Virus genome (UHGV): UHGV-0072281
DNA length: 64,000 nucleotides
Reading direction: 5' to 3' (one strand)
Source of the DNA: a virus
Part shown: in pieces, positions 1-64,000 of the stretch
Layout: the number at the start of each line of letters is the position of its first letter
Numbering within the stretch: position 1 is the stretch's first letter
The notes under the pieces: model-generated
The model's input: the letters and a program-made list of their open reading frames with translations, nothing else
Database searches by the model: none
Told to the model about the DNA's origin: nothing
Position numbers and translations under genes: made by a program

Positions 1-103
1 GGCAGCGGCTGCGCCTACCAATAGCTTCGGTTCTTTCGGTAGCTTTGGTGCTCCTGACAATATTTCCACCACAGGCGGTGTATTCGGCGCTTTCGGCGAG
101 TAA
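1..103 (+). CDS. 3' end of an ORF entering from upstream; C-terminus is an FG-repeat tail (..AAAAPTNSFGSFGSFGAPDNISTTGGVFGAFGE*)
   Basis: Open frame (phase of position 2) from window edge to TAA at 101-103; shares APTNSFG motif with the next gene. Confidence 0.5.
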   Translation, partial: AAAAPTNSFGSFGSFGAPDNISTTGGVFGAFGE

Positions 104-122
104 AAATATCAAGGATTAATAA

Positions 123-1502
123 ATGAAAATTATTGAATTCTATAAATCGTTTCTTAAATCACAAGGATTCGATTTCGAGAACGATTTGCTTACCCGTGAT
201 GACGGTGAGCCAGCAGAATTTACCTACAACAAAGTGAAGCGCCGCCTGGCGCTTCCAACGTCGGCAATGATTAAGAAAGGAATGGAAGATGACGACGGGC
301 GTGAATGTCAGGCATTCCATCCTCTCTGTGAATCTGTGCTGGCCGGTGAATCGGGCACTATCCGTTTCTTGAAGAAATCCATCAATGCGAATTTGTTCAT
401 TCGTTCCTTTGCGTTGATTGACGCTATTCTGGAAACGGCTGCCAGCGGTAAAGCAATTCGTTCTGCGGCGTACAAGAAGTTCTTAACGGAACAGATTTGT
501 GAAGGGATGAAAGATCCGACGTTTGACGATCGTTTGGTAAAATCCTGGGAAGCAGTTAAACAATACGTTTATGGCTTATTGGAGCGCGATAAAAAGCACA
601 AAGTTACCCAGCTCTTTATTGCATCTGATTTAGTTATCGACGGTGTGAAGTTTAACCGTGTGGCTAATTATCGCCATATGTTCGAAGAAGAATCCTTAGA
701 CGGTACAGCAATGTACTTCTCGGTGAAGCTTCAACGTAAACAGGATAAGGTGATTATTCATCGCCTGCTGACCACTGTGTTCGGTTGGTATCCAAGCGTC
801 ACCGGTTCTAACGATTCCCGTCCGTACTTCGGGTCGTTAGCACGCGGTTGGGCACAGTACGTGGTAAACTACAATAACGTAGTGAAAGGGCTACGTGACC
901 ACACGCCACTGCGTCCGTTAGACGATGAATGGATTTCACAGCTGGACAACATGGAGATTTACGATAATGTCATTCAGACCTTGCCGTATAACACCGGTCC
1001 ACGTTCAGACAATCCTGAGCGTGATACCAGTGCCCGTGAGTTCAGAATTGACAGATCGTCGGCAACGGAACAGATCCCGACGAAGAAGGCGTCTGATGCG
1101 GATAAACCGAACCTGGACGATCCGGTAGAGTTCTTCCGTGCGCGTAAACAACGGATGGCTCCAACGAACAGCTTCGGTAATCTTTCTCCAGCAATGCAGC
1201 GTTTTGTGGAAGAACACAACACGACTAACCTGGCTGGTACAGGAATGGTAGGACGGATTTCTGTAGTAGATGCTTTCGGTGGCGAGCGTAAGAACAGCGG
1301 TTTTGGTGACGTAGGTGGATTCGGTCAACCGAACTCGTTGTCGAATACGTTTGGTGGTGGGCACTCTTTTGGCGGGGGTTCATCATTCGGAGGCAGCTCT
1401 TTCGGCAGCCAGCCTCAGTTTGGTTCGTCTAGCGGATTTGGTAGTAGTACAGGCAACCCATTTACCAGTGCTTCTACGAGTCCGTTTAAGAGCTCGTACT
1501 AA
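123..1502 (+). CDS. hypothetical protein with ~110-aa C-terminal Gly/Ser-rich FG-repeat tail
   Basis: 459-aa ORF, AAGGA SD 8 nt upstream of ATG; C-terminal region carries ~10 FG dipeptides (SFG, GFG, TFG, QFG); followed by terminator. Confidence 0.85.
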   Translation: MKIIEFYKSFLKSQGFDFENDLLTRDDGEPAEFTYNKVKRRLALPTSAMIKKGMEDDDGRECQAFHPLCESVLAGESGTIRFLKKSINANLFIRSFALIDAILETAASGKAIRSAAYKKFLTEQICEGMKDPTFDDRLVKSWEAVKQYVYGLLERDKKHKVTQLFIASDLVIDGVKFNRVANYRHMFEEESLDGTAMYFSVKLQRKQDKVIIHRLLTTVFGWYPSVTGSNDSRPYFGSLARGWAQYVVNYNNVVKGLRDHTPLRPLDDEWISQLDNMEIYDNVIQTLPYNTGPRSDNPERDTSAREFRIDRSSATEQIPTKKASDADKPNLDDPVEFFRARKQRMAPTNSFGNLSPAMQRFVEEHNTTNLAGTGMVGRISVVDAFGGERKNSGFGDVGGFGQPNSLSNTFGGGHSFGGGSSFGGSSFGSQPQFGSSSGFGSSTGNPFTSASTSPFKSSY

Positions 1503-1509
1503 GGTAGTA

Positions 1510-1540
1510 AAAAGAAGGGACACTGTCCCTTCTTTTTTTA
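1510..1540. terminator. bidirectional intrinsic terminator between convergent genes
   Basis: Hairpin gaaggga-cactg-tcccttc flanked by A-run upstream and T-run downstream. Confidence 0.7.
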
Positions 1541-1861
1541 ATCGTCTACGATGGTGCTAAGAATACTGGCGACGACCCCGGCATCTGGAACTATCAGCTC
1601 TGTAATCTCAGGGGTGAAGTTCATAGGGTCTTCCAAGTTATTGAGTAGCATCATTGGGTAGATGATGTTTTCGGCATAACCTTTCAGTTTGCAATAAGCG
1701 TAGAAATTGTGAATCTCAGGATAACTGAATCGTGGGTCTACAGTTTCTACTTTAGTTTGTGGGTGTTTACGCAGAAAATCTGTGTAATCGTGCAGCACTT
1801 TCCAGGTGCTGGTATAGGGCGCAGGTATGATTTCTTTTAGGGTAATAAAATCTTCAAGCAT
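1538..1861 (-). CDS. hypothetical protein
   Basis: 107-aa ORF, AGGAA SD upstream on minus strand, convergent with 123-1502. Confidence 0.6.
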   Translation of the reverse strand: MLEDFITLKEIIPAPYTSTWKVLHDYTDFLRKHPQTKVETVDPRFSYPEIHNFYAYCKLKGYAENIIYPMMLLNNLEDPMNFTPEITELIVPDAGVVASILSTIVDD

Positions 1862-1924
1862 AGTTGTTCCTAAATTAAGTGAGATAGATATTATCCTACC
1901 GAATCAACCTAAAGGAGCATTAAA

Positions 1925-4165
1925 ATGAAAACGCCAGTTGAGCTATTGAGCAGCGTCGCTGACCGTGAAGTCAATATCGCACAGGTATCAGGTGCAAGGG
2001 CATCGATGGTAGGTAACCATATGAAGTCCTCGGTCCCGATTGACCATCCTGAGCCGTCACCTCACTTTACGGGCGCAGATACCAATTACCACGATTTTCT
2101 GTTTAACGATATTGTGGAAGACAGTGGGAGCATCTGTCATTACACAACTAAGGAAGGTAGACAACGTCGTGCAACGTTTACCCGTTATGGTCGTCGTGGG
2201 GATTCCCGTGCGCTGGAACACGCGATATTCTTCCGTCGTGCAGAATGCCGTATTCCGGGCAAAACAATGATAGACGTTATCGAGATTAACTTTTATACTA
2301 ACCACGATAACGTGTTCTCTTCTGAGAAATGGGAATCACCAAAACTGCGTAGTTTGTTACGTGGTGAAACCGACCAGTTAGAAAAGGATGAAATCCTGAC
2401 GACGATGCCGTGCATGGTGGATGGTGAATTCGCAGACAGTGTGGTGCTGCCGACGGTTACCATCTCACACCCAGACATTATCGAGGATTCCTACACGATT
2501 TCCGAAGAAGCGGCACAGAAGCTTCACGGGTATGGGTTGAAGGTTATCGAGAAAACGTTGCGTGAAGACGAATTCTTACTGGATACCTACGGCTATAACG
2601 ATCCCGAGGGGAATCGTGTACCGCGCTATTTCCCAGACGTGGGTGAAGCGATTCGTGATGACGGGTTAGTTATCGCTTCTCGTCGTTTCGATGACCTGTA
2701 CGCAGCGATTGATGCAACCTTAGGGGAAACTCAACACGTTTCTCCGTTCTTCGATAGCTGTGATTACGTGGATGCCGATCCGATACACTATAAAGCACGT
2801 TTGGAAAACAACCACGAACTGATGGAACGTAGCGGAACGCGCATTGTTGATATTCAGGTTTGGCGTGATGAAACGTCGTGCGGTAATGGAACGAATAACA
2901 TTAACTGTACTGAAGAGAACAAACGTGAGCTTGACAAATACGCATTGGCGTTAAAGGACTACTACAATGCGATTGTTCGCTTCTATTTCTCCGTGTCGAG
3001 AGATAAAAACGTTATCTGGTCTCCCAAAGCGTGTGTGTTGCTGGAGAAAGCTTTTGCATCCGAAACGTACGAAGTCTACGCAGAGTTTCGTGAAGAAATT
3101 CGCGGGGTGATTGAAGATGCAATTCGTCGTGGCGAATACGGTAAAGAGAACGTAAGTCAACAGATTATCTCCAAATTGACTTCACCTGTTCAGCGTGGAT
3201 TAAGCGATCCCATCAATACGTACACAATTCGTATCGCGGTACGTTATCCGATCCCGGTGACGGTGTCTTCTAAGATTACCGACCGTTCGGGTACGAAAGG
3301 GATTGTGGGTCGTGTACTGCCAGTTGAACAGATGCCAATTAACGAGTTCGGCGAACGTGTTCACGTACTACGTTCAATGAACGCCGTAATTCGTCGTTCT
3401 ACCTACGCCGCGCTGTTCCACATGTATTGGTCAGCAGCATCTGAACAGCTGAAGATGCGTCTTAAACCGATGCTGGATGAAGGACGCATTGGTGAGTGTT
3501 GGGAAATCCTGATGGACTACCTTTCACGCTATAATCCAGAATGGGCGAACACGTTACAGGCTACGCATCCTACGGAGGATTTGCAGCGAGAACTCTTTAA
3601 AGAGATTTACGATTTCACCATCCGCATTTACCTACCTCACGAACTTGATGACACTCCGGTGGAAATCAGTGAACGTTTAGGTGAGTTTAAACCCCGTAAG
3701 TCGAAACTGCTTATTACCAATTACGATGGTAAACAGGAATGGACAAAAGACGAGTTTTACGTGGGTGGTGTAGAAACATTACGGCTTGATAAAACGGGAC
3801 GTGAATTCTCAAGTATTTCGTCGATGTACCTGAACTACCTGGGCACGATCGATGCGTCTAACCAAGGACGTGGTTCGTATCCGGTAAACTATAAAACGCT
3901 AAAATGGGCTGGTCCTTCGGAAGAACGACTATTAGCGGGTTATGGTCCAGGTAACTACGAAGAGGTTCACGATAGGGCAAATAACCCTGCTGTGCATCGA
4001 GAGATTTTAGTAGGGCTGTACCGATCTCAAACTCCTTCCAATCCGGGCGTACTGGTAGACCGGAATAAGCTCCCATTAGGAGATTCGCAGATTGACAGAA
4101 TGATGAAAAACATTCACAGCTGCGAAGGGTTTGAATTGGTGAAAATGAAAAGGGGCGAAGAATAA
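1925..4165 (+). CDS. multisubunit RNA polymerase beta-subunit-like protein (C-terminal portion of a split beta)
   Basis: 746 aa; AAAGGAG SD; motif SSKITDRSGTKGIVGRVLPVEQMP resembles conserved bacterial beta motif GDKxAGRHGNKGVxSKIxPxEDMP; immediately followed by beta-prime-like gene (rpoB-rpoC order). Confidence 0.55.
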   Translation: MKTPVELLSSVADREVNIAQVSGARASMVGNHMKSSVPIDHPEPSPHFTGADTNYHDFLFNDIVEDSGSICHYTTKEGRQRRATFTRYGRRGDSRALEHAIFFRRAECRIPGKTMIDVIEINFYTNHDNVFSSEKWESPKLRSLLRGETDQLEKDEILTTMPCMVDGEFADSVVLPTVTISHPDIIEDSYTISEEAAQKLHGYGLKVIEKTLREDEFLLDTYGYNDPEGNRVPRYFPDVGEAIRDDGLVIASRRFDDLYAAIDATLGETQHVSPFFDSCDYVDADPIHYKARLENNHELMERSGTRIVDIQVWRDETSCGNGTNNINCTEENKRELDKYALALKDYYNAIVRFYFSVSRDKNVIWSPKACVLLEKAFASETYEVYAEFREEIRGVIEDAIRRGEYGKENVSQQIISKLTSPVQRGLSDPINTYTIRIAVRYPIPVTVSSKITDRSGTKGIVGRVLPVEQMPINEFGERVHVLRSMNAVIRRSTYAALFHMYWSAASEQLKMRLKPMLDEGRIGECWEILMDYLSRYNPEWANTLQATHPTEDLQRELFKEIYDFTIRIYLPHELDDTPVEISERLGEFKPRKSKLLITNYDGKQEWTKDEFYVGGVETLRLDKTGREFSSISSMYLNYLGTIDASNQGRGSYPVNYKTLKWAGPSEERLLAGYGPGNYEEVHDRANNPAVHREILVGLYRSQTPSNPGVLVDRNKLPLGDSQIDRMMKNIHSCEGFELVKMKRGEE

Positions 4166-6264
4166 TGAAGGCGACTCCGGTTCACGTAAGAGACTTGTGC
4201 AAGTTGAATTCGGATCAGGTGTGGCTACTTCGGGGCGTTTACGACGTGTCCTTCGACGATGGGGTCACGTTGAGAATGTCTGGTCGACACATTAAGTTGA
4301 GCTGGCCGTATTGGGGATTAACCCAGTTTTATCCCCAAGTGCCAATCTCGTCGAACATGGCGTATAAGCATGGCGACACGGCAACTGACGATGCGCATCT
4401 GCGCTTTATGTCGTTGGCAGCTGTAGCAGCACGTAAGGCCGGAGTGGATCTGGCCGATACCCGTTACCTGTTATCACAGCACGTTTATGCGAATGCGTTT
4501 AACCTGACGGTGAAAAACCTGTTGTCGTATTGTGTTACCATTGACTACGATACGATGATGGAGATTTATCAGCATGAAAACTTCAAGCTGATTATCGAAT
4601 GGTCTAAACTCTATCCGACGGGTTACGATGAGGAGGGTAACGATAAGGTAGAAGAAGCCTATCAGCTCATTGAGAAAATCTTCAAAGATCCGAGACTCTC
4701 AAACAACCCAGTCGTCATGTCTGTGTTAGACCGCACACTGAAAATGGATCAGATTCTCCAGGCTTACATTCGTGGTAAGACTTCAGAGATTGACTCCCGT
4801 GTGTACTCTAACCAGGTATGGGAAGGTTTCTTCACCGGCTTGCATTCTGTTATCAGTCGACTGAAAGAAGCAGGTGCGACATCGCGTTCTCACCTGTATA
4901 ACACCGACAAGATTGCAGACGCAGAGTACGCATCGCGTAAGTTGCAGTTAGCGGCTAACGTGCTGATGTTCTTCGATTACGAAGACTGTGGTACACATCA
5001 CGTACACAGACACACCTTTACGAATTCGCCGTTGGAAGAAGCGAAATTCAAAGCGATGAAAGGAATGCGTTATCGCTTCGAAGGTACTGGTGGTCCGTGG
5101 TTACGATTCGAAGATGGTGAGTTTGAGAAAGTCTTGAACAAACCTATCGAGTTCCGTACCGCGATGTGTTGCAAAGGAATGTCACGACAGACTATCTGTG
5201 CAACGTGTATGGGTGACTTGATTTATAACCTGTCACCTGGCACATCGCCGGGTCACCTTGCGTCAACCGCAATCTCGGAAAAGGGTACTCAAGGTATTCT
5301 GTCGACGAAACACCTTGACTTCCTGCGTTATCTGCTGAACTTGGTCTTGTCGCCAAGAATGCGTGATTATCTCACGGAGTATAAGCACAACTCCGTTAAA
5401 GGGATTAGTTTACTGGAGAAGCCGCAATACGGTACCTGGGATGAATACCAACTAGTAATTTCGGATGAAGTGTATTCAGAGATTAGCCAGATTGCGTATC
5501 ATGAAGACCTGGACGATATTGATGAAACGGCACTCCCGGAAATTAATGACCTTACGTTTGTTCGTTTAGATGCAGAAGGGAATATACTGGCAGAAGATCC
5601 GATTGACGTTCGAATGGGCGTGTGCGGTAACTTCTCTAAGTCGTTCCTTCGCTTCTTCTTGAAGAATCGTGATAAGCTCGTATTCCCCAGCAAGAAAACG
5701 GTGCGTGTTCCGCTAAAAGGATGGAAACCGTCCTGGCCGATCCTAATTTATACGAATCGGTCTGAATCTATGGCGGAGTTTGTAGCAGGGTTGGAATTGA
5801 TTTTACGTTCGGTAGCATCGGACAAGTCAGATAACTTCGAACAGTTCTCGGACGAGTCAATGCGTTTGAGCAAGAAGAGTGGTAAGGTTAAACCGATTAC
5901 CCTCGTTCAGATGCGTGGTGCCACGGAGAAACAATGTACTCATGCGTTGTTCTACGTGTTCAAATATATCCAACGTAAGCTCAAAGGGATTCCGATGACG
6001 CACATCGCGATTATGTTGGCAATCTCTCGTGTTGAGTCACCTACTAACCCATTCCCGGCAGTAGGGTTTGACAGTGAGGATGCTGATGCCGCAGAAGGAA
6101 AACGTTTCGAAGATCACAATACGCTGATTGCGATGCGTTCTGCAATTCCGATGTTGTTGTTTGAGGGACAACAGAAGAACTTGGACAACGTACGTTTCTA
6201 TACGTCACGTAAACGTCCTGCTTCGTTGTACGACAATTCTGTCGCGGCAACGATTATTGAGTAA
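4165..6264 (+). CDS. multisubunit RNA polymerase beta-prime-like protein (C-terminal part: bridge helix, DCGT, trigger loop)
   Basis: 699 aa; ATGA start/stop overlap with upstream gene; FFDYEDCGTHH resembles E. coli beta-prime TEDDCGTHEG; CCKGMSRQTICATCMGDL...AISEKGTQGILSTKH resembles CDTDFGVCAHCYGRDL...SIGEPGTQLTMRTFH. Confidence 0.75.
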   Translation: MKATPVHVRDLCKLNSDQVWLLRGVYDVSFDDGVTLRMSGRHIKLSWPYWGLTQFYPQVPISSNMAYKHGDTATDDAHLRFMSLAAVAARKAGVDLADTRYLLSQHVYANAFNLTVKNLLSYCVTIDYDTMMEIYQHENFKLIIEWSKLYPTGYDEEGNDKVEEAYQLIEKIFKDPRLSNNPVVMSVLDRTLKMDQILQAYIRGKTSEIDSRVYSNQVWEGFFTGLHSVISRLKEAGATSRSHLYNTDKIADAEYASRKLQLAANVLMFFDYEDCGTHHVHRHTFTNSPLEEAKFKAMKGMRYRFEGTGGPWLRFEDGEFEKVLNKPIEFRTAMCCKGMSRQTICATCMGDLIYNLSPGTSPGHLASTAISEKGTQGILSTKHLDFLRYLLNLVLSPRMRDYLTEYKHNSVKGISLLEKPQYGTWDEYQLVISDEVYSEISQIAYHEDLDDIDETALPEINDLTFVRLDAEGNILAEDPIDVRMGVCGNFSKSFLRFFLKNRDKLVFPSKKTVRVPLKGWKPSWPILIYTNRSESMAEFVAGLELILRSVASDKSDNFEQFSDESMRLSKKSGKVKPITLVQMRGATEKQCTHALFYVFKYIQRKLKGIPMTHIAIMLAISRVESPTNPFPAVGFDSEDADAAEGKRFEDHNTLIAMRSAIPMLLFEGQQKNLDNVRFYTSRKRPASLYDNSVAATIIE

Positions 6265-6266
6265 AC

Positions 6267-6293
6267 GAGAGGGGCCTGCGCCCCTCTTTTTTT
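6267..6293 (+). terminator. intrinsic terminator
   Basis: Hairpin gaggggc-ctgc-gcccctc followed by T7 run. Confidence 0.75.
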
Positions 6294-6306
6294 GTAAGAG
6301 GGGAGC

Positions 6307-8016
6307 ATGTACGAATTCCACATGACCTTTACCAGCATGGGGGTAAGGGTTGAAGTCCCGTGCCGACAGATAGAGTCGGCGATACTTAAGTGGGCAGAAG
6401 AACATATGCACGCTCCTAAGATGGGCAAGCAATACGGTCGTATATTCACTGAACGTGGCGATCCGTATTACGCGCATATACCTTCTCTCCGCTCGTTTAT
6501 CTTCCACAGGAACTTTTCTGAGCGTTTACGCATTATTATTAATCGTACGGCCACCGAATTTGGCATTGAGTATAAGCTTTACGAGCATTACTTAACGCAG
6601 GGAACACCTTATCGGTGTAAGTTTGAAAACTACGGCTTTAAGATGGTGGAGGACGATGAGAATTCACGTTTCTTTTACCAGAATGCTGTGGTTGAAACGG
6701 CTTGCGAACCAAATCGTTTTCAAACCATCTTTGAAATTGGTACAGGGATGGGTAAGTCGAAAACGAACATGAAAGTAATGGTACGTAAGGGTGTCAGGAC
6801 GCTACTGATTCACCGTCCGACGTACATCTCAAAATGGTTGTTTGATTTAACTGAAGACCCAACGGGTTTACGTGAGTCGAAAGATGATGTTTTGGTTATC
6901 CAAGGCGTTCAGGCTATCTACGAAGCGTTAGAGATGGGGGAATCAGGCGAATTAGACAAACGTGGGATTAAGGTTATCATTATCTCGACGGTAACGTTGC
7001 AACGATTCCTTAAAGAGTACATTAACACTGCCGCAACTAACCCAGTGAACATTGATGATTTCTACAACACCTTAGGCGTTGGGTTCTTGTCAATGGATGA
7101 AGTGCATGAGCATTTTCATCTGGTGTACATGGCAGGAATAATGCTCAACCCACCACCGTCTGTTGAGATGTCTGCGACGTTACAGCCAGGTGAATCAAAA
7201 GCGTTTTTAGCCGAACGGTATCGAGAGCGTTTTCCACAAGAGTCACGTATATTCATTCCGATTATTCCTGCTGTACACGTTAAAGCGTTGTACTACAGCA
7301 TTGAGAATAAACGGTTTGCGTGGTGGGCGAATAAGATGACGCCGTATAACCACAAGCTATTCGAAGGTAAGTTAATAAGTGAGAACATGCACTTATCTTA
7401 CGCGGATATGGTGTGGGACGTCATCGAGCGAACGTATCTGGCGAGTTACCAGCCTGGTCAGAAAGTGCTGGTGTTGTTTGCAACCGTTGCGATGTGTGAG
7501 TTCTTTACAGAGTACGTGCGAGAGAAACTGGCACAGTCTGATAAGTTCCACGCGCTGATGGTTGCGAAATACAACGCGGGGGATTCGTATGACGACTTTA
7601 TTCAAGCGGATTTCTCGATTTCAACACCAGGGAAAGCAGGCACTGCGGTTGACAAACCGGGGTTGGTCCACATGTACATCACAACGCCTGTGGAAGACCA
7701 GCAGTTAAACCGTCAGATGGCCGGTCGCCCGCGTAAGATACTTCACAACGATTGGGGTGAACTCGATCCCGTTGTGTGGTTATTCCATTCACTCTCGATA
7801 GGGAAACACTGCAATTACTTGAATGCGCGTCAAAAGTCGCTTAGTGATTCTGTGTTGTCGTTTAAGATAGCTTCTTCACCGTATGTTGTAAGGAAAACCA
7901 ATGTTACTACCGCCGCAGCCGACCGAGCCAACAGCACCGTATGCCGGGCTGAACTTAGCAAGTTTTCTCGAAAAGGTTTTAAAGGCATACCCAGACGTCG
8001 AAAACGTCGTCGATAA
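6307..8016 (+). CDS. SF2 DExH-box helicase-like protein
   Basis: 569 aa; motif I-like GTGMGKSKT, motif II MDEVHEHFH (DExH), motif III MSATLQP in correct order and spacing; C-terminus ends IPRRRKRRR. Confidence 0.55.
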   Translation: MYEFHMTFTSMGVRVEVPCRQIESAILKWAEEHMHAPKMGKQYGRIFTERGDPYYAHIPSLRSFIFHRNFSERLRIIINRTATEFGIEYKLYEHYLTQGTPYRCKFENYGFKMVEDDENSRFFYQNAVVETACEPNRFQTIFEIGTGMGKSKTNMKVMVRKGVRTLLIHRPTYISKWLFDLTEDPTGLRESKDDVLVIQGVQAIYEALEMGESGELDKRGIKVIIISTVTLQRFLKEYINTAATNPVNIDDFYNTLGVGFLSMDEVHEHFHLVYMAGIMLNPPPSVEMSATLQPGESKAFLAERYRERFPQESRIFIPIIPAVHVKALYYSIENKRFAWWANKMTPYNHKLFEGKLISENMHLSYADMVWDVIERTYLASYQPGQKVLVLFATVAMCEFFTEYVREKLAQSDKFHALMVAKYNAGDSYDDFIQADFSISTPGKAGTAVDKPGLVHMYITTPVEDQQLNRQMAGRPRKILHNDWGELDPVVWLFHSLSIGKHCNYLNARQKSLSDSVLSFKIASSPYVVRKTNVTTAAADRANSTVCRAELSKFSRKGFKGIPRRRKRRR

Positions 8017-8284
8017 ACTGTGTACCGATCCAACATTGTCCGTAGCGTTCCACTACTATATGGTAACGGAACACTTCGCCGGTATGCAGATTTTCCAACG
8101 TGGTAAATGTTATTACATTACGCGTAACTCCAGTATCCGCAATACCTCGGCCTACGAGCTTTACAGCTGGGTGCTGTGGTCTGAAAACCCTGCGGGCAAT
8201 ATCGATGAAAACCCGAAGGTGGCTTATCGACTATACTCTGAGAAATGGCACAGTTGGGTAGCCGTTCCTCACGATAGCAATTAA
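7901..8284 (+). CDS. hypothetical protein (overlaps 3' end of helicase gene by 116 nt in another frame)
   Basis: 127-aa ORF with strong AAGGAAAA SD before ATG 7901 and terminator directly downstream. Confidence 0.5.
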   Translation: MLLPPQPTEPTAPYAGLNLASFLEKVLKAYPDVENVVDKLCTDPTLSVAFHYYMVTEHFAGMQIFQRGKCYYITRNSSIRNTSAYELYSWVLWSENPAGNIDENPKVAYRLYSEKWHSWVAVPHDSN

Positions 8285-8296
8285 AAAGTACAGAAC

Positions 8297-8328
8297 GGGT
8301 GTATATTGTGTACACCCTTTCTTTTTTT
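8297..8328 (+). terminator. intrinsic terminator
   Basis: Hairpin gggtgta-tattgtg-tacaccc then tttcttttttt. Confidence 0.7.
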
Positions 8329-8345
8329 GTTAAAGGAATATTAAA

Positions 8346-8918
8346 ATGTCACGTCGTAAGAAGAAACCCGCTTATAACCCACGTACTCTGGCGAAAAAAG
8401 AACTTCGCGAAAGCGTGAAATCAGTGTATAAACTACTGGTTATCTTTGAAGAACAGATGAAGATTCTGGCGGAGCGTATCGACAAAGAACGTGAAGTCTT
8501 GGAAGCTCTGGAGGAGCCAGAATACAAAGCCTTTGCTATTAAAGCGTTGGACGAAGCCAAAGCTGCGTTCGTTGGTCTGATGGCAGAAGGTAAAGAAAAA
8601 CTGGGTGCAAAACTTATTGAGATCGATAAGGTTGCGACCAATGCAAAAACCATGCTGGAAAACAACAGCTGGGCGTCTGTGAAAGACGAGTTTAGCGTGG
8701 AAAGCATGAACGTGACCACGTTAGAGACCGAAGCTGTGTGGCTGGGCAAAGATATCCAGGGCGCTGCCATTGAAATCCTGTCGCTGTATAACGGCCGCGC
8801 TGATTTTGTAAAACGCGCTATGCACCAGGGCCACACCTTTGCAGAAGCCTACGAACTGCTTCAACAAGCTGAAGCCGCAGTAAAACAACCCGACACTGAA
8901 GTCGTTACCGAGGTATAA
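8346..8918 (+). CDS. hypothetical protein (helical, Lys/Glu/Ala-rich)
   Basis: 190 aa; AAAGGAA SD. Confidence 0.8.
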   Translation: MSRRKKKPAYNPRTLAKKELRESVKSVYKLLVIFEEQMKILAERIDKEREVLEALEEPEYKAFAIKALDEAKAAFVGLMAEGKEKLGAKLIEIDKVATNAKTMLENNSWASVKDEFSVESMNVTTLETEAVWLGKDIQGAAIEILSLYNGRADFVKRAMHQGHTFAEAYELLQQAEAAVKQPDTEVVTEV

Positions 8919-8920
8919 AG

Positions 8921-10879
8921 ATGTCTGATTCATTAGACCAACGTCCTGGCAATGGACGCCGTCGTCTACAGACGGAACCTGTACAGGTTCACATCCCTGA
9001 GCTCGACTACAGCACTATGTCAGCGGACGATGGGATTATGGCCATTAAACGTGCCAACCCACAACTGTCCTTTGCAGAAGCTGAAGAAGCGTACAAAGGA
9101 CTGAACGTGGTGAAAGAAGAACCTATTCTTCAACCGCCTACGTTCGAAGAAGAACCCCTTCCTGAATTTCTACAGACCGAACTGACAGGACAACCTGTCA
9201 TTGCTGAAGTTGTAGAGCGTAAAGAAGTGGTCGTTGAAGAACGTAAACCGGAACCTGTCCTGGTAGCGGAAAAAACGCGGGAAGAATATGTTCCACCGGC
9301 TCCTGAACCTCAGGCACCTGCGGCGGATCACGAACCAGAAGCGACGCCCGTAGTAAAAGAGAAAGCTTCTACCGAACGTATCAACTTTGGCGATCAACCT
9401 GTTCATGAAGAGTTCTCGGAATTGGAAGAGGATTCAGAAGCCAGTGTAATGGCAAGCTTCGGCACGCTTATCGGTCTTTGCCAGGACCCGAACCTCGTCG
9501 GAAATGATTTGAAGAAGTTCTTCTCAAGTATTCCGAAAAGCAAAGACGGGCGCATGTTGTTCAAGTCCGAAGAACAGCGCGATTTGTACGAACGTCTGTA
9601 TCGTGCCCTGAACATGTCCCCACCTCGTTTACAGAATAACCTGCAAGCGTTTGATGTGGCCCTGTCACGTGATGACACAGCTTGGGAGCAGCGAGTACAG
9701 TTGCCGGGGATGAATAAACCGGTAGGTCTGATCAGTACCCGTCTCAACCAGCAGACAGGTGCAATTGCAGCCCTGCGTCGTCGTCGTAAATCTGGTATTC
9801 CTAACTGGGTATGGTTACCTGCCACGGGTATCTTCGTCGGCTTCCGTGCACCGTTGGAGCGCGAGATTTGTGACTTCGATATTGAATTGGCGTTAGAAAC
9901 CGCGAAGATTGGGATGCAGACTTATGGTCTGATGCTCTCCGCATCTTCTGGTGTTTACTTAAGCCACATGATCGAATTCGCTTTACGGTTTGTTACCGAT
10001 TGCAGCTTAGACTGCGAAGGTAACGACATGAAGACCGTACTGATGGATACCATCGATATTGCTGACTACTGGTTACTGTTAATCGGCGTTATGCAAGCGA
10101 AGTTCCCAGGTGGTTTACCGTGGACGCTGATTTGTGGCCACGAAGGTTGCGGTCATCAGGAAGACGTTCGTCTGAACCTGGCACGCTGTATCCGTATGGG
10201 GACTTCTCTGTATACGGACATTCAGCGTAATCTGTGGGCACTTCAACGCGGTAAAGACGACGCGACGATCACCCGTGCTGACCAGCGTAAGTTCGTTGAA
10301 GAACACATTAAAGACCCATCAGCGATTTTCGAACAAGACGGTATTATCGTTAAGTTTGGTCGTTCTACCCTGGGTAAATTCTTCGACAACACCGAACGTT
10401 GGATTGAAGAAACTAACGCTGCCACGACCTCTGCGTTGGCAGAGAAGGGCACAGAACGTGAGCGTGAAGACCACTTACGCTTAACCGCTGAAGCTCGTCG
10501 TCTAACCCGTTACGCGCACATGGTTGAATCTATCACCGTTATGGAAGAAATCTACGACGGTGAAGAATCCCACGAAGAACCTATCGTAGAGAAAGATTAC
10601 GATAAGATCGTCCAGATGTTGGAAGAACTGTCGTCCGATCGTAAATACGTGGCTAACTTCGAAGGCGCTATTGCGACGTACAACGACCGTAGCCGTCTGG
10701 CGGTGTTCGGGTATATGGGTCAACGTTGCCCAGCGTGTGGTAAAGCCGATGAAGGCGAGAAAGAAGGCGTGTATCGTGGTATCGTAACGATTTCCCCGGA
10801 CCGCGTTTTTTTCGAGCTATCTCGAGTGGTGTTCGAGATTCAGCGGTTTATGAGGGATCAATTCGGCGTTACTGGCTAG
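8921..10879 (+). CDS. hypothetical protein with acidic Pro/Glu-rich linker and C-terminal Cys pairs
   Basis: 652 aa; GAGG SD; region PEPVLVAEK..PAPEPQAPAADHEPEATP; CPACGK and CGHEGCGH motifs. Confidence 0.8.
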   Translation: MSDSLDQRPGNGRRRLQTEPVQVHIPELDYSTMSADDGIMAIKRANPQLSFAEAEEAYKGLNVVKEEPILQPPTFEEEPLPEFLQTELTGQPVIAEVVERKEVVVEERKPEPVLVAEKTREEYVPPAPEPQAPAADHEPEATPVVKEKASTERINFGDQPVHEEFSELEEDSEASVMASFGTLIGLCQDPNLVGNDLKKFFSSIPKSKDGRMLFKSEEQRDLYERLYRALNMSPPRLQNNLQAFDVALSRDDTAWEQRVQLPGMNKPVGLISTRLNQQTGAIAALRRRRKSGIPNWVWLPATGIFVGFRAPLEREICDFDIELALETAKIGMQTYGLMLSASSGVYLSHMIEFALRFVTDCSLDCEGNDMKTVLMDTIDIADYWLLLIGVMQAKFPGGLPWTLICGHEGCGHQEDVRLNLARCIRMGTSLYTDIQRNLWALQRGKDDATITRADQRKFVEEHIKDPSAIFEQDGIIVKFGRSTLGKFFDNTERWIEETNAATTSALAEKGTEREREDHLRLTAEARRLTRYAHMVESITVMEEIYDGEESHEEPIVEKDYDKIVQMLEELSSDRKYVANFEGAIATYNDRSRLAVFGYMGQRCPACGKADEGEKEGVYRGIVTISPDRVFFELSRVVFEIQRFMRDQFGVTG

Positions 10880-10992
10880 ACCCGAGAGAGATTCCTTCAG
10901 ACCACGTCATTAACACGCTTAAGTTAGACACCACCTCTTTATTCAAGCAACGCAGCACCCGCCCTATCACTTATCAAGAAGCGCATGACGAA

Positions 10993-11301
10993 TTGTTAGG
11001 TGCTTACGATTTGTCGATAGGGCTGGACACCGGTTCAAAGCACGTCGGCTTGTCAGATTTCGAAAACCCGGAATACGGGAGCTTACACGAAATTTGGATG
11101 GAAGTTTATTTGCGTGAGCAGATAAATGAACATTATCGACTCTCGTTTGACGAGTGGCTTAATCGTCCTCGTTGGGAGATTATGATGATGTTACGTGTGC
11201 TTAATCGCCGTAAAGCGTCGATTAAGAAAATCATGAGTGATGTTGCTGGCAGTGACCCAGAACTGCAAAATCTTGAGAAAGAGCTTAAGTTGAAAGGTTG
11301 A
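10993..11301 (+). CDS. hypothetical protein (start uncertain, TTG at 10993 or ATG at 11098)
   Basis: 102-aa ORF ending just before terminator. Confidence 0.45.
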   Translation: MLGAYDLSIGLDTGSKHVGLSDFENPEYGSLHEIWMEVYLREQINEHYRLSFDEWLNRPRWEIMMMLRVLNRRKASIKKIMSDVAGSDPELQNLEKELKLKG

Positions 11302-11304
11302 ATT

Positions 11305-11346
11305 TAAGGGAGTCTTAATAGACTCCCTTAGCTTTTTCTTTTTTTT
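11305..11346 (+). terminator. intrinsic terminator
   Basis: Hairpin taagggagtc-ttaata-gactccctta followed by long T-run. Confidence 0.8.
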
Positions 11347-11382
11347 TTGCTTTGGTATGAACCCCTTGTATTGGAAAAGGCT

Positions 11383-12234
11383 ATGATTGACATTTATACA
11401 GATTACGCCGCCGTTCTTACCGTCAATCGTTCGGAGGAACGTGCTGCACCGTTTCTGGATTTAGTCACGCTTTGCATGGACTACGGATACGACGTTGCGT
11501 TAAGTGATGTATACTGGCAACCGTCTTCTGACCCGGCTGACGAAACGGTTCGATTAGAAGGCATTATCGTTAAGTGTGCGGTAGCGTTAGGTAACCGTCT
11601 AGGGATAGCGTTAAATCCCCAGGAAGTTTACCATAAACCCAAAGAAACCGTACGTATTTTGGACGGTATTACTTCCAAGTTTGAAGAGTTTGAAGACACC
11701 GATACGCTTTATGGTATTGTGATGTCGGGCGAGACGCCAGAATACATTCTGGAAAGTATCTGTCGTTACGTTTACGGCGATGACAATATCCATTTCGAAG
11801 ATTTGGTTGTTCGGGTGTCTCCTCGTGTAATGACAGTGATGAGGAACTACCTGTCTTCTGTGACCGTAGACGAACAATTAGCGGCAGGTAACGACAGACG
11901 TTTGTCACGTATCGCTGATTACCTTCGTTTATATCCTCAAAACCCCTCAGCGTTCGTATTCCTTAACTTACCAGACCTGCCTGATTTGACCGTGGTTCAG
12001 CAGTCGCTGGTCTTCGATGTTGAAGACTACTCGGAAGCCGAGCTGTTGGTAATGTATGCAGTGGGCTTAACGATTATCGATAACGAGGATTACGAAGATG
12101 CGTATGGTGCGTTATCAGAGAACCTGGAGAAGCTCAACAACGAAGGGTTAAAACCGATTCCTATCTTGCAACCTGCTCTGGAAAGCTTGAAGGAGATTTA
12201 TAAGGTAGCGGAGGAAGACAATGACGAGATTTGA
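11383..12234 (+). CDS. hypothetical protein
   Basis: ATG 11383 preceded by GGAAAAGG; 283 aa; 14-nt overlap with next gene. Confidence 0.7.
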   Translation: MIDIYTDYAAVLTVNRSEERAAPFLDLVTLCMDYGYDVALSDVYWQPSSDPADETVRLEGIIVKCAVALGNRLGIALNPQEVYHKPKETVRILDGITSKFEEFEDTDTLYGIVMSGETPEYILESICRYVYGDDNIHFEDLVVRVSPRVMTVMRNYLSSVTVDEQLAAGNDRRLSRIADYLRLYPQNPSAFVFLNLPDLPDLTVVQQSLVFDVEDYSEAELLVMYAVGLTIIDNEDYEDAYGALSENLEKLNNEGLKPIPILQPALESLKEIYKVAEEDNDEI

Positions 12235-13522
12235 GTTTCTGGTGGCGGCTTGTAAAGCTGAAGCCTGGCGTCGTTTAGTGTGGCGTATTGCAATATTCAA
12301 CATGTCAGTGTTCCCGTCGAATCGTGAAGAACCTGAAGCGTTCGATATTACGTATATCGACGGAATGCCGCACTATTACGCGGTAGAAGATGGGAAAGGG
12401 GATTGGCAGCCCATTACTGATGGCGTGAAAGACCAAGAACTGTTTATTCCCGAAGAACAGTTTGAGTTGAAAGTCGATGACTACCCAGGATTAGAAGGAC
12501 CGATTCCTACTACCGTAGGACGTTATATTTTTAACTGGGTTGTTATCTGGTATGCGTTTGGTACACGCTTGCCGTATATGGGTATTTCACAAAACCCGTT
12601 AGAGTATCGTAAAGAGATGCACCGTCGTTGTTTGGATCACGAAACCGATGAACCTGAGAACGAAGGTGCTATTCGTCCGAGCATGATAGAACGCTTTGTA
12701 AGCGGCTTACACGAACTTGCACCGTTAACCGCTGGTATTGCACCAACAGGTACACTTAGAAGCCTTACGGTGCATCCTGATGCGTATAAAATACGTGATG
12801 CGTTGCTGTTAAAGCATAAGGACGAGTTAGACGACCCAGCAGTGATTGTTAAGATAGAAAAAGCACTGGACGAACTGGATAAACAGTGGCTGTCAGGTGA
12901 CCAATCTATCGAGTTCTATAACTCACCAAAATCACGAATGCGTCGACGTAAGTTGATGCTGATGTACGGGATTGAATCGTCTTTCCAGGAAGGGGGTAAC
13001 TATACGTTAATTCCTAACGCACTGGTGGAAGTTGATAAGGCGGGAATGGATAACCTGGTCGCGAAGTTTAACTCTATTCGCGAAGGTTCGTTCTCGCGTG
13101 GTGCAGAAACCGCGAAAGGTGGGGAACAGGTACGTATCATTCAGATGATTTTCCAGAACCACCGAATCGTTGCAGGTGATTGCGGGACGAAACTCACGCA
13201 CCCTGTGGTTATCACAAAAGACAACGTAAAACGTTACGTTGGGATGAACGCGATGGTTAATGGGAAGTTAACCTCCTTGACGGAAGAGTTTTTGAATAGT
13301 CAGCTAGGGAAAGTTGTGCGTCTACGCCGACCCATCTTATGTCAATACGGCCACATCGACTGCTGTACTGCGTGCTCCTCCGAAGCGAAAGGTGAAGAAC
13401 CTCGCGCTATCGCGGCGGATATTTCGTCAGCGTTCTCTAACGTTATGTCCGTGGCAATGGCCGCAATGCACGGTAAAGAAACCGTCGTTCAAGAATACGA
13501 TCCGTTGATCCATATCACCTAA
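12221..13522 (+). CDS. hypothetical protein
   Basis: 433 aa; GAGGAAGA SD before ATG. Confidence 0.8.
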   Translation: MTRFEFLVAACKAEAWRRLVWRIAIFNMSVFPSNREEPEAFDITYIDGMPHYYAVEDGKGDWQPITDGVKDQELFIPEEQFELKVDDYPGLEGPIPTTVGRYIFNWVVIWYAFGTRLPYMGISQNPLEYRKEMHRRCLDHETDEPENEGAIRPSMIERFVSGLHELAPLTAGIAPTGTLRSLTVHPDAYKIRDALLLKHKDELDDPAVIVKIEKALDELDKQWLSGDQSIEFYNSPKSRMRRRKLMLMYGIESSFQEGGNYTLIPNALVEVDKAGMDNLVAKFNSIREGSFSRGAETAKGGEQVRIIQMIFQNHRIVAGDCGTKLTHPVVITKDNVKRYVGMNAMVNGKLTSLTEEFLNSQLGKVVRLRRPILCQYGHIDCCTACSSEAKGEEPRAIAADISSAFSNVMSVAMAAMHGKETVVQEYDPLIHIT

Positions 13523-13534
13523 GGATTATTAGTA

Positions 13535-14044
13535 ATGGCAACCAAAGACATTTCTACCCAAGATGCTCGTCCCGCTGCTGTTAAGCGCTCCGCAGAAGCG
13601 GCAGTAGCTTATAGCCAAGATGACTCTTATCAGGTAAACCTTATTGCTGCGCAGTTAGACGAAGCAGGGAATACCATCGGTACCAACAAACCGAAAAACA
13701 CGTCGGAAGCAGACGACGCTTTCCGTAAACTGCATCAGTCTTTCCGTAGCCTGTTTGAACTGCGTGGTCAGGCGTTTATCGACGCTTTTAACGTTTTCGT
13801 TGCTGCTGCGATTAAACACAAGCGTAGCATCTTCTATTACCCGAATGTGAACTACCACCTGGATTGGTTCCACGATTCTGCTGAACGTGAAACCTACGTG
13901 GTGTTTATCAACATGCTGGTACGTTTTGCTAACTCTCAAGATAAAGCAAACTTCGCACAGCGTGACAACGTTAACCGTCTGCTGCAACGCGTAACTGACC
14001 CAGAGCTGCAACAGCTGCTGGCGTACTGCTTCAACGCGGCTTAA
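13535..14044 (+). CDS. hypothetical protein
   Basis: 169 aa; AAGGA SD; followed by terminator. Confidence 0.8.
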   Translation: MATKDISTQDARPAAVKRSAEAAVAYSQDDSYQVNLIAAQLDEAGNTIGTNKPKNTSEADDAFRKLHQSFRSLFELRGQAFIDAFNVFVAAAIKHKRSIFYYPNVNYHLDWFHDSAERETYVVFINMLVRFANSQDKANFAQRDNVNRLLQRVTDPELQQLLAYCFNAA

Positions 14045-14050
14045 TAAGCA

Positions 14051-14096
14051 TTACCCTACTCCCGAGAGGAGTAGGGTAGCTTTTATTTTTTCTTAG
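14051..14096. terminator. bidirectional intrinsic terminator; copy 1 of a duplicated 47-bp module
   Basis: Hairpin taccctactcc-cgaga-ggagtagggta then gcttttattttttc; stop codon of minus gene (TTA 14093-14095) inside module. Confidence 0.8.
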
Positions 14097-15874
14097 TGGG
14101 TGGTTTTGATGTATTCAAACGGATCGGTAATAGCCTCACCTTGACGACGTAAGAATGCTTCTAACACAACGTTCTTATCTGGCAGTAAGAAGAAGTCTGT
14201 TGCAATTTCCATTGCATTAACACGCCCTGCGGTAAGGTTAATCCCTACACGACGTCGTACTTCTTCAGGAACACCATGAATACTCAGTAACTCGATTAAC
14301 GTTGTTTCACGAGACTGGTTCATCATGTTCGTTGCAGAAGGATACGCCTGGGTTAAATCCGCATCTGCGGTTTGCCCACGGAATGCAGTGTAGAAATCAT
14401 CAAACTCTTTAATGATTCCTCGCAGGCCGTTTTCCGCGTTCATACACGCAGTTAACGTAACAATCCAACCGTCCGTACCGATAACCTCTTCATCGAAATC
14501 ATTACGCATTGCACTACCTACACAACCGATAACTAATCCTTGTTCATAAAGGTAATAGGTGTAAGCAATACAAATACGTTTTGGTAACGAAGGGAAGATA
14601 TCGTACATCGAATAACCCGCCAGTACGGAAATTGCTGAAGACAAGTCGTTCGTCTTTTTATCCAACAACACAATCATCAGGTTATCGAAGATGTTGTAAA
14701 CGCAGTATTCGAGCGGGAACTCTTTCTGTGCTTTTAAGTGCCATTCCAGTTTCTCCTCGTAAGGCAGCTCTGGCAAGTCTAACTTGTTTAAGCCCAGTTC
14801 AGTTTCCAGAATAGCGTTAAGTTTGTAAGAAGGACGTTGACCTTCGTGAACCCGCAGTGAACGGAACAGACACATTGCATCCACACAGTAGAACGATGCG
14901 GTACAATAAAGTACGTGCCACTGTTGTGAAGGCGCTTTGGTCAGTGATTTCGATTCCGTTTTCTTCGATGCTTCGTCTTTCTTGAAGTAAACACGACGGT
15001 ATTGTTTCGGTACATCAGGATGACAAAAGACGTCTTCCGGCGGAATCCCTGCGGCTTCTAGTGCTTCTAACATGCGTGAAATATCGAACTCGTGGTTCCA
15101 TGCGACTAATAAGTCAGGTAGACGAGGGTGAATCTCTTCAAACATGCGTTGAATACAGCAGCCGGAGTTTAAGCATTCGTAAACGAAGATTTTATATCCG
15201 GCAATAACGTCTTTGATTTCGGTCTTAGAATTGCCTTCCTTGTCTTTGCCACGAAAAGCAATTTTAGAAAGTAACTCCTTCGCACGTTTAATTAGTCGCG
15301 CTTCGAAGTTCTCACGACCGCAACGCGCAACGTAGTCTTTCGTTGCGAAGAAATGAATTTCGTCATCCAAAACAAAACTCATAATCCAAGGGTCTCGAGA
15401 TTTGTCTTCTTCTCGAGTTTCCACGTCGTATACGCAAATACGGTTAGGTGAAACGGCGTTAGGCCATTTCTTTATATATCTTTCTTTAATCCAGCTGGTG
15501 ATGGGTAAGTCAGCCCAGTAAACGTACGGAGAGGTACAGACTTGACGTAATGAACGTTTTTTGTCAGGAAATCTTGCTCCTAGACCCATCTGGATAGTTT
15601 GTGACATCATCACATCCGTGGTCATGTATTCCTGACACTTACTGCGTTCTTCGTATTCTTTCTTTTCTTGATGGTTACGGTGTTGTGGTAAAGTAATGTA
15701 GATAGGCCGTTTCAGATTTTCACGCATGACGATACGCGGGATGAATCTGCCATCTTTAGTATGGACGACCTCCTTTATGAGCACGAAGTCGTTTTCTTTC
15801 TGCTGATCGGTTGCGTACGAAACAAATTTGCACTCTTTGGCAATAACGTCTTCCGGTGCGTAATAGTTATTCAT
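14093..15874 (-). CDS. family-B DNA polymerase-type 3'-5' exonuclease domain protein (possible N-terminal piece of a split DNA polymerase)
   Basis: 593 aa from ATG at 15874; Exo I-like ICVYDVETRE, Exo II-like WNHEFDISRML, Exo III-like YCVDAMCL in order; no YGDTDS-type polymerase motif seen. Confidence 0.5.
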   Translation of the reverse strand: MNNYYAPEDVIAKECKFVSYATDQQKENDFVLIKEVVHTKDGRFIPRIVMRENLKRPIYITLPQHRNHQEKKEYEERSKCQEYMTTDVMMSQTIQMGLGARFPDKKRSLRQVCTSPYVYWADLPITSWIKERYIKKWPNAVSPNRICVYDVETREEDKSRDPWIMSFVLDDEIHFFATKDYVARCGRENFEARLIKRAKELLSKIAFRGKDKEGNSKTEIKDVIAGYKIFVYECLNSGCCIQRMFEEIHPRLPDLLVAWNHEFDISRMLEALEAAGIPPEDVFCHPDVPKQYRRVYFKKDEASKKTESKSLTKAPSQQWHVLYCTASFYCVDAMCLFRSLRVHEGQRPSYKLNAILETELGLNKLDLPELPYEEKLEWHLKAQKEFPLEYCVYNIFDNLMIVLLDKKTNDLSSAISVLAGYSMYDIFPSLPKRICIAYTYYLYEQGLVIGCVGSAMRNDFDEEVIGTDGWIVTLTACMNAENGLRGIIKEFDDFYTAFRGQTADADLTQAYPSATNMMNQSRETTLIELLSIHGVPEEVRRRVGINLTAGRVNAMEIATDFFLLPDKNVVLEAFLRRQGEAITDPFEYIKTTH

Positions 15875-15945
15875 GTTTTCACTCTCAAATCTAGCGGCTG
15901 CTATACTGATTTGTGGGTAATGTAATTTCTCAAAAGGAAACACAA

Positions 15946-17280
15946 ATGGGATACTGGCAAAATCACATTGCATCAGTTGCGGATGCAAAGGTTGTAGCCG
16001 CAGAATCGATTAAATTCCAAGATAAAAAGAAACTCGCAGAACTGGCAGACATTATTGCTAAATTTCGTGCAGCCGGAGACTTTAGTCCGGCCGGTTACGA
16101 GAGTTCTGGTGTTTCTGATTGGGTATTTAAAACCAATGGTATTAGCATTAACTTTAAGAACGGTAGCGAACTCGGTTTATTCGACGTTGCCTTTGCAGGT
16201 GTAGAACCACCTAAACTGGACGCTAACAGTCCGGTAATTGCGTCAATGGCGCGTGCACTGTACGCAGGTAATAAAGACCTGGACATGTACAGTAAGTTCA
16301 TTAAAGAAAACGAACTGAACAGCAGCATTGACGATTCCAGTGCGAAAATCAGCGGCGACTTGAGCAAAGTCAGTTCCCCGCTTTACCTGACCCCGGTGCT
16401 GTTGGAGAAACTGGAGCTCACCGATTTGGAGGTTGCTGCGGTAATCCTTCATGAAGTCGGTCACGTTTATTATTACTTCCGTACGCTGATGCGTACCGTG
16501 GTAACGGATTTACTGGCAGACGCTGCGGCTAACCGTATCATGGAAACCGAAGACCCGGCTGTTCGTTTACGTGTGGTTAAAGACGTTGAACGAATGCTGA
16601 ACACGAAAGTGAATCAGCCAGAGACCATCTGCACTGAGTACAAGAAAGAAAACGTCTACATGCACCTGGTAACAGATTTGCTGTTAGACCGTCCGTTCAT
16701 TAGCGGTAGTCAAGGCTTTGCAAACCGTACCTGGGAACGTGCTGCTGACGACTTCGCTGCCCGCTTTGGTGCTGCCCCGTACTTAGCTTCTGCACTGTAC
16801 AAAATGGAAACCAGCCCGTTCTATCTACTGCGTAACTCGTCGTATATGAACATGGGTGTCCATTTGACGATTGAGTTGTTCCGTGTGACTGCGCTGATTG
16901 CCCAAGCTGCCATTCCGATTCTTCCGGTTATCTCTGTTACGTTTGGGATGATTCTGAACGACCCAGATAACACCATCTACGATCCGCCGCAGGAACGTTT
17001 TGAAGCGATGCGCCGTACGCTGGTAGAAGAACTGAATACCATCAAAGACAAAAACACGAAAGCGGCTAACGAGCAACGTAAACGTATTCTGGATGGTATC
17101 GCGGTAATTGATCGAATTCTACTCACGGTTAAAGACAAAGATAACCTGTATCAGTTTATCTGGAAGACGCTGACACCGAAAGGGCGTCGTGACCGTGCTG
17201 CGGTGGATTATCAGCGCGCTATCGGGAAGTATATGTCGAATGACCTCCGTATCGCATCTGCCATGTTTAACGTCGATTAA
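15946..17280 (+). CDS. HExxH zinc metallopeptidase-like protein
   Basis: 444 aa from ATG 15946 (AAGGAAA SD); motif AAVILHEVGHVYYY. Confidence 0.4.
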   Translation: MGYWQNHIASVADAKVVAAESIKFQDKKKLAELADIIAKFRAAGDFSPAGYESSGVSDWVFKTNGISINFKNGSELGLFDVAFAGVEPPKLDANSPVIASMARALYAGNKDLDMYSKFIKENELNSSIDDSSAKISGDLSKVSSPLYLTPVLLEKLELTDLEVAAVILHEVGHVYYYFRTLMRTVVTDLLADAAANRIMETEDPAVRLRVVKDVERMLNTKVNQPETICTEYKKENVYMHLVTDLLLDRPFISGSQGFANRTWERAADDFAARFGAAPYLASALYKMETSPFYLLRNSSYMNMGVHLTIELFRVTALIAQAAIPILPVISVTFGMILNDPDNTIYDPPQERFEAMRRTLVEELNTIKDKNTKAANEQRKRILDGIAVIDRILLTVKDKDNLYQFIWKTLTPKGRRDRAAVDYQRAIGKYMSNDLRIASAMFNVD

Positions 17281-17294
17281 GTAAAGGTAAAACC

Positions 17295-17738
17295 ATGACG
17301 CATAAAGTTTCTCTGAATTCGTTAGTTCTTGATTTTAAACGCGCTAACGAAGGTAAAGGTGTCCAGGCGCAGCGTGCCCTGACTGGCCTGGTTGCATTCT
17401 CGCTGGCGTATAATGCCGATATGCCAGACAACGGACCGTATGGTTCTAATGAAGTTTCACAAATCAAACTTCGTCCACTGATGAAAAACGTGGTATCCGA
17501 CGTTAACGAACTTTACTGCGTTGACTTAGGCACTGTCGAAGACCTGACCGTTGCGTTGTTCTGTAATCGTTACGACAGCGCCTGGGGTGGACGTCGTGCA
17601 ATTGAAAACTTCTCCGTACGTGAGATTTTCAACGAAGCCTTAGGTGATGATGTTTGGAACACTGTCAACTTGTGGCTGGAACGTTTTGTCGACGCAGTGA
17701 AATTCTACATGGATGAAACGCGAGGCAAATTATCATGA
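17295..17738 (+). CDS. hypothetical protein
   Basis: 147 aa; AAAGG SD; ATGA overlap with next gene. Confidence 0.75.
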   Translation: MTHKVSLNSLVLDFKRANEGKGVQAQRALTGLVAFSLAYNADMPDNGPYGSNEVSQIKLRPLMKNVVSDVNELYCVDLGTVEDLTVALFCNRYDSAWGGRRAIENFSVREIFNEALGDDVWNTVNLWLERFVDAVKFYMDETRGKLS

Positions 17739-19408
17739 GTATGGAAATGACAGCAAACATTGCACAACCGCAATGGAAACTCGACGAACTTCCAACTATT
17801 ATCGAACAGCGAATGGAAGAACGTATCGATTCTGTCAGCCAGCTCAACCTCTACATGCAGCGTAACGAAGCCGATTTGATTTACGGTTCACGTATTATCG
17901 CGCAGATTGAAGCGATTCTTCGTGAAGTTCGTAAAGCGGGTCTAAACCGCGACGTTGCCGTAGCGACGGAATCTTTGCGTCCGGGCACTATCCCGAAAGC
18001 GGTGCAGAGCATCCTGACGTCGAACTACAGCCGTACTCATCAGAAAGAAACCGTCATCGCGCTAGAGTCTTACGCGAACTTCGGTAAGATCAGTCTTATC
18101 GTGATGGTAATGATGGGGATTATGAAAATCCTGAACTGGATTATCAGTAACGCTGTACCGTTTGCAGGGGCTGCTGACGTAGATGGGGACGAGTATCGTG
18201 ACAAACTCTTAGAGAAGATCGATGCGGTTCCTTTCATTGAACGTCTGAAAATCACCGCGCTGAAAGAAGCGTATATGGACGCGTCGAAGGGACTGAAAGA
18301 CGGTGAACTGAATAACCTGGAATTGGCTATTCTGATGGCCGATGAAGTCCTGACGAACATGAACGCAGAAGACCTGTTGAATAAGCTTAGCGCAGCTCTG
18401 GGACGTTCTCCGTTCGTAGGGATGTTTAAAGACTACACGAAACGTCGTCAGAATGAACAGCAGGTTATCCACGATATCCTCGATACGTTGCTGCGTACTA
18501 ATATCGGTTGTGCGGTATTCAGTCAGCAGGTTTGTGACGAAGTGTACAAAGCTTTACCGGCGGACGTTCGTAAAGCAGGTATCAACATTCCTAACGAAGC
18601 GTTCTACCGCCAGATGGGAAGAAACCTGGAGAGCTTCTCCGCAGGGTTAAAACGTTTAGATCAGTCGTTAAAAGACCTCAAGTCGTATTACTTCTCGGGT
18701 GACCGCACGCTGGGTACGGATCAAGAAAACCGCATTAGTGCAACGGGGATCGTTCAAGCACTGGCGTTGCTTAACGGCGAAATTGAAATAGCGTTAACCG
18801 ATTTTGCATCGTGTCGTGGTGCACCGCTACCAACGATAATGGTGAAATCCGATCGTGACTTAATCGGTTATTCGTCTCGAGAGTTCGGTAATGGATTCAT
18901 CATCGCTTCTGCGGGGGTTAACTCGTATTTCGGTTCTGCGGCTAACATGGAAATTATGCGCCAGGAACTGAGCTTTACCAGCGGTGATTCTCGTGAATTG
19001 TTAGCGTGTCTGATTACGTTAGCTCGCAGCGGGATTACTAAAGGGCCAGCCGATACGTCTATTGACCGCTTCAAAGTGGTGGAGAAACAGATCGAGAAAG
19101 TGGTTAGCCAGTTGAAAGACATGTCACGCCAATCTCGTTCTGGTATGAACAGCAAAGCTTGGCAGATGATGGAACAAGCGTTCCGTGACGAAGCACAACG
19201 TTCAGATCTGTACGAATTGGGCTTTGGTCGTGAATTGACGACGATGACCGTGATGGACCCAGAACGAAACGTGTGGGATTCTGTTGCGTTTACGACGGAA
19301 CTGATTAAGTCCTGGACAACTGCCGCCGGTGCTCTGGCGACGATTCTGAAACGGGCTAAGAACAACCCGCTGGTAAAAGGTGGGAAGTTTAATAAACTCG
19401 TCGATTAA
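17735..19408 (+). CDS. hypothetical protein
   Basis: 557 aa ORF, translationally coupled to upstream gene. Confidence 0.8.
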   Translation: MSMEMTANIAQPQWKLDELPTIIEQRMEERIDSVSQLNLYMQRNEADLIYGSRIIAQIEAILREVRKAGLNRDVAVATESLRPGTIPKAVQSILTSNYSRTHQKETVIALESYANFGKISLIVMVMMGIMKILNWIISNAVPFAGAADVDGDEYRDKLLEKIDAVPFIERLKITALKEAYMDASKGLKDGELNNLELAILMADEVLTNMNAEDLLNKLSAALGRSPFVGMFKDYTKRRQNEQQVIHDILDTLLRTNIGCAVFSQQVCDEVYKALPADVRKAGINIPNEAFYRQMGRNLESFSAGLKRLDQSLKDLKSYYFSGDRTLGTDQENRISATGIVQALALLNGEIEIALTDFASCRGAPLPTIMVKSDRDLIGYSSREFGNGFIIASAGVNSYFGSAANMEIMRQELSFTSGDSRELLACLITLARSGITKGPADTSIDRFKVVEKQIEKVVSQLKDMSRQSRSGMNSKAWQMMEQAFRDEAQRSDLYELGFGRELTTMTVMDPERNVWDSVAFTTELIKSWTTAAGALATILKRAKNNPLVKGGKFNKLVD

Positions 19409-19415
19409 AAAAGAA

Positions 19416-19462
19416 GTACCCTACTCCTTATCGGGAGTAGGGTAGCTTTTATTTTTTCTTAG
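19416..19462. terminator. bidirectional intrinsic terminator; copy 2 of duplicated 47-bp module
   Basis: Hairpin taccctactcc-ttatcg-ggagtagggta then gcttttattttttc; stem and flank identical to 14051-14096, loop differs. Confidence 0.8.
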
Positions 19463-22413
19463 TCTGCGCTGGTATCGTGACGGTTGTAAGCGATAACAAT
19501 ATCGTCTTTCAGACCGATGTCACCACTGGCTTCAATATCCAGTTTCTTACCAATCGTTGCACGTGCAGCTTCGGATACTACAGTAAACAGACGCATGTCT
19601 TTGTCTGGCCCCATCGCATCCAACTCAACGCCGATAATCGACGTGTCAAGCGTTTCGCTGAGCTTATTACCAATCTCTGTTGCCGAGATAGTAAGATGTG
19701 AACCCAAGTAGTCGTTGATAACTTGAGACGTTTTCTTACGGATCTGCGTTAACAGATCGCTGTTGCTACGGTTAGCCGCAGTCAGGTAATAACGAACGGT
19801 AAACTGGTTTTCAGCTGGTATCGGCGTAACCACCCCGTCTTCGGTACGTGCATCGATATAACCCATCGTGGTGATAGGAACGAAATACCCTTCCGTACGC
19901 TCTAACAACATCGGTTTTAACGTCGGTAGAACCACGGTCACGTAGTTAACGATATTCTCAATAACTGCGTTCAGATAGGATTTCGCAGACGCTGTGGTAG
20001 CGAATTTATAACGTGCGTCGAAGACCGCCATTTCACTACGGAACTTAATAGAACGAGATTTCGCAATCTTAGGATTACCGTACTCGTCTTTTACTAAGTC
20101 CCCTTCGTGGTGTAGGATAATCTGCTGGCCGGTTTCGTCAAGCTTAGGATCGCCTTTACGGTGTTCGTAAGTGATTTGTAGCGGTGGTGTACGGCCTGCG
20201 TCGTACGTGTAAACCGGAACCCCATTCTCATCACGTTTCACCACGTCAATTTCCCACGTCGCTAACACGTCTTTGTCGTAATACTCGTAGTTGATGCTGT
20301 CAGTAACAGCACGAGCTTTACGCCAATAGTACGTCATCGCTTTACCCAGTTCGATTTTGAATATCTCGTGAGTAATACCGATAGCGTCGCGAGAAGGCGG
20401 TATGATTAACGCATCCATCTCTACACGTTCGTAGTTCCCAGGGTAATAACCTGTACAACCGTAGAACAGGTTAAAATCTGTCAGCAGTGCGACAGGGGTT
20501 TCCGTTGGGTTACTTCCGTTAATACGGGTGTTGGTCAGTACCAGTTCGTCGTTACGGTCAACGTCCAGGTTAGTTTCCAGCAAGAACTCCCAAACACGTT
20601 CACTGCCCTGCTTACCGACTAACGTACCGTTAATGTACGCCAAGGTGTTATCGGAATTACGAGGACGGAAAGACAGTTGTGCAAAGACTTGGTCATCAGC
20701 CAGTGCCTGGTAAGGTGCTTCTGATTTCGTAACCGTACGCAGCACATAACCCGCTTCCGTTTTCTCGATAGTGTAGTCAGCAGTAACGACACTGAGCTCC
20801 GTCGAGACGTTGGTCGCAATAAAGCGTTTGGAGTTTAATACCGGTTTATCCAACTGGTAAATACGTACGTCAATCGCTTTGTTGTTAATGTCAACAACGT
20901 AATGGAACGGTGTAAACAAATAACGGTTAGTGTTTGCTGCGTTAATCAGGTCTTCCTTACGCATGGTCTTCGCTAACACCGTCATTTCGGCATCTACAGT
21001 TAGACTGGTATCCGTAAAGCGATACAGCGTGTCAGGAAGAATGGTCAGGCGATTACCGTTGACTTTCACCGTCGGGAGATTAACCAGCTCGTTCCAGGAG
21101 AAATAGAACGGGGCAGTAATCGTTCCTATCGGTGAACTGACGTTAGCAATCGTCGATTCCAACATCGGTGCGGTCATGAAGTACGTACGACTGGTCACGT
21201 AGTCGTTAGGTTTAGACAACATGAGACCGTAATCAGAAACCGTAGCCTCAAGCTGCTTTTCTGTCACGGGCAGTTTACGTGCACCTACGGCGTTGTTAAC
21301 AACGCGAGTACGTAAATCACTGAACGAAAGCTGACTACGACCACCCGATAGCATCTTCCCAGCTTTTGCTGCAAGCTGTTTAATAGAGAACGCTTTAATC
21401 GGGTTGATATAGTTCGCGTCGTATTCTTCGTTTAAATCGCGTAGGCTGAAACTATACTCGTCGGACGGATACGCAGAGATGTCCAATTCCAACGGCCCTA
21501 AGGTCGTAAAGACGTCCATCCTGATAGTCCCACTGACGAGATTCTTCGCCATGTAAATAGATGGAATCGTACAACGGATGTTGCCGTTACCCACCTGAAT
21601 CAATGCTGTTGGTGTGTTCGGGTCGTAAACATCACGACTGTGGGTGTGTTGAATCTCTACCCACTTGTTGCTGCCCGTTGCCTTCATCCAAACACGAACA
21701 TAGAAGAACTTGTTAGTGTAACTACGCGTCATGACAAACGTGTTGCTACCTTCGACGGTGTTACTTTCTTCTTTTACCGCATACTGCATCACCGGAATAT
21801 GGATAGCCAGTAGCTGTGAAGATGTTGTGTTAGCGGACGTTAGTTCCCATTCCAGTGCGTTCGTGGAAACTGGTGAAATCGGTGATTGTGTTTCAGTAAT
21901 CCACAGTACCTGGAAAGCCGGGTTCTCGTTCGTTCCGTACGGGAGTACACGGATTTCGATTGGATATTGAATAGCAAACGTGTAACCAGAAACCGTAAAG
22001 ACCGTGTCACGTGGGATAACGACTTTACGAACCCCCGCGATTTGCAACGGATACGCTTTCGAGATTAAGCTGTCAACGTCAATTAACAGTAACAGTTCTG
22101 TAGTAGCAGGCTGCGCAAAGACGTCAACGTAATCCACGTCTGACATGTGTCGGAACAGGTCATCGTAAGTCTGCGCCATTGACGGGAACGTTTTAGGAAT
22201 AGATTCCTGGAGTCCCATCAATGTAGCGTGCCCCATCATTGTTCCCATTTCTGCCAAATAAACGACAGGGTCGGTAGGGTCACGGAGATAAATCTGACCA
22301 TCGGCATCTTCAACATCTTGAAGCTGGTTTAGCAGCATTGTCTGCATCGCCGCAGGGTTGTGTGCGAACAGCAGAAGTTTCTTTGCCAAAGTATCGTAAG
22401 TTGTTGAACTCAT
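19459..22413 (-). CDS. hypothetical large protein (possibly virion structural)
   Basis: 984-aa ORF; TGATG-type junction with upstream minus-strand gene. Confidence 0.8.
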   Translation of the reverse strand: MSSTTYDTLAKKLLLFAHNPAAMQTMLLNQLQDVEDADGQIYLRDPTDPVVYLAEMGTMMGHATLMGLQESIPKTFPSMAQTYDDLFRHMSDVDYVDVFAQPATTELLLLIDVDSLISKAYPLQIAGVRKVVIPRDTVFTVSGYTFAIQYPIEIRVLPYGTNENPAFQVLWITETQSPISPVSTNALEWELTSANTTSSQLLAIHIPVMQYAVKEESNTVEGSNTFVMTRSYTNKFFYVRVWMKATGSNKWVEIQHTHSRDVYDPNTPTALIQVGNGNIRCTIPSIYMAKNLVSGTIRMDVFTTLGPLELDISAYPSDEYSFSLRDLNEEYDANYINPIKAFSIKQLAAKAGKMLSGGRSQLSFSDLRTRVVNNAVGARKLPVTEKQLEATVSDYGLMLSKPNDYVTSRTYFMTAPMLESTIANVSSPIGTITAPFYFSWNELVNLPTVKVNGNRLTILPDTLYRFTDTSLTVDAEMTVLAKTMRKEDLINAANTNRYLFTPFHYVVDINNKAIDVRIYQLDKPVLNSKRFIATNVSTELSVVTADYTIEKTEAGYVLRTVTKSEAPYQALADDQVFAQLSFRPRNSDNTLAYINGTLVGKQGSERVWEFLLETNLDVDRNDELVLTNTRINGSNPTETPVALLTDFNLFYGCTGYYPGNYERVEMDALIIPPSRDAIGITHEIFKIELGKAMTYYWRKARAVTDSINYEYYDKDVLATWEIDVVKRDENGVPVYTYDAGRTPPLQITYEHRKGDPKLDETGQQIILHHEGDLVKDEYGNPKIAKSRSIKFRSEMAVFDARYKFATTASAKSYLNAVIENIVNYVTVVLPTLKPMLLERTEGYFVPITTMGYIDARTEDGVVTPIPAENQFTVRYYLTAANRSNSDLLTQIRKKTSQVINDYLGSHLTISATEIGNKLSETLDTSIIGVELDAMGPDKDMRLFTVVSEAARATIGKKLDIEASGDIGLKDDIVIAYNRHDTSAD

Positions 22414-23717
22414 CAGTTAGTACCTGCCTCTGTAACAAGACCATTGACACTGTCAAGTAATCCTGCTTTCTTGAGAATATATTGATAGTCTGCTTGGTAG
22501 ACATACCAGGTAAGCTTGCGCCGTACGGAATCGATATGTGGATAACCGTAATAGTTAAATAAAGGCAATAACTGTGGCGCGATAGGAACAAGTTGGTTGC
22601 TGGCCATCGGGATAAAATTCCCCGAAGCGACTGAGCCGGGCTGCGGGAGCATATCTGGGTTAAACATCCCAACGGTTTTATTGAACATCTCCATGTAAAG
22701 CGGATCGTTAAACCGTGCCCCGATTGCTTGCCAGTTGATGTTAATCGTCACGTCGTCGTTTAACTGCGGTTTTGAGTTATCGACGTTCGCCATTTGACCC
22801 GCGTTATCGTTCATCGGCCAGGCTACACAAATTGTCCAGAAACGGGTAATGTTCCCTAACGCATCGTAACGTAGACCGTAGATACGTGACTGGTAATCAA
22901 TGCGTCGTTGGATGGAGTTGCGCATCTTCGGACGGAACTTACCCATCTTAACACCCGCCATATACTCCAACCACACGCCCATCATTCTCATTAATGGGTC
23001 ACCGTAGGGGTTGTTTAGGGACATTGACACAGAGAACGCGTTGTTGATTTCGTGCGTAGAATCAACCATACCCCATTGTTCACGCATCAAACCTTCACTG
23101 GCCATCCAGTTATCGACGGACTGATCGGGTGTTCCGCTTAAACTGATCAGCTGCGTACTGAGTATTGGTATGAACGCTTGTAGATTATCGAATCTTACCT
23201 GCGGCATAAACGGAGTACCTAAGCGGTTTCTTCGTATCCCCGTTTTGCTCTCAACAGGTGAGTCCGAAAACCCTAATTCGAAATCAGGGTCGAGAGCAGC
23301 AAGTATCGAATAATCTAAAGAGTCCTTCGGCTGCAATGCCATGTTTGACATTTTACGCGACTTGGCAATGTTGTCGTAGCACAGGTTGAAATCGGGCCGG
23401 GTAATAAATGTTAGACCACCGTATTCTCGGTTGATTGGCGTGGGGTTAGACGCCATCATATGGTTGAACCCCATGTAGGGGTTGGTCAAACGCTGCGCAG
23501 CAAGACCCAAACCTACAGTAAGGCGGATACGATCGTTCCATGCCGTAAGTTCGGTGTTTGCATCGTAAGGTGTTGCCGGATTGTTGTTGCTGAGTCGGTT
23601 ATTAAAATACCCGGCAACAGAAGGCACCGCATCTGCGTTATTCGGATTGTGGAGAGAATCGTCGTAATCAGTATTCGGGTCATACCCCGGATCGTTCTTA
23701 TCTGTCTCGTCACTCAT
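22413..23717 (-). CDS. hypothetical protein (Asn/Pro/Asp-rich N-terminus)
   Basis: 434-aa ORF; GGAG SD within palindrome AACTCCGGAGTT. Confidence 0.8.
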   Translation of the reverse strand: MSDETDKNDPGYDPNTDYDDSLHNPNNADAVPSVAGYFNNRLSNNNPATPYDANTELTAWNDRIRLTVGLGLAAQRLTNPYMGFNHMMASNPTPINREYGGLTFITRPDFNLCYDNIAKSRKMSNMALQPKDSLDYSILAALDPDFELGFSDSPVESKTGIRRNRLGTPFMPQVRFDNLQAFIPILSTQLISLSGTPDQSVDNWMASEGLMREQWGMVDSTHEINNAFSVSMSLNNPYGDPLMRMMGVWLEYMAGVKMGKFRPKMRNSIQRRIDYQSRIYGLRYDALGNITRFWTICVAWPMNDNAGQMANVDNSKPQLNDDVTININWQAIGARFNDPLYMEMFNKTVGMFNPDMLPQPGSVASGNFIPMASNQLVPIAPQLLPLFNYYGYPHIDSVRRKLTWYVYQADYQYILKKAGLLDSVNGLVTEAGTN

Positions 23718-23743
23718 CTTTAACTCCGGAGTTCATTAGGAAA

Positions 23744-24850
23744 ATGTTAGAAAAAACGTTTGAGACAAGCGTTGTCTCTTTCCTCTCCAGACTTCCCATG
23801 CTGTTTCGTTCGCGTGCGGAGTCGACGGAGGAATTTAACTCAGTGCTCTATAACGAGCACATTACCTTAGTCGAACAAAGCCTGCTGGGTTTAGATTACC
23901 TTCCGGGAATTCTGGAGAAAATCCAAGTTTTGCTGGCAGGAAACCAACTTACTGCAATCTCCCTGTTAACGGGTGTGCCTGATGTTGATATTATCGGTAC
24001 GCTGGATCAAGTAAGTACCCGTCGTAGCGCACTCGATAACGCAGTGCGTAGCGGCTCACGCTTAGCAGCACTGGCAGTCGGCGAATCTTCCCGCCTAGGA
24101 TTACCATCATACGATAAAATCGGCATTGCTGTGGGTGAATCCACCCGCCGTGTCGCACAGGAATCCAAAGGTTCCGTTACTGGTGGTAAAGCAGACCCGA
24201 TTAAACAACTGTTCGATCAGGAAGGACTGTCTAACGGGAAAATGTTCTCTGTAACGTTTGAACGTGACGGTAATAAAGTCGAACTTCCAATGCGTTTACG
24301 TTTGGACGTTAAGTCTCTTCCGACCGACCAGATTGAAACACTGATTGCATTCAGCGACCAGACGAAAACGTTCTGGGAACGTTGGCTACGAGCGCGTGTA
24401 GGTGCACTGAGCTATGTTAAAGACATTGCGTTCTGCAACGACCTGGTAGAAGAATACCGTAAGAACCGTTATCGCGATAAGTCAGGTTACTATCGTAAGA
24501 TGATGGAGAAGAAAAACGGCAACTGGCTGTCTGGCTTGCTGACGCTGGCACCGTCTATTAATAACGCTTCTTCTGTTATGGTGGTTTCTCAAGACACTAT
24601 CGACGGTCTGACCGCCCAGCTAGGCGGTGAGTTTGACGATTTCAATATTCGTCAGCGTGTCTTTAAAGACACCTTAACCGTCTATTACGTGGTAGTGGAC
24701 ACTGCGTGGAACCGCGTTACTATTTATACTCGCGGTCAGAACGGTTCTCAGGAACTTGATAAATCCGATTTCAGCAAAGCGAAGTCCGGTAGCGCCGATG
24801 TGAACAAAATCATTGAAGCGTATCGCTCTGGCGCACAGCCAGTTCTTTAA
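23744..24850 (+). CDS. hypothetical protein
   Basis: 368 aa; AGGAAAA SD. Confidence 0.8.
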   Translation: MLEKTFETSVVSFLSRLPMLFRSRAESTEEFNSVLYNEHITLVEQSLLGLDYLPGILEKIQVLLAGNQLTAISLLTGVPDVDIIGTLDQVSTRRSALDNAVRSGSRLAALAVGESSRLGLPSYDKIGIAVGESTRRVAQESKGSVTGGKADPIKQLFDQEGLSNGKMFSVTFERDGNKVELPMRLRLDVKSLPTDQIETLIAFSDQTKTFWERWLRARVGALSYVKDIAFCNDLVEEYRKNRYRDKSGYYRKMMEKKNGNWLSGLLTLAPSINNASSVMVVSQDTIDGLTAQLGGEFDDFNIRQRVFKDTLTVYYVVVDTAWNRVTIYTRGQNGSQELDKSDFSKAKSGSADVNKIIEAYRSGAQPVL

Positions 24851-24860
24851 GGGGTAAGGC

Positions 24861-25796
24861 ATGGCATTCCCGAATATGCTCGCTATGTTGTTGCCGAGCT
24901 TTGAAGCAACAAACTTGAAAAATCAGCTTTCGTCCAACTGCGATGCAATTGGCGAACAACTTTTACCACGTTTCCAGTCTTTACAAGAACTGGTAGCGTC
25001 GAAAGAAGGCAAACCGTTTAAATCGAAAACGGTACAAGAAATATCCGATGAGGTGGTTAACTACCTGCGGACTTCCGGTCTGGAAGCCAAAGGTCTCCGC
25101 AATCCATCGATGTTAGAGTACATCGTTTCCTCGATGGAAAACGTGTTGCAGTTGCGTTCTTTCTTAGACCAATGTATTGCGCGTGACATTGGTAAATCGT
25201 TAGTCACGTCTTCAATGACGTTTAATAAATTAACGGTGCTCAGACTGCTTGACCTGATTGATTTCTTCACAGGTTACAGCGCTACTTTACTTAACTACGT
25301 TACCGCAGAAGAGATTGCCGCTGTCGAAGGCTCGAATATTGAAGTGAAGGGCATCGGTCCGAATGACCTTCAATACCTCAATACTCGTTCGGTCTCTTAC
25401 TGCATCGCCATCCGTGTTTTGGCAACGCCGGTAAATAAACTGAAAGCGGATTATGCCGAAATCCCAGAAGCGATTTTCAATGACGAAACTTACGGTGAGT
25501 TGGTTCAGCAGTTCGGTTCGGGCTCGACTGACCCGCTGGGAATGAGCAGTGTACCGTTCCCGATCTCACTGGTACTTCGCGTTCGTTTGAATATTGCTGA
25601 AAGGCAGATGGATAAATACGACGAGTGCGTAGAAGCAGCGAAAGCTGCGGAGTTGCGTATCCTGCTTTACAAAAAGCAAGTAGCGGAAGGTAAGGGAGAT
25701 GCGCACATCGAAAAACTCATCGAGCTAAGTGAAAAGCATCTGTTGGAACTCAAGCATAAGCGTGAGCGTCTTGAGAAGAAATACGGTTTAGTGTAA
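24861..25796 (+). CDS. hypothetical protein
   Basis: 311 aa; AAGGGG SD. Confidence 0.8.
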   Translation: MAFPNMLAMLLPSFEATNLKNQLSSNCDAIGEQLLPRFQSLQELVASKEGKPFKSKTVQEISDEVVNYLRTSGLEAKGLRNPSMLEYIVSSMENVLQLRSFLDQCIARDIGKSLVTSSMTFNKLTVLRLLDLIDFFTGYSATLLNYVTAEEIAAVEGSNIEVKGIGPNDLQYLNTRSVSYCIAIRVLATPVNKLKADYAEIPEAIFNDETYGELVQQFGSGSTDPLGMSSVPFPISLVLRVRLNIAERQMDKYDECVEAAKAAELRILLYKKQVAEGKGDAHIEKLIELSEKHLLELKHKRERLEKKYGLV

Positions 25797-25813
25797 ACCG
25801 TTAGGAGAGCCTC

Positions 25814-26374
25814 ATGTTTGAGCACGATAGTCCCGATTTTAATGTGGCTGTAGAGCGCATTAAAACCTATATGTCGATTTTATCAAAAAACCCAATCGAC
25901 ACACACGATGACGAGCTTATTCACAAAACGCTGGAAGCGTGTGCGGTTGTATTACCGTACTTTCGTCTGTTAGCTGCTGACTCTGTGCAGCAGGTATTAT
26001 ATGACGAATATCCGCAGGTCGGATTTACCTTTAATACGTTTTATAACGAAAGCGTAGCCTTCCTGCTTGATGGTAAACGACGCACCGTGACGTTAGGACA
26101 GTGGTCCGTATTGCTGTCGTCGTACATGAATGATGTTCGCAATACGAAGAACGTTGAACAGACGGGCTCATTGGGTGGACGTCTTCTTGCTGCTGCGTTT
26201 GGTCGCCGGGGTACTGTACGTAATATGGGTTCCGCTCACCAGTCTGTTGAGTGTAGCAAACGTCTTTTATCTTATGCAGACCATGAACTGCTGGCACGCT
26301 GGATGACACGCCCGAACGGGTTGTCCGACATGATCTCGTCGTTAGCAGTGTTTTTGAAAATCGCACGTCCCTAA
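25814..26374 (+). CDS. hypothetical protein
   Basis: 186 aa; AGGAGAG SD. Confidence 0.75.
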   Translation: MFEHDSPDFNVAVERIKTYMSILSKNPIDTHDDELIHKTLEACAVVLPYFRLLAADSVQQVLYDEYPQVGFTFNTFYNESVAFLLDGKRRTVTLGQWSVLLSSYMNDVRNTKNVEQTGSLGGRLLAAAFGRRGTVRNMGSAHQSVECSKRLLSYADHELLARWMTRPNGLSDMISSLAVFLKIARP

Positions 26375-26433
26375 GGGGGCCCCTCATTCTAGGGGCGTGT
26401 AATTGGGTTATATAACCAAAGGAAATAAACGAA

Positions 26434-27705
26434 ATGGCAAATTTCGCAAAAACTCGCGCCGCTCGTGAATCGATGGAAGCGGCCGATGAAGTAATCGACG
26501 GTATCAGCAACGTTGAACCGGCAGAAGAGAACCTGGACGTCCAGCTTGCAGACGTAGCCTCTATCGACGGTCAGCTCGAACAGCTGGAAACCGACGGTGA
26601 AACCCTGGCTGCCGATACTGAGCGTACTGAAGACGCTATCGATCAGGCGGAAGAAGCCGTTGCTAACGGTGAAGAAATGCCGGAAGAAGCGGTTGCCCTG
26701 CAAGAAGTGGCTCAGGAATCCATCTCACGTCGTTGGAACCTGGAACGCACCAAACTGGCTCGCGAATCCTATCGCCGTGGCCGTGGCATGACTGCTGCTG
26801 CGCAGGAAGGCTGGAAAGAAACCCTGAAAGGTCTTTACGAGCGTTTCATTCAGTTCTGTAAAGAAGTGATTGCGAAGATCAAAGACCTGAAACTGAAATA
26901 TTTCAACGTCGGTAAGACCGCACAGAAACGTGCGAAGAAATATCAGGAAATGCTGCGCAAGCTGGGCAAACAGAAAAATGATACCATCTCCGGTGGCTTC
27001 ATTACTAAGCTGTCCATTGAAGGTAAATTCGATGCAGCTGGTTCTATCGCTATCGCGAAAGAAGTAACCTCTGGTAAAGCTAAAGGTGCTATTAGCGCAC
27101 TGGAAAAACAAGCTGGTGAAGCTGTTACTGCTGTAACCAAAGGTGACGATGAAGCATTCAAAGCAATGCGTGGCGATCAGCCGGTAGAACTGTTCGGTAA
27201 AGCAGCGTCTAAACTGCATAACCTGCCGAACTTTGAAAACGGCGATGCGTCTAAACTGCTGGCTCTGCCGGGTAACGCATACGTTCAGTCCGGTACTAAA
27301 GAACTGGCTGGCGGTCACAAATTTACCGCTGTTGCATTCATGAGCACTGGCGATGCCTCTGACGATAAAGACGTGAAAACTCCGTCTGTTTCTGAAATGG
27401 CTGGCGCTGCTTCTTCTCTGGAATCTATCGGTAAAGGCTTCGAAGCTGTACTGAAAGACTTCCGTGCTTACGATGCAGAGATTGCAAAACTGCAACAGGC
27501 CGCTGAGAAAGCTGCTAACGCGCTGAACAGCGAAAAAGACGAAAGCAAGTGGGATGGCCTGCGTAATGCTCGCCAAGCTGCTGACCAGTCTGTTAAGAAC
27601 TACCAGACCCTGAACCGTGCCGTTAGTTATGTTGCTAACACCGTAATTAGCGGTTTGAACGGTTACCTGGGCGCTGGTATCGGTGCTTACGAAAAATCTA
27701 AGTAA
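26434..27705 (+). CDS. abundant-looking paralogue A: acidic N-terminal propeptide-like region, coiled-coil middle, conserved C-terminal GAGIGAYEKSK
   Basis: 423 aa; AAAGGAAA SD; visibly enriched for ctg/cgt/ggt/aac/gaa codons; N-term MANFAKTRAARESMEA..; motif ALQEVAQESISRRWN. Confidence 0.9.
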   Translation: MANFAKTRAARESMEAADEVIDGISNVEPAEENLDVQLADVASIDGQLEQLETDGETLAADTERTEDAIDQAEEAVANGEEMPEEAVALQEVAQESISRRWNLERTKLARESYRRGRGMTAAAQEGWKETLKGLYERFIQFCKEVIAKIKDLKLKYFNVGKTAQKRAKKYQEMLRKLGKQKNDTISGGFITKLSIEGKFDAAGSIAIAKEVTSGKAKGAISALEKQAGEAVTAVTKGDDEAFKAMRGDQPVELFGKAASKLHNLPNFENGDASKLLALPGNAYVQSGTKELAGGHKFTAVAFMSTGDASDDKDVKTPSVSEMAGAASSLESIGKGFEAVLKDFRAYDAEIAKLQQAAEKAANALNSEKDESKWDGLRNARQAADQSVKNYQTLNRAVSYVANTVISGLNGYLGAGIGAYEKSK

Positions 27706-27785
27706 TACTTAGGTTTACGGTTCCGAACAGTTCTTGAAATAAATCATCAGGGGAGCGAAACGCTCCCCTTAGAGGAAAGCTTAAA

Positions 27786-29048
27786 ATGGCGAATTTCTAC
27801 AAAAACAAAATTGCTCGTGAGTCAATGGAAGCGAACTCTACTGTCGTTCCAGATGGTATTGAGCTGCCAGCAGAGTCTATCGAAGGTACTCTGGCTGATA
27901 TCGAGCACGACACTAAACCGATCGAAGCGCTGGACGCTGACGCAGAGCTGCTGGCGGAAGACGGCGACGAAACCGATGCGCAGCTGGACGTTCTGGACGA
28001 AGCTCAGGCTTCCGCTGACGGCGAAGGTGGTGAAGATGGCGACGATCAGATGGACGCTGAAGAAGACATGCCGGACGACGCTGCTAAAGCGCTGGATGTT
28101 GCTCAGGAATCCATCCGTTCTCGCTGGAACTTCGAACACCGTTCTTCCGTTGCTCACGAATCTTACGGCGCTCGTAACCGTCGTCAGGTTGCTCGTGAAT
28201 CCCTGTGGGACGACATTAAAGCCTTCCTGAAACGTTTCTGGGAATGGCTGAAAGAGCAAGGCCGCAAACTGAAAGATCGTTGGCTGAAATTCCACAACCA
28301 GGGTAAATCTATCCAGGCTCGTGCGAAGAAATACGACGAAGCTATTCGTAAACTGGGCAAACAGAAGAAAGATGAAATCTCCGGTGGTTTCATCAAGTGC
28401 CTGTCTGTTGACGGTAAGTTCGTTGGTAACGATGTACCACGTCTGAAAGACGCGATGAGCCGTGTTTCTTCTTTCTACAGCAAACACGTTCCAACTCTGC
28501 TGGCTTCTGGTACCGCTCTGGTTGCAGACGTATCCAAAGCTAACGGTGCTCAGGCTGAGCAACTGCGTGCTGAATTTGCTGCGCTTTCTAAAGAAGATGG
28601 CGACAAAGAATTCCGCCTGGGCAACATGGTTATGCAGACCAACTTCGATGAAGATGGTGGCTTTAGCTTCACTCACGTTGAAGCAGAAAATGCTGTTGAA
28701 ACCAGCGTGAAAACTCCGTCTGTAAGCGAACTGGCTAAACTGAACGGTTTCTTCACCGATCTGGGTAAACAGATTGAGAAGAACGTTCTCGAATACCGTA
28801 AGACCGAGCAGGCTCGTGAGAAGTTCGCTCAGTCTATCGAGAAACTGCTGAAAGAAATCGATAACGTCAAGATCGATGAAAAACCAGAACTGACTGAAGG
28901 CGTACGTGTTGCACGTCGCTATGTTAACAGCATTCGCAGCGCAGTATCCCTGTGCGAGAAAGTTGTTGCTTCTGCTCAGAAAAACCTGGTTAGCGGCGTT
29001 AGCGGTTATATCAGCGCCGGTATCGCAGCGTACGAAAAGTCTAAGTAA
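27786..29048 (+). CDS. abundant-looking paralogue B of 26434-27705
   Basis: 420 aa; N-term MANFYKNKIARESMEA.., motif ALDVAQESIRSRWN, C-term SAGIAAYEKSK; same codon bias. Confidence 0.9.
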   Translation: MANFYKNKIARESMEANSTVVPDGIELPAESIEGTLADIEHDTKPIEALDADAELLAEDGDETDAQLDVLDEAQASADGEGGEDGDDQMDAEEDMPDDAAKALDVAQESIRSRWNFEHRSSVAHESYGARNRRQVARESLWDDIKAFLKRFWEWLKEQGRKLKDRWLKFHNQGKSIQARAKKYDEAIRKLGKQKKDEISGGFIKCLSVDGKFVGNDVPRLKDAMSRVSSFYSKHVPTLLASGTALVADVSKANGAQAEQLRAEFAALSKEDGDKEFRLGNMVMQTNFDEDGGFSFTHVEAENAVETSVKTPSVSELAKLNGFFTDLGKQIEKNVLEYRKTEQAREKFAQSIEKLLKEIDNVKIDEKPELTEGVRVARRYVNSIRSAVSLCEKVVASAQKNLVSGVSGYISAGIAAYEKSK

Positions 29049-29069
29049 TCGTTGATTATTTAGCGTAGA

Positions 29070-29113
29070 ATCACCCCGCGATGCGGGGTGATTTCTTTTT
29101 TCTTTTTTTTTTT
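29070..29113 (+). terminator. strong intrinsic terminator
   Basis: 10-bp stem atcaccccgc-gat-gcggggtgat followed by >20 nt T-rich run. Confidence 0.9.
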
Positions 29114-29118
29114 CGATT

Positions 29119-29168
29119 AAAAATAATTTCAGATATATATTACTTAAGTGAGATTACACAGTAATCTC
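29119..29168 (+). promoter_or_regulatory. conserved promoter-like element, copy 1 (core TTTCAGATATATATTACTTAAGTGAGA)
   Basis: Near-identical to 37372-37423 over ~50 nt; located between terminator and next gene. Confidence 0.5.
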
Positions 29169-29203
29169 TTTACGACTTGTTTATTACGTTTAGGAGAAAT
29201 ATC

Positions 29204-29845
29204 ATGAGCCGCATTAATTTAACTGATTTTGTTGATGGTGTTGTAACTTTAGAAAGCAAAGGCGCGACCTTAGTTGCTCCGAATGCCAAAGTGCTGGATT
29301 TAAATCCTGTAGAAGTGATTGCTATTTCTACTTGGTTACGTTTGTCTTACGACAAGAAATTCGAAGGGTTAGAGAAAGAATCTCTAACTGTCAATACTCG
29401 TGAGTTTGTCTTTAAAGAAATCGACAGCGAAAAATTGGAAGCTTTCTCAAAACAGATGGTTAATCCACGTACAGACGGTGATGTCGGTATGCGCGAATAC
29501 AGTGGTGAAAAATACCATGCGTTTACTGATGCCCATGTTGCGTTGTGTGAGAAAGGTGAAGGGAGATTCGTTGCTGTTTGTTTCTTCCATTTAATCGCGC
29601 CGAAACAGAAAGATTTGCTGTTTGAAATCGCGAAGGATTCGGCAGAAGCGGTTATGGATACGATTGTTGAACTTTTCGAAGCGATGCGTGATATTCCGCG
29701 TGTGTTAGAAGTAAGTGAGGGACCTATGGATAGCTTTAAAATTCTACCATTGATTTATAGTAAGGACCATGAAGAGGAATGTACATTCGTCCTGTTCAAT
29801 GGTTCGATGGCTGCGTCTGTAAAACAGTTCGCTGCATCCATTTAA
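29204..29845 (+). CDS. hypothetical protein
   Basis: 213 aa from ATG 29204 with AGGAGAAA SD. Confidence 0.8.
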   Translation: MSRINLTDFVDGVVTLESKGATLVAPNAKVLDLNPVEVIAISTWLRLSYDKKFEGLEKESLTVNTREFVFKEIDSEKLEAFSKQMVNPRTDGDVGMREYSGEKYHAFTDAHVALCEKGEGRFVAVCFFHLIAPKQKDLLFEIAKDSAEAVMDTIVELFEAMRDIPRVLEVSEGPMDSFKILPLIYSKDHEEECTFVLFNGSMAASVKQFAASI

Positions 29846-29850
29846 ATACA

Positions 29851-29880
29851 AAGCCCTCCGTAGAGGGCTTTTATTTTTTC
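29851..29880 (+). terminator. intrinsic terminator
   Basis: Hairpin aagccctc-cgta-gagggctt then ttattttttc. Confidence 0.8.
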
Positions 29881-29899
29881 GACCTTTAGGAGAATAGAA

Positions 29900-30451
29900 A
29901 TGAACAAATTTAATATCTTAGACGCTAAAATCGTATCCGAGTCTTCTATTCAGCAAGAAATCTTTCGTGTTCAGTTCGGCGAGAAAGTTCTGAATATCCC
30001 ACGTCCCGTTATGATTGGCTTAGCGATATTCGTTAACAACAGCCATTGCAACGGTTCGGCGTTGTCAGTTCTTGAGTACGGTGACTATCAGTTTTATATT
30101 CCAGAGCATCTCGAGTATAACCGTTTTATTGAACTTAAACCGTTCTATAAATTCATGCTTGATGCAGGGTATTCGATTCTAACCAAAACGTATATTCGTG
30201 ACTACTCGAAGTTAGAATCTTTCTATCGTGCCCGTGGTCTTCGTGTCCCGCAACCGTTTGACGGATACCAGACCCGCGTTGTGTTAACTGCGCCGTTAAC
30301 GAAAGAACTGGCTTCCTATAAACTGGATATCGAGCAGAAACTACTGCGTGACGACTTACTGAAAATCTATAACCAGTTGTCCGTGGTACCTTCTTCAACT
30401 GTCTCGAACATTGAACCAGAGTACGGAATAAGACAATACAAGGAAGGTTAA
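29900..30451 (+). CDS. hypothetical protein
   Basis: 183 aa; AGGAGAA SD. Confidence 0.8.
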   Translation: MNKFNILDAKIVSESSIQQEIFRVQFGEKVLNIPRPVMIGLAIFVNNSHCNGSALSVLEYGDYQFYIPEHLEYNRFIELKPFYKFMLDAGYSILTKTYIRDYSKLESFYRARGLRVPQPFDGYQTRVVLTAPLTKELASYKLDIEQKLLRDDLLKIYNQLSVVPSSTVSNIEPEYGIRQYKEG

Positions 30452-30452
30452 G

Positions 30453-30758
30453 ATGAAACCGAGAGCCGACCGAGTAGACGTAATACATTTTGAAGAGTGT
30501 GAAACCGAGTATCAGGTTAAACGCACTGATTTACGTTTAGTTATTCCTAAGCTAAACGAACCTGAGTGGAACGGCGAGCTGATGGTACCGCTTGCCGAAC
30601 CAATTAAAACGGGGACAGGCGAGATTAATTATCTCCATTTAGAAGCCGCCGGACGCAAAGTAACCGTTTGGCATCTTGCTGACGGTTACAAAACCAGTCA
30701 GCTTACACGTAAAGCATTTATTCGGAAATTAAGAAAGTCGACGGGAGTTGTGAAATGA
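30453..30758 (+). CDS. hypothetical protein
   Basis: 101 aa; AAGGAAGG SD; ATGA overlap with DHFR gene. Confidence 0.7.
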   Translation: MKPRADRVDVIHFEECETEYQVKRTDLRLVIPKLNEPEWNGELMVPLAEPIKTGTGEINYLHLEAAGRKVTVWHLADGYKTSQLTRKAFIRKLRKSTGVVK

Positions 30759-31291
30759 CAGTTACTGTATCTTTGATTGCGGCAGCGGGACTTAATAATG
30801 AAATAGGGAAAGACAATAAACTCCCTTGGCATATTCCCGATGACTTGAAGAACTTCAAAGCACTTACGTCAGGTAAGGTTATTGTGATGGGACGTAAGAC
30901 GTGGGAGTCTTTGGGATGTAAACCTTTACCAAACCGACATCATTTTGTGCTAACAAGAAAGCCTGATGATTTGCCCACAATGAAAGGGGTAATTTATTCT
31001 AAAGGTAAAATGGAAGCGTTTATTGAATTTCTCAAAATAACGATCAAGGAAAAAGATTTTCCCAAGGAAATTTTTATCATCGGGGGCGCAGAAATTTACC
31101 GCCAGGCGTTGCCATATGCGGATAAGATCTATCTGTCGCGCGTAGAAGCTAAAGTTGACGGTGCGGATGCGTTCTTTCCTGAAATCGATCGCGATGAGTT
31201 TAAATTGGTTTATAACTTAACGCACTGCTCGAAACCAGAAAGTGGTATTCCGCGTTGGCATTATCAGATTTGGAAAAGAGATGGGCACTGA
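30755..31291 (+). CDS. dihydrofolate reductase
   Basis: 178 aa; IAAAGLNNEIGKDNKLPWHIPDDLKNFKALTSGKVIVMGRKTWESLG and IIGGAEIYRQALPYADKIYLSRVEAKVDGDAFFPEID closely parallel E. coli FolA. Confidence 0.93.
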   Translation: MTVTVSLIAAAGLNNEIGKDNKLPWHIPDDLKNFKALTSGKVIVMGRKTWESLGCKPLPNRHHFVLTRKPDDLPTMKGVIYSKGKMEAFIEFLKITIKEKDFPKEIFIIGGAEIYRQALPYADKIYLSRVEAKVDGADAFFPEIDRDEFKLVYNLTHCSKPESGIPRWHYQIWKRDGH

Positions 31292-31577
31292 GTTTGTAAC
31301 CTTAGAAAAACTCTTTTTAGGCAGCGTCGCGAAAGGGAAGATAGCCAGTTTCACTTGGAACCGCACTCCCGTAAAATACGCGTTTCTACGTCGTTTACAC
31401 TACGAGAAAAGCATCAAGCTGGTCTTGGTCGTGTTGTTCGAAAACAAGCGTGGATTGTTGATTAATAATCATCGTTTTGCGGCGGAGATCTGGGCGACCA
31501 CATCTGGCGGCGAGGAAGCATCTGTTGGCTTTGCTAACGATGAGGTTATCTTTGAGGGTATACCTTATCTGTTATAG
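31281..31577 (+). CDS. hypothetical protein
   Basis: 98 aa from ATG 31281, overlapping DHFR stop by 11 nt; terminator downstream. Confidence 0.55.
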   Translation: MGTEFVTLEKLFLGSVAKGKIASFTWNRTPVKYAFLRRLHYEKSIKLVLVVLFENKRGLLINNHRFAAEIWATTSGGEEASVGFANDEVIFEGIPYLL

Positions 31578-31590
31578 CACAGATAAACGT

Positions 31591-31625
31591 AAAAGGGGAC
31601 TTCGGTTCCCTTTTATTTTTTTTTC
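31591..31625 (+). terminator. intrinsic terminator
   Basis: Hairpin aaaaggggac-ttcg-gttccctttt (one mismatch, UUCG loop) then T-run. Confidence 0.75.
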
Positions 31626-31666
31626 ATTTCGCGCCTGTGATATGACTATAACGAAGGAACAAGCCA

Positions 31667-33175
31667 ATGCAACAGTATTTTGAAATTCCGTCGTTAGACG
31701 CGACCATTCGCAAACCGATAATCGATGGCGTTATACAACGTGTACTTAATGAATCAGGTATTGATAAAGCAGCGGTTGTTTTCCTTGATGAATTCAATAG
31801 CGCTCATCAACCCGATTCCACGTTAGGCGACGGTACAGAAGTTGAGTACAGCTCGCCTGAAAAGGTGTATGTTGAAGTAGAAGAAGAACGCGATGAGTGG
31901 GCCAGAATCAATCGTCAGGTTGGTCAGCAAGCCGAACCGTACTTCTTTGAAAACTCCGTCGATCAGGTGCGTGCCTGGCCCGTTAGAACGATGTATAACG
32001 TAACGGTGACGTTACGACGTACCAGTGCTTCTCGCGATGAGTTATTGCGCTGGACAAACCGTTTAGACTCGTTAGTGGACATGGGTCGCTATTCGACAAT
32101 GACCGAGTCAGAAGCGTTTTATTATATTCCGAAGCCAGCACTGAAATTGTTGAATGCCTGTTATGTCGCCGCAGGGACTCGTGTACCGACGTTTGACGAT
32201 TTTAAAGCCTATCTCAAGGCGTACTTTACACCCGACGTGTTTCGCGCTGCTAACGTTGCCGGTGGACAGGAATCTATTGCGGTTCGCTATGCACCTACTC
32301 GCTTAGAGACTGTATACGACGTTCAGACACCTGCCTGGGATAAAGACGAGAACCACTGGGAAGCTACATTCGTCGTGCGTTTCTCTTATCAACGTCCTGA
32401 AGAGATTGTGGTTTCGTATCCGTATATCATCAACCAGACACCGCTTCCTGATGAATATTGGCCAGAGATAGATCCACCGTGGGTGTCTAACGAAGAACTG
32501 GTGTATCGTCATCCGCAACAAAAGAATCTCGATTCAACGTGGTGGATTAACGAAACCCGTCAGTATATTCGTTTACCGTATCTACTGTCACCGACAGAAC
32601 AGTTCCACCGTACACATTCCCCGTTAAAAGATAAACTCTTACACGTTTTCGGAACAGACGTTGTATTTGATGAAGACAACATGAGCTCACCGAAAGTGTT
32701 ATCTGTGGAGGATTTACCGTACGAGTGGAATCCAGATTTGTTGCCGTATATCGAACACTGTCGAGCAATAGACCCTACCGGGCAGACAGGTGTCTTCCGT
32801 GTGGAGCTGTTCGAAGAAGGACAAATCATCGAACCGCGTTTCTATCATTGGGAAGACAATACCTTCTTTTTGAAAGGACGTGATTTAAAAGTTAACAAGA
32901 GTTACTACCTAACCGAATCGGTGATGTTCGACTGGCGAGGGATGAACCTGTGGCCACTCCAGCTCTATCCTAAAGCTGCGAAGGTGTTGATAGAATGGTT
33001 ATTTCCGAAATGGGATGTACCGGACTGGTGGTGGGATAAACCCGTATTACCGCCTAGTGTTGTCGACGACATTAATAAACTGATTCCTAACGTAGAAGCC
33101 CGCGTCTTGCTGACGGTGCTGAACTCGACTGTGATTACCATGCGAGGGACAGAGAATGCTCAAAGCGAAGCGTGA
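31667..33175 (+). CDS. hypothetical protein
   Basis: 502 aa; AAGGAA SD. Confidence 0.8.
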   Translation: MQQYFEIPSLDATIRKPIIDGVIQRVLNESGIDKAAVVFLDEFNSAHQPDSTLGDGTEVEYSSPEKVYVEVEEERDEWARINRQVGQQAEPYFFENSVDQVRAWPVRTMYNVTVTLRRTSASRDELLRWTNRLDSLVDMGRYSTMTESEAFYYIPKPALKLLNACYVAAGTRVPTFDDFKAYLKAYFTPDVFRAANVAGGQESIAVRYAPTRLETVYDVQTPAWDKDENHWEATFVVRFSYQRPEEIVVSYPYIINQTPLPDEYWPEIDPPWVSNEELVYRHPQQKNLDSTWWINETRQYIRLPYLLSPTEQFHRTHSPLKDKLLHVFGTDVVFDEDNMSSPKVLSVEDLPYEWNPDLLPYIEHCRAIDPTGQTGVFRVELFEEGQIIEPRFYHWEDNTFFLKGRDLKVNKSYYLTESVMFDWRGMNLWPLQLYPKAAKVLIEWLFPKWDVPDWWWDKPVLPPSVVDDINKLIPNVEARVLLTVLNSTVITMRGTENAQSEA

Positions 33176-34526
33176 TAAGCCGTCAACATTTGAACCCGTA
33201 GACCGGCCTATCCCCGAATTAAATAAACCACAGGACGGTGTAAAAGAAACCACCAATATCGTTACGCAACCCACACGTACAACCGTTACTGATTTAGACC
33301 GTATTCCAAAGCAATACCTAATGAAGTATCTGGAGGGGTCAGCGTGGACGGTGGACTTCTTTAACTTCCTGAAAGGAAGAAACGACGCCAAGAAGTTTTT
33401 CGATTCGAAAGTGCTTACACCTGACCAACAGGTGGAGAAAATCATCGGGTTGGAGCTGCGTGTAACGTCACCTCTCGACCGAAGCCAAGACACCACGAAC
33501 AAAACGTTCAGCATGTCAGGCGCTGCAACAATTGCAAACTCGATTATCCCTAACGAAGGTTGCTTTTTCATCGCCCCTATCGGTGACGGTCGTTTCGCGT
33601 TGTTTAACGTTACCAACGTTGTGCGTATGTCGAATAACAAAGTCGCGACGTACAACATTGAATACACGTTACTTTTCGAAGTTGACCCAGAAACCGCAGA
33701 AACGATTCGTCGTTGTACCGTACGTGAATACTACTACGTTGCAGAGCGTGCCTGGACAGGTGGTGATACACTTCTCACACCGAAAGAGTACCGTGCGTTC
33801 CTGGAAGTCGTTGACGCGATTGAAGACATTGAACAGACATATGTGAAACGTTTCTACGACGGTGAAACGGCCACGTTGTTGTTCCCACACGATCGTCACA
33901 GCGACGGTTTGCGTAGCCGTGCTTACTACGACGTGTTCTTAGCGCTGTTTGTGCGTGCGGTGGGGTTACGTACCGTAGGTAAGGATATTCAGATTTATCC
34001 GCATCCACCGATGAACGTGGAAGACATTGAAACGGTGTGGACAGCGCTGCTGCAACAGTCGCCAACGTTCTTAGCAGATTACAAACGTGACAGCACGGTG
34101 TGGCAAACGAAAACTTTCCGTACGATGCAACATCGTAACTCGGTAACGTGGTCGTTGATCTCTGATACCCGGTTCTTTACGGAAGAGTTAAAGCCAGGTT
34201 ACGGGATGGCGCAACGTTTCCCCGGTCAGTGGCCAGAATGGAAACCATTTGAACCGGTTGAAGTTGAAAACTATCGTGGGAACGAAGGGGAGTCTATTCC
34301 GGCCTTCCTACCACTGTCCTTTAAACCGTATTTGCTGAGCGAGACGTTCTACGACGGTTCTTACAGTTCGTTGTTGGAATACGGCTTGTACTTGTATCTG
34401 CATAAACGTCCGCTACCGTCGGTAATTGCGTTAAAACTGTTTGAGGAAGTTTATAAGCTCCCGAAAGACGCACAGTTCTATTACATTCCGATGGTGTATC
34501 TGCTTTTAAGATATTCGAGGGATTAA
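33156..34526 (+). CDS. hypothetical protein
   Basis: 456 aa; overlaps upstream gene by 20 nt. Confidence 0.75.
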   Translation: MLKAKRDKPSTFEPVDRPIPELNKPQDGVKETTNIVTQPTRTTVTDLDRIPKQYLMKYLEGSAWTVDFFNFLKGRNDAKKFFDSKVLTPDQQVEKIIGLELRVTSPLDRSQDTTNKTFSMSGAATIANSIIPNEGCFFIAPIGDGRFALFNVTNVVRMSNNKVATYNIEYTLLFEVDPETAETIRRCTVREYYYVAERAWTGGDTLLTPKEYRAFLEVVDAIEDIEQTYVKRFYDGETATLLFPHDRHSDGLRSRAYYDVFLALFVRAVGLRTVGKDIQIYPHPPMNVEDIETVWTALLQQSPTFLADYKRDSTVWQTKTFRTMQHRNSVTWSLISDTRFFTEELKPGYGMAQRFPGQWPEWKPFEPVEVENYRGNEGESIPAFLPLSFKPYLLSETFYDGSYSSLLEYGLYLYLHKRPLPSVIALKLFEEVYKLPKDAQFYYIPMVYLLLRYSRD

Positions 34527-34527
34527 T

Positions 34528-35067
34528 GTGTCAGTGAAACGTAGTGCGGCATTTATGCTGTTCCATAAGTGGGTAGCATGGCGGGTTCCTGAATGGACAA
34601 CCATTACCCAGTATATGTCGCAAGAACACGGATTGTTCTTGCCGAATGACGAAAAGAAAGCACGAGCGATTTTGTTGAATAAGAAAACGGTGTATATGCG
34701 GCCATTTGAAGTGGCGGTGTATGCAGAGACCGGTGCTGCGTTAGATGTTCACGATCCGAATGATGGTATTATCGTTTACGGGTATATCATGGAACACCTA
34801 GCAGATTGGTTACATTACATGCAAGAGCCTCATCTGACGACGCGTAAAGTGCCGATAGAAGGACTCCGCCAGTTCAACGCCTTAGCATGTAAACTTTTTC
34901 CCGTTGCTAACCGATACGGTTATTTTAAGAAACCGGAAGTGACGATGGCGACGTCGGTACAAGCGTTATTTGGAGAGGTGCGTTTAGAAACGCAGCAACA
35001 CCGTTTTAACGATACGATAATGCGTCGCATAGAAGCGATTTATCGTAAAAGGGGAGGTATACTGTAA
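34528..35067 (+). CDS. hypothetical protein (GTG start proposed)
   Basis: 179 aa; GAGGGA SD 8 nt before GTG 34528. Confidence 0.6.
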   Translation: MSVKRSAAFMLFHKWVAWRVPEWTTITQYMSQEHGLFLPNDEKKARAILLNKKTVYMRPFEVAVYAETGAALDVHDPNDGIIVYGYIMEHLADWLHYMQEPHLTTRKVPIEGLRQFNALACKLFPVANRYGYFKKPEVTMATSVQALFGEVRLETQQHRFNDTIMRRIEAIYRKRGGIL

Positions 35068-36386
35068 TGTCGTTTGGTCGGTTACAGAACATAGCAAACG
35101 TGCACATTGCACAAGCGGCGGGATTACCGGCCATCGAATACGTGCCTATCATTACGGTACGTGGCACAGTTATCAGCGTATTCAAAACGTTGTCGATAAT
35201 CCATGCCAGTAACTTCGCACAGGACTTAACGACTATCACCCATCTTACCGTGATGATACCGTTAAGCCAACAGCGTGTGTTAACGTCTTCCGCAGACGGG
35301 GATTTGTCCGTGAAAATTCTAATGCGGACAATGAACAAGAAAACCGTTGCGAAACTCGACTATCGGGGTATCGTCGTGAACAACCACGATCCCGATATGG
35401 AATCGCCCACGATGTTCTTAGGTGAGTCTGACCAGAAAGCGTTAGCGGTCGTCACCCTGGAGTTGATGGACGAGTCGATGTGGTTCTTACGTTGCCGTCA
35501 AGTCGGTGGGATTTATCACGAGACAGATGGTCTTAGTGTTGTTCGTGCACTGCTGGCAGATACGTTACCTACTGGTGATGCGCCAGAAGGCCAGTTGGTG
35601 GGTGTGGAGTACGAGGAAGAGGAGCAACAGCCCTATCGGGATATTTTGATTCCTGACTCGGAAAGTTTCCTGTCCGTGTTCGATTACCTTCAGAATCGTT
35701 ACGGGGTTTATAGTCAAGGTCTGGGGGTGTTCCTCTACAAACACCGTTGGTATATTTTCCAACCTTGGGACTCTAAGAAGTTTTCATCAGCGAAGAATAA
35801 GCTGGTGATTATAAACCTACCGAAAGAGAAAGCAGCGTATCTGAATAAGACCTGCCACATTGACGGTGACGTGATTTACCTGATATGTGGTGGTGATGTC
35901 CACACCTTCGAAGATAAAGACTCCTTAGCACTAAACCAAGGTACCGGTTATCGTGTGGGGTCTATCCGTGCGTTGGATGGCCGTGCGTCTTCTTTCTCGT
36001 CAGGCGATGTTTCTGCTACAACGTCAGATTCGTTCGTGTCAGCGGCTGATCCGACGCAATATCCAGGTGGGGTAGTTAACGCACCAATAGACCCGAACCA
36101 ACACTTCTCGGATACGGATAAACCGCAACGGTCTAAGTTGGCGGCGGCGAAAGGGACGCTAACAGCAACAACCTGGAACGCATCAACGTACGGCTTACTC
36201 CGTCCTGGGATGGCAGTAAAATACATTTATGCGAATAACTATGGTGTATACACGCGTTACGGAACATTAGTTGCAGAAGTTTTCCAAGGTGCAATTGATG
36301 GTGGTTCAGCGGCTTCACCACGGTTTAATACCATTAGTCAGTTGACGTTGTGGCTGACTAATGAAAATTTTACATCCACAACGTAA
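35067..36386 (+). CDS. hypothetical protein
   Basis: 439 aa; GGAGG SD; TAATG overlap. Confidence 0.8.
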   Translation: MSFGRLQNIANVHIAQAAGLPAIEYVPIITVRGTVISVFKTLSIIHASNFAQDLTTITHLTVMIPLSQQRVLTSSADGDLSVKILMRTMNKKTVAKLDYRGIVVNNHDPDMESPTMFLGESDQKALAVVTLELMDESMWFLRCRQVGGIYHETDGLSVVRALLADTLPTGDAPEGQLVGVEYEEEEQQPYRDILIPDSESFLSVFDYLQNRYGVYSQGLGVFLYKHRWYIFQPWDSKKFSSAKNKLVIINLPKEKAAYLNKTCHIDGDVIYLICGGDVHTFEDKDSLALNQGTGYRVGSIRALDGRASSFSSGDVSATTSDSFVSAADPTQYPGGVVNAPIDPNQHFSDTDKPQRSKLAAAKGTLTATTWNASTYGLLRPGMAVKYIYANNYGVYTRYGTLVAEVFQGAIDGGSAASPRFNTISQLTLWLTNENFTSTT

Positions 36387-36418
36387 GTTATGTCGACAGC
36401 AACCTAAAGGATTTGTTA

Positions 36419-37219
36419 ATGAGCAATTTACTTACTTTCCGCATGTCTGGTCAAACGTTAATGCAGATTGACGAGTACGAAAAAGAACATTTCGCTAAAC
36501 CGTCCAAACTGTTAGAACGTTGCTTAAAGGTTATTCCAGGCGGCGAGCACTGTCAGCTAGATTTCGTCATGGCGTCTTCTGCTGACAAAACGGTCTCTGT
36601 TATCTACACGGTTGACGGAGTACAGGGCCATCGCTTATTACCGATTGAAGAAAAAGGTTCTTTGGGTAATTTGTTGTTCTTGCACGCAATCACGACTGCG
36701 GTAGTGACGGGAGCACTGGGAGCGCAGTACGGTTTCGCCTATTGTTATTTCTACGCACAGAAGTTGGCGAATGCGGTAGTTCCAGGAGAACCAGAAACGT
36801 ATCCGAAGTATATCGAACGTTTGCTTCCGACGCATTTTGCTGAGTCTGACGACTATGAGTTCAATGCTTTCCGTTTCACGATGATTGGCGAAGCACGCGA
36901 TCCTGAAAACACCATTGCGTTACGTGCTGTTGTTCGTTACGCAGTAATTTCGTCTGACAGCGGAATGGCAAGCAACTTCAACGAAGTGTTCCCGGTTATG
37001 CAACTAGGTCCGTATATCACGTTTAACGCGTATGTACCGTTTACTTGTCAGTTAATCGGCCCGCAGGATAATGATTCTATCCTCCCGATTACTGAAGAGA
37101 AAGGTCTACATATTCGTGATGCCGTAGAAGTCATCAACGATAAACGTTTTACGATCTCATCGAAAAGCGGCATCGCCGATGAAGAACTTGCGGTTGTGAA
37201 CAAAATGCAAGTGATGTAA
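36419..37219 (+). CDS. hypothetical protein
   Basis: 266 aa from ATG 36419 with AAAGGA SD. Confidence 0.8.
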   Translation: MSNLLTFRMSGQTLMQIDEYEKEHFAKPSKLLERCLKVIPGGEHCQLDFVMASSADKTVSVIYTVDGVQGHRLLPIEEKGSLGNLLFLHAITTAVVTGALGAQYGFAYCYFYAQKLANAVVPGEPETYPKYIERLLPTHFAESDDYEFNAFRFTMIGEARDPENTIALRAVVRYAVISSDSGMASNFNEVFPVMQLGPYITFNAYVPFTCQLIGPQDNDSILPITEEKGLHIRDAVEVINDKRFTISSKSGIADEELAVVNKMQVM

Positions 37220-37225
37220 AATTAT

Positions 37226-37264
37226 CCCGTTACCCACAAAGGTAACGGGATGTCCTTTTATTTA
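37226..37264 (+). terminator. intrinsic terminator
   Basis: Hairpin cccgttacc-cacaaa-ggtaacggg then tccttttattt. Confidence 0.7.
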
Positions 37265-37371
37265 CTCGTAAACGCGTCTTAGACGCTGTTTTACACCTTA
37301 AGACGATTAATGGTGTTTAAAAAATAAAAGGTCGTCAGAATGCGATACAGCGCGTTTTAGAGGGTGTTTTA

Positions 37372-37423
37372 ATTAAAATATTTTCAGATATATATTACTT
37401 AGGTGAGAGAATTACGTAATACT
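37372..37423 (+). promoter_or_regulatory. conserved promoter-like element, copy 2 (core TTTCAGATATATATTACTTAGGTGAGA)
   Basis: Matches 29119-29168 at nearly every position; 48 nt upstream of ATG 37456. Confidence 0.5.
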
Positions 37424-37455
37424 CATTTATCGTATACCTAATTAGGAGCTATATC

Positions 37456-37599
37456 ATGATTTCTGTAAAACACAAAAAAGCTATCTTCGCTGTTGTTATC
37501 GCTGTTGTTCTGGGTTGCCTGTACCTGGATATCGACAAAGGCTACGACACTTGCATCGACAACGGTAATTCCGTTGCGCAGTGCACTGGTCGTGGTTAA
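37456..37599 (+). CDS. small single-pass membrane peptide (47 aa)
   Basis: MISVKHKKAIFAVVIAVVLGCLYLDIDKGYDTCIDNGNSVAQCTGRG; AGGAG SD; optimal codons; own promoter-like element and terminator; too short for the ORF track. Confidence 0.65.
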   Translation: MISVKHKKAIFAVVIAVVLGCLYLDIDKGYDTCIDNGNSVAQCTGRG

Positions 37600-37603
37600 T
37601 GTA

Positions 37604-37636
37604 TAAGGCACCTTCGGGTGCCCTTAATTTTTTTAT
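37604..37636 (+). terminator. intrinsic terminator
   Basis: Hairpin ggcacc-ttcg-ggtgcc then cttaattttttt. Confidence 0.75.
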
Positions 37637-37653
37637 TAATTGGAGCATAAACG

Positions 37654-38469
37654 ATGATTACTATTAAAGATTATTTTCCGCGTGGGTTGAGCAATGAAAA
37701 CTTCGTTCCAACTGAAGACATTGCCATCGTTGCAGAGTCCAGCGATAAGTCTTTTAAACTCTACTTGAGTACGGCAGCAGGAAAATCCACTCTTATCCTT
37801 CGTGAACCTGAAGTGATAAGCATCTGCTCGTTTGGGGGTGGTGTAGAAGGAACGATTAACTGGTTGAAATCCAGAATGCATCGTTTGCTTATCGTGAATA
37901 CCGATCCTGTGATTCGTTTACAGCAATTGAAATCGTTGAATGAAATTATCGTCGGATTATTGGAACATGAAACGTTTGGTAATGCTGAGATTGCGGAAGC
38001 GATTAAATCTGTAGAACTAATCGAGTGGAGCGATATCGAATACGAACGTGCTGGGTTATTCGCAATGTACGGTGATGATAATCCCGTTGCGTTTGCACAA
38101 ACGTTGGATAATGTTACCGTAACAGCGCGCGTATTGTTTGGTTTACAACGTGTTGAGTTTGAACTGAAACACGTCTACGTGAGCAATAAACCGGAGATGG
38201 TGGAGACATTGATTCGTGCTTTCGCATACCCGTTAGACGGTGAATGGGAACAGCAGATTAATGAAGCGTTAGAAGCCATGCATTTCCTGGCTGAAACGTT
38301 AAGGAAGGATGAGAAATTGAAAGGTCGTGTTTATCCAGAACACGATTTTGTTTGTGAAGAATGTGGAGCACAGTATCAAATCCGTGTTCCTTTAACCGGC
38401 CTAACATTCCCGCAAGCCAACGTGCAATGTAAGGAATGTGGTCATGTTCAATACGTAGCGATTAAATAA
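37654..38469 (+). CDS. hypothetical protein with C-terminal zinc-ribbon-like Cys pairs
   Basis: 271 aa; GGAG SD; C-terminal CEECGAQ...CKECGH. Confidence 0.8.
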   Translation: MITIKDYFPRGLSNENFVPTEDIAIVAESSDKSFKLYLSTAAGKSTLILREPEVISICSFGGGVEGTINWLKSRMHRLLIVNTDPVIRLQQLKSLNEIIVGLLEHETFGNAEIAEAIKSVELIEWSDIEYERAGLFAMYGDDNPVAFAQTLDNVTVTARVLFGLQRVEFELKHVYVSNKPEMVETLIRAFAYPLDGEWEQQINEALEAMHFLAETLRKDEKLKGRVYPEHDFVCEECGAQYQIRVPLTGLTFPQANVQCKECGHVQYVAIK

Positions 38470-38475
38470 AAGCAA

Positions 38476-38518
38476 CCCCTAATCCCGAAAAGGATTAGGG
38501 GTACACTTTATTTATTTT
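38476..38518 (+). terminator. intrinsic terminator
   Basis: Hairpin cccctaatcc-cgaaaa-ggattagggg then T-rich run. Confidence 0.8.
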
Positions 38519-38541
38519 CGCTCTTAAAAGGAAATTGTGTC

Positions 38542-38697
38542 ATGAGAAATGTTAATGCAATGCTTAACCAGGCATTTGTTAACCAACAGCGTTTTCAGGA
38601 ACGCTTAGCACAACTTAAAACACAACACAGACCACCACAACAAAGAGTGGTTAAGAGCAAGTTCGGCGAAATGGTTTTCGAAAGAAAATCTTTCTAA
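38542..38697 (+). CDS. small basic protein, paralogue 1 of 3 (51 aa)
   Basis: MRNVNAMLNQAFVNQQRFQERLAQLKTQHRPPQQRVVKSKFGEMVFERKSF; AAAAGGAAA SD; not in ORF track (<60 aa). Confidence 0.55.
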   Translation: MRNVNAMLNQAFVNQQRFQERLAQLKTQHRPPQQRVVKSKFGEMVFERKSF

Positions 38698-38704
38698 TAA
38701 CCGT

Positions 38705-38731
38705 TAGGGGTGTGACAGCACCCCTTTTTAC
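38705..38731 (+). terminator. intrinsic terminator
   Basis: Hairpin aggggtg-tgacag-cacccct then ttttt. Confidence 0.7.
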
Positions 38732-38847
38732 GCTTTAACTTTTCCAAAGAGAAGTTAAAGCAGTAAGGACTGTTGGCGCAGTCCTTACTTGTCATCGCTA
38801 TTACAGAAACGTGATAGCACAATTCTAATTTTTAGAGGCGATCAGAA

Positions 38848-39015
38848 ATGTTCGACAGTATTACACAAATTTTTAACACTACCGTAAACAATCACGCTCA
38901 GCAAGCGAAGTTTAATGAACGATTAAGGGAAGTTCAACAATTAGGATTAAATAAAAGATTAAAATCTTCCAATAATCCTCGAGTACAGATCTTCACCGAA
39001 AGGAGAAGTAACTGA
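38848..39015 (+). CDS. small basic protein, paralogue 2 of 3 (55 aa)
   Basis: MFDSITQIFNTTVNNHAQQAKFNERLREVQQLGLNKRLKSSNNPRVQIFTERRSN; shares QLG-NKRLK-S-N---QI-TE-RS with paralogue 3. Confidence 0.6.
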   Translation: MFDSITQIFNTTVNNHAQQAKFNERLREVQQLGLNKRLKSSNNPRVQIFTERRSN

Positions 39016-39023
39016 TAAAAACA

Positions 39024-39053
39024 AGGTGAGCTGTTGGAGCAGCTCACCTTTTA
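39024..39053 (+). terminator. intrinsic terminator
   Basis: Hairpin aggtgagctg-ttggag-cagctcacct then ttt. Confidence 0.65.
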
Positions 39054-39111
39054 CAACGCCATTACGTTTCCGTAATGGATTTCTTTAATCACCCTACAAA
39101 GAGGGCTTACC

Positions 39112-39285
39112 ATGAACAATGGTTACTACTTTACTGACAAAATGCTTGCAGAACAATATGCAGCAAAAACCAATTTACAGCAACGTATCTACGAGTATAG
39201 TCAACTCGGTGCGAATAAACGATTAAAACCATCAACCAACCGTTTCACACAGATAATCACTGAAAAAAGGAGTGAACGCTACTAA
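39112..39285 (+). CDS. small basic protein, paralogue 3 of 3 (57 aa)
   Basis: MNNGYYFTDKMLAEQYAAKTNLQQRIYEYSQLGANKRLKPSTNRFTQIITEKRSERY. Confidence 0.6.
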   Translation: MNNGYYFTDKMLAEQYAAKTNLQQRIYEYSQLGANKRLKPSTNRFTQIITEKRSERY

Positions 39286-39420
39286 CTAATAAAAGGGGGT
39301 GTGCTACCACCCCCTACTTAGTTCAGCAGTTGTCTTTCGTTCATAAATATTAGATGTCTTGTTTTTTTTTGCTTTTCGGGACGCATAAGGGGTCGTAGGG
39401 GGAGCCGAAGCTCCCCAGAC

Positions 39421-40983
39421 TCAAAAGAGTTCGTCACCCATACCGCCTGTAAAGACGTTAATCGACGATGCAGTCACTGTTTCTTCTTTATCGCAATCCC
39501 ATGGCAGAATGCCAACTTCACGGAAAGGTATTACTGTATAATGGTAAGCTTCTTTAGTATCGATAATTGTACGGTGTTTACCACGTTGTACTTCTAAGTA
39601 ACTATGCCCATTGACAACACGTTTGTTAAAATACATCTCACCGTCAGCTTCGTTATCCAAGCTGGAGCAGTTATCGTAAAGACCGCGACCTGGTAAGTTC
39701 TTACAGAAACTTGCTGGGTCTAACGCTTTTAATTTTTTGCCTTCTGGTGAGATTTGGTGTGGCGCTAACAAGAAACCACGGTTACGTACTACCTGGATGT
39801 TTCGAGCGATACGATAAATTTCTTTAATGTCGCTACCGGCAATCCCGTTACCGTGACCTGCTTTACTGATAGTCCCGAAATAGTCTCCGCGAATCCCAGC
39901 TACATGATAACCTCGACGCTTTAAGTCCAGTATTAAGTCGTTTAAGTAATGTATTTTAAAATCTGAGTTTGTGTGTTTCTGAAAGATGTACTCCCAACCG
40001 TTAGCCCGCATTTTACTACAGAGGTAGTCCGACATTTTTGTGTTGTGTAAAGCTTTCTCTTCGTCGGTAGCGTTTTCAGAAGCAACCATAACCGGTGCTT
40101 CACCTTCAAAATGACCGTAGAGCGCTTGGTACGCATACGCCAAATTAACGTCCAGTTCGTTCTCTAAACTTAAATCGAGAATAACCGGCTGTAAATCCCC
40201 TTTAACGTTTTCCATTACCTTTTCAGGCGTATTGAATACCGGAATACTGATAGACAACAACAGACTAAAAAGCGATTTACAGTTAAAGGGCAGTGCAGGC
40301 ATTAGCCAAAGTTCTTCAGTAATCCCTTTGTTACAACCCAACATCTGGTTAATGGCTTTCCATCCGGTACGTAAACCATTACCCGCTGCTTTCTTACTGA
40401 TTGAGTCGAACACATGTACGAACGGTGCACGGTTATCCGTAATAAGTTCACCTACGAGTGAGGGAATCTTATTATGAGAGCGTTCACTGAACGTAGAGAG
40501 ACTATCTCTGAGGTCGTTGAGCGCTGTTTGTAAATCAACGCGCGTTTCGGTTCCGTTCAGTGCGCCTAACGTACGACCTAATTTTTGTTTCAGTTGTACG
40601 CCTTGAATAGCTTGACGTAATTGGAAGTAGTATTGTGCTACTTGACGGTTAAGATGCTCGATGCGTGCTTCTGGTTCTTCTGGAATATCATCTTCCAGGA
40701 ATTTGGTAATCGTATCGTATAGAGGACGTATTTGCGTAGTGGCCAGTTTCAAACGTTTCATGACGTTTGTGTGGTCGTAAGGCATACCGCCGTCTATGAT
40801 GGATGTGATGATATCCTTGATTTCGACGAGGGCGGCACGTTCGTCACCTTCCTCTACGTAATCAGGAAGCTTAGCCTCTAACAGCACTTTTCTTATGACC
40901 TCGTGATCCTTCTCAGGGTCGGTCAGCAGACTTTCAGTGTATAGTGTGGCTAATGCGGTTATCAACATCATTTTGTTATTCAT
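39421..40983 (-). CDS. hypothetical protein
   Basis: 520-aa ORF; start codon 13 bp from divergent gene start. Confidence 0.8.
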   Translation of the reverse strand: MNNKMMLITALATLYTESLLTDPEKDHEVIRKVLLEAKLPDYVEEGDERAALVEIKDIITSIIDGGMPYDHTNVMKRLKLATTQIRPLYDTITKFLEDDIPEEPEARIEHLNRQVAQYYFQLRQAIQGVQLKQKLGRTLGALNGTETRVDLQTALNDLRDSLSTFSERSHNKIPSLVGELITDNRAPFVHVFDSISKKAAGNGLRTGWKAINQMLGCNKGITEELWLMPALPFNCKSLFSLLLSISIPVFNTPEKVMENVKGDLQPVILDLSLENELDVNLAYAYQALYGHFEGEAPVMVASENATDEEKALHNTKMSDYLCSKMRANGWEYIFQKHTNSDFKIHYLNDLILDLKRRGYHVAGIRGDYFGTISKAGHGNGIAGSDIKEIYRIARNIQVVRNRGFLLAPHQISPEGKKLKALDPASFCKNLPGRGLYDNCSSLDNEADGEMYFNKRVVNGHSYLEVQRGKHRTIIDTKEAYHYTVIPFREVGILPWDCDKEETVTASSINVFTGGMGDELF

Positions 40984-40996
40984 GGAGCATCCTTAA

Positions 40997-41521
40997 ATGC
41001 AAATTCGTTTTAGTCCACCGTGGGAAGTTCAGCCTAACATAGATAAAGGCGCTGCCGTTAAAAGTGTAGAATTGCTCCAGGCAGGGTTCTTTAACTGGTT
41101 ATATGACTGTCCGAATGGTTTCAGTTCTATCATCTTACCTGAAGTAAGTCGTTCTGCTATTTATAAAGCGTTAATGGCTCCGCCTGTACTTCCAGGTAAA
41201 TATTATGATCAGGTGTTACGTCTGGTCGAATCAGGCGAAAAGGTTTCCCTTGACGATTTATATGGGGAAACAATTCCTTGTCGCTTACGCTGGGTCTTTA
41301 CCCAACGTGGTGATACGATTGTGGCGTCATTTGCAGAAGCGAAGTCCGGTTCGGGTTTTTCTTCGGGTGAAGACCACGCTGCGAAAAAGATGTTCTGCGC
41401 AGAACTTTTTAAATATATGCGTACCAAGACTCGCGTCGTGGATGACTGCTTCAGTACCTCAACGCAGTTTGCCGCTAACGAAGTGCTGACGCAATTATAC
41501 GCATGTCATTTATCTCATTAA
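40997..41521 (+). CDS. hypothetical protein
   Basis: 174 aa; GGAG SD 9 nt upstream. Confidence 0.75.
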   Translation: MQIRFSPPWEVQPNIDKGAAVKSVELLQAGFFNWLYDCPNGFSSIILPEVSRSAIYKALMAPPVLPGKYYDQVLRLVESGEKVSLDDLYGETIPCRLRWVFTQRGDTIVASFAEAKSGSGFSSGEDHAAKKMFCAELFKYMRTKTRVVDDCFSTSTQFAANEVLTQLYACHLSH

Positions 41522-41533
41522 GGTATTAAACAA

Positions 41534-43819
41534 ATGAAAGATACCCGAATCTCTAATTTAGAGAAACTCGTAGAAGCCGGTACTAGTCTGGCCCAAAACG
41601 TCATCGGCAACAACACCGCCAGCGAAATGTGGAAGACGATTGTTGCAGGCGAGTCCGTACGTAGCAACGCAAAAGTATTTGGCGCTCTGCGTGACGAAGC
41701 ATCACAGCACTATGCCAACGCTTTTGGCGGCAAGAAAATGTCTCATGCTGCGACCGTCGCTTCCGCAATGATTCTGGGCGTAGCTAACCACGGTAAAGAC
41801 CTGCAAGAACGTGTTGCCCAGGAATACGCTAAGCCGGAATTCCACACCAAGTATAACCTGGATATTGGTATCCCTGGTGCGCAAGGTGGTGATTGGGGTC
41901 GTGAGCGTATGGTTGTTGCTCAGGAATACTACAGCAACAAAGACTACGACAAAAACTTGGGCCTGACCTGGACCCTGAACGTACGTGCTCTGGAAACTCA
42001 GTCCAAGTTTGCTGAAACACTGTTCCCGACCATTACCGTTGACACCAACGATGTTGGTATTACCGTACGTACTAAAGTGACTACCGTTTCTCGCGGTATC
42101 ATGAACGCGCTGCTGAGCAAAGACGTCGTTGAAGATCATCGTCGTCCGCTGCACAACGCACTGACTGACCACACCGTTCTCCAGGACGAAGCGATCAACA
42201 TCGTTCCTTACGTAATGGAAACCGGTGAAAACCAGGAATACTTCGTAAGCGAAGATCTGGTTCCGAACGAAAAAGTTCGCCTGGGTCGTGTACCTCCGTA
42301 TCCGACTAACTACCTGAGCTTTGCAAACGACACGCTGAACCTGTTCCAGCTGTCTGCGCATCCGGGTATCGTTCAGGAAGGTTACGATGAAACTGATGAA
42401 ATCGCACCGGGTTGTGCTCTGGGCAGCCTGCTGATTTCTGTACGTAAACCGGCCGAAGAAGCGAAAGCGGGTAAATTCATCAAACTGCACGTTCGTGACA
42501 TGCAGTTCGCAACCTTCCAGCGTCCTGCTGAAGGTGACGGCCGTGAACTGGTTCTGCAATTCCGTCGTACCGCGTTCTCTCTGAATGCGAAAACCACTGA
42601 CTGGAAAGGCGACGCTATTCCGGCACTGCAAGCACTGGGCCAGAACTCCTACACCCTGCGCTACGTTATCACCATCACCATGTCCCTGTTCACCAGCGGC
42701 CAGTTCGGTGGTAAAGTAGACATTTCCGGCCACAAACTGGAAATCGAAGGTCTGTACGATGCAACTGGTAACAAAGTTGATACCAAGTCTGGTACCGGCA
42801 AAGTTATCCTGGATGGCCTGAAACTCGAACTGATGGGCTGGCGCTTCGATGGTACTCGTACCAACGAAAACCGTCGTACCCAGGGTCTGCTGCTTGACCC
42901 AATTTGGGAACAGGAAAACTACAAACTGCAATACGGTTCTCCGATTCTGACCAAGTCTCCGGTTGGTGTTGAATACGACGACACTGAACGTCTGGATGAC
43001 CTGATCTCTGCGGTGAACATCCGTAACGAACAGCTGGCTATTACTCAGACGCTGTCTTACACTGAAGCAGTACGTAACGCAGCCGCTGCGATGATCACTC
43101 CGTGGGACAAACCGGCTATCCGTGGTCTGGGCCGTCACTGGGTTGCTCCGTGGTTCAAAGAGTCTGACTACAAAGTCGATGAAGTTGTTCAGTCTCTGGA
43201 TACCAAAGAAGCGCTGATCAACGCTCGTCAGGGTCTGTTGCAGCGTATCGGTAGCCAGGTAACTCAGGCTATCCAGGATTCTCGTTTCATTCCTGCACTG
43301 CGCCTGCTGACCGCTGATCCGGACATTCTTCCGAAAGTTATTATCGCAACTGACGAACCGACTGCATCCATGCTGCTGCTGGTTCAGGGCGACCAACGTC
43401 TGCTGGGCGACCGTTATGAATACGAAGTCGTTACCACCAACGATGACCGCTGGCGTATCTACAACGCAGCTGACGATTCCTGGACTCGTCGTCTGCAATG
43501 GTTCCTGAAAGTTCCGACTGCGGACGATGGTTCCTACTGCGTACTGAACTGGGGTAACCACTTCTGGTCTCCGATCATGGTTACCAACATCAACATTCAG
43601 CGTAACGGTTCTACTTCTAAAGAACTGGCTGTACAGCCGCGTAACGCGCATATCTGCCACTGCCCGATCACTGGTCTGATTTGGGTTAAAGGCATCACCA
43701 AACTGGTTGAAGAAAAACTGGCTTACAACGTTTCTGTAGAACAGAACGGCCAGAAACAAACCGAAGGTGGTGTAGCAGGTAACCTTGCTGTCGAAGGCAA
43801 AGCTACCGCTGGTAAATAA
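41534..43819 (+). CDS. candidate major capsid protein
   Basis: 761 aa, size class of phiKZ-type major capsid proteins; strongest optimal-codon bias in window; AAGG SD; strong terminator downstream; S/A/G-x-E motifs in N-terminal ~100 aa; no homology check possible. Confidence 0.45.
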   Translation: MKDTRISNLEKLVEAGTSLAQNVIGNNTASEMWKTIVAGESVRSNAKVFGALRDEASQHYANAFGGKKMSHAATVASAMILGVANHGKDLQERVAQEYAKPEFHTKYNLDIGIPGAQGGDWGRERMVVAQEYYSNKDYDKNLGLTWTLNVRALETQSKFAETLFPTITVDTNDVGITVRTKVTTVSRGIMNALLSKDVVEDHRRPLHNALTDHTVLQDEAINIVPYVMETGENQEYFVSEDLVPNEKVRLGRVPPYPTNYLSFANDTLNLFQLSAHPGIVQEGYDETDEIAPGCALGSLLISVRKPAEEAKAGKFIKLHVRDMQFATFQRPAEGDGRELVLQFRRTAFSLNAKTTDWKGDAIPALQALGQNSYTLRYVITITMSLFTSGQFGGKVDISGHKLEIEGLYDATGNKVDTKSGTGKVILDGLKLELMGWRFDGTRTNENRRTQGLLLDPIWEQENYKLQYGSPILTKSPVGVEYDDTERLDDLISAVNIRNEQLAITQTLSYTEAVRNAAAAMITPWDKPAIRGLGRHWVAPWFKESDYKVDEVVQSLDTKEALINARQGLLQRIGSQVTQAIQDSRFIPALRLLTADPDILPKVIIATDEPTASMLLLVQGDQRLLGDRYEYEVVTTNDDRWRIYNAADDSWTRRLQWFLKVPTADDGSYCVLNWGNHFWSPIMVTNINIQRNGSTSKELAVQPRNAHICHCPITGLIWVKGITKLVEEKLAYNVSVEQNGQKQTEGGVAGNLAVEGKATAGK

Positions 43820-43834
43820 TATCGAATAAAAAGT

Positions 43835-43872
43835 GTCTAAGCCCCAAAAGGGCTTAGACCTTTTATTTTTTT
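43835..43872 (+). terminator. strong intrinsic terminator
   Basis: Hairpin gtctaagccc-caaaa-gggcttagac then ttttatttttttc. Confidence 0.85.
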
Positions 43873-43884
43873 CTTTCTATTATT

Positions 43885-43911
43885 TTTCGGATAGATATTA
43901 TTAAAGAGAGA
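43885..43911 (+). promoter_or_regulatory. conserved promoter-like element, copy 3 (TTTCGGATAGATATTATTAAAGAGAGA)
   Basis: 22/27 identity to copies 1 and 2; again directly downstream of a terminator. Confidence 0.4.
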
Positions 43912-43937
43912 CTGTCAGTTGGTTTAAAGGAGAGTTT

Positions 43938-43988
43938 ATGGAAAAATTACAGTTAAAACTAAAGATATGTACCATTATTAAAACTTAA
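43938..43988 (+). CDS. 16-codon upstream ORF / possible leader peptide (MEKLQLKLKICTIIKT)
   Basis: Strong SD AAAGGAGAG 6 nt before ATG; stops 12 nt before ATG of 44001 gene, which itself lacks an SD. Confidence 0.3.
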   Translation: MEKLQLKLKICTIIKT

Positions 43989-44000
43989 TCTGGCCCTTAC

Positions 44001-45011
44001 ATGAACCGTCTTGATATTGATGTGGTACCCAGTGTTACTGACCGCTCGTTGTATCAAAAGTCAGGACTACAAAAACTCATCACTTTTGAGAATAATACTG
44101 GTGTGCCAATTTACGTCACTGAAACCAGTGGCGGTAGCTTTATTTTAACTCCGTCCAAAAGCACGGCTGATGAGCATGGGGTTGTTGTTTATGTAACGTA
44201 TCAATCGTTCGGAAATCTGGCTAACCTGAACGGGTTTGCAGAAGTCTTACCAGAAAAACAATTCACTAAATTTTGTGCAGATTTAAAGGAGAAAGGAGAG
44301 GTCACACTCCGATACGTCGTCGACGATATCGGTGCTTTATTACGTGGGGACTTGGTTGTATTGAAGCAGTTAGGATTTGCATTTTCAATTACACCAGTTC
44401 GATTAGAAAGTACACCACCGAGTGTAAGGCCAGGAGGTGAGAGAACTGAATTTACATTGGGTGTTATTGTTGTGCAGCGTTACGACGATCCCGAATTATA
44501 TCGTTGGATTAGATTCTACGGAACGCGCATGGAAGTACAACCGATTCTATCGCGGTATTACGAACCGGGTGTGTACATGGTAATAGGAGGAGGAGACAAA
44601 GTAGAAGGGAGCAGGATGATTCACTTTGAGTTCGATGACTTATTGTCACCGTTCCGTGTTTTTAAAGATAAAGAAACAGCCACTGCGTTTCGATGGCAAG
44701 AAACGTTACCGGATATTCACGAGATAAAGGAAAAGCTGGAAAGTCAATACAGAGAAAAATTAGAAAGTTTGGATTCGGCAAAAGACAAACTGGAATTAGA
44801 ACACAAAAAACAACTACAGAATTTGGCTTTAGAAAAGGAGCGTTTGACTCTAGCGTATAAACAACAAGAACTAGAAGCAAAGTCTCGGGCAGAGGCACGA
44901 AAAGAATTCTACGAGACTCGTTCTTACATTCGTAAAGATGGGTCAGACCTATTTAAATCAGTCCCTGCGTATCTGGCGGCGGGTGTCGCATTTATAGGGA
45001 TGCTAAAGTAA
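44001..45011 (+). CDS. hypothetical protein with C-terminal coiled coil and terminal hydrophobic segment
   Basis: 336 aa; C-terminal KLESQYREKLESL...KQQELEAK then AYLAAGVAFIGML; AT-rich codon usage. Confidence 0.75.
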   Translation: MNRLDIDVVPSVTDRSLYQKSGLQKLITFENNTGVPIYVTETSGGSFILTPSKSTADEHGVVVYVTYQSFGNLANLNGFAEVLPEKQFTKFCADLKEKGEVTLRYVVDDIGALLRGDLVVLKQLGFAFSITPVRLESTPPSVRPGGERTEFTLGVIVVQRYDDPELYRWIRFYGTRMEVQPILSRYYEPGVYMVIGGGDKVEGSRMIHFEFDDLLSPFRVFKDKETATAFRWQETLPDIHEIKEKLESQYREKLESLDSAKDKLELEHKKQLQNLALEKERLTLAYKQQELEAKSRAEARKEFYETRSYIRKDGSDLFKSVPAYLAAGVAFIGMLK

Positions 45012-45021
45012 GGAGCGTGGC

Positions 45022-46797
45022 GTGTTTAAAGATGCAATCAGAAAGCTTAAAGAGGATGGCAAAATAGTACCCTTTAACCGAGCGATTGCGGAAGGTGTCG
45101 GTTATACCCAGGCCAAAGATGGTATACACGAACGTGTTCAGATTATCTTGAAACGTGAGCTGGATTATCATCCTGTTGATAATCCGCGTGTTCCTGAAGG
45201 GCTGGCTGTATTAGGTGTACGGTTAATGTCGCCGTTTGAAACGTTCATCTATAAGCTGTCTCGTTCTGAGAGCAGCAGAATGGATAGACGCCGTGGTGTG
45301 ATGTCCATTGCGAACACCGATGCGTATATGGTCATGTCAACATTCCGTATTCCAGGAGATTCTCGACCGATCTCAAGACCGATTAACTTACCCTTTATCC
45401 GTCGTGGTGGTTTAATGAACTATTACGGTACGACGTATCACGTTGCGCCGGTTATTCACCAGCCAGGTATCTGTCGCGAACACGGTGGGGTATTTGTTAA
45501 CTTTGACTTTAAACGTAAAGCCTCGTTGAAATTCTGTAAGCAACCTGTCCGTGTGTTAGTCAACGGTAAAAAAGAGGAGCTATTCTTACCAGGAACCAAA
45601 AACCTGTTCAAAGCGAAGAACGCAACACATCCCGATACTGACGAGAAACCGTTAATGTATTGGTTGTTCGGACGTTACGGATTTAAAGAAGCGATTAAAC
45701 GCTATACTGGTGTTGACGTAGAAATTTATCCATCGTTTAAGATCCCAGAACTCGATCTCAACGAGAAAGTTGTAATCAGTTCCGGTGAATCGAAATATAA
45801 CCGTTCGATAATGTACGCGGTTGTCGTACCCGCAGAAGCATTGCCGAACGTGGATAAAGTCGGTTGGGATCAAAACGAGCATTTATTGCTGGCTGCAATT
45901 GCTGCGTTCTTCAAAGCTGCTCACTACTATTGCAGTAAACAATCTATTAAGAACGGTAACGTCACACCGCTGCCGCCGCTGTTTACCGCAATTAACGAGT
46001 TAGCGATGGAAGACGATATTGCTAATCTGAACTCTGCTCCGATTTGGCGTGAGATTCTGGGAAGAAGTATCGTAGGACTGAAACCTTCCGATATTGAGTT
46101 AGCGCACAGTATGGCGAAACACTATACTGAATGTGATCGCTATGTTAACTCAACGTTCCGTGCAGAACTGAAGATGACCGATCCCGACATTCCAGACGAT
46201 ATGGATATGTTTGATTTCTTCTGGTATGCAACGAAACTGATGGTACGTACCCGTTTGACCAAACAGGGCGACATTCCGTCGATGTACGGAAAACGTTTAA
46301 CCGTAACTGACTACTTACTGTTAGGTGACCGTGGGTTTACACCAACGGTAGCGGCTATTCGTTTCCAGCTGGGACAAACGGAGAACCGTTCGCCGGAATC
46401 CTGCGCGAATATGATTCGTAGCGCACTCAATAAAGAAATTGTCACGAGTCTGGTACTGCGTAATATCACCGGTAATGGCGGTGTAAGTTATTTTAACGCA
46501 TCAACAGAATCCATGGTGTTAGGAGTATCCACACACGCGATCAGTCAAACTGAAACGGAATCTAAACGCAACAGCAAGGGCGGTAAAACGGTTAACCTTA
46601 ACGACCGTACGAAACACGCTTCTGCATCGCATCTGGAGTGTGGTAACGTTTATTATATTCCGAAATCATCCCCGTTCAAATGGGGTGTCCTTAACCCGTA
46701 TATGAAAACTAACCGTCAGTTAGTGATGGTTCGTAATCCAAAACTTGACGAGTTAATTCAAGCAACTGAAGAAGACATTGCGAAGATTGGCCGTTAA
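45022..46797 (+). CDS. hypothetical protein (GTG start proposed)
   Basis: 591 aa; AAGGAG SD 6 nt before GTG 45022. Confidence 0.75.
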   Translation: MFKDAIRKLKEDGKIVPFNRAIAEGVGYTQAKDGIHERVQIILKRELDYHPVDNPRVPEGLAVLGVRLMSPFETFIYKLSRSESSRMDRRRGVMSIANTDAYMVMSTFRIPGDSRPISRPINLPFIRRGGLMNYYGTTYHVAPVIHQPGICREHGGVFVNFDFKRKASLKFCKQPVRVLVNGKKEELFLPGTKNLFKAKNATHPDTDEKPLMYWLFGRYGFKEAIKRYTGVDVEIYPSFKIPELDLNEKVVISSGESKYNRSIMYAVVVPAEALPNVDKVGWDQNEHLLLAAIAAFFKAAHYYCSKQSIKNGNVTPLPPLFTAINELAMEDDIANLNSAPIWREILGRSIVGLKPSDIELAHSMAKHYTECDRYVNSTFRAELKMTDPDIPDDMDMFDFFWYATKLMVRTRLTKQGDIPSMYGKRLTVTDYLLLGDRGFTPTVAAIRFQLGQTENRSPESCANMIRSALNKEIVTSLVLRNITGNGGVSYFNASTESMVLGVSTHAISQTETESKRNSKGGKTVNLNDRTKHASASHLECGNVYYIPKSSPFKWGVLNPYMKTNRQLVMVRNPKLDELIQATEEDIAKIGR

Positions 46798-46836
46798 CCA
46801 CGAAAGACGTATTAAGACCTATTAGGAGAATTAAGA

Positions 46837-48447
46837 ATGGCAAGCTACAGCGAAACTCGTGAATTTATCTTGAAAGTTGTAATGGCTAAACAGGATCAGC
46901 TGTTGAACTATCTCGTCGATGCGATGAATGCGAAAGGGATAAAAGAAGATCCGTTTGTTAATGCAGCGTGCATTGTAGGTAACTGGTATCTGCAAAACCG
47001 TCGTCCTAACGACCAGACTAACGTTGCGGTTATCGAAACCTTTAAGGCAACGCTGTATAGCCGTCTGTTAGGTTTAGGCCTGACGCCGTTGCAGCCGGAC
47101 ATTCATAGCGCGTTAGAGAAAGCGTTTGTGCTGGCGAATCAACTTGCAGAAGAAGCTCGTCGTGCCGGGCAGGGTGGATTCGGTGTACGTACTGAACCAG
47201 TTAACTTCGGTATTCAGAATTCACAGAATGCGCAACCAACCGCACCGATTCAGGGTTCTTCTGTACCAATGGCCAGCTATACTCCGGCAGGTGTAACAGT
47301 GCAACCTGTACAACCCGCTCCGGTATTCGGCGGTACTCCGCAACCTCAACCTCAGCCGCAATCGCAGCCTGCTATTATTCAGCCGGCTGTTCCGCAGGAA
47401 GTGATGAACAAAAGCAAGCCTGTGGATATGAATAAGGAAACGATGGATGATATCATTCAACGTGCTAACCGTCCTCACCATGACATTTTGCGGGTAGAAA
47501 TTGTGGAAGACTATTTAGATCACGAGCTGAAAGAAAAGATTCAGCAAAACGTTGTTTCGCCGAAAGAAGCTAACACACGCGTCAAGAATTCTGTGTATGC
47601 AGAACATCGTGACTGGGGTGATAAGGTTAGTGAACTGGTTGAAGATAACGACAAACAATATTGCTCGTATGACGATGCGGGTATCATGGTGAAAGTCGAA
47701 AGCGAATATCGTCTGTATCCGATGGCACAGACTGAAACTTCTGCGGTGTATCTCCAGGAGTTTTATAGTTCGGTTCGCCAGATTATCGACGATCTCGATA
47801 CCGTACGTGATATTGACGATATTGAAAAGCTGATGGAGCGTGTTTCTAATGACGTCTTCAGACTGCGTGACCTTGCACAACGTTTGTTAATGTACTTCCT
47901 CACCAAATCTGATGAGAATGAAACGTATCGTAGCGAATGTTCAATGTTTACTCGTCGTTTCGTTGCAACATTAACCGTGCTGGTTCACAACGCTATCTCC
48001 GTGGCATCTGCTTACGGTAAAGACGTTCCGGGTACGAAATTCGTACAATTGGAATGCTGCCTGGATGACATGACCTACTTTAAAGAGACAGTGTATGGTC
48101 GTACCATCGGTGAAAACGGCGTGAGCAAGTCTGCGGATTATTTCCGTGAAATGTTCCTGCTAATCGCACGTTCTCTGCGTAAGCTGCACATTCGTCTGAC
48201 CTGCGATAATAAAGCCATTGAACTGTCTCAGGTAACGTACACGATTTCTCTGCAAGCAGATTATCAATCCGCTAACGATCGTCATATCGTGGAAATCTCT
48301 TCGTTTGGTAATAGCTTCGAACCGATTGTTTCAATCTACGAAGTCATTAACCAGAAAGCACCAGAAGCGTTCATTAAACTTAAGACCCCGTCTCACGTTT
48401 ATTCGCTACTGAGCACAGGTGACGTTACTGCACCGGTTCGTTATTAA
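46837..48447 (+). CDS. hypothetical protein with PQ-repeat linker
   Basis: 536 aa; AGGAGAA SD; low-complexity GTPQPQPQPQSQPAIIQPAVPQ. Confidence 0.8.
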   Translation: MASYSETREFILKVVMAKQDQLLNYLVDAMNAKGIKEDPFVNAACIVGNWYLQNRRPNDQTNVAVIETFKATLYSRLLGLGLTPLQPDIHSALEKAFVLANQLAEEARRAGQGGFGVRTEPVNFGIQNSQNAQPTAPIQGSSVPMASYTPAGVTVQPVQPAPVFGGTPQPQPQPQSQPAIIQPAVPQEVMNKSKPVDMNKETMDDIIQRANRPHHDILRVEIVEDYLDHELKEKIQQNVVSPKEANTRVKNSVYAEHRDWGDKVSELVEDNDKQYCSYDDAGIMVKVESEYRLYPMAQTETSAVYLQEFYSSVRQIIDDLDTVRDIDDIEKLMERVSNDVFRLRDLAQRLLMYFLTKSDENETYRSECSMFTRRFVATLTVLVHNAISVASAYGKDVPGTKFVQLECCLDDMTYFKETVYGRTIGENGVSKSADYFREMFLLIARSLRKLHIRLTCDNKAIELSQVTYTISLQADYQSANDRHIVEISSFGNSFEPIVSIYEVINQKAPEAFIKLKTPSHVYSLLSTGDVTAPVRY

Positions 48448-48491
48448 GTTTGGATTGGGGGTGGAAACATCCCCATTTTTAAGGAGTGCGT

Positions 48492-48740
48492 ATGGCCGCT
48501 TATGTTGATTACAGTAAAGCCAAGATAGAGCTAAACGTAATTGATACCGTAGAGCGTTTAAAGCAACAACTTTCTTTGGAGTTATATCAACTTCGCGTCC
48601 GTATTCACGAGCGTGAACAACTTATTGAGAAACATCCATTATTTATCGACGAGAAGCAGGTAAAACTTATCACTGCGGAGTTAGAAGTTATGGCCGCAGA
48701 GAAACTGTTACTCGAAGAACGCATCGCTGCTATTGGTTAA
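48492..48740 (+). CDS. small coiled-coil protein
   Basis: 82 aa from ATG 48492 (AAGGAG SD 5 nt upstream); followed by terminator. Confidence 0.65.
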   Translation: MAAYVDYSKAKIELNVIDTVERLKQQLSLELYQLRVRIHEREQLIEKHPLFIDEKQVKLITAELEVMAAEKLLLEERIAAIG

Positions 48741-48750
48741 TCATCACACA

Positions 48751-48782
48751 AGGAGAGCCGAAGCTCTCCTCCTTTATTTTTA
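48751..48782 (+). terminator. intrinsic terminator
   Basis: Hairpin aggagagc-cgaa-gctctcct then cctttatttttatt. Confidence 0.75.
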
Positions 48783-48828
48783 TTCCCCAATTTATTATAG
48801 CCGCCCACTATAGTGAGGGAATGAGGAA

Positions 48829-49134
48829 ATGATTAAATATGTTGTTATTAATGTAAACTACGAACGTAGTCCACGTTTTCGCTTCGAATTACCTGAAACC
48901 AATGCAACCATGGAGTTTAATCGCTACTTTTTAGAGCATTCAAACACCAAAGTCAATCGCGGTAGATACTAGCTTATCTACTATAATGCACGTAATGAGT
49001 TACTGAAAGCCGTCAAGAAATCAGGTCAGCAAGAATTGTTAGCGAAACTGATGGCGTTTGATAACGATCCTTTAGCAATAGGAATTATGTTAGACCTTGT
49101 TATCAATAAAGACGAAATAGCGTGGTCCGAATAA
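48829..49134 (+). pseudogene. 101-codon reading frame interrupted by one in-frame TAG (48970-48972): pseudogene or readthrough/suppression candidate
   Basis: ATG 48829 with GAGGGA/AGGAAA SD; 47 codons, TAG, then 53 further sense codons in the same frame ending TAA 49132-49134 just before a terminator. Confidence 0.4.
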
Positions 49135-49190
49135 AAAAGCTACTCCGACCCCAGAAGGGTCGGAGTAGGCTCGAATTATTTTTTTTTTGC
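49134..49190. terminator. bidirectional intrinsic terminator
   Basis: 12-bp stem ctactccgaccc-cagaa-gggtcggagtag flanked by A-run upstream and T10 downstream. Confidence 0.85.
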
Positions 49191-49193
49191 TAT

Positions 49194-51911
49194 TTAGAGA
49201 GTTTCATCGCTGTTGTCATCTGCACCGGTATCCGTCTCGTCCGTGCCTTCAGTTGAAACGTCTTCTTCCGTTGCCGTATCGGTTTCCGTCGTTTCATCGT
49301 CAGTCATGTCCAAGTCTTCATCACCGCCCAGATCGTCACCACCTAAGTCCTCATCGCCTCCTAAGCCGCCGTCATCTTCAGTGCCGCCGCCAAAGTCGCT
49401 GCTACCGCCGAAGTTATTGGCGTCTTCAGGATTCAGATCAGCCGCTTTTGCTAACGTTTCAACTTTCCCTGTTACACGTTTTGCCAACTGAATCAGTGTC
49501 TTAGATGCAGACGCAATTTCGTCAGAGATCATCTTAACGTTTTCACCGCGTTTCTCTTCATCGTAAATCAGGTCGAACATATCGTTCTCAATACCCTGAC
49601 TACGTAACCAGTGGCGCGCGTAGAAGGTCTTAACCATCGTCTTGAGGTCATCAGGTGACATTTCAATACCTTCGTTCTGAAGCATATTAGCAATGTCATC
49701 CGTGACCACCAGATCTGCAAGTTTCTCGATAAATTCATAGCGTTTATCGAAGAGATCAGCTTGAGATGCTGTTGCAGAAGTATCAGGTGGTGGCAAGGTG
49801 ACCTTCATACCGTTGATAAACTTCGCCATATACTCTGACGTTTGTTTTGTCATCTCTTCGCTAGATACATTCGGATTCTGCTCACGGATATACTCAACGA
49901 TAATACGGATGAGTTCTGCTTGCAGTTTCGGTGAAGCTTGCAGACTGTTTGTAACGTAGCGCGTAAGCGGGGTTGAGAGGATTTCCTGTTTCTTCACAAT
50001 CTGTTGAGTAACCAACAGCGATTTAGAATAAATCTGAGAAGCAAACTCCAGGTTCTCCGGGGTAAGTACAAGGTCAGGATCAACACACGCGATGTGACAT
50101 GTACGGCGTAACAGGTTCTCGTCAATTTGTTGATCAGGAACTTTATACTCCGGCGTGGTATCAGACACAGACACTTTGTGGCTGGCGTAGTAATCGTTAC
50201 CCGTTACGTTAAAGGCAATCCCCGCGTTAGCTCCCATTGCCCAAGCATCGTTAATATCCCCCCACATCGGTAAACGACGGTTGTAGGAGTTAAGGATATC
50301 TGATTTGGCTTGGTCGACAGTTTTTTGACCGTTTGCATCGTCCGGTGACAGCTCAATGTCGTACTGCATGTGACGTGCCGAGTTTAGTACAGATGAGTTC
50401 ATTGTCGCAAACAGCAGTGCCATCCTGACGGTGGAGATGATAAAAGAGCGTTCAGTGATAGAAACCCCGATACCATCTTCGTTAAAATCCGTTGCAAAAT
50501 AGCATAGGTTATTAACCGGAATGTAAACCACTTGAGTATGACGTTTTGCGAGATGACGCGCTAACAGAATACGGCCGAATGTTTCGGTAATATTCATGCT
50601 GATTTCTGCGCCACCTAGTGCCTGACTTAATGCGCGAGCAAATTCGTTTTCAGCGATTTCACCGCAACGTGTACTTAAACGGTTGGCGATTTCCGGGGTA
50701 ATGCGAGAAGTGTTCCCTAAGCCCAGATTAGAACGGTTAATGATGCTGTCCGTCATCCCGTCGTTATTCAGGTAGTTCATAAAGTTCGCATCGCCGTACA
50801 GCGAGGAGCGAGCATTGATGAAGTTACCCATGTCATCTACGATGGTCAGATAACCAATAGGGTTACGAACGTCATCGCCAATTACCAGTGGCAGCGTTGA
50901 CTCTGCGGGCAGTAAACGTTCGATGTATTCGATTTTGTTATTCTCATCCATTGAGATAATAGGAATATCACCGTACGTTTGTGTTTTCGGTGTTGACTTA
51001 TACGCCTCGTTTAAATCACCCAAGTTAATGAACCCTTTTTCAGCAGCGTCACGCTGACGGTCATCGAAAGATTGGTTAGGGTCGAACGGACTGCCACCGT
51101 TTGGTGTAGACGGCTTTTCATATGCGGCTTGCTCTAATTGCCCGTACAAACCCGTACGTGCGTTCTCATGCGCGATACGACGATACAAATCCGGCAGCAT
51201 GGTAATGCGCGGGTTATCGGTAATCGTGATTTCCATCTGGAATTTATCCGAGAACATCGAATCGTGCTTACCGAAATCGATTTTCAACGTCTGAGGACCA
51301 GTAACGGCTCCGTGTAAACGGTTGAGAATTGATTCCACACCAACTCGCTGCCCTTCTTTCGGCGCATTAATAGGCCCGAGAATACCAAGCTGTTGTTCGA
51401 AGAACGCCGTTTGGGAACGACGAATAGATTCAGTAGCGACCTTTGTATTCAGACCGAATAATTGGTCGAAGCCGGTATCCGAGATTATCATCACTGGACT
51501 TGCGCCTTTGGTTTTTAACGCATCGTAAATCCACTGATATAATTTCTTAGGTAGCTGACGAATGTTATCGTGATAATCACGGGTCGGTGTCAGTAGCGCG
51601 TTACGCAGATCAATGGGGATGTCCGCGAAGTTGTCGTAAATCAACGTCGTGTTGATTAAGTCTTTTGTTGATAACAGGCTCGAAGTTGCAATAGTAACGA
51701 TTGTTTCGAGTTCAGGTAACGCATCAAAGATACGTTCCGCATTTTTGATAGTACGAATACGTGAACTCGCAATTGCCGTGAGTTCTTGACGTGTTGGCGT
51801 AGAACCACCCTCGCTACGCGTACCGCGTTGTTGCTGAGGTGCTGGGCCCGTAGTTTTACGAAGAATTGCAGCTACGGCGGGGTCGCCCGTTAATTTACTA
51901 ATATCGTCCAT
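49194..51911 (-). CDS. hypothetical large protein with extremely acidic Gly/Asp/Glu/Thr-rich C-terminal tail
   Basis: 905-aa ORF; C-terminal ~75 aa NNFGGSSDFGGGTEDDGGLGGDEDLGGDDLGGDEDLDMTDDETTETDTATEEDVSTEGTDETDTGADDNSDETL. Confidence 0.8.
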   Translation of the reverse strand: MDDISKLTGDPAVAAILRKTTGPAPQQQRGTRSEGGSTPTRQELTAIASSRIRTIKNAERIFDALPELETIVTIATSSLLSTKDLINTTLIYDNFADIPIDLRNALLTPTRDYHDNIRQLPKKLYQWIYDALKTKGASPVMIISDTGFDQLFGLNTKVATESIRRSQTAFFEQQLGILGPINAPKEGQRVGVESILNRLHGAVTGPQTLKIDFGKHDSMFSDKFQMEITITDNPRITMLPDLYRRIAHENARTGLYGQLEQAAYEKPSTPNGGSPFDPNQSFDDRQRDAAEKGFINLGDLNEAYKSTPKTQTYGDIPIISMDENNKIEYIERLLPAESTLPLVIGDDVRNPIGYLTIVDDMGNFINARSSLYGDANFMNYLNNDGMTDSIINRSNLGLGNTSRITPEIANRLSTRCGEIAENEFARALSQALGGAEISMNITETFGRILLARHLAKRHTQVVYIPVNNLCYFATDFNEDGIGVSITERSFIISTVRMALLFATMNSSVLNSARHMQYDIELSPDDANGQKTVDQAKSDILNSYNRRLPMWGDINDAWAMGANAGIAFNVTGNDYYASHKVSVSDTTPEYKVPDQQIDENLLRRTCHIACVDPDLVLTPENLEFASQIYSKSLLVTQQIVKKQEILSTPLTRYVTNSLQASPKLQAELIRIIVEYIREQNPNVSSEEMTKQTSEYMAKFINGMKVTLPPPDTSATASQADLFDKRYEFIEKLADLVVTDDIANMLQNEGIEMSPDDLKTMVKTFYARHWLRSQGIENDMFDLIYDEEKRGENVKMISDEIASASKTLIQLAKRVTGKVETLAKAADLNPEDANNFGGSSDFGGGTEDDGGLGGDEDLGGDDLGGDEDLDMTDDETTETDTATEEDVSTEGTDETDTGADDNSDETL

Positions 51912-51922
51912 TGGGGTCTCCG

Positions 51923-54106
51923 ATGCAGAGATTTAACATATTTCGTGAACAGAACATCGCGTTGGCGAAATCACTGATTATTAAATCAGAATCAATCGCA
52001 CAACAGATGAATCTGGCAATAACCGAGAACGGCGGTTTCGTTTCCGATAACCGAAGTACGTGGCGATACTACCTGCATTTAGCAGGACAACGTCACGAAT
52101 GGGATAAGCCCATTTACATAACGTCGCTCGACACGCAAGAGCAGATAGAATTAACGACAGCCAACCTGTCCCGTCATAAAAAGACCTCAAACGTATTTCG
52201 TTCGAACGGTGAGTACATTGAGGAGCTGATCAGAACGTATCCTGACTACGCGATTTATATCCGAGGTGTGTTTAATCCGGTGGATATAAACTACGCCATC
52301 CGTGTGGCTGATTGTTCTATTCTCTATTACGACAGTTCATTAGTGGAGTCGCAAGAGACGTCACTGATGTCGAGATTGGAAGACAGAATAAGGGCAGCTC
52401 ACGTTCGCTATATGTCAGAAGGGTGGAAAGTTCACAACGATGCGTTCGTGTTAGCATTCTACTGTATTCTGTATCCGCAGCTACCCGGCATTATCGGCTA
52501 TATCCGTTCTTCTTTACAGCATACCACGGAAACACACTCGTTTTACGTGACAGAGTTCTTAGCATCACACCAAGAACTTCACGAGTTTATGCCGTATCTG
52601 ACCCAGAAACAGAAATTCATTCTTTATCGGAACATTCGTTACTGGGAACGTAACTCGGGGAAAGAGGAGATTTTCGACTGGCAGATTGATGCATTGCTGA
52701 CAGGTTGGGGGATGCCTGCGGTTGGGTATAATGTTGCACAACAGATACACGAACCGAAGGATGATGATGACTCCACGTTAACACCGTTACCGATCGGTTA
52801 TCAGCAATCGCTTAACTATACGGAAAAGGATTCTGGTCGAGACCTTGACATTGTAACGACGACAGACATTATCCAGAAGGAAGTCGCGTTAGCGTACAAT
52901 AACCCGGCGTACGAACCGGAGTATCAGGAAGACTTAGATACCCGTTTAAGTTTAACGCAATACCCTAACCTGAAAACCAAACTCATTGAAGTTACAGCAG
53001 TCGACCCAGAAGCGATTGAGCGCTTCGAGTATCTGCATAACCTCTTTAACGAATGGGTACATCTCGTCGCGAAAGGGAAATACAACATTTACCACGAGAT
53101 TCTTAACCCAACAAACGGGGATACCTTAAAGCTTAGCTCAAAAGAGTTATTGGCGCTGTTCTTATACGCGGCGTATAAAGGGTATTCTGACGTTGCGTTA
53201 GAAGAGATTCCTGCGTTCAACGTATTCGGGGTGTTAATCAAACGTTGGGTTTCGTTCGACGAAATGGAACAACATTTAATCCCGAGCTGGGAAAACCGTT
53301 TCGAAGCGTTGATTAACTATTATACCGATACACACACAGAAGTCGTCGGAACGATTCTTAGTGCTGATGAACTCTACGACACGGTTAATGAAATCATTAC
53401 CCAGAAACGTCGTCGTTGGCGTTATAGTCAAAACCGTCGGAAGATTCCTGACCGTGCTGCGGGCTTGATGCTGTTTAACTACCATTACCGTGATTATCGC
53501 TGCGATTTAAAACTGAACTACCGTAACTACGATGAGTTCTTTAAAACGTTCGGGTTAGATTATACATTGGTTTCGGCGGAGACGTGGCAAGACATTGCTA
53601 TTGATGCGTTTAACACCGCGACTAACCTGGAAACCCGTGCAACGATTTCACAGTCTGAGATTCAGCGTGCAATGGTACGATTGATGACGAAGTTGTCATC
53701 CTACACCGTACATTTTGCTGCGCGAATGGGGTCAGATTCTTACGACGTTATGGACCCGCTCTGTCCCATCTTAGGGGATATCCCTATGAGTGGGGAGGGG
53801 ACAATTACAATTATTGAACCCCTCTTAGGCGTACAGCAAGTTACGCGTCACCAGTATATATCCACCGACACTGTGTTACCGGCAGCGCCTGTTATTAAAG
53901 AACTGTCGATGCCGCAGCACATCAAACTCAGGATGAACATTTACATGGGCATCCGAGTGAAAGTAACACAGCAGGTTGTGGTGGATATTAACGAGCCGAC
54001 TACCGGGGTTGTTAAAGTGAAATCTTCGCTTGACGATTGGACGTTAAACGAACAGGTGAAAATTAACGATCTTGACGGCTTCACGCTTGACCAGCTACCT
54101 AAGTGA
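51923..54106 (+). CDS. hypothetical protein
   Basis: 727 aa from ATG 51923; start lies 12 nt from divergent gene start. Confidence 0.75.
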   Translation: MQRFNIFREQNIALAKSLIIKSESIAQQMNLAITENGGFVSDNRSTWRYYLHLAGQRHEWDKPIYITSLDTQEQIELTTANLSRHKKTSNVFRSNGEYIEELIRTYPDYAIYIRGVFNPVDINYAIRVADCSILYYDSSLVESQETSLMSRLEDRIRAAHVRYMSEGWKVHNDAFVLAFYCILYPQLPGIIGYIRSSLQHTTETHSFYVTEFLASHQELHEFMPYLTQKQKFILYRNIRYWERNSGKEEIFDWQIDALLTGWGMPAVGYNVAQQIHEPKDDDDSTLTPLPIGYQQSLNYTEKDSGRDLDIVTTTDIIQKEVALAYNNPAYEPEYQEDLDTRLSLTQYPNLKTKLIEVTAVDPEAIERFEYLHNLFNEWVHLVAKGKYNIYHEILNPTNGDTLKLSSKELLALFLYAAYKGYSDVALEEIPAFNVFGVLIKRWVSFDEMEQHLIPSWENRFEALINYYTDTHTEVVGTILSADELYDTVNEIITQKRRRWRYSQNRRKIPDRAAGLMLFNYHYRDYRCDLKLNYRNYDEFFKTFGLDYTLVSAETWQDIAIDAFNTATNLETRATISQSEIQRAMVRLMTKLSSYTVHFAARMGSDSYDVMDPLCPILGDIPMSGEGTITIIEPLLGVQQVTRHQYISTDTVLPAAPVIKELSMPQHIKLRMNIYMGIRVKVTQQVVVDINEPTTGVVKVKSSLDDWTLNEQVKINDLDGFTLDQLPK

Positions 54107-54113
54107 GAAAACC

Positions 54114-54641
54114 ATGGCATATCGCGTCGACTTAACGAAAACTCCGAAACAAATTCTGGTAGATCGTATTAACTACGTTTTCGGGGTATCCTATACCACT
54201 GACAACATCGATTTTAACGATAAAGGTGTGCAACCACTGACGAAAGACGAAGCCCGTCGTTATGGACTGGAATCGAAAGTGGCCGCTGACTTTAAAAACG
54301 GTGTTGCGGGGAACCAGGAATTCATCTTAACCCGTGTTGACCTGGCAGCGTTCTTAGCTGACGAACCGGTTACGGTACCGAAAGGCGAAGTAACCAGCAG
54401 CCAAGAACTGGCAGACTATATCGTTGCTCAGACCGGTATTGATTTGACCAAAGACGACATTATGATCGAGCCTATCAGTGAGGAACTCGATTCTTATGAT
54501 GTTCGCTTAGTCCCGAATCACTTATCTTTTAAAGGAACGATTCCGGTCGTATTTACTGACCCCACACCACGTACGTTGGCGTCTCTCGTGACGAAACTTG
54601 CGCTGGACGGGTTCCGCCCTGGAGAATTAATCAATGTCTAA
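54114..54641 (+). CDS. hypothetical protein
   Basis: 175 aa from ATG 54114. Confidence 0.7.
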   Translation: MAYRVDLTKTPKQILVDRINYVFGVSYTTDNIDFNDKGVQPLTKDEARRYGLESKVAADFKNGVAGNQEFILTRVDLAAFLADEPVTVPKGEVTSSQELADYIVAQTGIDLTKDDIMIEPISEELDSYDVRLVPNHLSFKGTIPVVFTDPTPRTLASLVTKLALDGFRPGELINV

Positions 54642-55521
54642 TGTCAAAGTTTACGACGGTAAACTCTCGACGGTAACACTTAATGCGATGCGTCTGGCTA
54701 CCGCATTAATTACCGGTGCCGATGTGCAATACCCACAGAAGTCCACACTGAATGAGTTTTATAAGCTCATGCAAACCCCAGTGCCGGACGGTAAAGCACG
54801 TCCCCATTTGCAGTACATGGCGATTGGTAACCGTGGCCACATGGTCGACACATCAGATGTTGTTGCTGATGTTGTTCCTGTAGCTAAAGAACCTATCGCG
54901 TCCGGGATGTTTTCACGCGTTCCGTTTGTCCTGCGTACTAAAGACAACGATTTGTCTGATGAACAGCGTAAGAACTACGCTTTCCGTACTCTGGAAACCA
55001 TCAACAAACGTGAGTATTGGGCGTACTATTTAAAACGCATTGACATGCGTGCAGTAAAAACTACCGACTACGACATTAAGCGTGAGAACGGTGTTGAAAC
55101 TGTAGAAGACTTTGTTTATACGGACACTGAACTGAACCCAGTACCGAAAGTGTTGCCGGATTACGATTACGATGATGACGGTACTGTTGCAATTCCAGAT
55201 GGCCGTTATGTGGAATCAGGTGCAGACCTGGTTATCCCGTGGACGGACTTTGATGTTCAGGAGTACATGAACGTGACCAGCATTATGCGCGGCAGCCCTC
55301 GTAGTTCGATTATCTCTGAACTGGCACTGTGCTCCGGTTTAGACCAGGTAACGTCTGGTGACTCTGCGACTGGTTCGAAGTTCAGTTACACTGAAGCTAT
55401 TGGTGTACAAGCCCTGTATTACATTTCGATGTTTACTAACCTGGCGCAGACGAACGATAAATTGTCACTGACAATCCGTATCGGTCAACCTGCGCCGTTC
55501 TTCTTAGGGACAGCGAATTAA
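54634..55521 (+). CDS. hypothetical protein
   Basis: 295 aa; GGAGAA SD. Confidence 0.8.
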   Translation: MSNVKVYDGKLSTVTLNAMRLATALITGADVQYPQKSTLNEFYKLMQTPVPDGKARPHLQYMAIGNRGHMVDTSDVVADVVPVAKEPIASGMFSRVPFVLRTKDNDLSDEQRKNYAFRTLETINKREYWAYYLKRIDMRAVKTTDYDIKRENGVETVEDFVYTDTELNPVPKVLPDYDYDDDGTVAIPDGRYVESGADLVIPWTDFDVQEYMNVTSIMRGSPRSSIISELALCSGLDQVTSGDSATGSKFSYTEAIGVQALYYISMFTNLAQTNDKLSLTIRIGQPAPFFLGTAN

Positions 55522-56165
55522 TGTTGATTCCTGAGCCGAGACTTCCCGATAAGATGGTCAGGATCGCGGCGATAGACCCCGGTACGAGCCATCTCGGGAT
55601 GGCGGTGTTGGATTGGGAATATGGCAGCGACCAAGCCGAAGTGGTGTGGGCTGATACTATGCATGTATTAGACCCAACACATCCAAGTGCGTTTGCAGAA
55701 TGTGTTGGTAAACGCGACGATCGCTTAGTAAAACTCGAAGCGTGCTACCGTGAGTTTCTTCGGATTGCGCGTCCGACGTTCGTTGCAACAGAAACGCCGT
55801 TCATGCGGCGGGCAAAACTCTCCGCGTATGAATCTGGCGTAGAGTTACAGCTGATGCTGAGACGGGCGTTATGGGACGTGTTTCCAGAGAAGGTGCTACA
55901 CGGGTTCAATCCGATTATTGTAAAATCATTCGTCGGTGTGGAAGCGAAAGGAACGGACAAAACAGATATGTTTCGTGCCGTAACGAAGTTGTATCGCGAC
56001 CACGCGTTGATTGACATTACGACTTTGGACGAGCACAGTATCGATGCCGTGGCGGTGGGGAATATCTTTGTCAGGGTAAACCTGTTAAACTTGAATAGTC
56101 TCCTACCGCCAAAACAAAAGTCTATTAAGACAGCAAAACGGCGGAGAAGACGTCGGAGGAAATAG
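55521..56165 (+). CDS. RuvC-like Holliday junction resolvase
   Basis: 214 aa; N-terminal RIAAIDPGTSHLGMAVLD, FVATETPF and HSIDAVAVGN match RuvC catalytic Asp/Glu/Asp-containing segments; C-terminus KTAKRRRRRRRK. Confidence 0.65.
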   Translation: MLIPEPRLPDKMVRIAAIDPGTSHLGMAVLDWEYGSDQAEVVWADTMHVLDPTHPSAFAECVGKRDDRLVKLEACYREFLRIARPTFVATETPFMRRAKLSAYESGVELQLMLRRALWDVFPEKVLHGFNPIIVKSFVGVEAKGTDKTDMFRAVTKLYRDHALIDITTLDEHSIDAVAVGNIFVRVNLLNLNSLLPPKQKSIKTAKRRRRRRRK

Positions 56166-56167
56166 CG

Positions 56168-56746
56168 ATGTCGCAACCAACACAAGACGTGTCGGCCGCA
56201 ATTCTTGACATTCTTATCCAAGCGGGGAACAGAAAGTTAAGTAAAGAGCAGTCCGAAGAACTGTCTAAGATTCTCAAAGACAACTTCGGTGACGAAATCT
56301 CTGTAGACGTAACACGGTCGGGTACAAAGATTCTGTCGGAGTTACGTCCAACGCTTCTTGAGAACCTCGGAAAGATGGCGGAAAACTTTCAGCAGCAAGC
56401 CACAAACGCTGTAGAGAGTTTAGGTGACGAAGTAAGCAAAGAAACGATGTTGACACTGTGGCCGAAACTTGCTGGCGCACAGAAGTTCATTATTGTTCTG
56501 CTTGCATTCGCCACTGTTGTCGTGACAGGCTTCTTAGCGTACGACACTCATCAGAACTTTCCAAAAGACAGCATGGAAGTGTTGTTTGTATCCTTACTTC
56601 CGCTGTTCGGATTGGTAGTGTTCTCAACGTGGCCAATTAAAACATTGGCTTACAAGTCGTTGGAGATTGCTACCAAAGTCGTCGAGAAGAAACTTGAGAA
56701 ATCAGGTCAGGTCATCGCGAAGCCAGAAACAAAGACAACGAAATAA
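56168..56746 (+). CDS. membrane protein (two predicted TM helices)
   Basis: 192 aa; GGAGG SD; hydrophobic segments FIIVLLAFATVVVTGFLAY and VLFVSLLPLFGLVVFSTWPI. Confidence 0.75.
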   Translation: MSQPTQDVSAAILDILIQAGNRKLSKEQSEELSKILKDNFGDEISVDVTRSGTKILSELRPTLLENLGKMAENFQQQATNAVESLGDEVSKETMLTLWPKLAGAQKFIIVLLAFATVVVTGFLAYDTHQNFPKDSMEVLFVSLLPLFGLVVFSTWPIKTLAYKSLEIATKVVEKKLEKSGQVIAKPETKTTK

Positions 56747-56750
56747 AACC

Positions 56751-56790
56751 AACCTCTACCTTCGGGTAGAGGTTTTCTTCTTTTTATTTT
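56751..56790 (+). terminator. intrinsic terminator
   Basis: Hairpin aacctctacc-ttcg-ggtagaggtt then T-rich run. Confidence 0.85.
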
Positions 56791-56834
56791 ACAATTTTTG
56801 ATCATACTGTGAGACTTCTAGCGAGGAGATTTAG

Positions 56835-57521
56835 ATGAAGGAATTGCAATTAAGAAAGCGTACTACTCTTATCCCCCTTAAGGAACTAAAACAGTGTCCC
56901 GTTTTCTACTCACCGAAAGATCACCTAGATTTATCTAAAGAGAAAAAGATTATTATTTCTGCCTTCCGAGAAGTAATCAATCTTCGTTATTTCGCGGCAC
57001 CAATGGATTGTGCTATCGAACATGCTATGTTGGATGGAAGAACGTCGCTTACAGTTTACGATTTGTTAGAAGAAAAGAATATCGGTATTGAAACTGGTAT
57101 ACTGAGAGTAAACAAAAATGAGTTATTAGAAAGTCAAAAACAACTAATGACAGGTGTTCAATTACTCTTAGAGCAATATGGCTTCTATTCGGAAAAACCA
57201 ACTTCTGCGGTATCTACACAACCCATCATCTGTGACCATGGGTTTGAGGTAGAATGGAAAACAATTCGAGGGCAAGATTTTATTTTAATACATTGGTTCG
57301 TTCCCTATCTTTGGAAAGAGCGTACCACAGTTTATGCTTTACTTGAATTCGCTGTCTACTGGAGCATTTATAAAAAAGAACGTGCTACTGCAATGAAAAC
57401 GGTAATGACCACACCGTTAAATCAACTTTTTACCTCTGGGTTAGAAACAGATTTTAACGAACTATGTACAACTATTTTCAAGATGGAGTATGGCTATGCA
57501 CCAGTTGGATATAACCGCTGA
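56835..57521 (+). CDS. hypothetical protein (AT-rich codon usage)
   Basis: 228 aa; GAGGAG SD. Confidence 0.75.
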   Translation: MKELQLRKRTTLIPLKELKQCPVFYSPKDHLDLSKEKKIIISAFREVINLRYFAAPMDCAIEHAMLDGRTSLTVYDLLEEKNIGIETGILRVNKNELLESQKQLMTGVQLLLEQYGFYSEKPTSAVSTQPIICDHGFEVEWKTIRGQDFILIHWFVPYLWKERTTVYALLEFAVYWSIYKKERATAMKTVMTTPLNQLFTSGLETDFNELCTTIFKMEYGYAPVGYNR

Positions 57522-57972
57522 TAAAATCTCCGCTAAATTTCCACAATTACGTGAATACATCAACGACTTAAATTCAATTCGGGAAACACCGGTTAGAATT
57601 ACGTTAGCAGTTGAAGATGATATTACTCACGGTATTGCGATCTGGGAGCCGGGGAATCTTATTTATCTGGTGGTGGCGGAAGGTTCTCGACGTTTCGGTG
57701 TTGGTTCGTTTTTATTGCAATATGTTCAATTGAATTCCGATCGTCAAATGGTGACGTGCCGTGTCCACCCTTCGAACATTGACGGCCTGTGTTTCTTTTC
57801 GAAAAAGGGCTACCAGATTGACCGTTGGTATATCGCCAGCGACTCTCGTCGGTATTTTCGTATGACGAACGGTAACGTTGTTTCGTCATACGCCCCGCCG
57901 GAAGAAGGATATTTGGTGGATTTTATCGAAAACACGCCCATCTTTCTCTCTGTTGCGGATAAAATTTATTAA
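57490..57972 (+). CDS. GNAT-family N-acetyltransferase-like protein
   Basis: 160 aa; motif A-like SRRFGVGSFLL and downstream FFSKKGYQI. Confidence 0.5.
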   Translation: MAMHQLDITADKISAKFPQLREYINDLNSIRETPVRITLAVEDDITHGIAIWEPGNLIYLVVAEGSRRFGVGSFLLQYVQLNSDRQMVTCRVHPSNIDGLCFFSKKGYQIDRWYIASDSRRYFRMTNGNVVSSYAPPEEGYLVDFIENTPIFLSVADKIY

Positions 57973-57988
57973 CCGTTGAGAGTCTAAA

Positions 57989-58465
57989 ATGATACGTGTC
58001 GAATATGAGACGCGGTGCTTAGAAGACAATCGAGCAAAAGCATTACGTTGTGTTGAAATCGTCCCCGCACACGAACTGGATATTCAAGCTGGTAAGGTTC
58101 GGGGCGTTCCGGTTAAGATCGTACAACACAGCCATTGTTCGCAATATAAAGAGAAAGCTGTCCCAGTAGTACGTTCCAGTAAACGAGAAGACTTTTCAGA
58201 ACTCCGTAAGTGTTTTCAACGACACTACCGCCGGAGTAAATGGAAGGTGTTGGTATTAATGTTAGTCGACGATTTCATTAAAGACCTGGTTTGGGAAGAA
58301 GTGCTTAAAGAGCGTGGTTTTCAACCCAAACCGTTCTCGTATCACTGGGAACGTTTCAAAAAGAAATACCACGAGTCATTGCGTTGGTCTCCGAACACAC
58401 GGAATATGATGCCACGTTTGGAATCAATGCCTTGGCTTCGTGTTTATCTCGATGAGGTAAACTGA
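57989..58465 (+). CDS. hypothetical protein
   Basis: 158 aa; GAGAG SD; TGATG overlap with next gene. Confidence 0.7.
   Translation: MIRVEYETRCLEDNRAKALRCVEIVPAHELDIQAGKVRGVPVKIVQHSHCSQYKEKAVPVVRSSKREDFSELRKCFQRHYRRSKWKVLVLMLVDDFIKDLVWEEVLKERGFQPKPFSYHWERFKKKYHESLRWSPNTRNMMPRLESMPWLRVYLDEVN

Positions 58466-64000: not shown

Follow-up and report, generated by a model that had tools for sequence, protein, structure and literature searches.

A gap between two larger genes in the virus genome UHGV-0072281 carries three short plus-strand genes separated by closely spaced hairpins, and the best overall explanation of this locus, which we consider reasonably probable, is that it forms a cassette array of accessory binding proteins, all from one protein family, that are shuffled via the hairpins. 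The architecture of the locus is a new result here. Positions are those of the 64,000-nucleotide stretch of the genome that was analyzed, referred to as the window. The upstream neighbor (37654–38469, plus strand) is a 271-residue homologue of SPN3US gp70 (RefSeq gp196) with a C-terminal double CxxC zinc ribbon, and its 5′ half is also mosaic among the relatives; gp70 is reported to be an essential non-virion protein (PMC5105663). The downstream neighbor (39421–40983, minus strand) is a convergent gene coding for a 520-residue DnaB-like replicative helicase, matched by Pfam divDNAB in the relatives.

The three genes and their family

The three open reading frames lie exactly where the original prediction put them, on the plus strand at 38542–38697 (ORF1, 51 codons), 38848–39015 (ORF2, 55 codons), and 39112–39285 (ORF3, 57 codons), and code for small proteins designated types A, B, and C, with isoelectric points of 11.7, 11.4, and 9.8, respectively. 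Their GC content (34–39%, as compared with 46% for the window) bears out the AT-richness first noted for them. All three begin with ATG and have an AGGA/GAGG-type Shine-Dalgarno sequence 6–10 nt upstream; an in-frame ATG extension upstream of ORF3 is present in some relatives and is not conserved.

Comparison with orthologues reveals an excess of third-position and of synonymous substitutions, with pN/pS values of 0.15 for ORF1 (p = 0.047, at low power with five substitutions), 0.17–0.20 for ORF2 (p about 1e-7), and 0.17–0.23 for ORF3 (p about 1e-4). The frames are conserved in related phages, and the substitutions are biased with respect to codon position, the opposite of what the original prediction had named as its refutation; judged by these patterns, the three ORFs are genuine protein-coding genes, and their description as tandemly diversified is supported. 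ORF1 is 100% identical in NZ_CP134650.1, in which PGAP left the type A gene without annotation.

The proposal that the three proteins form a related triplet stands directly for two of them and by way of intermediates for the third. ORF2 and ORF3 are clear paralogues at the sequence level (Smith-Waterman z = 14.5, 0 of 2000 shuffles), and the shared motifs originally quoted are correct. ORF1 alone is not significantly similar to either (z = 0.9 and 2.4), and its kinship becomes convincing only through types A′ and E and SPN3US gp71/gp72: type A scores z = 5.1 against gp71, type A′ scores 5.5, 5.8, and 4.4 against A, B, and C, and type E scores 13.8, 7.0, and 6.8 against B, D, and the S type. 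Direct comparison had suggested that type D (61 aa) is unrelated, a view overturned by its link to type E. A profile HMM of the S type, built only from other genera, retrieves ORF1 (E = 3e-4); it gives ORF2 and ORF3 E values of 0.35–0.37, yet ranks them above all 1,833 background segments of the window. The phrog_18219 model aligns with ORF1 over its full length (E = 0.086) and does not match ORF2 or ORF3.

By these alignment and profile scores, types A, B, and C are three diverged members of one clade-restricted family of about 50 residues that includes SPN3US gp71 and gp72 (SPN3US_0071/0072; RefSeq ACQ60_gp195/gp194; phrog_18219, of unknown function in PHROGs), to which type A is the closest. 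Like gp71 and gp72, the three genes have the gp70 homologue on one side and the helicase on the other and run in the same direction as gp70; the proteins are similarly small (47–57 aa), basic, and Gln-rich, and alignments and AlphaFold2 models show a helix with the shared motif F-x-x-R-(L/V) and, toward the C terminus, a hydrophobic strand with K/R after it. In both, the genes are tandem copies, each followed by a hairpin of the GGGGTG...CACCCC type. They differ in that direct searches detect only ORF1, ORF2 and ORF3 being derived subtypes absent from PHROGs, and in that the Seoulvirus genes are a fixed pair without the Hb/Hc joint described below. The syntenic position is shared with SPN3US, Proteus phage 7, and pEa_SNUABM_10, and the SPN3US homology is detectable only by synteny together with profile analysis. 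The family is rare, with 40 near-identical clusters among 5.8 billion proteins and eight representatives among 1.84 billion; a scan of 185,579 species-representative genomes returned no family copy, and the gap had no match by blastn or tblastn among 50,697 GenBank phages.

Predicted proteins and their possible partners

The proteins are very basic (pI 9.8–11.7, net charge +3.5 to +6.6), rich in Gln and Asn, and contain no cysteine. A helix motif, (F/L)-x-x-R-(L/I/V/M), is conserved across the family, and AlphaFold2 models at a confidence of only about 68–71 (below 65 in the C-terminal tail) place it in a long N-terminal alpha-helix that is followed by a C-terminal beta-hairpin or an extended basic tail; ORF1 is modeled with a helix at residues 2–28 and a beta-hairpin at 35–46, and ORF2 with a helix at 2–34 and an extended tail. 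The C-terminal half is near-invariant within a type (ORF2 pN/pS 0.10–0.13) and radically different between types, and variability, within types as well as between them, is highest in the N-terminal 15–20 residues. Profile searches of Pfam, NCBIfam, PADLOC, and PDB sequences gave no significant match, nor did Foldseek against the PDB and BFVD, and PHROGs offers no functional match. Two further candidates were rejected: a beta-clamp-binding motif (QL[SD]LF) in the C-terminal strand, where on inspection the conserved positions do not fit, and an amphipathic helix or coiled coil, for which the hydrophobic moment is not above that of shuffled sequences.

The common helix may act as a scaffold, with the type-specific C-terminal tail binding a different host (or rival) macromolecule in each type, and given the high positive charge this partner may be acidic or a nucleic acid. 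We infer that the proteins are fast-turnover accessory factors that bind host factors, in line with the host-takeover or anti-defense role raised in the first reading; the array would in that case supply accessory factors for host modulation or counter-defense as a swappable repertoire and would not belong to the core machinery. No link to a defense system was found with PADLOC.

The basic charge and the replication-gene neighborhood would fit a role in phage DNA or RNA metabolism equally well, and the proteins could be nucleic-acid-binding factors that act on the phage itself, for example as autoregulators of translation or mRNA stability that recognize their own leader hairpin (Hd, see below), or as partners of the helicase or of the gp70 homologue. 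The neighbors of the array, an essential non-virion gene on one side and the replicative helicase on the other, fit this reading, as does the strict one-to-one pairing of ORF type with Hd, which precedes the start codon by about 30 nt, but physical linkage within a cassette is by itself enough to predict such pairing, and the proteins do not resemble known RNA- or DNA-binding folds. Moreover, Erskinevirus phages keep the same neighbor genes with zero copies of the family, so the family cannot be required for any core step of replication. We regard a phage-directed role as unlikely, and favor accessory proteins directed at the host.

Hairpins and cassette exchange

The spacers are strongly folded (z = -8.9 and -5.3), and terminator-like sites are in excess (9 found, 1.2 expected). 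The array is preceded by T0 (38475–38521, plus strand), the terminator hairpin of the gp70 homologue, in which a hairpin at 38475–38502 is followed by ACACTTTATTTATTTTCGC, a tail kept ahead of the first cassette in SPN3US and pEa_SNUABM_10. At the 3′ end of cassette A is the terminator hairpin Ha (38706–38729, plus strand; GGGGTG-TGACAG-CACCCC followed by T5), and then Hb (38732–38761, plus strand), a 13-bp AT-rich hairpin (GCTTTAACTTTTC CAAA GAGAAGTTAAAGC) that is conserved in sequence and forms the joint shared between cassettes. The B cassette has as its 5′ boundary an 11-bp B-type Hc (38762–38789, plus strand) that covaries across loci, and an 8-bp B-type leader hairpin, Hd (38797–38818, plus strand), which is specific to the ORF type. 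Cassette C likewise begins with a 12-bp C-type Hc followed by TTTT (39021–39052, plus strand), which doubles as a terminator-like element after ORF2 and has the core CTGTTGG(C/A)GCAG in common with the B-type Hc; its leader, the C-type Hd (39059–39078, plus strand; CCATTACG-TTTC-CGTAATGG), is invariant before every type C gene, with the loop flipped to GAAA in one relative (L014). The array is closed by an Ha-like hairpin (39294–39315; AGGGGGTG-TGCTAC-CACCCCCT) with a U-tract on the minus strand only, and it probably therefore also terminates transcription of the helicase gene.

An Ha-type hairpin with a U-tract, a predicted terminator, follows ORF1 and most cassettes in the relatives. The view that each gene sits in its own terminator-bounded cassette needs revision on this evidence. 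The excess of hairpins is real, and the terminator after ORF1 is canonical, but the one after ORF2 is marginal (its U-tract is short and the TTTT lies partly in the stem), the hairpin after ORF3 has no U-tract on the plus strand, and what bounds the cassettes is a module of several hairpins that neighboring cassettes share. This module, Ha-Hb-Hc, spans about 90 nt and joins the cassettes through a terminator, a sequence-conserved hairpin, and a covarying hairpin. In the module 96.5% of cells are paired, a value that none of 500 shuffles reaches and that falls to 44–58% in slid controls; in Hc, 7 of 11 pairs are compensatory and 99.5% are paired (0 of 500 shuffles), with covariation counted over sequences, not independent events, among spacer copies related by descent. 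A single cassette comprises Hc, the type-specific Hd leader, the Shine-Dalgarno sequence, the ORF, and the Ha terminator, with Hb joining it to the next.

A T.G wobble in Hb is invariant, and this and other G.U pairs are possible only on the plus strand. The hairpins most probably act in the sense-strand transcript, where Ha would provide termination and insulation and Hb, Hc, and Hd would contribute to mRNA stabilization or processing. In the window and in four contigs of 150–225 kb Hb is confined to this locus, and it was discarded as a genome-wide signal; the hairpins elsewhere are single terminators, for which the canonical tail of this genome is CTTTTATTTTTT. That same 12-mer is over-represented and was considered as a promoter before being recognized as the U-tract of these terminators. 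The only Rfam match is a chance CrcZ fragment in the hairpin 3′ of the helicase gene. The spacers contain no sigma-70-like -35/-10 pair, the sole plus-strand match lying inside ORF3, and a recurring AT-rich early-promoter-like motif was not found; CTTTATTTATTTTC, upstream of ORF1, is not enriched as a recurring promoter would be, and 10-mers from the three upstream regions gave no signal of recurrence elsewhere. The cassettes may accordingly be transcribed one by one or together as a leaky polycistron.

The array varies greatly among relatives. Across genera the family is present in 0, 1, 2, or 3 copies per phage, and relatives with an 88–98% identical helicase gene have 12 different arrays of 0–3 cassettes in differing orders, drawn from at least seven cassette types. 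In 50 kb of 96–97% identical DNA only four segments are replaced, and this locus is one of them. The first reading of the gap as moron-like agrees with these data, which mark it as accessory and hypervariable. The slot order is constrained, with A or A′ always first. The B cassette corresponds to a 255-bp block (38763–39017), missing from two relatives (L017 and L018), with the Hb/Hc junction at one end and the following Hc at the other; Hb arms are chimeric in three others (L009, L010, and L011), and breakpoints fall at several spots, namely the Hb/Hc junction, the inside of the Hb loop, and Hc. Hairpin loops are often exact reverse complements between relatives, which points to hairpin or cruciform events at the DNA level.

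Because they are repeated along the array, the hairpins probably also serve as short homologies for recombination, through which cassettes would be added, deleted, replaced, and reordered. The hairpin repeats would thereby mediate cassette shuffling by the same logic as the PeSLs (promoter-early stem-loops), mobile regulatory cassettes known from T4-type phages (Arbiol et al. 2010, PMC2839356; Comeau et al. 2014, PMC4122927).

A bolder reading is that a jumbo phage of the nucleus-forming type has a self-contained cassette exchange system, in which the strand-specifically folded Ha-Hb-Hc joint is the substrate for capture and excision, integron-like and without a known integrase, and the cassettes encode one family of mini-effectors whose swappable C-terminal tails each neutralize a different host factor or defense. 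If true, each phage lineage would carry a rapidly re-assortable repertoire of specificities; we think it quite improbable. Less probable still, and in our view very unlikely, is that a dedicated enzyme, and not general homologous recombination, catalyzes site-specific exchange where the hairpins fold, the candidates being an integron-like (attC-type) system, an IS200/REP-type HUH enzyme, and a structure-specific nuclease. Such an enzyme could account for the conservation of Hb with its strand-specific wobble and its restriction to this locus, for an Hc that keeps its structure and not its sequence, as attC sites folded from a single strand do, and for the reverse-complemented loops. But the genes flanking the array, the gp70 homologue and the helicase, include no recombinase, the breakpoints are not at one fixed position, the slot order is not free, and repeats of 30–90 nt are ample for phage homologous recombination, as with PeSLs (PMC2839356).

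Comparison with known systems and implications

The PeSL comparison, on which shuffling by homologous recombination is modeled, extends to several features. In both systems a hyperplastic region holds short ORFs of unknown function that are flanked by small repeated intergenic modules containing a terminator stem-loop, the end points of indels and replacements between close relatives fall in the modules, and every ORF comes with a Shine-Dalgarno sequence and a start codon of its own directly after the module. The array differs in that its module is a tri-hairpin with a covarying member and has no sigma-70-like promoter, as expected for a phiKZ-like phage, since these phages use their own RNA polymerases (PMC7598289); in that it occupies one locus, as against about 50 sites per genome for PeSLs; and in that the shuffled ORFs all belong to one protein family, where those of PeSLs are unrelated ORFans. 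Integrons similarly have arrays of short ORFs split by imperfect hairpins, with structure conserved above sequence, strand asymmetry, and a number and order of cassettes that vary between close relatives. The locus here has no integrase, attI, or Pc, its hairpins include canonical terminators, and its breakpoints vary in position; the two are alike only in their logic.

Small phage inhibitors of host functions, among them lambda Kil and CIII, T7 Gp2 and Gp0.4, and Staphylococcus phage 77 ORF104, are of a similar size. Like the proteins described here they have about 50 residues, are mostly one helix with a tail, and are accessory, often in variable early regions, but they have no sequence or fold similarity to this family, and tandem diversification within a single family is atypical for them.

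The hypervariable T4 internal protein locus (e.g. IPI*, which acts against GmrSD) is also reminiscent of this array, with small basic proteins that each have their own regulatory signals, and the phage is known to eject many head proteins (PMC7411985). We nonetheless find it highly unlikely that the proteins are packaged in the virion and injected with the DNA. Capsid targeting of T4 internal proteins relies on a conserved N-terminal sequence with a prohead-protease site, but in the alignments of this family the N-terminus is the least conserved part and has no such sequence; gp71 and gp72 also go unmentioned in the searched proteomics papers on SPN3US virions and their maturation, in which very small proteins are easily missed. 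Weakest is the reading of the region as terminators and a structured non-coding RNA array with spurious ORFs, already essentially refuted: hairpins are indeed very dense (at least seven in 850 nt), every ORF is shorter than 60 codons, and PGAP passed over a type A gene, but the synonymous excess is significant in all three frames, SPN3US still has motifs in common at the protein level although blastn can no longer align the DNA, the ORFs are preceded by Shine-Dalgarno sequences, the hairpins are confined to the spacers and none falls inside an ORF, and the region matches no Rfam family.

Jumbo phages of the SPN3US/phiKZ type attract study both as therapeutics and for their unusual cell biology, and most of their small genes are unannotated or uncharacterized; comparative genomics can validate genes of about 50 codons, as at this locus. 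The array is one of very few spots that differ between near-identical phages, where determinants of host range and counter-defense are expected, and its seven or more types of candidate effectors provide a short and concrete list. Modular shuffling mediated by regulatory hairpins would be extended from the sigma-70-dependent T4-type phages to a phage with its own RNA polymerases, and the covarying, strand-specific RNA structure may offer a tractable model of how such phages insulate and process their transcripts.

Genomic context and coding capacity of the locus

The genome is that of an SPN3US-like (phiKZ-related) jumbo phage. The DnaB-like replicative helicase gene downstream of the array (39421..40983, transcribed leftwards) has ~78% DNA identity to its counterparts in, among others, Salmonella phage SPN3US and Erwinia phages phiEaH2 and Asesino, and the upstream gene (37654-38469, 271 aa) codes for a homologue of SPN3US gp70 (RefSeq gp196), reported to be an essential non-virion protein (PMC5105663). 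The gap between them has no matches among GenBank phages using blastn and tblastn. Close relatives with genomes of ~220-228 kb are present in metagenomes, Logan assemblies and IMG/VR, and two related genomes are deposited as 'plasmids' of E. coli 98232 (NZ_CP173450.1, locus L026) and Enterobacter ludwigii (NZ_CP134650.1, loci L027/L028). These two are ~222 kb, 95-98% identical to the window, and recorded as circular and non-mobilisable, from a human urinary and a gull-cloaca isolate, respectively; they probably stem from jumbo phages that the cultures carried. In each record PGAP annotates one of the two small cassette genes and misses the type A or A' gene. Another conserved gene of fewer than 60 codons lies at 37456-37599 (47 aa; MISVKHKKAIFAVVIAVVLGCLYLDIDKGYDTCIDNGNSVAQCTGRG), coding for a predicted transmembrane helix and a conserved C..C-containing tail; it is the orthologue of SPN3US ACQ60_gp200, and the next three SPN3US genes, gp199-gp197, are absent from the window lineage.

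Three small rightwards-transcribed genes occupy the gap, ORF1 (38542-38697, 51 aa, type A), ORF2 (38848-39015, 55 aa, type B) and ORF3 (39112-39285, 57 aa, type C), at exactly the positions originally predicted, and each has an ATG start and a Shine-Dalgarno-like sequence. The motifs quoted as common to them are correct, and they are AT-rich as described, their 34-39% GC lying below that of both the window as a whole (46%) and the flanking genes (42-43%). Orthologues of each were collected from relatives, and synonymous excess was assessed by a one-sided Fisher test. The pN/pS ratios are 0.17-0.20 for ORF2 (p about 1e-7), 0.17-0.23 for ORF3 (p 1e-4 to 1e-3), and 0.15 for ORF1 (p = 0.047, from only five substitutions). 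Unconserved frames with no codon-position bias had been set beforehand as the refuting outcome; instead, synonymous changes are in excess and third codon positions carry most of the substitutions. The protein motifs persist across genera whose DNA is too diverged to align, and all three ORFs are real genes. Some ORF3 orthologues reach 70 aa through an in-frame upstream ATG, which is out of frame in other relatives, so the 57-aa form is the conserved one.

A family of small basic proteins

ORF2 and ORF3 share 36% identity (Smith-Waterman z = 14.5; none of 2000 shuffles as high), and the prediction that they are paralogues is directly borne out. ORF1 does not align significantly with ORF2 (z = 0.9) and only marginally with ORF3 (z = 2.4), and joins them only through intermediates and HMM searches. 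It is significantly similar to the annotated 48-aa SPN3US gp71 and gp72 (S type) in the same gap (z = 5.1 and 4.9). Further types occur in the gap of relatives: A' (52 aa; MKHEQLFQRLNELSVKQLEFQRRVSEIAQPTLTQPKVAYPRNTQLIVERRSN), D (61 aa) and E (53-56 aa; MNDYQLQMFNAAMRNREKQIQFNQRMDEYVRLGLVAAPKTSNNQNIQQPYVRRTGY). Type A' is similar to ORF1 (z = 5.5), ORF2 (5.8), ORF3 (4.4) and gp71/gp72 (4.8 and 5.8), and type E to ORF2 (13.8), D (7.0), the SPN3US type (6.8) and A' (4.8). An HMM whose input was restricted to Seoulvirus and Machinavirus sequences finds ORF1 (E = 3e-4) and A' (5e-3), and ranks ORF2, ORF3 and their orthologues above essentially all of 1,833 stop-to-stop segments taken from the window as background; one built from types B and C finds A' at 1.4e-4. 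Since the A' and E intermediates and these searches tie them together, the three ORFs are paralogues in a broad sense, and sequence comparison places ORF1 on an SPN3US-like branch and ORF2 and ORF3 on a derived one.

The family corresponds to phrog_18219 (annotated as function unknown), by which membership gp71 and gp72 are the closest relatives; its model matches these two at 1e-27, ORF1 only at 0.086, and neither ORF2 nor ORF3. Pfam, NCBIfam, PADLOC and PDB-sequence searches with the small proteins gave no match. Among 5.8 billion proteins there are 40 family clusters, all tiny and all from the SPN3US-like group, and eight true representatives among 1.84 billion; none were found in 185,579 species-representative genomes, nor any further copy in the rest of the 64-kb window.

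All types are strongly basic, with a pI of 9.8-11.7 and a net charge between +3.5 and +6.6, and hydrophilic (GRAVY about -1); they lack cysteine and mostly contain 18-27% Gln/Asn (8% in type D). AlphaFold2 with the family alignment models ORF2 as a single helix (residues 2-34, pLDDT 75-86) with an extended tail of low confidence, and ORF1 as a helix (2-28) with a beta-hairpin (35-39/42-46, RVVKS-KF-GEMVF; pLDDT about 60), the counterpart of R-x-I-K-G-L-G-G-D-I-I-F in the SPN3US type. Amphipathicity of the whole helix does not exceed that of shuffles, and fold searches are uninformative (all E > 1). In alignments of types A, B and C with the SPN3US type, only two residues are invariant, Met1 and the Arg in the (F/L)-x-x-R-(L/I/V/M) motif. 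Members of one type hardly vary in the C-terminal half (ORF2 pN/pS 0.10-0.13) and drift over the first 15-20 residues, and C-terminal tails differ considerably from one type to another.

The inter-cassette hairpin module

Hairpins are in strong excess: nine terminator-like sites were found, with 1.2 expected. Folding gives four consecutive hairpins for the 148-nt spacer between ORF1 and ORF2 (-62.6 kcal/mol, z = -8.9) and two for the ORF2-ORF3 spacer (z = -5.3). A terminator had been predicted after each cassette; this stands for ORF1 (canonical hairpin plus T5) and is marginal for ORF2 (hairpin with a short U-tract), but does not hold for ORF3 on the plus strand, as the hairpin at 39294-39315 has its U-tract on the minus strand and thus better fits a terminator of the convergent helicase gene. 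Canonical terminators here end in CTTTTATTTTTT, present in six exact copies (about 0.1 expected). Two near-identical terminator modules (TACCCTACTCC..GGAGTAGGGTAG plus CTTTTATTTTTTCTTAGT) lie on the same strand 5.4 kb apart, at 14051-14097 and 19417-19463, and could be recombination partners flanking a module. Just past the helicase stop, at 39340-39420 (also L001 3990-4067 and L004 2420-2482), a T8-10 run is followed by two plus-strand hairpins (..GGGACGCATAAGGGGTC.. and GGGGAGCCGAAGCTCCCC), an arrangement conserved across three genera. No U-tract follows the hairpin on the helicase strand, so it is not a canonical terminator, and these hairpins may be a 3' stabiliser or protein-binding site; the sole Rfam match, CrcZ, is a chance fragment.

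One module type builds every inter-cassette spacer. Hairpin Ha, (A)AAGGGGTG-loop-CACCCCTTT, is the terminator of the upstream gene, with a GGGGTG/CACCCC stem kept even in SPN3US; Hb, GCTTTAACTTTTC-(C/G)AAA-GAGAAGTTAAAGC, is a 30-nt AT-rich, sequence-conserved joint between cassettes; Hc is an 11-12-bp hairpin whose stem sequence follows the downstream gene type; and Hd is an 8-bp hairpin, 25-35 nt ahead of the start codon, specific to each ORF type (B, GCTATTAC..; C, CCATTACG-TTTC-CGTAATGG; D, GGCTAACG..; E, G(C/T)CAAC..). In 19 aligned modules, 96.5% of cells pair, compared to 86.5% in shuffles (0/500 as high) and 44-58% in slid registers. Hc has compensatory double changes at 7/11 pairs with 99.5% pairing, although the copies are related by descent and these counts are not independent events. 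In Hb, 9/13 pairs never vary and an invariant T.G wobble is kept; this and other G.U pairs form only on the plus strand, which points to a role in the sense transcript or in single-stranded DNA of the plus strand. The module is thus structurally constrained and strand-specific. Rfam has no matching family, Hb is absent elsewhere in the window and occurs in IMG/VR only at the array locus of four related contigs, and strong hairpins elsewhere in the window are isolated terminators.

Cassette variation and proposed roles

The gap was described as moron-like, and comparison among relatives agrees: Erskinevirus has no family copies in it, Machinavirus pEa_SNUABM_10 one, Seoulvirus two and the window three, and arrays differ among relatives 88-98% identical to the window in the helicase gene. 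The arrays are A-B-C (window), A-C, A-E, A'-E, A'-B-E, A'(truncated)-B-C, x-B-C, x-B-D, x-D-C, A'-C-E(frameshifted), x-C-E and x-?-E. A or A' is always first, B is ahead of C, D or E, and C and D/E occur in either order; no array has any of types A to E twice, and Seoulvirus has two S-type copies, gp71 and gp72. The locus is thus both accessory and hypervariable. Signs of cassette decay include type A' cut to 40 aa in four relatives (L007-L010 2714-2836) and a frameshifted type E in L014/L015 (3402-3571); type C variants P0003 and P0004 have a C-terminus frameshifted at a GAAAAAAGG run, which could be a Logan assembly sequencing error.

Relatives that reach 98% identity in the helicase gene fall to 76% in the gp70 homologue, and the opposite pattern is also seen, so the array sits at a mosaic junction. 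The window and the Enterobacter record are 96-97% identical over 50 kb with only four replaced segments. One is the array, where E replaces B and C; another, at 37681-38083, covers the 5' half of the essential gp70 homologue, for which the Enterobacter record has a divergent allele of equal length. The other two plastic spots are 29177-29845 and 56835-57521; at one, a 222-aa ORF bounded by terminators is missing from NZ_CP134650.1 (638 nt vs 173 nt), and at the other a 228-aa ORF has a non-homologous segment of similar length in its place.

Cassette boundaries lie in the hairpins. Relative to L017/L018, the window has an extra 255-bp block (38763-39017; 97% and 95% identity on either side) that extends from the Hb/Hc junction as far as the next Hc, and is exactly Hc(B)-Hd(B)-ORF2; both bounding Hc hairpins have a CTGTTGG(C/A)GCAG core. 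The Ha-Hb-Hc block 3' of ORF1 follows type B or D genes in other relatives, and Hb copies in L009, L010 and L011 are chimeric, combining the ..AAC.. left arm of one variant with the ..GAT.. right arm of a second, which places crossovers inside Hb. Loops are often exact reverse complements between near-identical relatives (TTGGCG/CGCCAA, CCTATA/TATAGG, TTACCG/CGGTAA, TTTC/GAAA; window 38779-38784, 39034-39039 and 39067-39070, and corresponding loops in L007-L027), indicating frequent DNA-level flip-flop within the inverted repeats.

We propose that Ha terminates and insulates transcription, and that Hb, Hc and Hd probably shape mRNA ends, stability or translation. No sigma-70-like promoter was found for the cassettes, nor a recurring AT-rich motif of the virion-RNAP early-promoter kind described previously (PMC5312081, PMC7598289); for these phages, middle and late promoters reportedly cannot be predicted. 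Because it is repeated along the array, the module is probably also a recombination substrate through which cassettes are gained, lost, replaced and reordered. In mechanism, the array comes closest to the PeSLs of T4-type phages, described as composite modules of a sigma-70 promoter and a stem-loop that flank ORFans, end transcription and bring about modular shuffling and the formation of mini-circles (PMC2839356, PMC4122927). Both have stem-loop terminators, short variable flanked ORFs and breakpoints in the modules, but the array lacks the defining promoter and genome-wide dispersion, and differs in its three-hairpin covarying joint and in drawing all its cassettes from one protein family; it works like a PeSL region, yet is not one. 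Integron-like site-specific exchange is an unlikely rival to recombination through the repeated hairpins.

For the proteins, the common helix might be a scaffold from which a type-specific basic C-terminal tail binds a type-specific partner, probably a host factor. Less likely readings are self-directed RNA-binding regulators and, more remotely, a locus of packaged proteins like the T4 IP locus; a purely non-coding locus conflicts with the ORFs being real genes. That the ORFs are coding, diversified and accessory is established. If the tails do bind host partners, the array would encode host-modulating or counter-defence factors as a repertoire that can be re-assorted. The locus is a cassette array, mediated by a hairpin module and encoding a lineage-restricted family of mini-proteins, in a jumbo phage with its own RNAP, and it provides a concrete, testable set of candidate effectors together with a clean structured-RNA and recombination module.

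Follow-up and report, generated by a model that had tools for sequence, protein, structure and literature searches.

Some gut phages, among them crAss-like and Lak phages, reassign the TAG stop codon (genetic code 15 type), so that an in-frame TAG is found within conserved genes. In programmed readthrough, for example of the Qβ A1 protein, a conserved stop separates a complete protein from an extension domain. Amber codons have also been introduced into phage genes in the laboratory. A hydroxylamine amber screen of SPN3US hit 26 genes, with 78 and 82 among them, at a total of 31 amber sites (PMC5105663 Table 1), and six of the 31 ambers are located at Trp codons (PMC5105663). Gene 80 is absent from these conditional-lethal sites, in a screen that was not saturating (PMC5105663 Table 1), and gp81 is the portal protein (PMC5105663).

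The SPN3US protein gp80 (SPN3US_0080, AEP83913.1) is encoded between gp79 and the convergent gp81. Neither gp80 nor gp79 was mentioned in the open-access SPN3US literature searched; a paper on a "gp80" concerns an unrelated phiKZ virion RNA polymerase subunit and was rejected. Here we describe a gp80-like gene that is interrupted by a single in-frame amber codon in a 64,000-nucleotide stretch, designated the window, of the virus genome UHGV-0072281. The source is an uncultivated SPN3US-like jumbo phage of Enterobacteriaceae, with a genome of ~226 kb, from an infant-gut metagenome.

Results

The gp80-like gene opens with an ATG at 48829-31, which is followed by 47 sense codons and the amber TAG; the same frame then continues through 53 further sense codons to a TAA (Table 1). 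The Shine-Dalgarno sequence is the conserved TGAGG at 48814-18, 10 nt ahead of the ATG, and GAGGA at 48823-27 was rejected for this role as too near the start codon. An initial annotation of the window had given the same codon layout, and re-reading of the sequence bore this out. The terminator that it had placed right after the TAA was found as well, with a 13-bp G+C-rich stem that begins 5 nt past the TAA, and its statement that the downstream half lacks a start of its own held: the first in-frame candidates 3' of the TAG are TTG 49036 and ATG 49051, and both lack a Shine-Dalgarno sequence. Reinitiation 3' of the TAG was rejected on the same ground. Codons 1-47 are expected to be the only part of the gene that is translated, and codons 49-101 are now untranslated. 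The bare pattern is statistically unremarkable, as 66 stops in the window are flanked on both sides by at least 45 open codons. The interrupted gene is nevertheless real, as both halves are homologous to one protein family.

Table 1 Features of the interrupted gp80-like locus and its surroundings (window coordinates).
Feature	Position	Strand	Description
Upstream small gene, 84 aa, intact	48486..48740	+	ORF, synteny; at SPN3US gp79 position
Terminator-like hairpin and T-run	48751..48780	+	Between upstream gene and interrupted gene
Leader motif TATTATAG-N10-CTATAGTGAGG	48793..48818	+	Directly upstream of gp80-like gene
gp80-like gene, codons 1-47	48829..48969	+	ORF; aligns with homologue residues 1-47
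Premature amber TAG	48970..48972	+	TGG (Trp48) in relatives; mutated base A 48971
Codons 49-101, C-terminal half	48973..49131	+	Identical to family consensus; holds DPLAIGIMLD
Original gene stop TAA	49132..49134	+	P0001-type homologues stop at same codon
Bidirectional intrinsic terminator	49140..49168	.	13-bp stem, 8 G-C pairs, A-run before, T-run after
Convergent portal-like gene, 905 aa, intact	49194..51911	-	72% identical to SPN3US gp81

The genes on either side are closely similar to their orthologues in the relative NZ_CP173450.1, with 95% identity for the 84-aa upstream protein and 98% for the 905-aa portal-like protein. The hairpin that follows the upstream gene (48751-48770) has an 8-bp stem with 5 G-C pairs and leads into a T-rich tail. 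The leader motif occurs once in the window, compared to 0 expected copies, and is kept in SPN3US, pEa_SNUABM_29 and phiEaH2, whose proteins are only ~50% identical. The region is predicted to fold as an AT-rich hairpin abutting the Shine-Dalgarno sequence, and this hairpin scores weakly better than shuffled sequence. The motif could function as a promoter, operator or 5'-UTR element specific to this gene. The terminator downstream of the TAA is conserved at orthologous loci, is common to the gp80-like gene and the convergent portal-like gene, and can act bidirectionally. No polar effect on the neighbours is expected, because the gp80-like gene forms its own short transcription unit with this bidirectional terminator.

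A tblastn search with the joined translation of both halves identified an unbroken ORF of 98-103 aa in each of 56 phage records, including Seoulvirus (SPN3US and relatives), Erskinevirus, Machinavirus and others, with E values down to ~1e-23 and both halves covered. Over its full length SPN3US gp80 shares 50-51% identity with the joined window protein. The gene order is the same in the two phages, and the place beside the convergent portal gene is conserved, as expected of a family member. Megablast of the locus against GenBank phages gave no match; the relatives were found by distant blastn and tblastn alone. The protein P0001, identical to the window protein except for W48 and L90H, matched phrog_10389 with E=1e-30 over profile positions 1-95 of 101, and SPN3US gp80 matched the same profile with E=3.5e-52. 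Judged by these profile matches, the gp80-like gene belongs to phrog_10389, a family whose function is unknown in any phage. Searches of Pfam, NCBIfam and PADLOC and a PDB sequence profile search with the gp80-like protein gave no match. A 90% cluster that joins the 47-aa product with two 583-aa proteins was dismissed as a clustering artefact, since the latter are unrelated oxidoreductase-like sequences.

A portal-like neighbour of at least 60% identity was present in 53 phage records, compared to the 56 that carry the small gene, and the gp80-like gene is therefore kept in essentially every SPN3US-like jumbo phage. Among intact relatives, codons 1-47 gave a pN/pS of 0.12 and codons 49-99 one of 0.17, which indicates purifying selection on both halves. 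The constraint on codons 49-99 further indicates that the downstream half is genuine coding sequence in the family.

The position of the amber codon was examined in DNA and protein alignments. TGG occupied the TAG column in all four cultured phages aligned at the DNA level, and Trp was present at position 48 in 22 of 22 database homologues. These homologues include P0001, a 101-aa protein of 99% identity carried on more than 30 contigs. Two complete circular relatives of ~97% identity, the E. coli 98232 "plasmid" NZ_CP173450.1 (221,873 bp) and the Enterobacter ludwigii "plasmid" NZ_CP134650.1 (222,441 bp), have TGG within an intact 99-aa ORF. Exact-pattern scans for the locus gave no match in IMG/VR and two in JGI metagenome contigs, both with TGG and both from another lineage. 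When the window was compared with five intact DNA relatives, A 48971 was the sole window-private nucleotide in the gene. As read from these alignments, the lesion is a single G-to-A transition at 48971 that turned the invariant Trp48 codon from TGG into TAG. In keeping with a nonsense mutation, both sides of the stop are homologous to one protein, and the stop is one nucleotide away from a sense codon.

No private change was found in codons 49-101. The decay expected downstream of a stop was thus not seen, in a stretch of 53 codons that has little power to reveal it. The lack of private changes past the TAG points to a recent mutation; absence of decay suits a very recent event, but it would suit continued translation equally.

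The AlphaFold model of the gp80-like protein (pLDDT 84, pTM 0.77) forms one compact α/β domain that spans residues 2-89, and residue 48 falls within the β-strand formed by residues 46-50. In the predicted fold, the 47-residue product keeps strands 1 and 2, one helix and a short strand 3; β-strands 4 and 5 and two out of three helices are lost. The most conserved segment of the family, DPLAIGIMLD, is also missing from it. Because the stop cuts into a β-strand of the one compact domain, the model indicates that the 47-aa product is almost certainly inactive and that the TAG allele is most likely null.

The exact 47-aa product was found on seven contigs, and 244-bp snippets of all seven were identical to the window. 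These contigs are Logan ERR525924; ERZ918521 ("ERR525924.PRJEB6456 ... human gut metagenome"); ERZ1742059 NODE_29_length_200848_cov_23.7383, the name of which records ~24x coverage; ERZ27239574; ERZ28570145 BAEC15-1_SAMEA2580141_METAG-scaffold_25 (226,156 bp); and two JGI contigs, 3300045988 and 3300014543. The coordinates of the window match those of the 200,848-bp contigs. Two other proteins of this genome are likewise carried by exactly seven contigs of the same size distribution, which indicates that the seven represent all public assemblies of the strain and that all of them have TAG. They are not independent samples, as most or all derive from one infant-gut run (ERR525924); we take PRJEB6456 to be the infant-gut cohort of Bäckhed et al. 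2015. An assembly error behind the TAG is very unlikely, because several assemblers agree and coverage is ~24x. Gene calls on the seven contigs and the public record DAY64696.1 present the 47-aa fragment as an ordinary hypothetical protein.

Stop codons elsewhere in the window were compared by tblastn of 64 ORFs from the window-syntenic segment of NZ_CP173450.1 against the window. Among annotated genes, an in-frame stop was present in the gp80 homologue alone, and frameshifts were found in none; the other ORF flagged, a 51-aa frame of 63% identity, is unannotated. TAG terminates at least five genes at the matching place in the window and in this relative. The genes that stop at 10879, 56165, 58854 and 62558 all end in TAG, as do their orthologues, at the same place. 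The window therefore has neither the multiple in-frame TAGs across genes that stop reassignment would leave nor a loss of TAG as a terminator. Programmed readthrough is without support, because the stop is conserved in no relative and interrupts a β-strand within a single domain; the part upstream of it is not a complete protein.

ARAGORN identified no tRNA in the 64-kb window or in the strain's own flanks (10 kb upstream on the 226-kb scaffold and 7.5 kb downstream on a JGI contig), and a CUA-anticodon tRNA was not found in the 81 kb scanned of the strain's ~226-kb genome. The complete 97% relative NZ_CP173450.1 has tRNA-Ile as its sole tRNA, according to both PGAP and ARAGORN. This tRNA lies within 150822-153492 of NZ_CP173450.1 (locus L030 1420-4092) and was read by ARAGORN with the unusual anticodon AAT; near it, past an adjacent 166-aa gene, are ~2 kb without annotated CDS. 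Rfam at gathering thresholds gave no element in the window, and weak matches near the gene correspond to the terminator hairpins.

Several other segments of the window differ in their similarity to relatives. A block of ~600 bp at ~48773-49370, comprising the gp80-like gene and its terminator, shares 92-100% identity with the P0001 lineage (98-100% within the gene itself), as against ~80% in the flanks of the block. The closest relatives genome-wide (97%) fall to ~94% identity within it, and the block looks like a short recombination tract. The 228-aa gene at 56835-57521 (+) is ~31% identical to its positional counterpart in the 97%-identical relative and, judged by this low identity amid an otherwise 97%-identical genome, is a swapped or hypervariable cassette. 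Also unusually divergent from the relative are 37654-38466 (72% identity) and a DHFR-like gene at 30755-31288 (83% identity). Region 38520-39270, beside a DnaB-like helicase gene, contains short ORFs only and gave no blastn alignment to the 97% relative; on this comparison it is an indel or replacement region. Two adjacent genes of ~430 aa at 26416-27705 and 27738-29048 (both +) cross-match in tblastn with ~35% mutual identity, which suggests that they are tandem paralogues.

Relatives of the window occur as circular "plasmids" or contigs of ~222-227 kb in many isolate assemblies of E. coli, Enterobacter, Salmonella and Shigella. This occurrence in "plasmid" and isolate assemblies suggests a carrier or episomal state. 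The jumbo-phage group to which the window belongs is widespread and apparently uncultivated, is without a close GenBank phage match, and is also found in human gut metagenomes; one of its protein clusters has 400 members.

Discussion

The interrupted gp80-like gene is, in our assessment, very likely a natural, recent loss-of-function allele of a conserved single-domain gene, caused by a single G-to-A change. The substitution at 48971 converted the TGG codon for Trp48 to TAG, and under the standard bacterial code release factor 1 terminates translation at codon 48. The truncated 47-residue product would be inactive, and the phage would tolerate loss of the gene, at least temporarily or as an episome in its host. 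For a conserved gene under purifying selection, it is somewhat unexpected that the consensus in an abundant natural population should be a null allele; a carrier state could let a mildly deleterious TAG allele persist.

The recent nonsense pseudogene was one of the options offered in the initial annotation, and it is strongly supported by the orthologue comparison that the annotation had called for: the TAG position is a sense codon, TGG (Trp), throughout, one private G-to-A change accounts for the stop, and all orthologues are single uninterrupted genes, with neither a pair of genes nor a deletion among them. A reading in which two separate small genes, or a gene and a non-coding downstream half, share one open frame by coincidence could appeal to how common stops between long open stretches are in the window. 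It is hardly credible and already refuted by the alignments, in which each orthologue forms a single unbroken ORF that matches the two halves over their whole length; moreover, no start codon backed by a Shine-Dalgarno sequence precedes the downstream half, and a single compact predicted fold covers both. The TAG might instead be an artefact or a non-representative call, arising from a systematic error or from a variant picked out of a mixed population with TGG. One run, sample and project (ERR525924, SAMEA2580141, PRJEB6456) is indicated by the names of at least five contigs, and the seven assemblies are thus not independent; with a ~600-bp block 98-100% identical to an otherwise ~80%-identical lineage, two related phages could coexist. 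Against this, the 244 bp were identical across assemblers and k-mers (k119, k127, NODE-style, scaffold, two JGI and Logan) at ~24x coverage, and both candidate parental lineages have TGG, so that chimerism would be unable to create TAG. The other genes among the 64 compared contain no stop or frameshift, which argues that the assembly is not error-prone. We consider this explanation very doubtful, and the sequencing error allowed for in the initial annotation is likewise unlikely in view of seven identical assemblies from different pipelines, even if they came from one read set.

Also improbable is readthrough of the amber codon at a frequency that would give a functional full-length protein, whether by leakiness of UAG-C, a host suppressor or a phage suppressor tRNA encoded beyond the 81 kb scanned, in which case the gp80-like gene would still be active at a lower level. 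Such translation would agree with the zero private substitutions in the 53 codons past the stop and with the ~24x coverage of a phage that carries the TAG allele in a gene conserved across the clade. The stop is followed by C, reported by Poole et al. 1995 to be a comparatively weak termination context in E. coli, and the tRNA scan covered 81 kb of the strain's 226-kb genome. The missing decay, however, is expected anyway for so recent a change, and the absence of the stop from every relative leaves nothing programmed or conserved. Conserved genes elsewhere truly terminate at TAG, no Rfam recoding element was found, and the tRNA searches gave none in the 81 kb and only tRNA-Ile in the complete ~97% relative. 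Trp48 is, in addition, an invariant residue of a core β-strand, where the usual near-cognate Gln or Tyr may not restore function. The programmed readthrough or amber suppression raised in the initial annotation accordingly finds no support, given an unconserved, mid-domain stop, normal use of TAG as a terminator, no other interrupted gene, and no CUA-anticodon tRNA in the window, its flanks or the complete relative. Loss of the gp80-like protein could, alternatively, have been selected, for example if a host defence senses the protein or if the gene is costly in an episome. The TAG allele is the consensus in an abundant population, a carrier state is suggested by the circular ~222-kb "plasmids" of E. 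coli and Enterobacter and by the Salmonella and Shigella contigs, and the position of SPN3US gene 80 outside the 31 amber sites fits dispensability, within a screen that was not saturating (PMC5105663). Yet the allele was seen once, with no second knock-out among 22 homologue clusters and ~60 phage records, neither PADLOC nor any other annotation match hints at a trigger role, and the data are accounted for just as well if a mildly deleterious allele rose by drift or hitch-hiking. An adaptive knock-out is for these reasons unlikely, although adaptive knock-out and leaky suppression jointly hold perhaps a small but appreciable share of the probability.

That the amber allele is maintained, through an advantageous knock-out (defence escape or episomal carriage) or through low-level UAG readthrough, is not what we would expect; if true, the allele would correspond in nature to the amber mutants made in the laboratory and give a first clue to the role of the family. 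As a recent loss-of-function allele, the TAG variant hints that, in certain natural settings, the phage may do without the gp80-like protein, which is conserved across the clade and encoded beside the portal gene. The 47-aa "gene" in public records (e.g. DAY64696.1) is only the truncated first part of a 101-aa gene and should carry a pseudogene label.

The window copy and SPN3US gp80 are alike in length, gene neighbourhood, leader motif and terminator, whereas the SPN3US gene is uninterrupted and the window copy is broken at codon 48. Classical amber mutants, such as those of the hydroxylamine SPN3US collection, share the lesion, a TGG-to-TAG change with a truncated product (PMC5105663). Those, however, are laboratory mutants, while the window allele is spontaneous and belongs to a natural infant-gut population, and the window phage, unlike the laboratory ambers, shows no sign of propagation on a suppressor host. 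The idea that the window is itself a laboratory SPN3US amber mutant was rejected, as there was no megablast match, gp80 is 51% identical and the source is a human gut metagenome. With the TAG-recoded gut phages, the window shares its gut phage origin and an in-frame TAG in a conserved gene. Unlike them, it has a single TAG in one of ~60 genes, at a codon aligned with Trp instead of Gln; other genes still terminate in TAG, and a suppressor tRNA was not found in the 81 kb scanned. The TAG within the gp80-like gene is no indication of the stop-codon recoding known from other gut phages. Readthrough of the Qβ A1 type likewise involves a stop followed by an open frame in the same phase, but the stop in the window is unique to one strain and halves one domain. 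The change is a textbook TGG-to-TAG nonsense mutation and an ordinary recent natural allele.

What the first reader, a model, noticed from the sequence alone, without database searches (positions are those of the whole stretch)
49194..49420. Extremely acidic low-complexity C-terminal tail on a 905-aa protein
The last ~75 residues (..NNFGGSSDFGGGTEDDGGLGGDEDLGGDDLGGDEDLDMTDDETTETDTATEEDVSTEGTDETDTGADDNSDETL) are almost entirely Asp/Glu/Gly/Thr. This looks like a DNA-mimic or electrostatic interaction tail, as seen on SSBs, some portal or packaging proteins and cytoskeletal filament proteins. The gene is the only one on the minus strand in this region and is divergently paired with 51923-54106.
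Basis: seen in the sequence. Interest (0 to 1): 0.4.

Follow-up and report, generated by a model that had tools for sequence, protein, structure and literature searches.

The report
Acidic disordered tail on jumbo-phage portal
The 905-residue protein is the portal (DNA entry/exit ring) of a phiKZ/SPN3US-type jumbo phage. Its 83-residue, strongly acidic, disordered C-terminal tail is real, is kept by selection across the whole portal family, and has never been functionally explained.

Summary
ORF 49194-51911 (-) encodes 905 aa. Residues 823-905 contain no Lys/Arg and 32 Asp/Glu (net charge -32), plus 18% Gly and 14.5% Thr.

The protein is the portal. It is 72% identical to SPN3US gp81, the experimentally established portal, and matches the solved phiKZ gp129 and Goslar gp36 portal structures. 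Its predicted fold also hits phiKZ portal 9xpe first.

- All 69 orthologues examined have an acidic tail.
- 137 of 140 diverse family representatives have a net charge of -10 or lower in the last 80 residues.
- The primary sequence drifts, but dN/dS in the tail is 0.12-0.18.

The tail is predicted disordered (pLDDT about 28) and starts exactly where the last crown helix ends. The Goslar virion model stops before it. Prohead-protease AXE sites occur in tails only at chance frequency.

Hydrophobic elements are embedded in the tail: Phi-G-G-acid repeats, an acid-Phi-x-Phi-acid motif (28/69 versus 4 expected) and a hydrophobic last residue (45/69 versus 7 expected). These point to a tethered protein-binding arm, loosely like the SSB C-tail, projecting into the capsid lumen. 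The binding partner and the function remain inferred.

This is an ordinary gene carrying an overlooked, family-wide feature.

The parts
49194..51911 (-). Portal protein gene (905 aa plus stop), orthologue of SPN3US gp81, phiKZ gp129 and Goslar gp36
   Evidence: ORF. PHROG 3004 at E=0. tblastn finds 254 phage records, with 72-75% identity to SPN3US and phiEaH2. PDB sequence hits are 9xpe_M PHIKZ129 at E=1.5e-41 and 11ed_J portal gp36. The Foldseek top hit is 9xpe_M at E=7.6e-23, followed by other portals.
49197..49445 (-). Acidic, Lys/Arg-free, disordered C-terminal tail, residues 823-905 (net charge -32)
   Evidence: Composition. pLDDT about 28 with no secondary structure. Conserved in composition in 69/69 orthologues and 137/140 representatives. 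dN/dS 0.12-0.18.
49308..49409 (-). Proximal sub-module, residues 835-868: Gly/Asp/Glu units each ending in a hydrophobic residue (FGGSSD FGGGTEDDGG LGGDED LGGDD LGGDED L)
   Evidence: Hydrophobic-spacing map across 48 homologues. Lowest dN/dS within the tail, about 0.07 in the diverged pairs. No DNA-level repeat.
49302..49319 (-). Acid-Phi-x-Phi-acid motif EDLDMT, residues 865-870
   Evidence: Pattern [DE][DE]-Phi-x-Phi-[DENST] occurs once in 28/69 tails versus 4.1 expected by shuffling, and in 28/140 representatives versus 8.2 expected.
49209..49307 (-). Distal Thr/Ser/Asp/Glu-rich spacer, residues 869-901. It contains the only AXE motif in the tail (ATE, 880-882).
   Evidence: dN/dS 0.24-0.31 in the diverged pairs.
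49197..49208 (-). C-terminal tip DETL, residues 902-905: acidic residues followed by a terminal hydrophobic residue
   Evidence: The last residue is hydrophobic in 45/69 orthologues versus 7.2 expected. Pro is enriched in the last 6 residues, 54 versus 14.7. In representatives the figure is 48/140 versus 17.4. DETL is identical in three 90-98% relatives.
49443..49550 (-). Last predicted helix of the crown domain, residues 788-823, from which the tail emerges
   Evidence: AF2 secondary structure shows helix H788-823. In Goslar the crown domain is the C-terminal ordered domain on the capsid-interior side, residues 778-923 of 969.
51165..51911 (-). Probable N-terminal propeptide, residues 1-249, with prohead-protease motifs ATE 159-161 (51429-51437) and AHE 247-249 (51165-51173)
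   Evidence: SPN3US cleavage sites ATE-161 and AQE-254 (PMC5694885 and PMC10052503) align to these positions. A247 and E249 are invariant in 48 homologues.
49140..49168 (-). Intrinsic-terminator-like hairpin (13-bp stem, 8 GC pairs) followed by a T-run, starting 25 nt past the stop codon. It is flanked by an A-run, so it is possibly bidirectional.
51912..51922 (.). 11-bp gap between the divergent start codons of the portal gene and the baseplate-wedge gene
   Evidence: The spacing is identical in SPN3US.
51923..54106 (+). Divergent neighbour, a homologue of phiKZ gp128 (baseplate wedge protein). It is context only and not part of the tail's function.
   Evidence: 31% identity at E=1e-74 to the gp128 homologue of phiKZ-like phage PA_ZH1. 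gp128 is a baseplate-wedge subunit in the phiKZ structure (PMC13250141).

Best explanation
Shown: the gene encodes the portal protein of an SPN3US-like, phiKZ-related jumbo phage. Residues 823-905 are an intrinsically disordered polyanionic extension of the C-terminal crown domain. The extension is conserved across the family and is under purifying selection.

Inferred from solved homologues: the crown lies on the capsid-interior face, so twelve such tails (about -384 charges, about 100 kDa of chain) ring the inner mouth of the portal channel.

Inferred mechanism: each tail works as a flexible tethered binding arm. A strongly acidic, DNA-like linker carries short hydrophobic contact elements. 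These are the Phi-Gly-Gly-acid units, one acid-Phi-x-Phi-acid motif and a hydrophobic C-terminal tip with a free carboxylate. The organisation resembles the disordered linker plus acidic tip of bacterial SSB.

During prohead assembly these arms would capture and hold basic or DNA-binding internal head (ejection/core) proteins at the portal. They could alternatively fold back onto the portal's own channel. Once DNA is packaged they would be displaced and remain as an invisible, DNA-repelling brush around the channel entrance. The tail is most likely kept in the mature virion rather than removed by the prohead protease.
For: Identity as the portal:
- 72% identity to SPN3US gp81, which proteomics established as the 12-copy portal (PMC5694885).
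- HMMER hits to the dodecameric PDB chains 9xpe (phiKZ gp129) and 11ed (Goslar gp36).
- Foldseek top hit is 9xpe_M at E=7.6e-23, followed by HFTV1, crAss001, T4 and G20c portals.

Position and disorder:
- The AF2 model ends its last helix at residue 823; residues 824-905 are coil with pLDDT about 28.
- The Goslar virion model ends at residue 923 of 969, just before the equivalent tail, and its crown sits at the top (capsid-interior side) of the ring.
- Only 633 of 896 phiKZ gp129 residues are modelled.

Selection:
- The tail is acidic in 69/69 orthologues down to about 20% identity, including a Bacillus jumbo phage.
- 137/140 representatives of a family of 1,256 clusters are acidic.
- dN/dS in the tail is 0.12-0.18 versus 0.04 in the body. 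Synonymous versus nonsynonymous changes give Fisher p=5e-7. There are no indels among four lineages whose bodies have dS above 1.
- The repeats are not DNA slippage products.

Binding arm rather than a pure charge brush:
- Acid-Phi-x-Phi-acid motif in 28/69 tails versus 4.1 expected.
- Hydrophobic last residue in 45/69 versus 7.2 expected, and Pro near the end 54 versus 14.7.
- The G/D/Phi sub-module is the most constrained part of the tail, with dN/dS about 0.07.

Candidate basic partners exist in the same window. The two abundant internal-head paralogues (PHROG 2497) have a +11 per 40 aa segment immediately after their conserved AQE cleavage site.

Not a conserved protease substrate:
- AXE motifs in tails number 39 versus 41.2 expected, and only 27/69 tails have one.
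- By inspection, the SPN3US tail sequence has none.
- The SPN3US studies report only N-terminal processing of gp81.
Against: - No binding partner is identified and no interaction was tested. AF2 was run on a monomer only.
- The hydrophobic motifs are enriched but not universal: about 40% for the Phi-x-Phi motif in the close set and 20% in diverse representatives, and the hydrophobic tip occurs in 34-65%. The sequences are phylogenetically related, so the shuffle-based expectations overstate independence.
- Absence of density in the virion structures fits removal of the tail equally well. With no Lys/Arg the tail is invisible to tryptic MS, so published proteomics cannot say whether it is present.
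- phiKZ-type proteases accept S/A/G-X-E, and such sites are frequent in the tails (six in this one).
- The internal-head proteins' own propeptides are also very acidic, so electrostatic complementarity is not specific to the portal tail.
- The SPN3US 'scaffold candidate' gp22 shows no basic patch.
Confidence: 0.45

Rival explanations
1. Purely electrostatic or entropic brush acting as a headful sensor. The polyanionic tails do not bind anything specific. As DNA density rises they are repelled and compressed onto the crown. This amplifies the pressure-driven conformational switch of the portal that ends packaging and exposes neck-binding sites, and afterwards keeps DNA off the channel mouth.
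For: Charge and disorder are the only universally conserved properties (137/140), while the sequence drifts. [quoted passage not shown] T4 gp20 itself ends in a short acidic stretch. From general knowledge, phiKZ-like phages package by a headful mechanism.
Against: A pure brush gives no reason for the enriched hydrophobic tip, the Phi-x-Phi motif, or the stronger constraint on the G/D/Phi sub-module. Twelve tails carry about 384 charges, which is negligible against the roughly 480,000 phosphates of a 240-kb genome (my arithmetic), so any effect must be strictly local.
Confidence: 0.22
2. Channel plug or permeability barrier. In the empty prohead the twelve tails fill or cover the unusually wide portal channel as a disordered mesh. 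The mesh retains the large load of internal proteins while letting cleaved peptides out, and is pushed aside by motor-driven DNA.
For: The Goslar portal channel is 60-74 A wide, wider than the 30-44 A reported for T4. An 83-residue disordered chain has a contour length of about 300 A and an estimated coil size of about 80 A (my polymer-scaling estimate). Twelve chains would therefore overlap across the mouth at roughly 150 mg/ml. The Gly-rich units with spaced Phe/Leu are loosely FG-repeat-like.
Against: The strong like-charge repulsion argues against a cohesive mesh. There is no density or biochemical evidence, and the geometry rests on my own estimate.
Confidence: 0.12
3. C-terminal propeptide. 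The tail serves only during assembly, for example to keep the portal soluble or to nucleate the core. It is then trimmed by the prohead protease and lost or kept as free acidic peptides, like the acidic internal peptides of T4.
For: The tail is absent from both virion structures. This tail has one AXE site (ATE 880-882) and six S/A/G-X-E sites. T4 prohead-core protein gp67 carries a comparable poly-acidic segment. Removal of long acidic propeptides is a theme in these phages.
Against: AXE sites occur at chance frequency and are missing from 42/69 tails. By inspection of its sequence, the SPN3US tail has none. No site is conserved at the crown/tail boundary. SPN3US studies that used chymotrypsin as well as trypsin reported 13 N-terminal propeptide cleavages and only one C-terminal one, in the protease itself. 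They also found the 72.3-kDa mass of residues 255-913 consistent with gel migration.
Confidence: 0.1
4. Outward-threading DNA mimic. Before packaging the tails pass through the channel and emerge at the clip. There they engage the terminase or the phage-nucleus docking machinery as a DNA surrogate.
For: The contour length of about 300 A exceeds the likely height of the ring, and the channel is wide. [quoted passage not shown]
Against: There is no evidence for which part of the portal binds ChmB. ChmB is absent from Goslar-like and other non-Pseudomonas phages, yet the tail is universal. Threading twelve like-charged chains through one channel is unfavourable.
Confidence: 0.05

Closest known systems
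Portal proteins of phiKZ-related jumbo phages: SPN3US gp81, phiKZ gp129 (PDB 9XPE), Goslar gp36 (PDB 11ed)
   Same: Homologous over the full length. The crown domain ends in the same way, followed by an acidic, unmodelled tail. The N-terminal protease motifs match and the inverted gene position is the same.
   Different: Only 72-75% identical to the nearest deposited phage, so this is a new species-level member. The tail sequence itself is not alignable beyond close relatives.
C-terminal tail of bacterial SSB (disordered linker plus acidic tip ...DDDIPF)
   Same: A disordered Gly-rich, acidic linker ends in acidic residues followed by Pro and a hydrophobic C-terminal residue. Relatives end in ...DDDIPL...EEDIPQ and ...NDEIPMV.
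   Different: It is attached to a portal crown, not an OB fold. The window protein ends in ...SDETL. It is much more acidic along its whole length. No partner is known.
Capsid-interior C-terminal elements of other portals: the T4 gp20 crown and, from general knowledge, the P22 C-terminal barrel
   Same: Located at the C-terminus on the lumenal side of the ring. T4 gp20 also ends in an acidic stretch capped by Phe (...QDPDQEQEDF). The crown is implicated in sensing packed DNA.
   Different: Those elements are short or helical and ordered. Here the element is 83 residues of predicted coil with a net charge of -32.
Poly-acidic segments of T4-type prohead core proteins (gp67) and the acidic propeptides of SPN3US gp53/gp54-type internal head proteins
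   Same: Long Asp/Glu-rich low-complexity segments inside the prohead.
   Different: Those segments are bounded by protease sites and are removed or processed. The portal tail has no conserved site.
FG-repeat domains of nucleoporins
   Same: Disordered chains anchored in a ring around a channel, with Gly-rich spacers and spaced Phe/Leu residues.
   Different: There are only about 6 hydrophobic positions per chain and an extreme negative charge. There is no homology and no evidence of cohesion.

Membership tests
Tailed-phage portal protein, phiKZ gp129 / SPN3US gp81 family (PHROG 3004) | Significant full-length sequence homology to experimentally established portals | tested here: met
   PHROG 3004 at E=0 over residues 2-902. 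72% identity to SPN3US gp81. E=1.5e-41 to phiKZ gp129 in PDB 9xpe, deposited as 12 chains.
Tailed-phage portal protein, phiKZ gp129 / SPN3US gp81 family (PHROG 3004) | Portal fold (wing, stem, clip, crown) | tested here: met
   The AF2 model (mean pLDDT 61.9, so moderate) gives a Foldseek top hit of 9xpe_M at E=7.6e-23 and probability 1.00. Next come the HFTV1, crAss001, T4 gp20 and G20c portals, at E of 0.01 or weaker.
Tailed-phage portal protein, phiKZ gp129 / SPN3US gp81 family (PHROG 3004) | Dodecameric ring at one capsid vertex | not testable with these tools
   Only inferred from the homologues' structures.
Tailed-phage portal protein, phiKZ gp129 / SPN3US gp81 family (PHROG 3004) | Prohead-protease maturation sites of the SPN3US type (A-X-E) in the N-terminal region | tested here: met
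   ATE 159-161 and AHE 247-249 align to SPN3US ATE-161 and AQE-254. A247 and E249 are invariant in 48 sequences. Cleavage itself was not tested.
Tailed-phage portal protein, phiKZ gp129 / SPN3US gp81 family (PHROG 3004) | Acidic low-complexity C-terminal tail after the crown (a family hallmark proposed here) | tested here: met
   69/69 orthologues and 137/140 representatives.
SSB-type C-terminal tail | Intrinsically disordered linker ending in an acidic tip with a C-terminal hydrophobic residue | tested here: inconclusive
   Disorder is predicted. The tip is enriched family-wide (45/69 versus 7.2 expected). However, the window protein ends in DETL, not D-D-D-I-P-F.
SSB-type C-terminal tail | Attached to an OB-fold ssDNA-binding core | tested here: not met
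   The globular part has a portal fold.
Prohead-protease-removed propeptide | Conserved protease recognition site at the boundary of the removed segment | tested here: not met
   AXE motifs in tails number 39 versus 41.2 expected and are absent from 42/69 tails. By inspection, the SPN3US tail has none. No conserved site sits at residues about 820-835.
Structured DNA-mimic proteins (Ocr/ArdA type) | Folded surface displaying carboxylates with the spacing of DNA phosphates | tested here: not met
   The tail is predicted to be coil with pLDDT about 28. There are no Pfam hits.
RTX-type Ca-binding Gly/Asp repeats | Tandem nonapeptides GGxGxDxUx | tested here: not met
   The units here are 5-10 residues long (GGDEDL, GGDDL). 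By inspection of the sequence, only one GGxGxD match (GGLGGD) is present.

The most novel reading that the evidence does not exclude
The twelve tails together form a nuclear-pore-like, polyanionic disordered gate across the exceptionally wide portal channel of nucleus-forming jumbo phages. The gate would retain the >40 MDa of ejection proteins in the prohead and virion while still admitting motor-driven DNA. The hydrophobic Phi-GG and Phi-x-Phi elements would supply weak cohesion, and the C-terminal tip would latch onto the channel wall.
Probability: 0.1. Interest if true: 0.75.

Novelty: new member of a known kind. Interest (0 to 1): 0.4.

Why it matters
The gene itself is an ordinary portal gene. 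The comparative result is what matters. Every portal of this large family (1,256 clusters at 50% identity) carries a selected, disordered polyanionic tail on its lumenal face. That tail is invisible both to cryo-EM and to tryptic proteomics. I found no discussion of it in the phiKZ, Goslar or SPN3US papers read here: the Goslar preprint contains no instance of "acidic", and a full-text search found no paper that links a portal with an acidic tail.

These phages must load, retain and later eject tens of megadaltons of protein through an unusually wide portal. How internal proteins are organised at the portal, and how the channel is closed, are open questions. A defined 83-residue element with separable charge and hydrophobic features gives a direct handle for truncation and point-mutant experiments in the SPN3US genetic system.

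Tried and rejected
1. Pfam gave no hit for the portal.
2. I looked for tail peptides in the SPN3US proteomics supplements. Only one file is held and it has no matches. phiKZ paper supplements are not held. The key phiKZ proteolysis paper (PMC3323674) is not in the library, and the phiKZ review does not mention the portal.
3. I tested whether the SPN3US 'scaffold candidate' gp22 is a basic partner. It has net charge -9 and no basic patch, so this idea was dropped.
4. I tested whether the divergent neighbour is a head partner. It is a baseplate-wedge homologue, so this was dropped.
5. I tested whether the Gly/Asp repeats are recent DNA slippage. TRF found nothing and the codons differ between units.
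6. I tested whether the tail is a conserved protease substrate. The motifs occur at chance level.
7. The Avs5 paper, which surfaced in a search for 'portal' plus 'acidic', turned out to be unrelated to the tail.
8. The plus-strand ORFs 49187-49504 and 49213-49491, antisense to the tail, are Ser/Pro-rich mirror images of the low-complexity coding sequence. I did not treat them as genes.
9. The second structure-prediction job was not used, because only monomer predictions of window sequences are allowed and they cannot test binding.
Full report
**1. The observation**

ORF 49194..51911 on the minus strand encodes 905 residues. The anomalous segment begins slightly earlier. After K822 there are 83 residues (823-905; window 49197-49445) with no Lys or Arg, 21 Asp, 11 Glu, 15 Gly and 12 Thr, giving a net charge of -32.

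Given the composition of the other 822 residues (13% D+E, 10.5% K+R), at least 32 acidic residues in 83 has probability 6e-9. The tail's most negative 40-residue stretch (-20) is the most extreme of 54 ORFs in the window. There is no tandem repeat at the DNA level, and the GGDEDL/GGDDL/GGDEDL units use different synonymous codons.

**2. What the protein is**

- PHROG 3004 ('virion structural protein', head and packaging) matches end to end at E=0. Pfam has nothing.
- tblastn finds the protein in 254 phage genomes. The best matches, at 72-75% identity, are Erwinia phages phiEaH2, Stratton and Asesino and Salmonella phage SPN3US. Several records annotate it as 'portal protein'.
- SPN3US gp81 is the experimentally assigned 12-copy portal (PMC5694885).
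- Against the PDB, the protein hits phiKZ gp129 (9xpe, 12 chains, E=1.5e-41), Goslar 'portal protein gp36' (11ed) and a third 12-chain entry (36za; 917 residues, the same length as 201phi2-1 gp214, identity not verified).
- An AlphaFold2 model built from 48 homologues (mean pLDDT 61.9) retrieves 9xpe_M first (E=7.6e-23), followed by the portals of HFTV1, crAss001, T4 and G20c.
- Surrounding genes fit an SPN3US-like jumbo phage: major head protein at 41534-43819, internal head proteins at 26434-29048, a DnaB-like helicase and polymerases.

The protein is the portal of a new SPN3US-like, phiKZ-related jumbo phage.

**3. Where the tail sits**

In the model the last helix spans residues 788-823. 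Residues 824-905 are coil with pLDDT about 28. The tail therefore starts exactly where the ordered crown domain ends.

[quoted passage not shown] The model stops before the last 46 residues, which are the equivalent acidic tail. The phiKZ portal chain has only 633 of 896 residues modelled.

By homology, twelve tails emanate from the lumenal rim of the channel. This placement is an inference from the homologues.

**4.

- Among 55 full-length homologues at 44-98% identity, the last 80 residues contain 22-44 D/E and 0-3 K/R.
- Fifteen distant orthologues at about 20-25% identity have acidic tails too. They include phiKZ-like PA_ZH1, PhiPA3, 201phi2-1, Goslar, an EL-like phage, Ralstonia RP12, Xanthomonas LucasX, Aeromonas ZPAH34, Erwinia AH06 and PhiEaH1, Klebsiella YC1, Salmonella SPLA10, a Vibrio phage and Bacillus phage AgentSmith.
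- An exhaustive profile search found 1,256 family clusters at 50% identity. Of 140 full-length representatives among the best 150, 137 have a last-80 net charge of -10 or lower and 128 have -15 or lower.
- The primary sequence is not conserved. Mean identity to the window residue is 0.18-0.39 in the tail versus 0.5-0.85 in the core.

Coding DNA of three relatives gives dN/dS of 0.12-0.18 for the tail, about 0.07 for the Gly/Asp/hydrophobic part in the diverged pairs, and 0.04 for the body. There are no indels, even though synonymous divergence in the body exceeds 1. Synonymous versus nonsynonymous counts in the tail differ with Fisher p=5e-7. The tail is therefore selected for composition, length and some positions. 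The refutation criterion is not met.

**5. Internal anatomy**

The tail has three parts.
- Residues 835-868 are Gly/Asp/Glu units, each ending in Phe, Leu or Met. Relatives show the same design (GGFGGGF, DDGLGGDD repeats).
- Residues 865-870 (EDLDMT) form an acid-Phi-x-Phi-acid motif. Relatives have DDLDLD, DDFSFD, DDFNFD, DEFDFD and DDFSME. The pattern occurs exactly once in 28/69 tails versus 4.1 expected from shuffles, and in 28/140 representatives versus 8.2 expected.
- A Thr/Ser/Asp/Glu spacer ends in a hydrophobic tip. The last residue is L, V, I, F or W in 45/69 orthologues versus 7.2 expected, and Pro is enriched in the last six residues, 54 versus 14.7. In representatives the tip figure is 48/140 versus 17.4.

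Several relatives end in ...DDDIPL or ...EEDIPQ, which is close to the SSB tip ...DDDIPF (resemblance recalled from general knowledge). The window protein ends in ...SDETL, conserved in its three close relatives. These enrichments rest on shuffles, and the sequences are related, so they are suggestive and not proof.

**6. Is the tail a propeptide?**

SPN3US gp81 loses a 254-residue N-terminal propeptide at AQE-254, with an additional cut at ATE-161, through the prohead protease gp245. That protease's motif is A-X-E (PMC5694885 and PMC10052503). These sites align to ATE 159-161 and AHE 247-249 here, and A247 and E249 are invariant in 48 homologues. N-terminal maturation is therefore probably conserved.

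In the tails, AXE occurs at chance frequency (39 versus 41.2 expected) and in only 27/69 sequences. By inspection, the SPN3US tail has none. The window tail has one (ATE 880-882) and six looser S/A/G-X-E sites. The SPN3US studies, which also used chymotrypsin, report no C-terminal processing of the portal.

However, a Lys/Arg-free tail cannot yield tryptic peptides, and I found no peptide lists to check. Retention in the virion is therefore likely but unproven.

**7. Mechanism**

Shown:
- The protein is the portal.
- The tail is predicted to be disordered.
- The tail's acidity is conserved family-wide.
- The tail is under purifying selection.
- Hydrophobic elements are enriched in it.
- It contains no conserved protease site.

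Inferred: lumenal location, and twelve copies per particle.

My preferred reading (confidence about 0.45) is a tethered binding arm. A DNA-like polyanionic linker carries short hydrophobic contacts and a C-terminal plug. The arm would capture basic internal-head (ejection/core) proteins, or a site on the portal itself, during prohead assembly. After packaging it would persist as a DNA-repelling fringe.

Candidate basic partners exist. The two abundant internal-head paralogues in this window have a +11 per 40 aa segment right after their conserved AQE site. This is circumstantial.

The rivals are:
- a pure electrostatic headful sensor, consistent with the T4 model in which packed DNA pushes on the crown;
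- a plug or gate for the unusually wide channel, 60-74 A in Goslar versus 30-44 A in T4;
- a C-terminal propeptide;
- outward threading to the terminase or nuclear-shell docking factors.

**8. Comparison with what is known, and novelty**

The gene is a new member, at 75% identity or less to deposited phages, of a known portal family. The tail is present in published sequences and is unmodelled in the Goslar virion structure; the phiKZ chain 9xpe_M models only 633 of 896 residues, which residues are missing not established here. I found no discussion of it: the word 'acidic' does not occur in the Goslar paper, and no paper in the library links a portal with an acidic tail.

T4 gp20 has a much shorter acidic end capped by Phe, and the T4 core protein gp67 has a poly-acidic tail. 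Acidic segments inside proheads are therefore a known theme.

The tail resembles the SSB tail in organisation but fails SSB membership, having no OB fold. It is not a structured DNA mimic, not an RTX repeat, and not a demonstrable propeptide.

**9. Verdict**

The finding is real and the identification is secure. The feature is family-wide and selected, and its function is unknown but testable. Interest is moderate (0.4).

Noticed in passing
window 48829-49137 (+), stop at 48970-48972: A conserved 99-aa gene just downstream of the portal gene, on the opposite strand, is interrupted by an in-frame TAG where three relatives have TGG (Trp48). The rest of the reading frame is intact. This could be a nonsense mutation, a sequencing error or an amber allele.
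   Followed up: partly
window 26434-27705 and 27786-29048 (+): Two paralogous internal head proteins (PHROG 2497, 36% identical) have extremely acidic N-terminal regions (-14 and -19 net per 40 aa). These are followed by the SPN3US gp53-type cleavage motif (AAAQEGWKETLK) and then a strongly basic segment (+11 per 40 aa). This looks like a self-neutralising propeptide arrangement.
   Followed up: partly
window 51912-51922, and loci L001-L015: In all 15 related phage loci examined, the portal gene is head-to-head with the phiKZ gp128-type baseplate-wedge gene and is the only gene on its strand locally in nearly all of them (RP12 has one small same-strand gene downstream). The start codons are only 11 bp apart here and in SPN3US and overlap in PhiEaH1. 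Each promoter and ribosome-binding site must therefore lie inside the other gene.
   Followed up: partly
window 49140-49168: A 13-bp GC-rich hairpin sits between the convergent genes, with an A-run on one side and a T-run on the other. It looks like a bidirectional intrinsic terminator.
   Followed up: no
window 49197-49445 versus 49446-51911, compared with L018/L019: At conserved D/E/G/T codons, synonymous differences are about half as frequent in the tail as in the body for the 90%-identity relatives (0.23 versus 0.43, p=0.008). This does not hold for the 98% relative. Possible causes are recombination at the 3' end or a nucleotide-level constraint; it remains unexplained.
   Followed up: partly
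window 51165-51911 (residues 1-249), compared with Goslar gp36: SPN3US removes 254 N-terminal residues from its portal, and the motif is invariant in this clade. In contrast, the Goslar virion model includes residues 5-519 in the wing domain. N-terminal processing of the portal therefore seems to differ within the family.
   Followed up: no
window 46837-48447 (+), around residues 150-185: The 536-aa protein (PHROG 8185, unknown function) contains a Pro/Gln-rich low-complexity stretch...GGTPQPQPQPQSQPAIIQPAVPQ....
   Followed up: no
window 54072-54641 (+): This 189-aa protein matches DUF7941 (PF25613). The Goslar study identifies that module in its most abundant packaged virion proteins.
   Followed up: no
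L017 (phage T4) gene 20 and gene 67: T4 portal gp20 ends in an acidic stretch capped by Phe (...FQDPDQEQEDF). T4 gp67 ends in a run of about 35 mostly Asp/Glu residues. An acidic C-terminus with a hydrophobic last residue may therefore be older than the jumbo-phage family.
   Followed up: no
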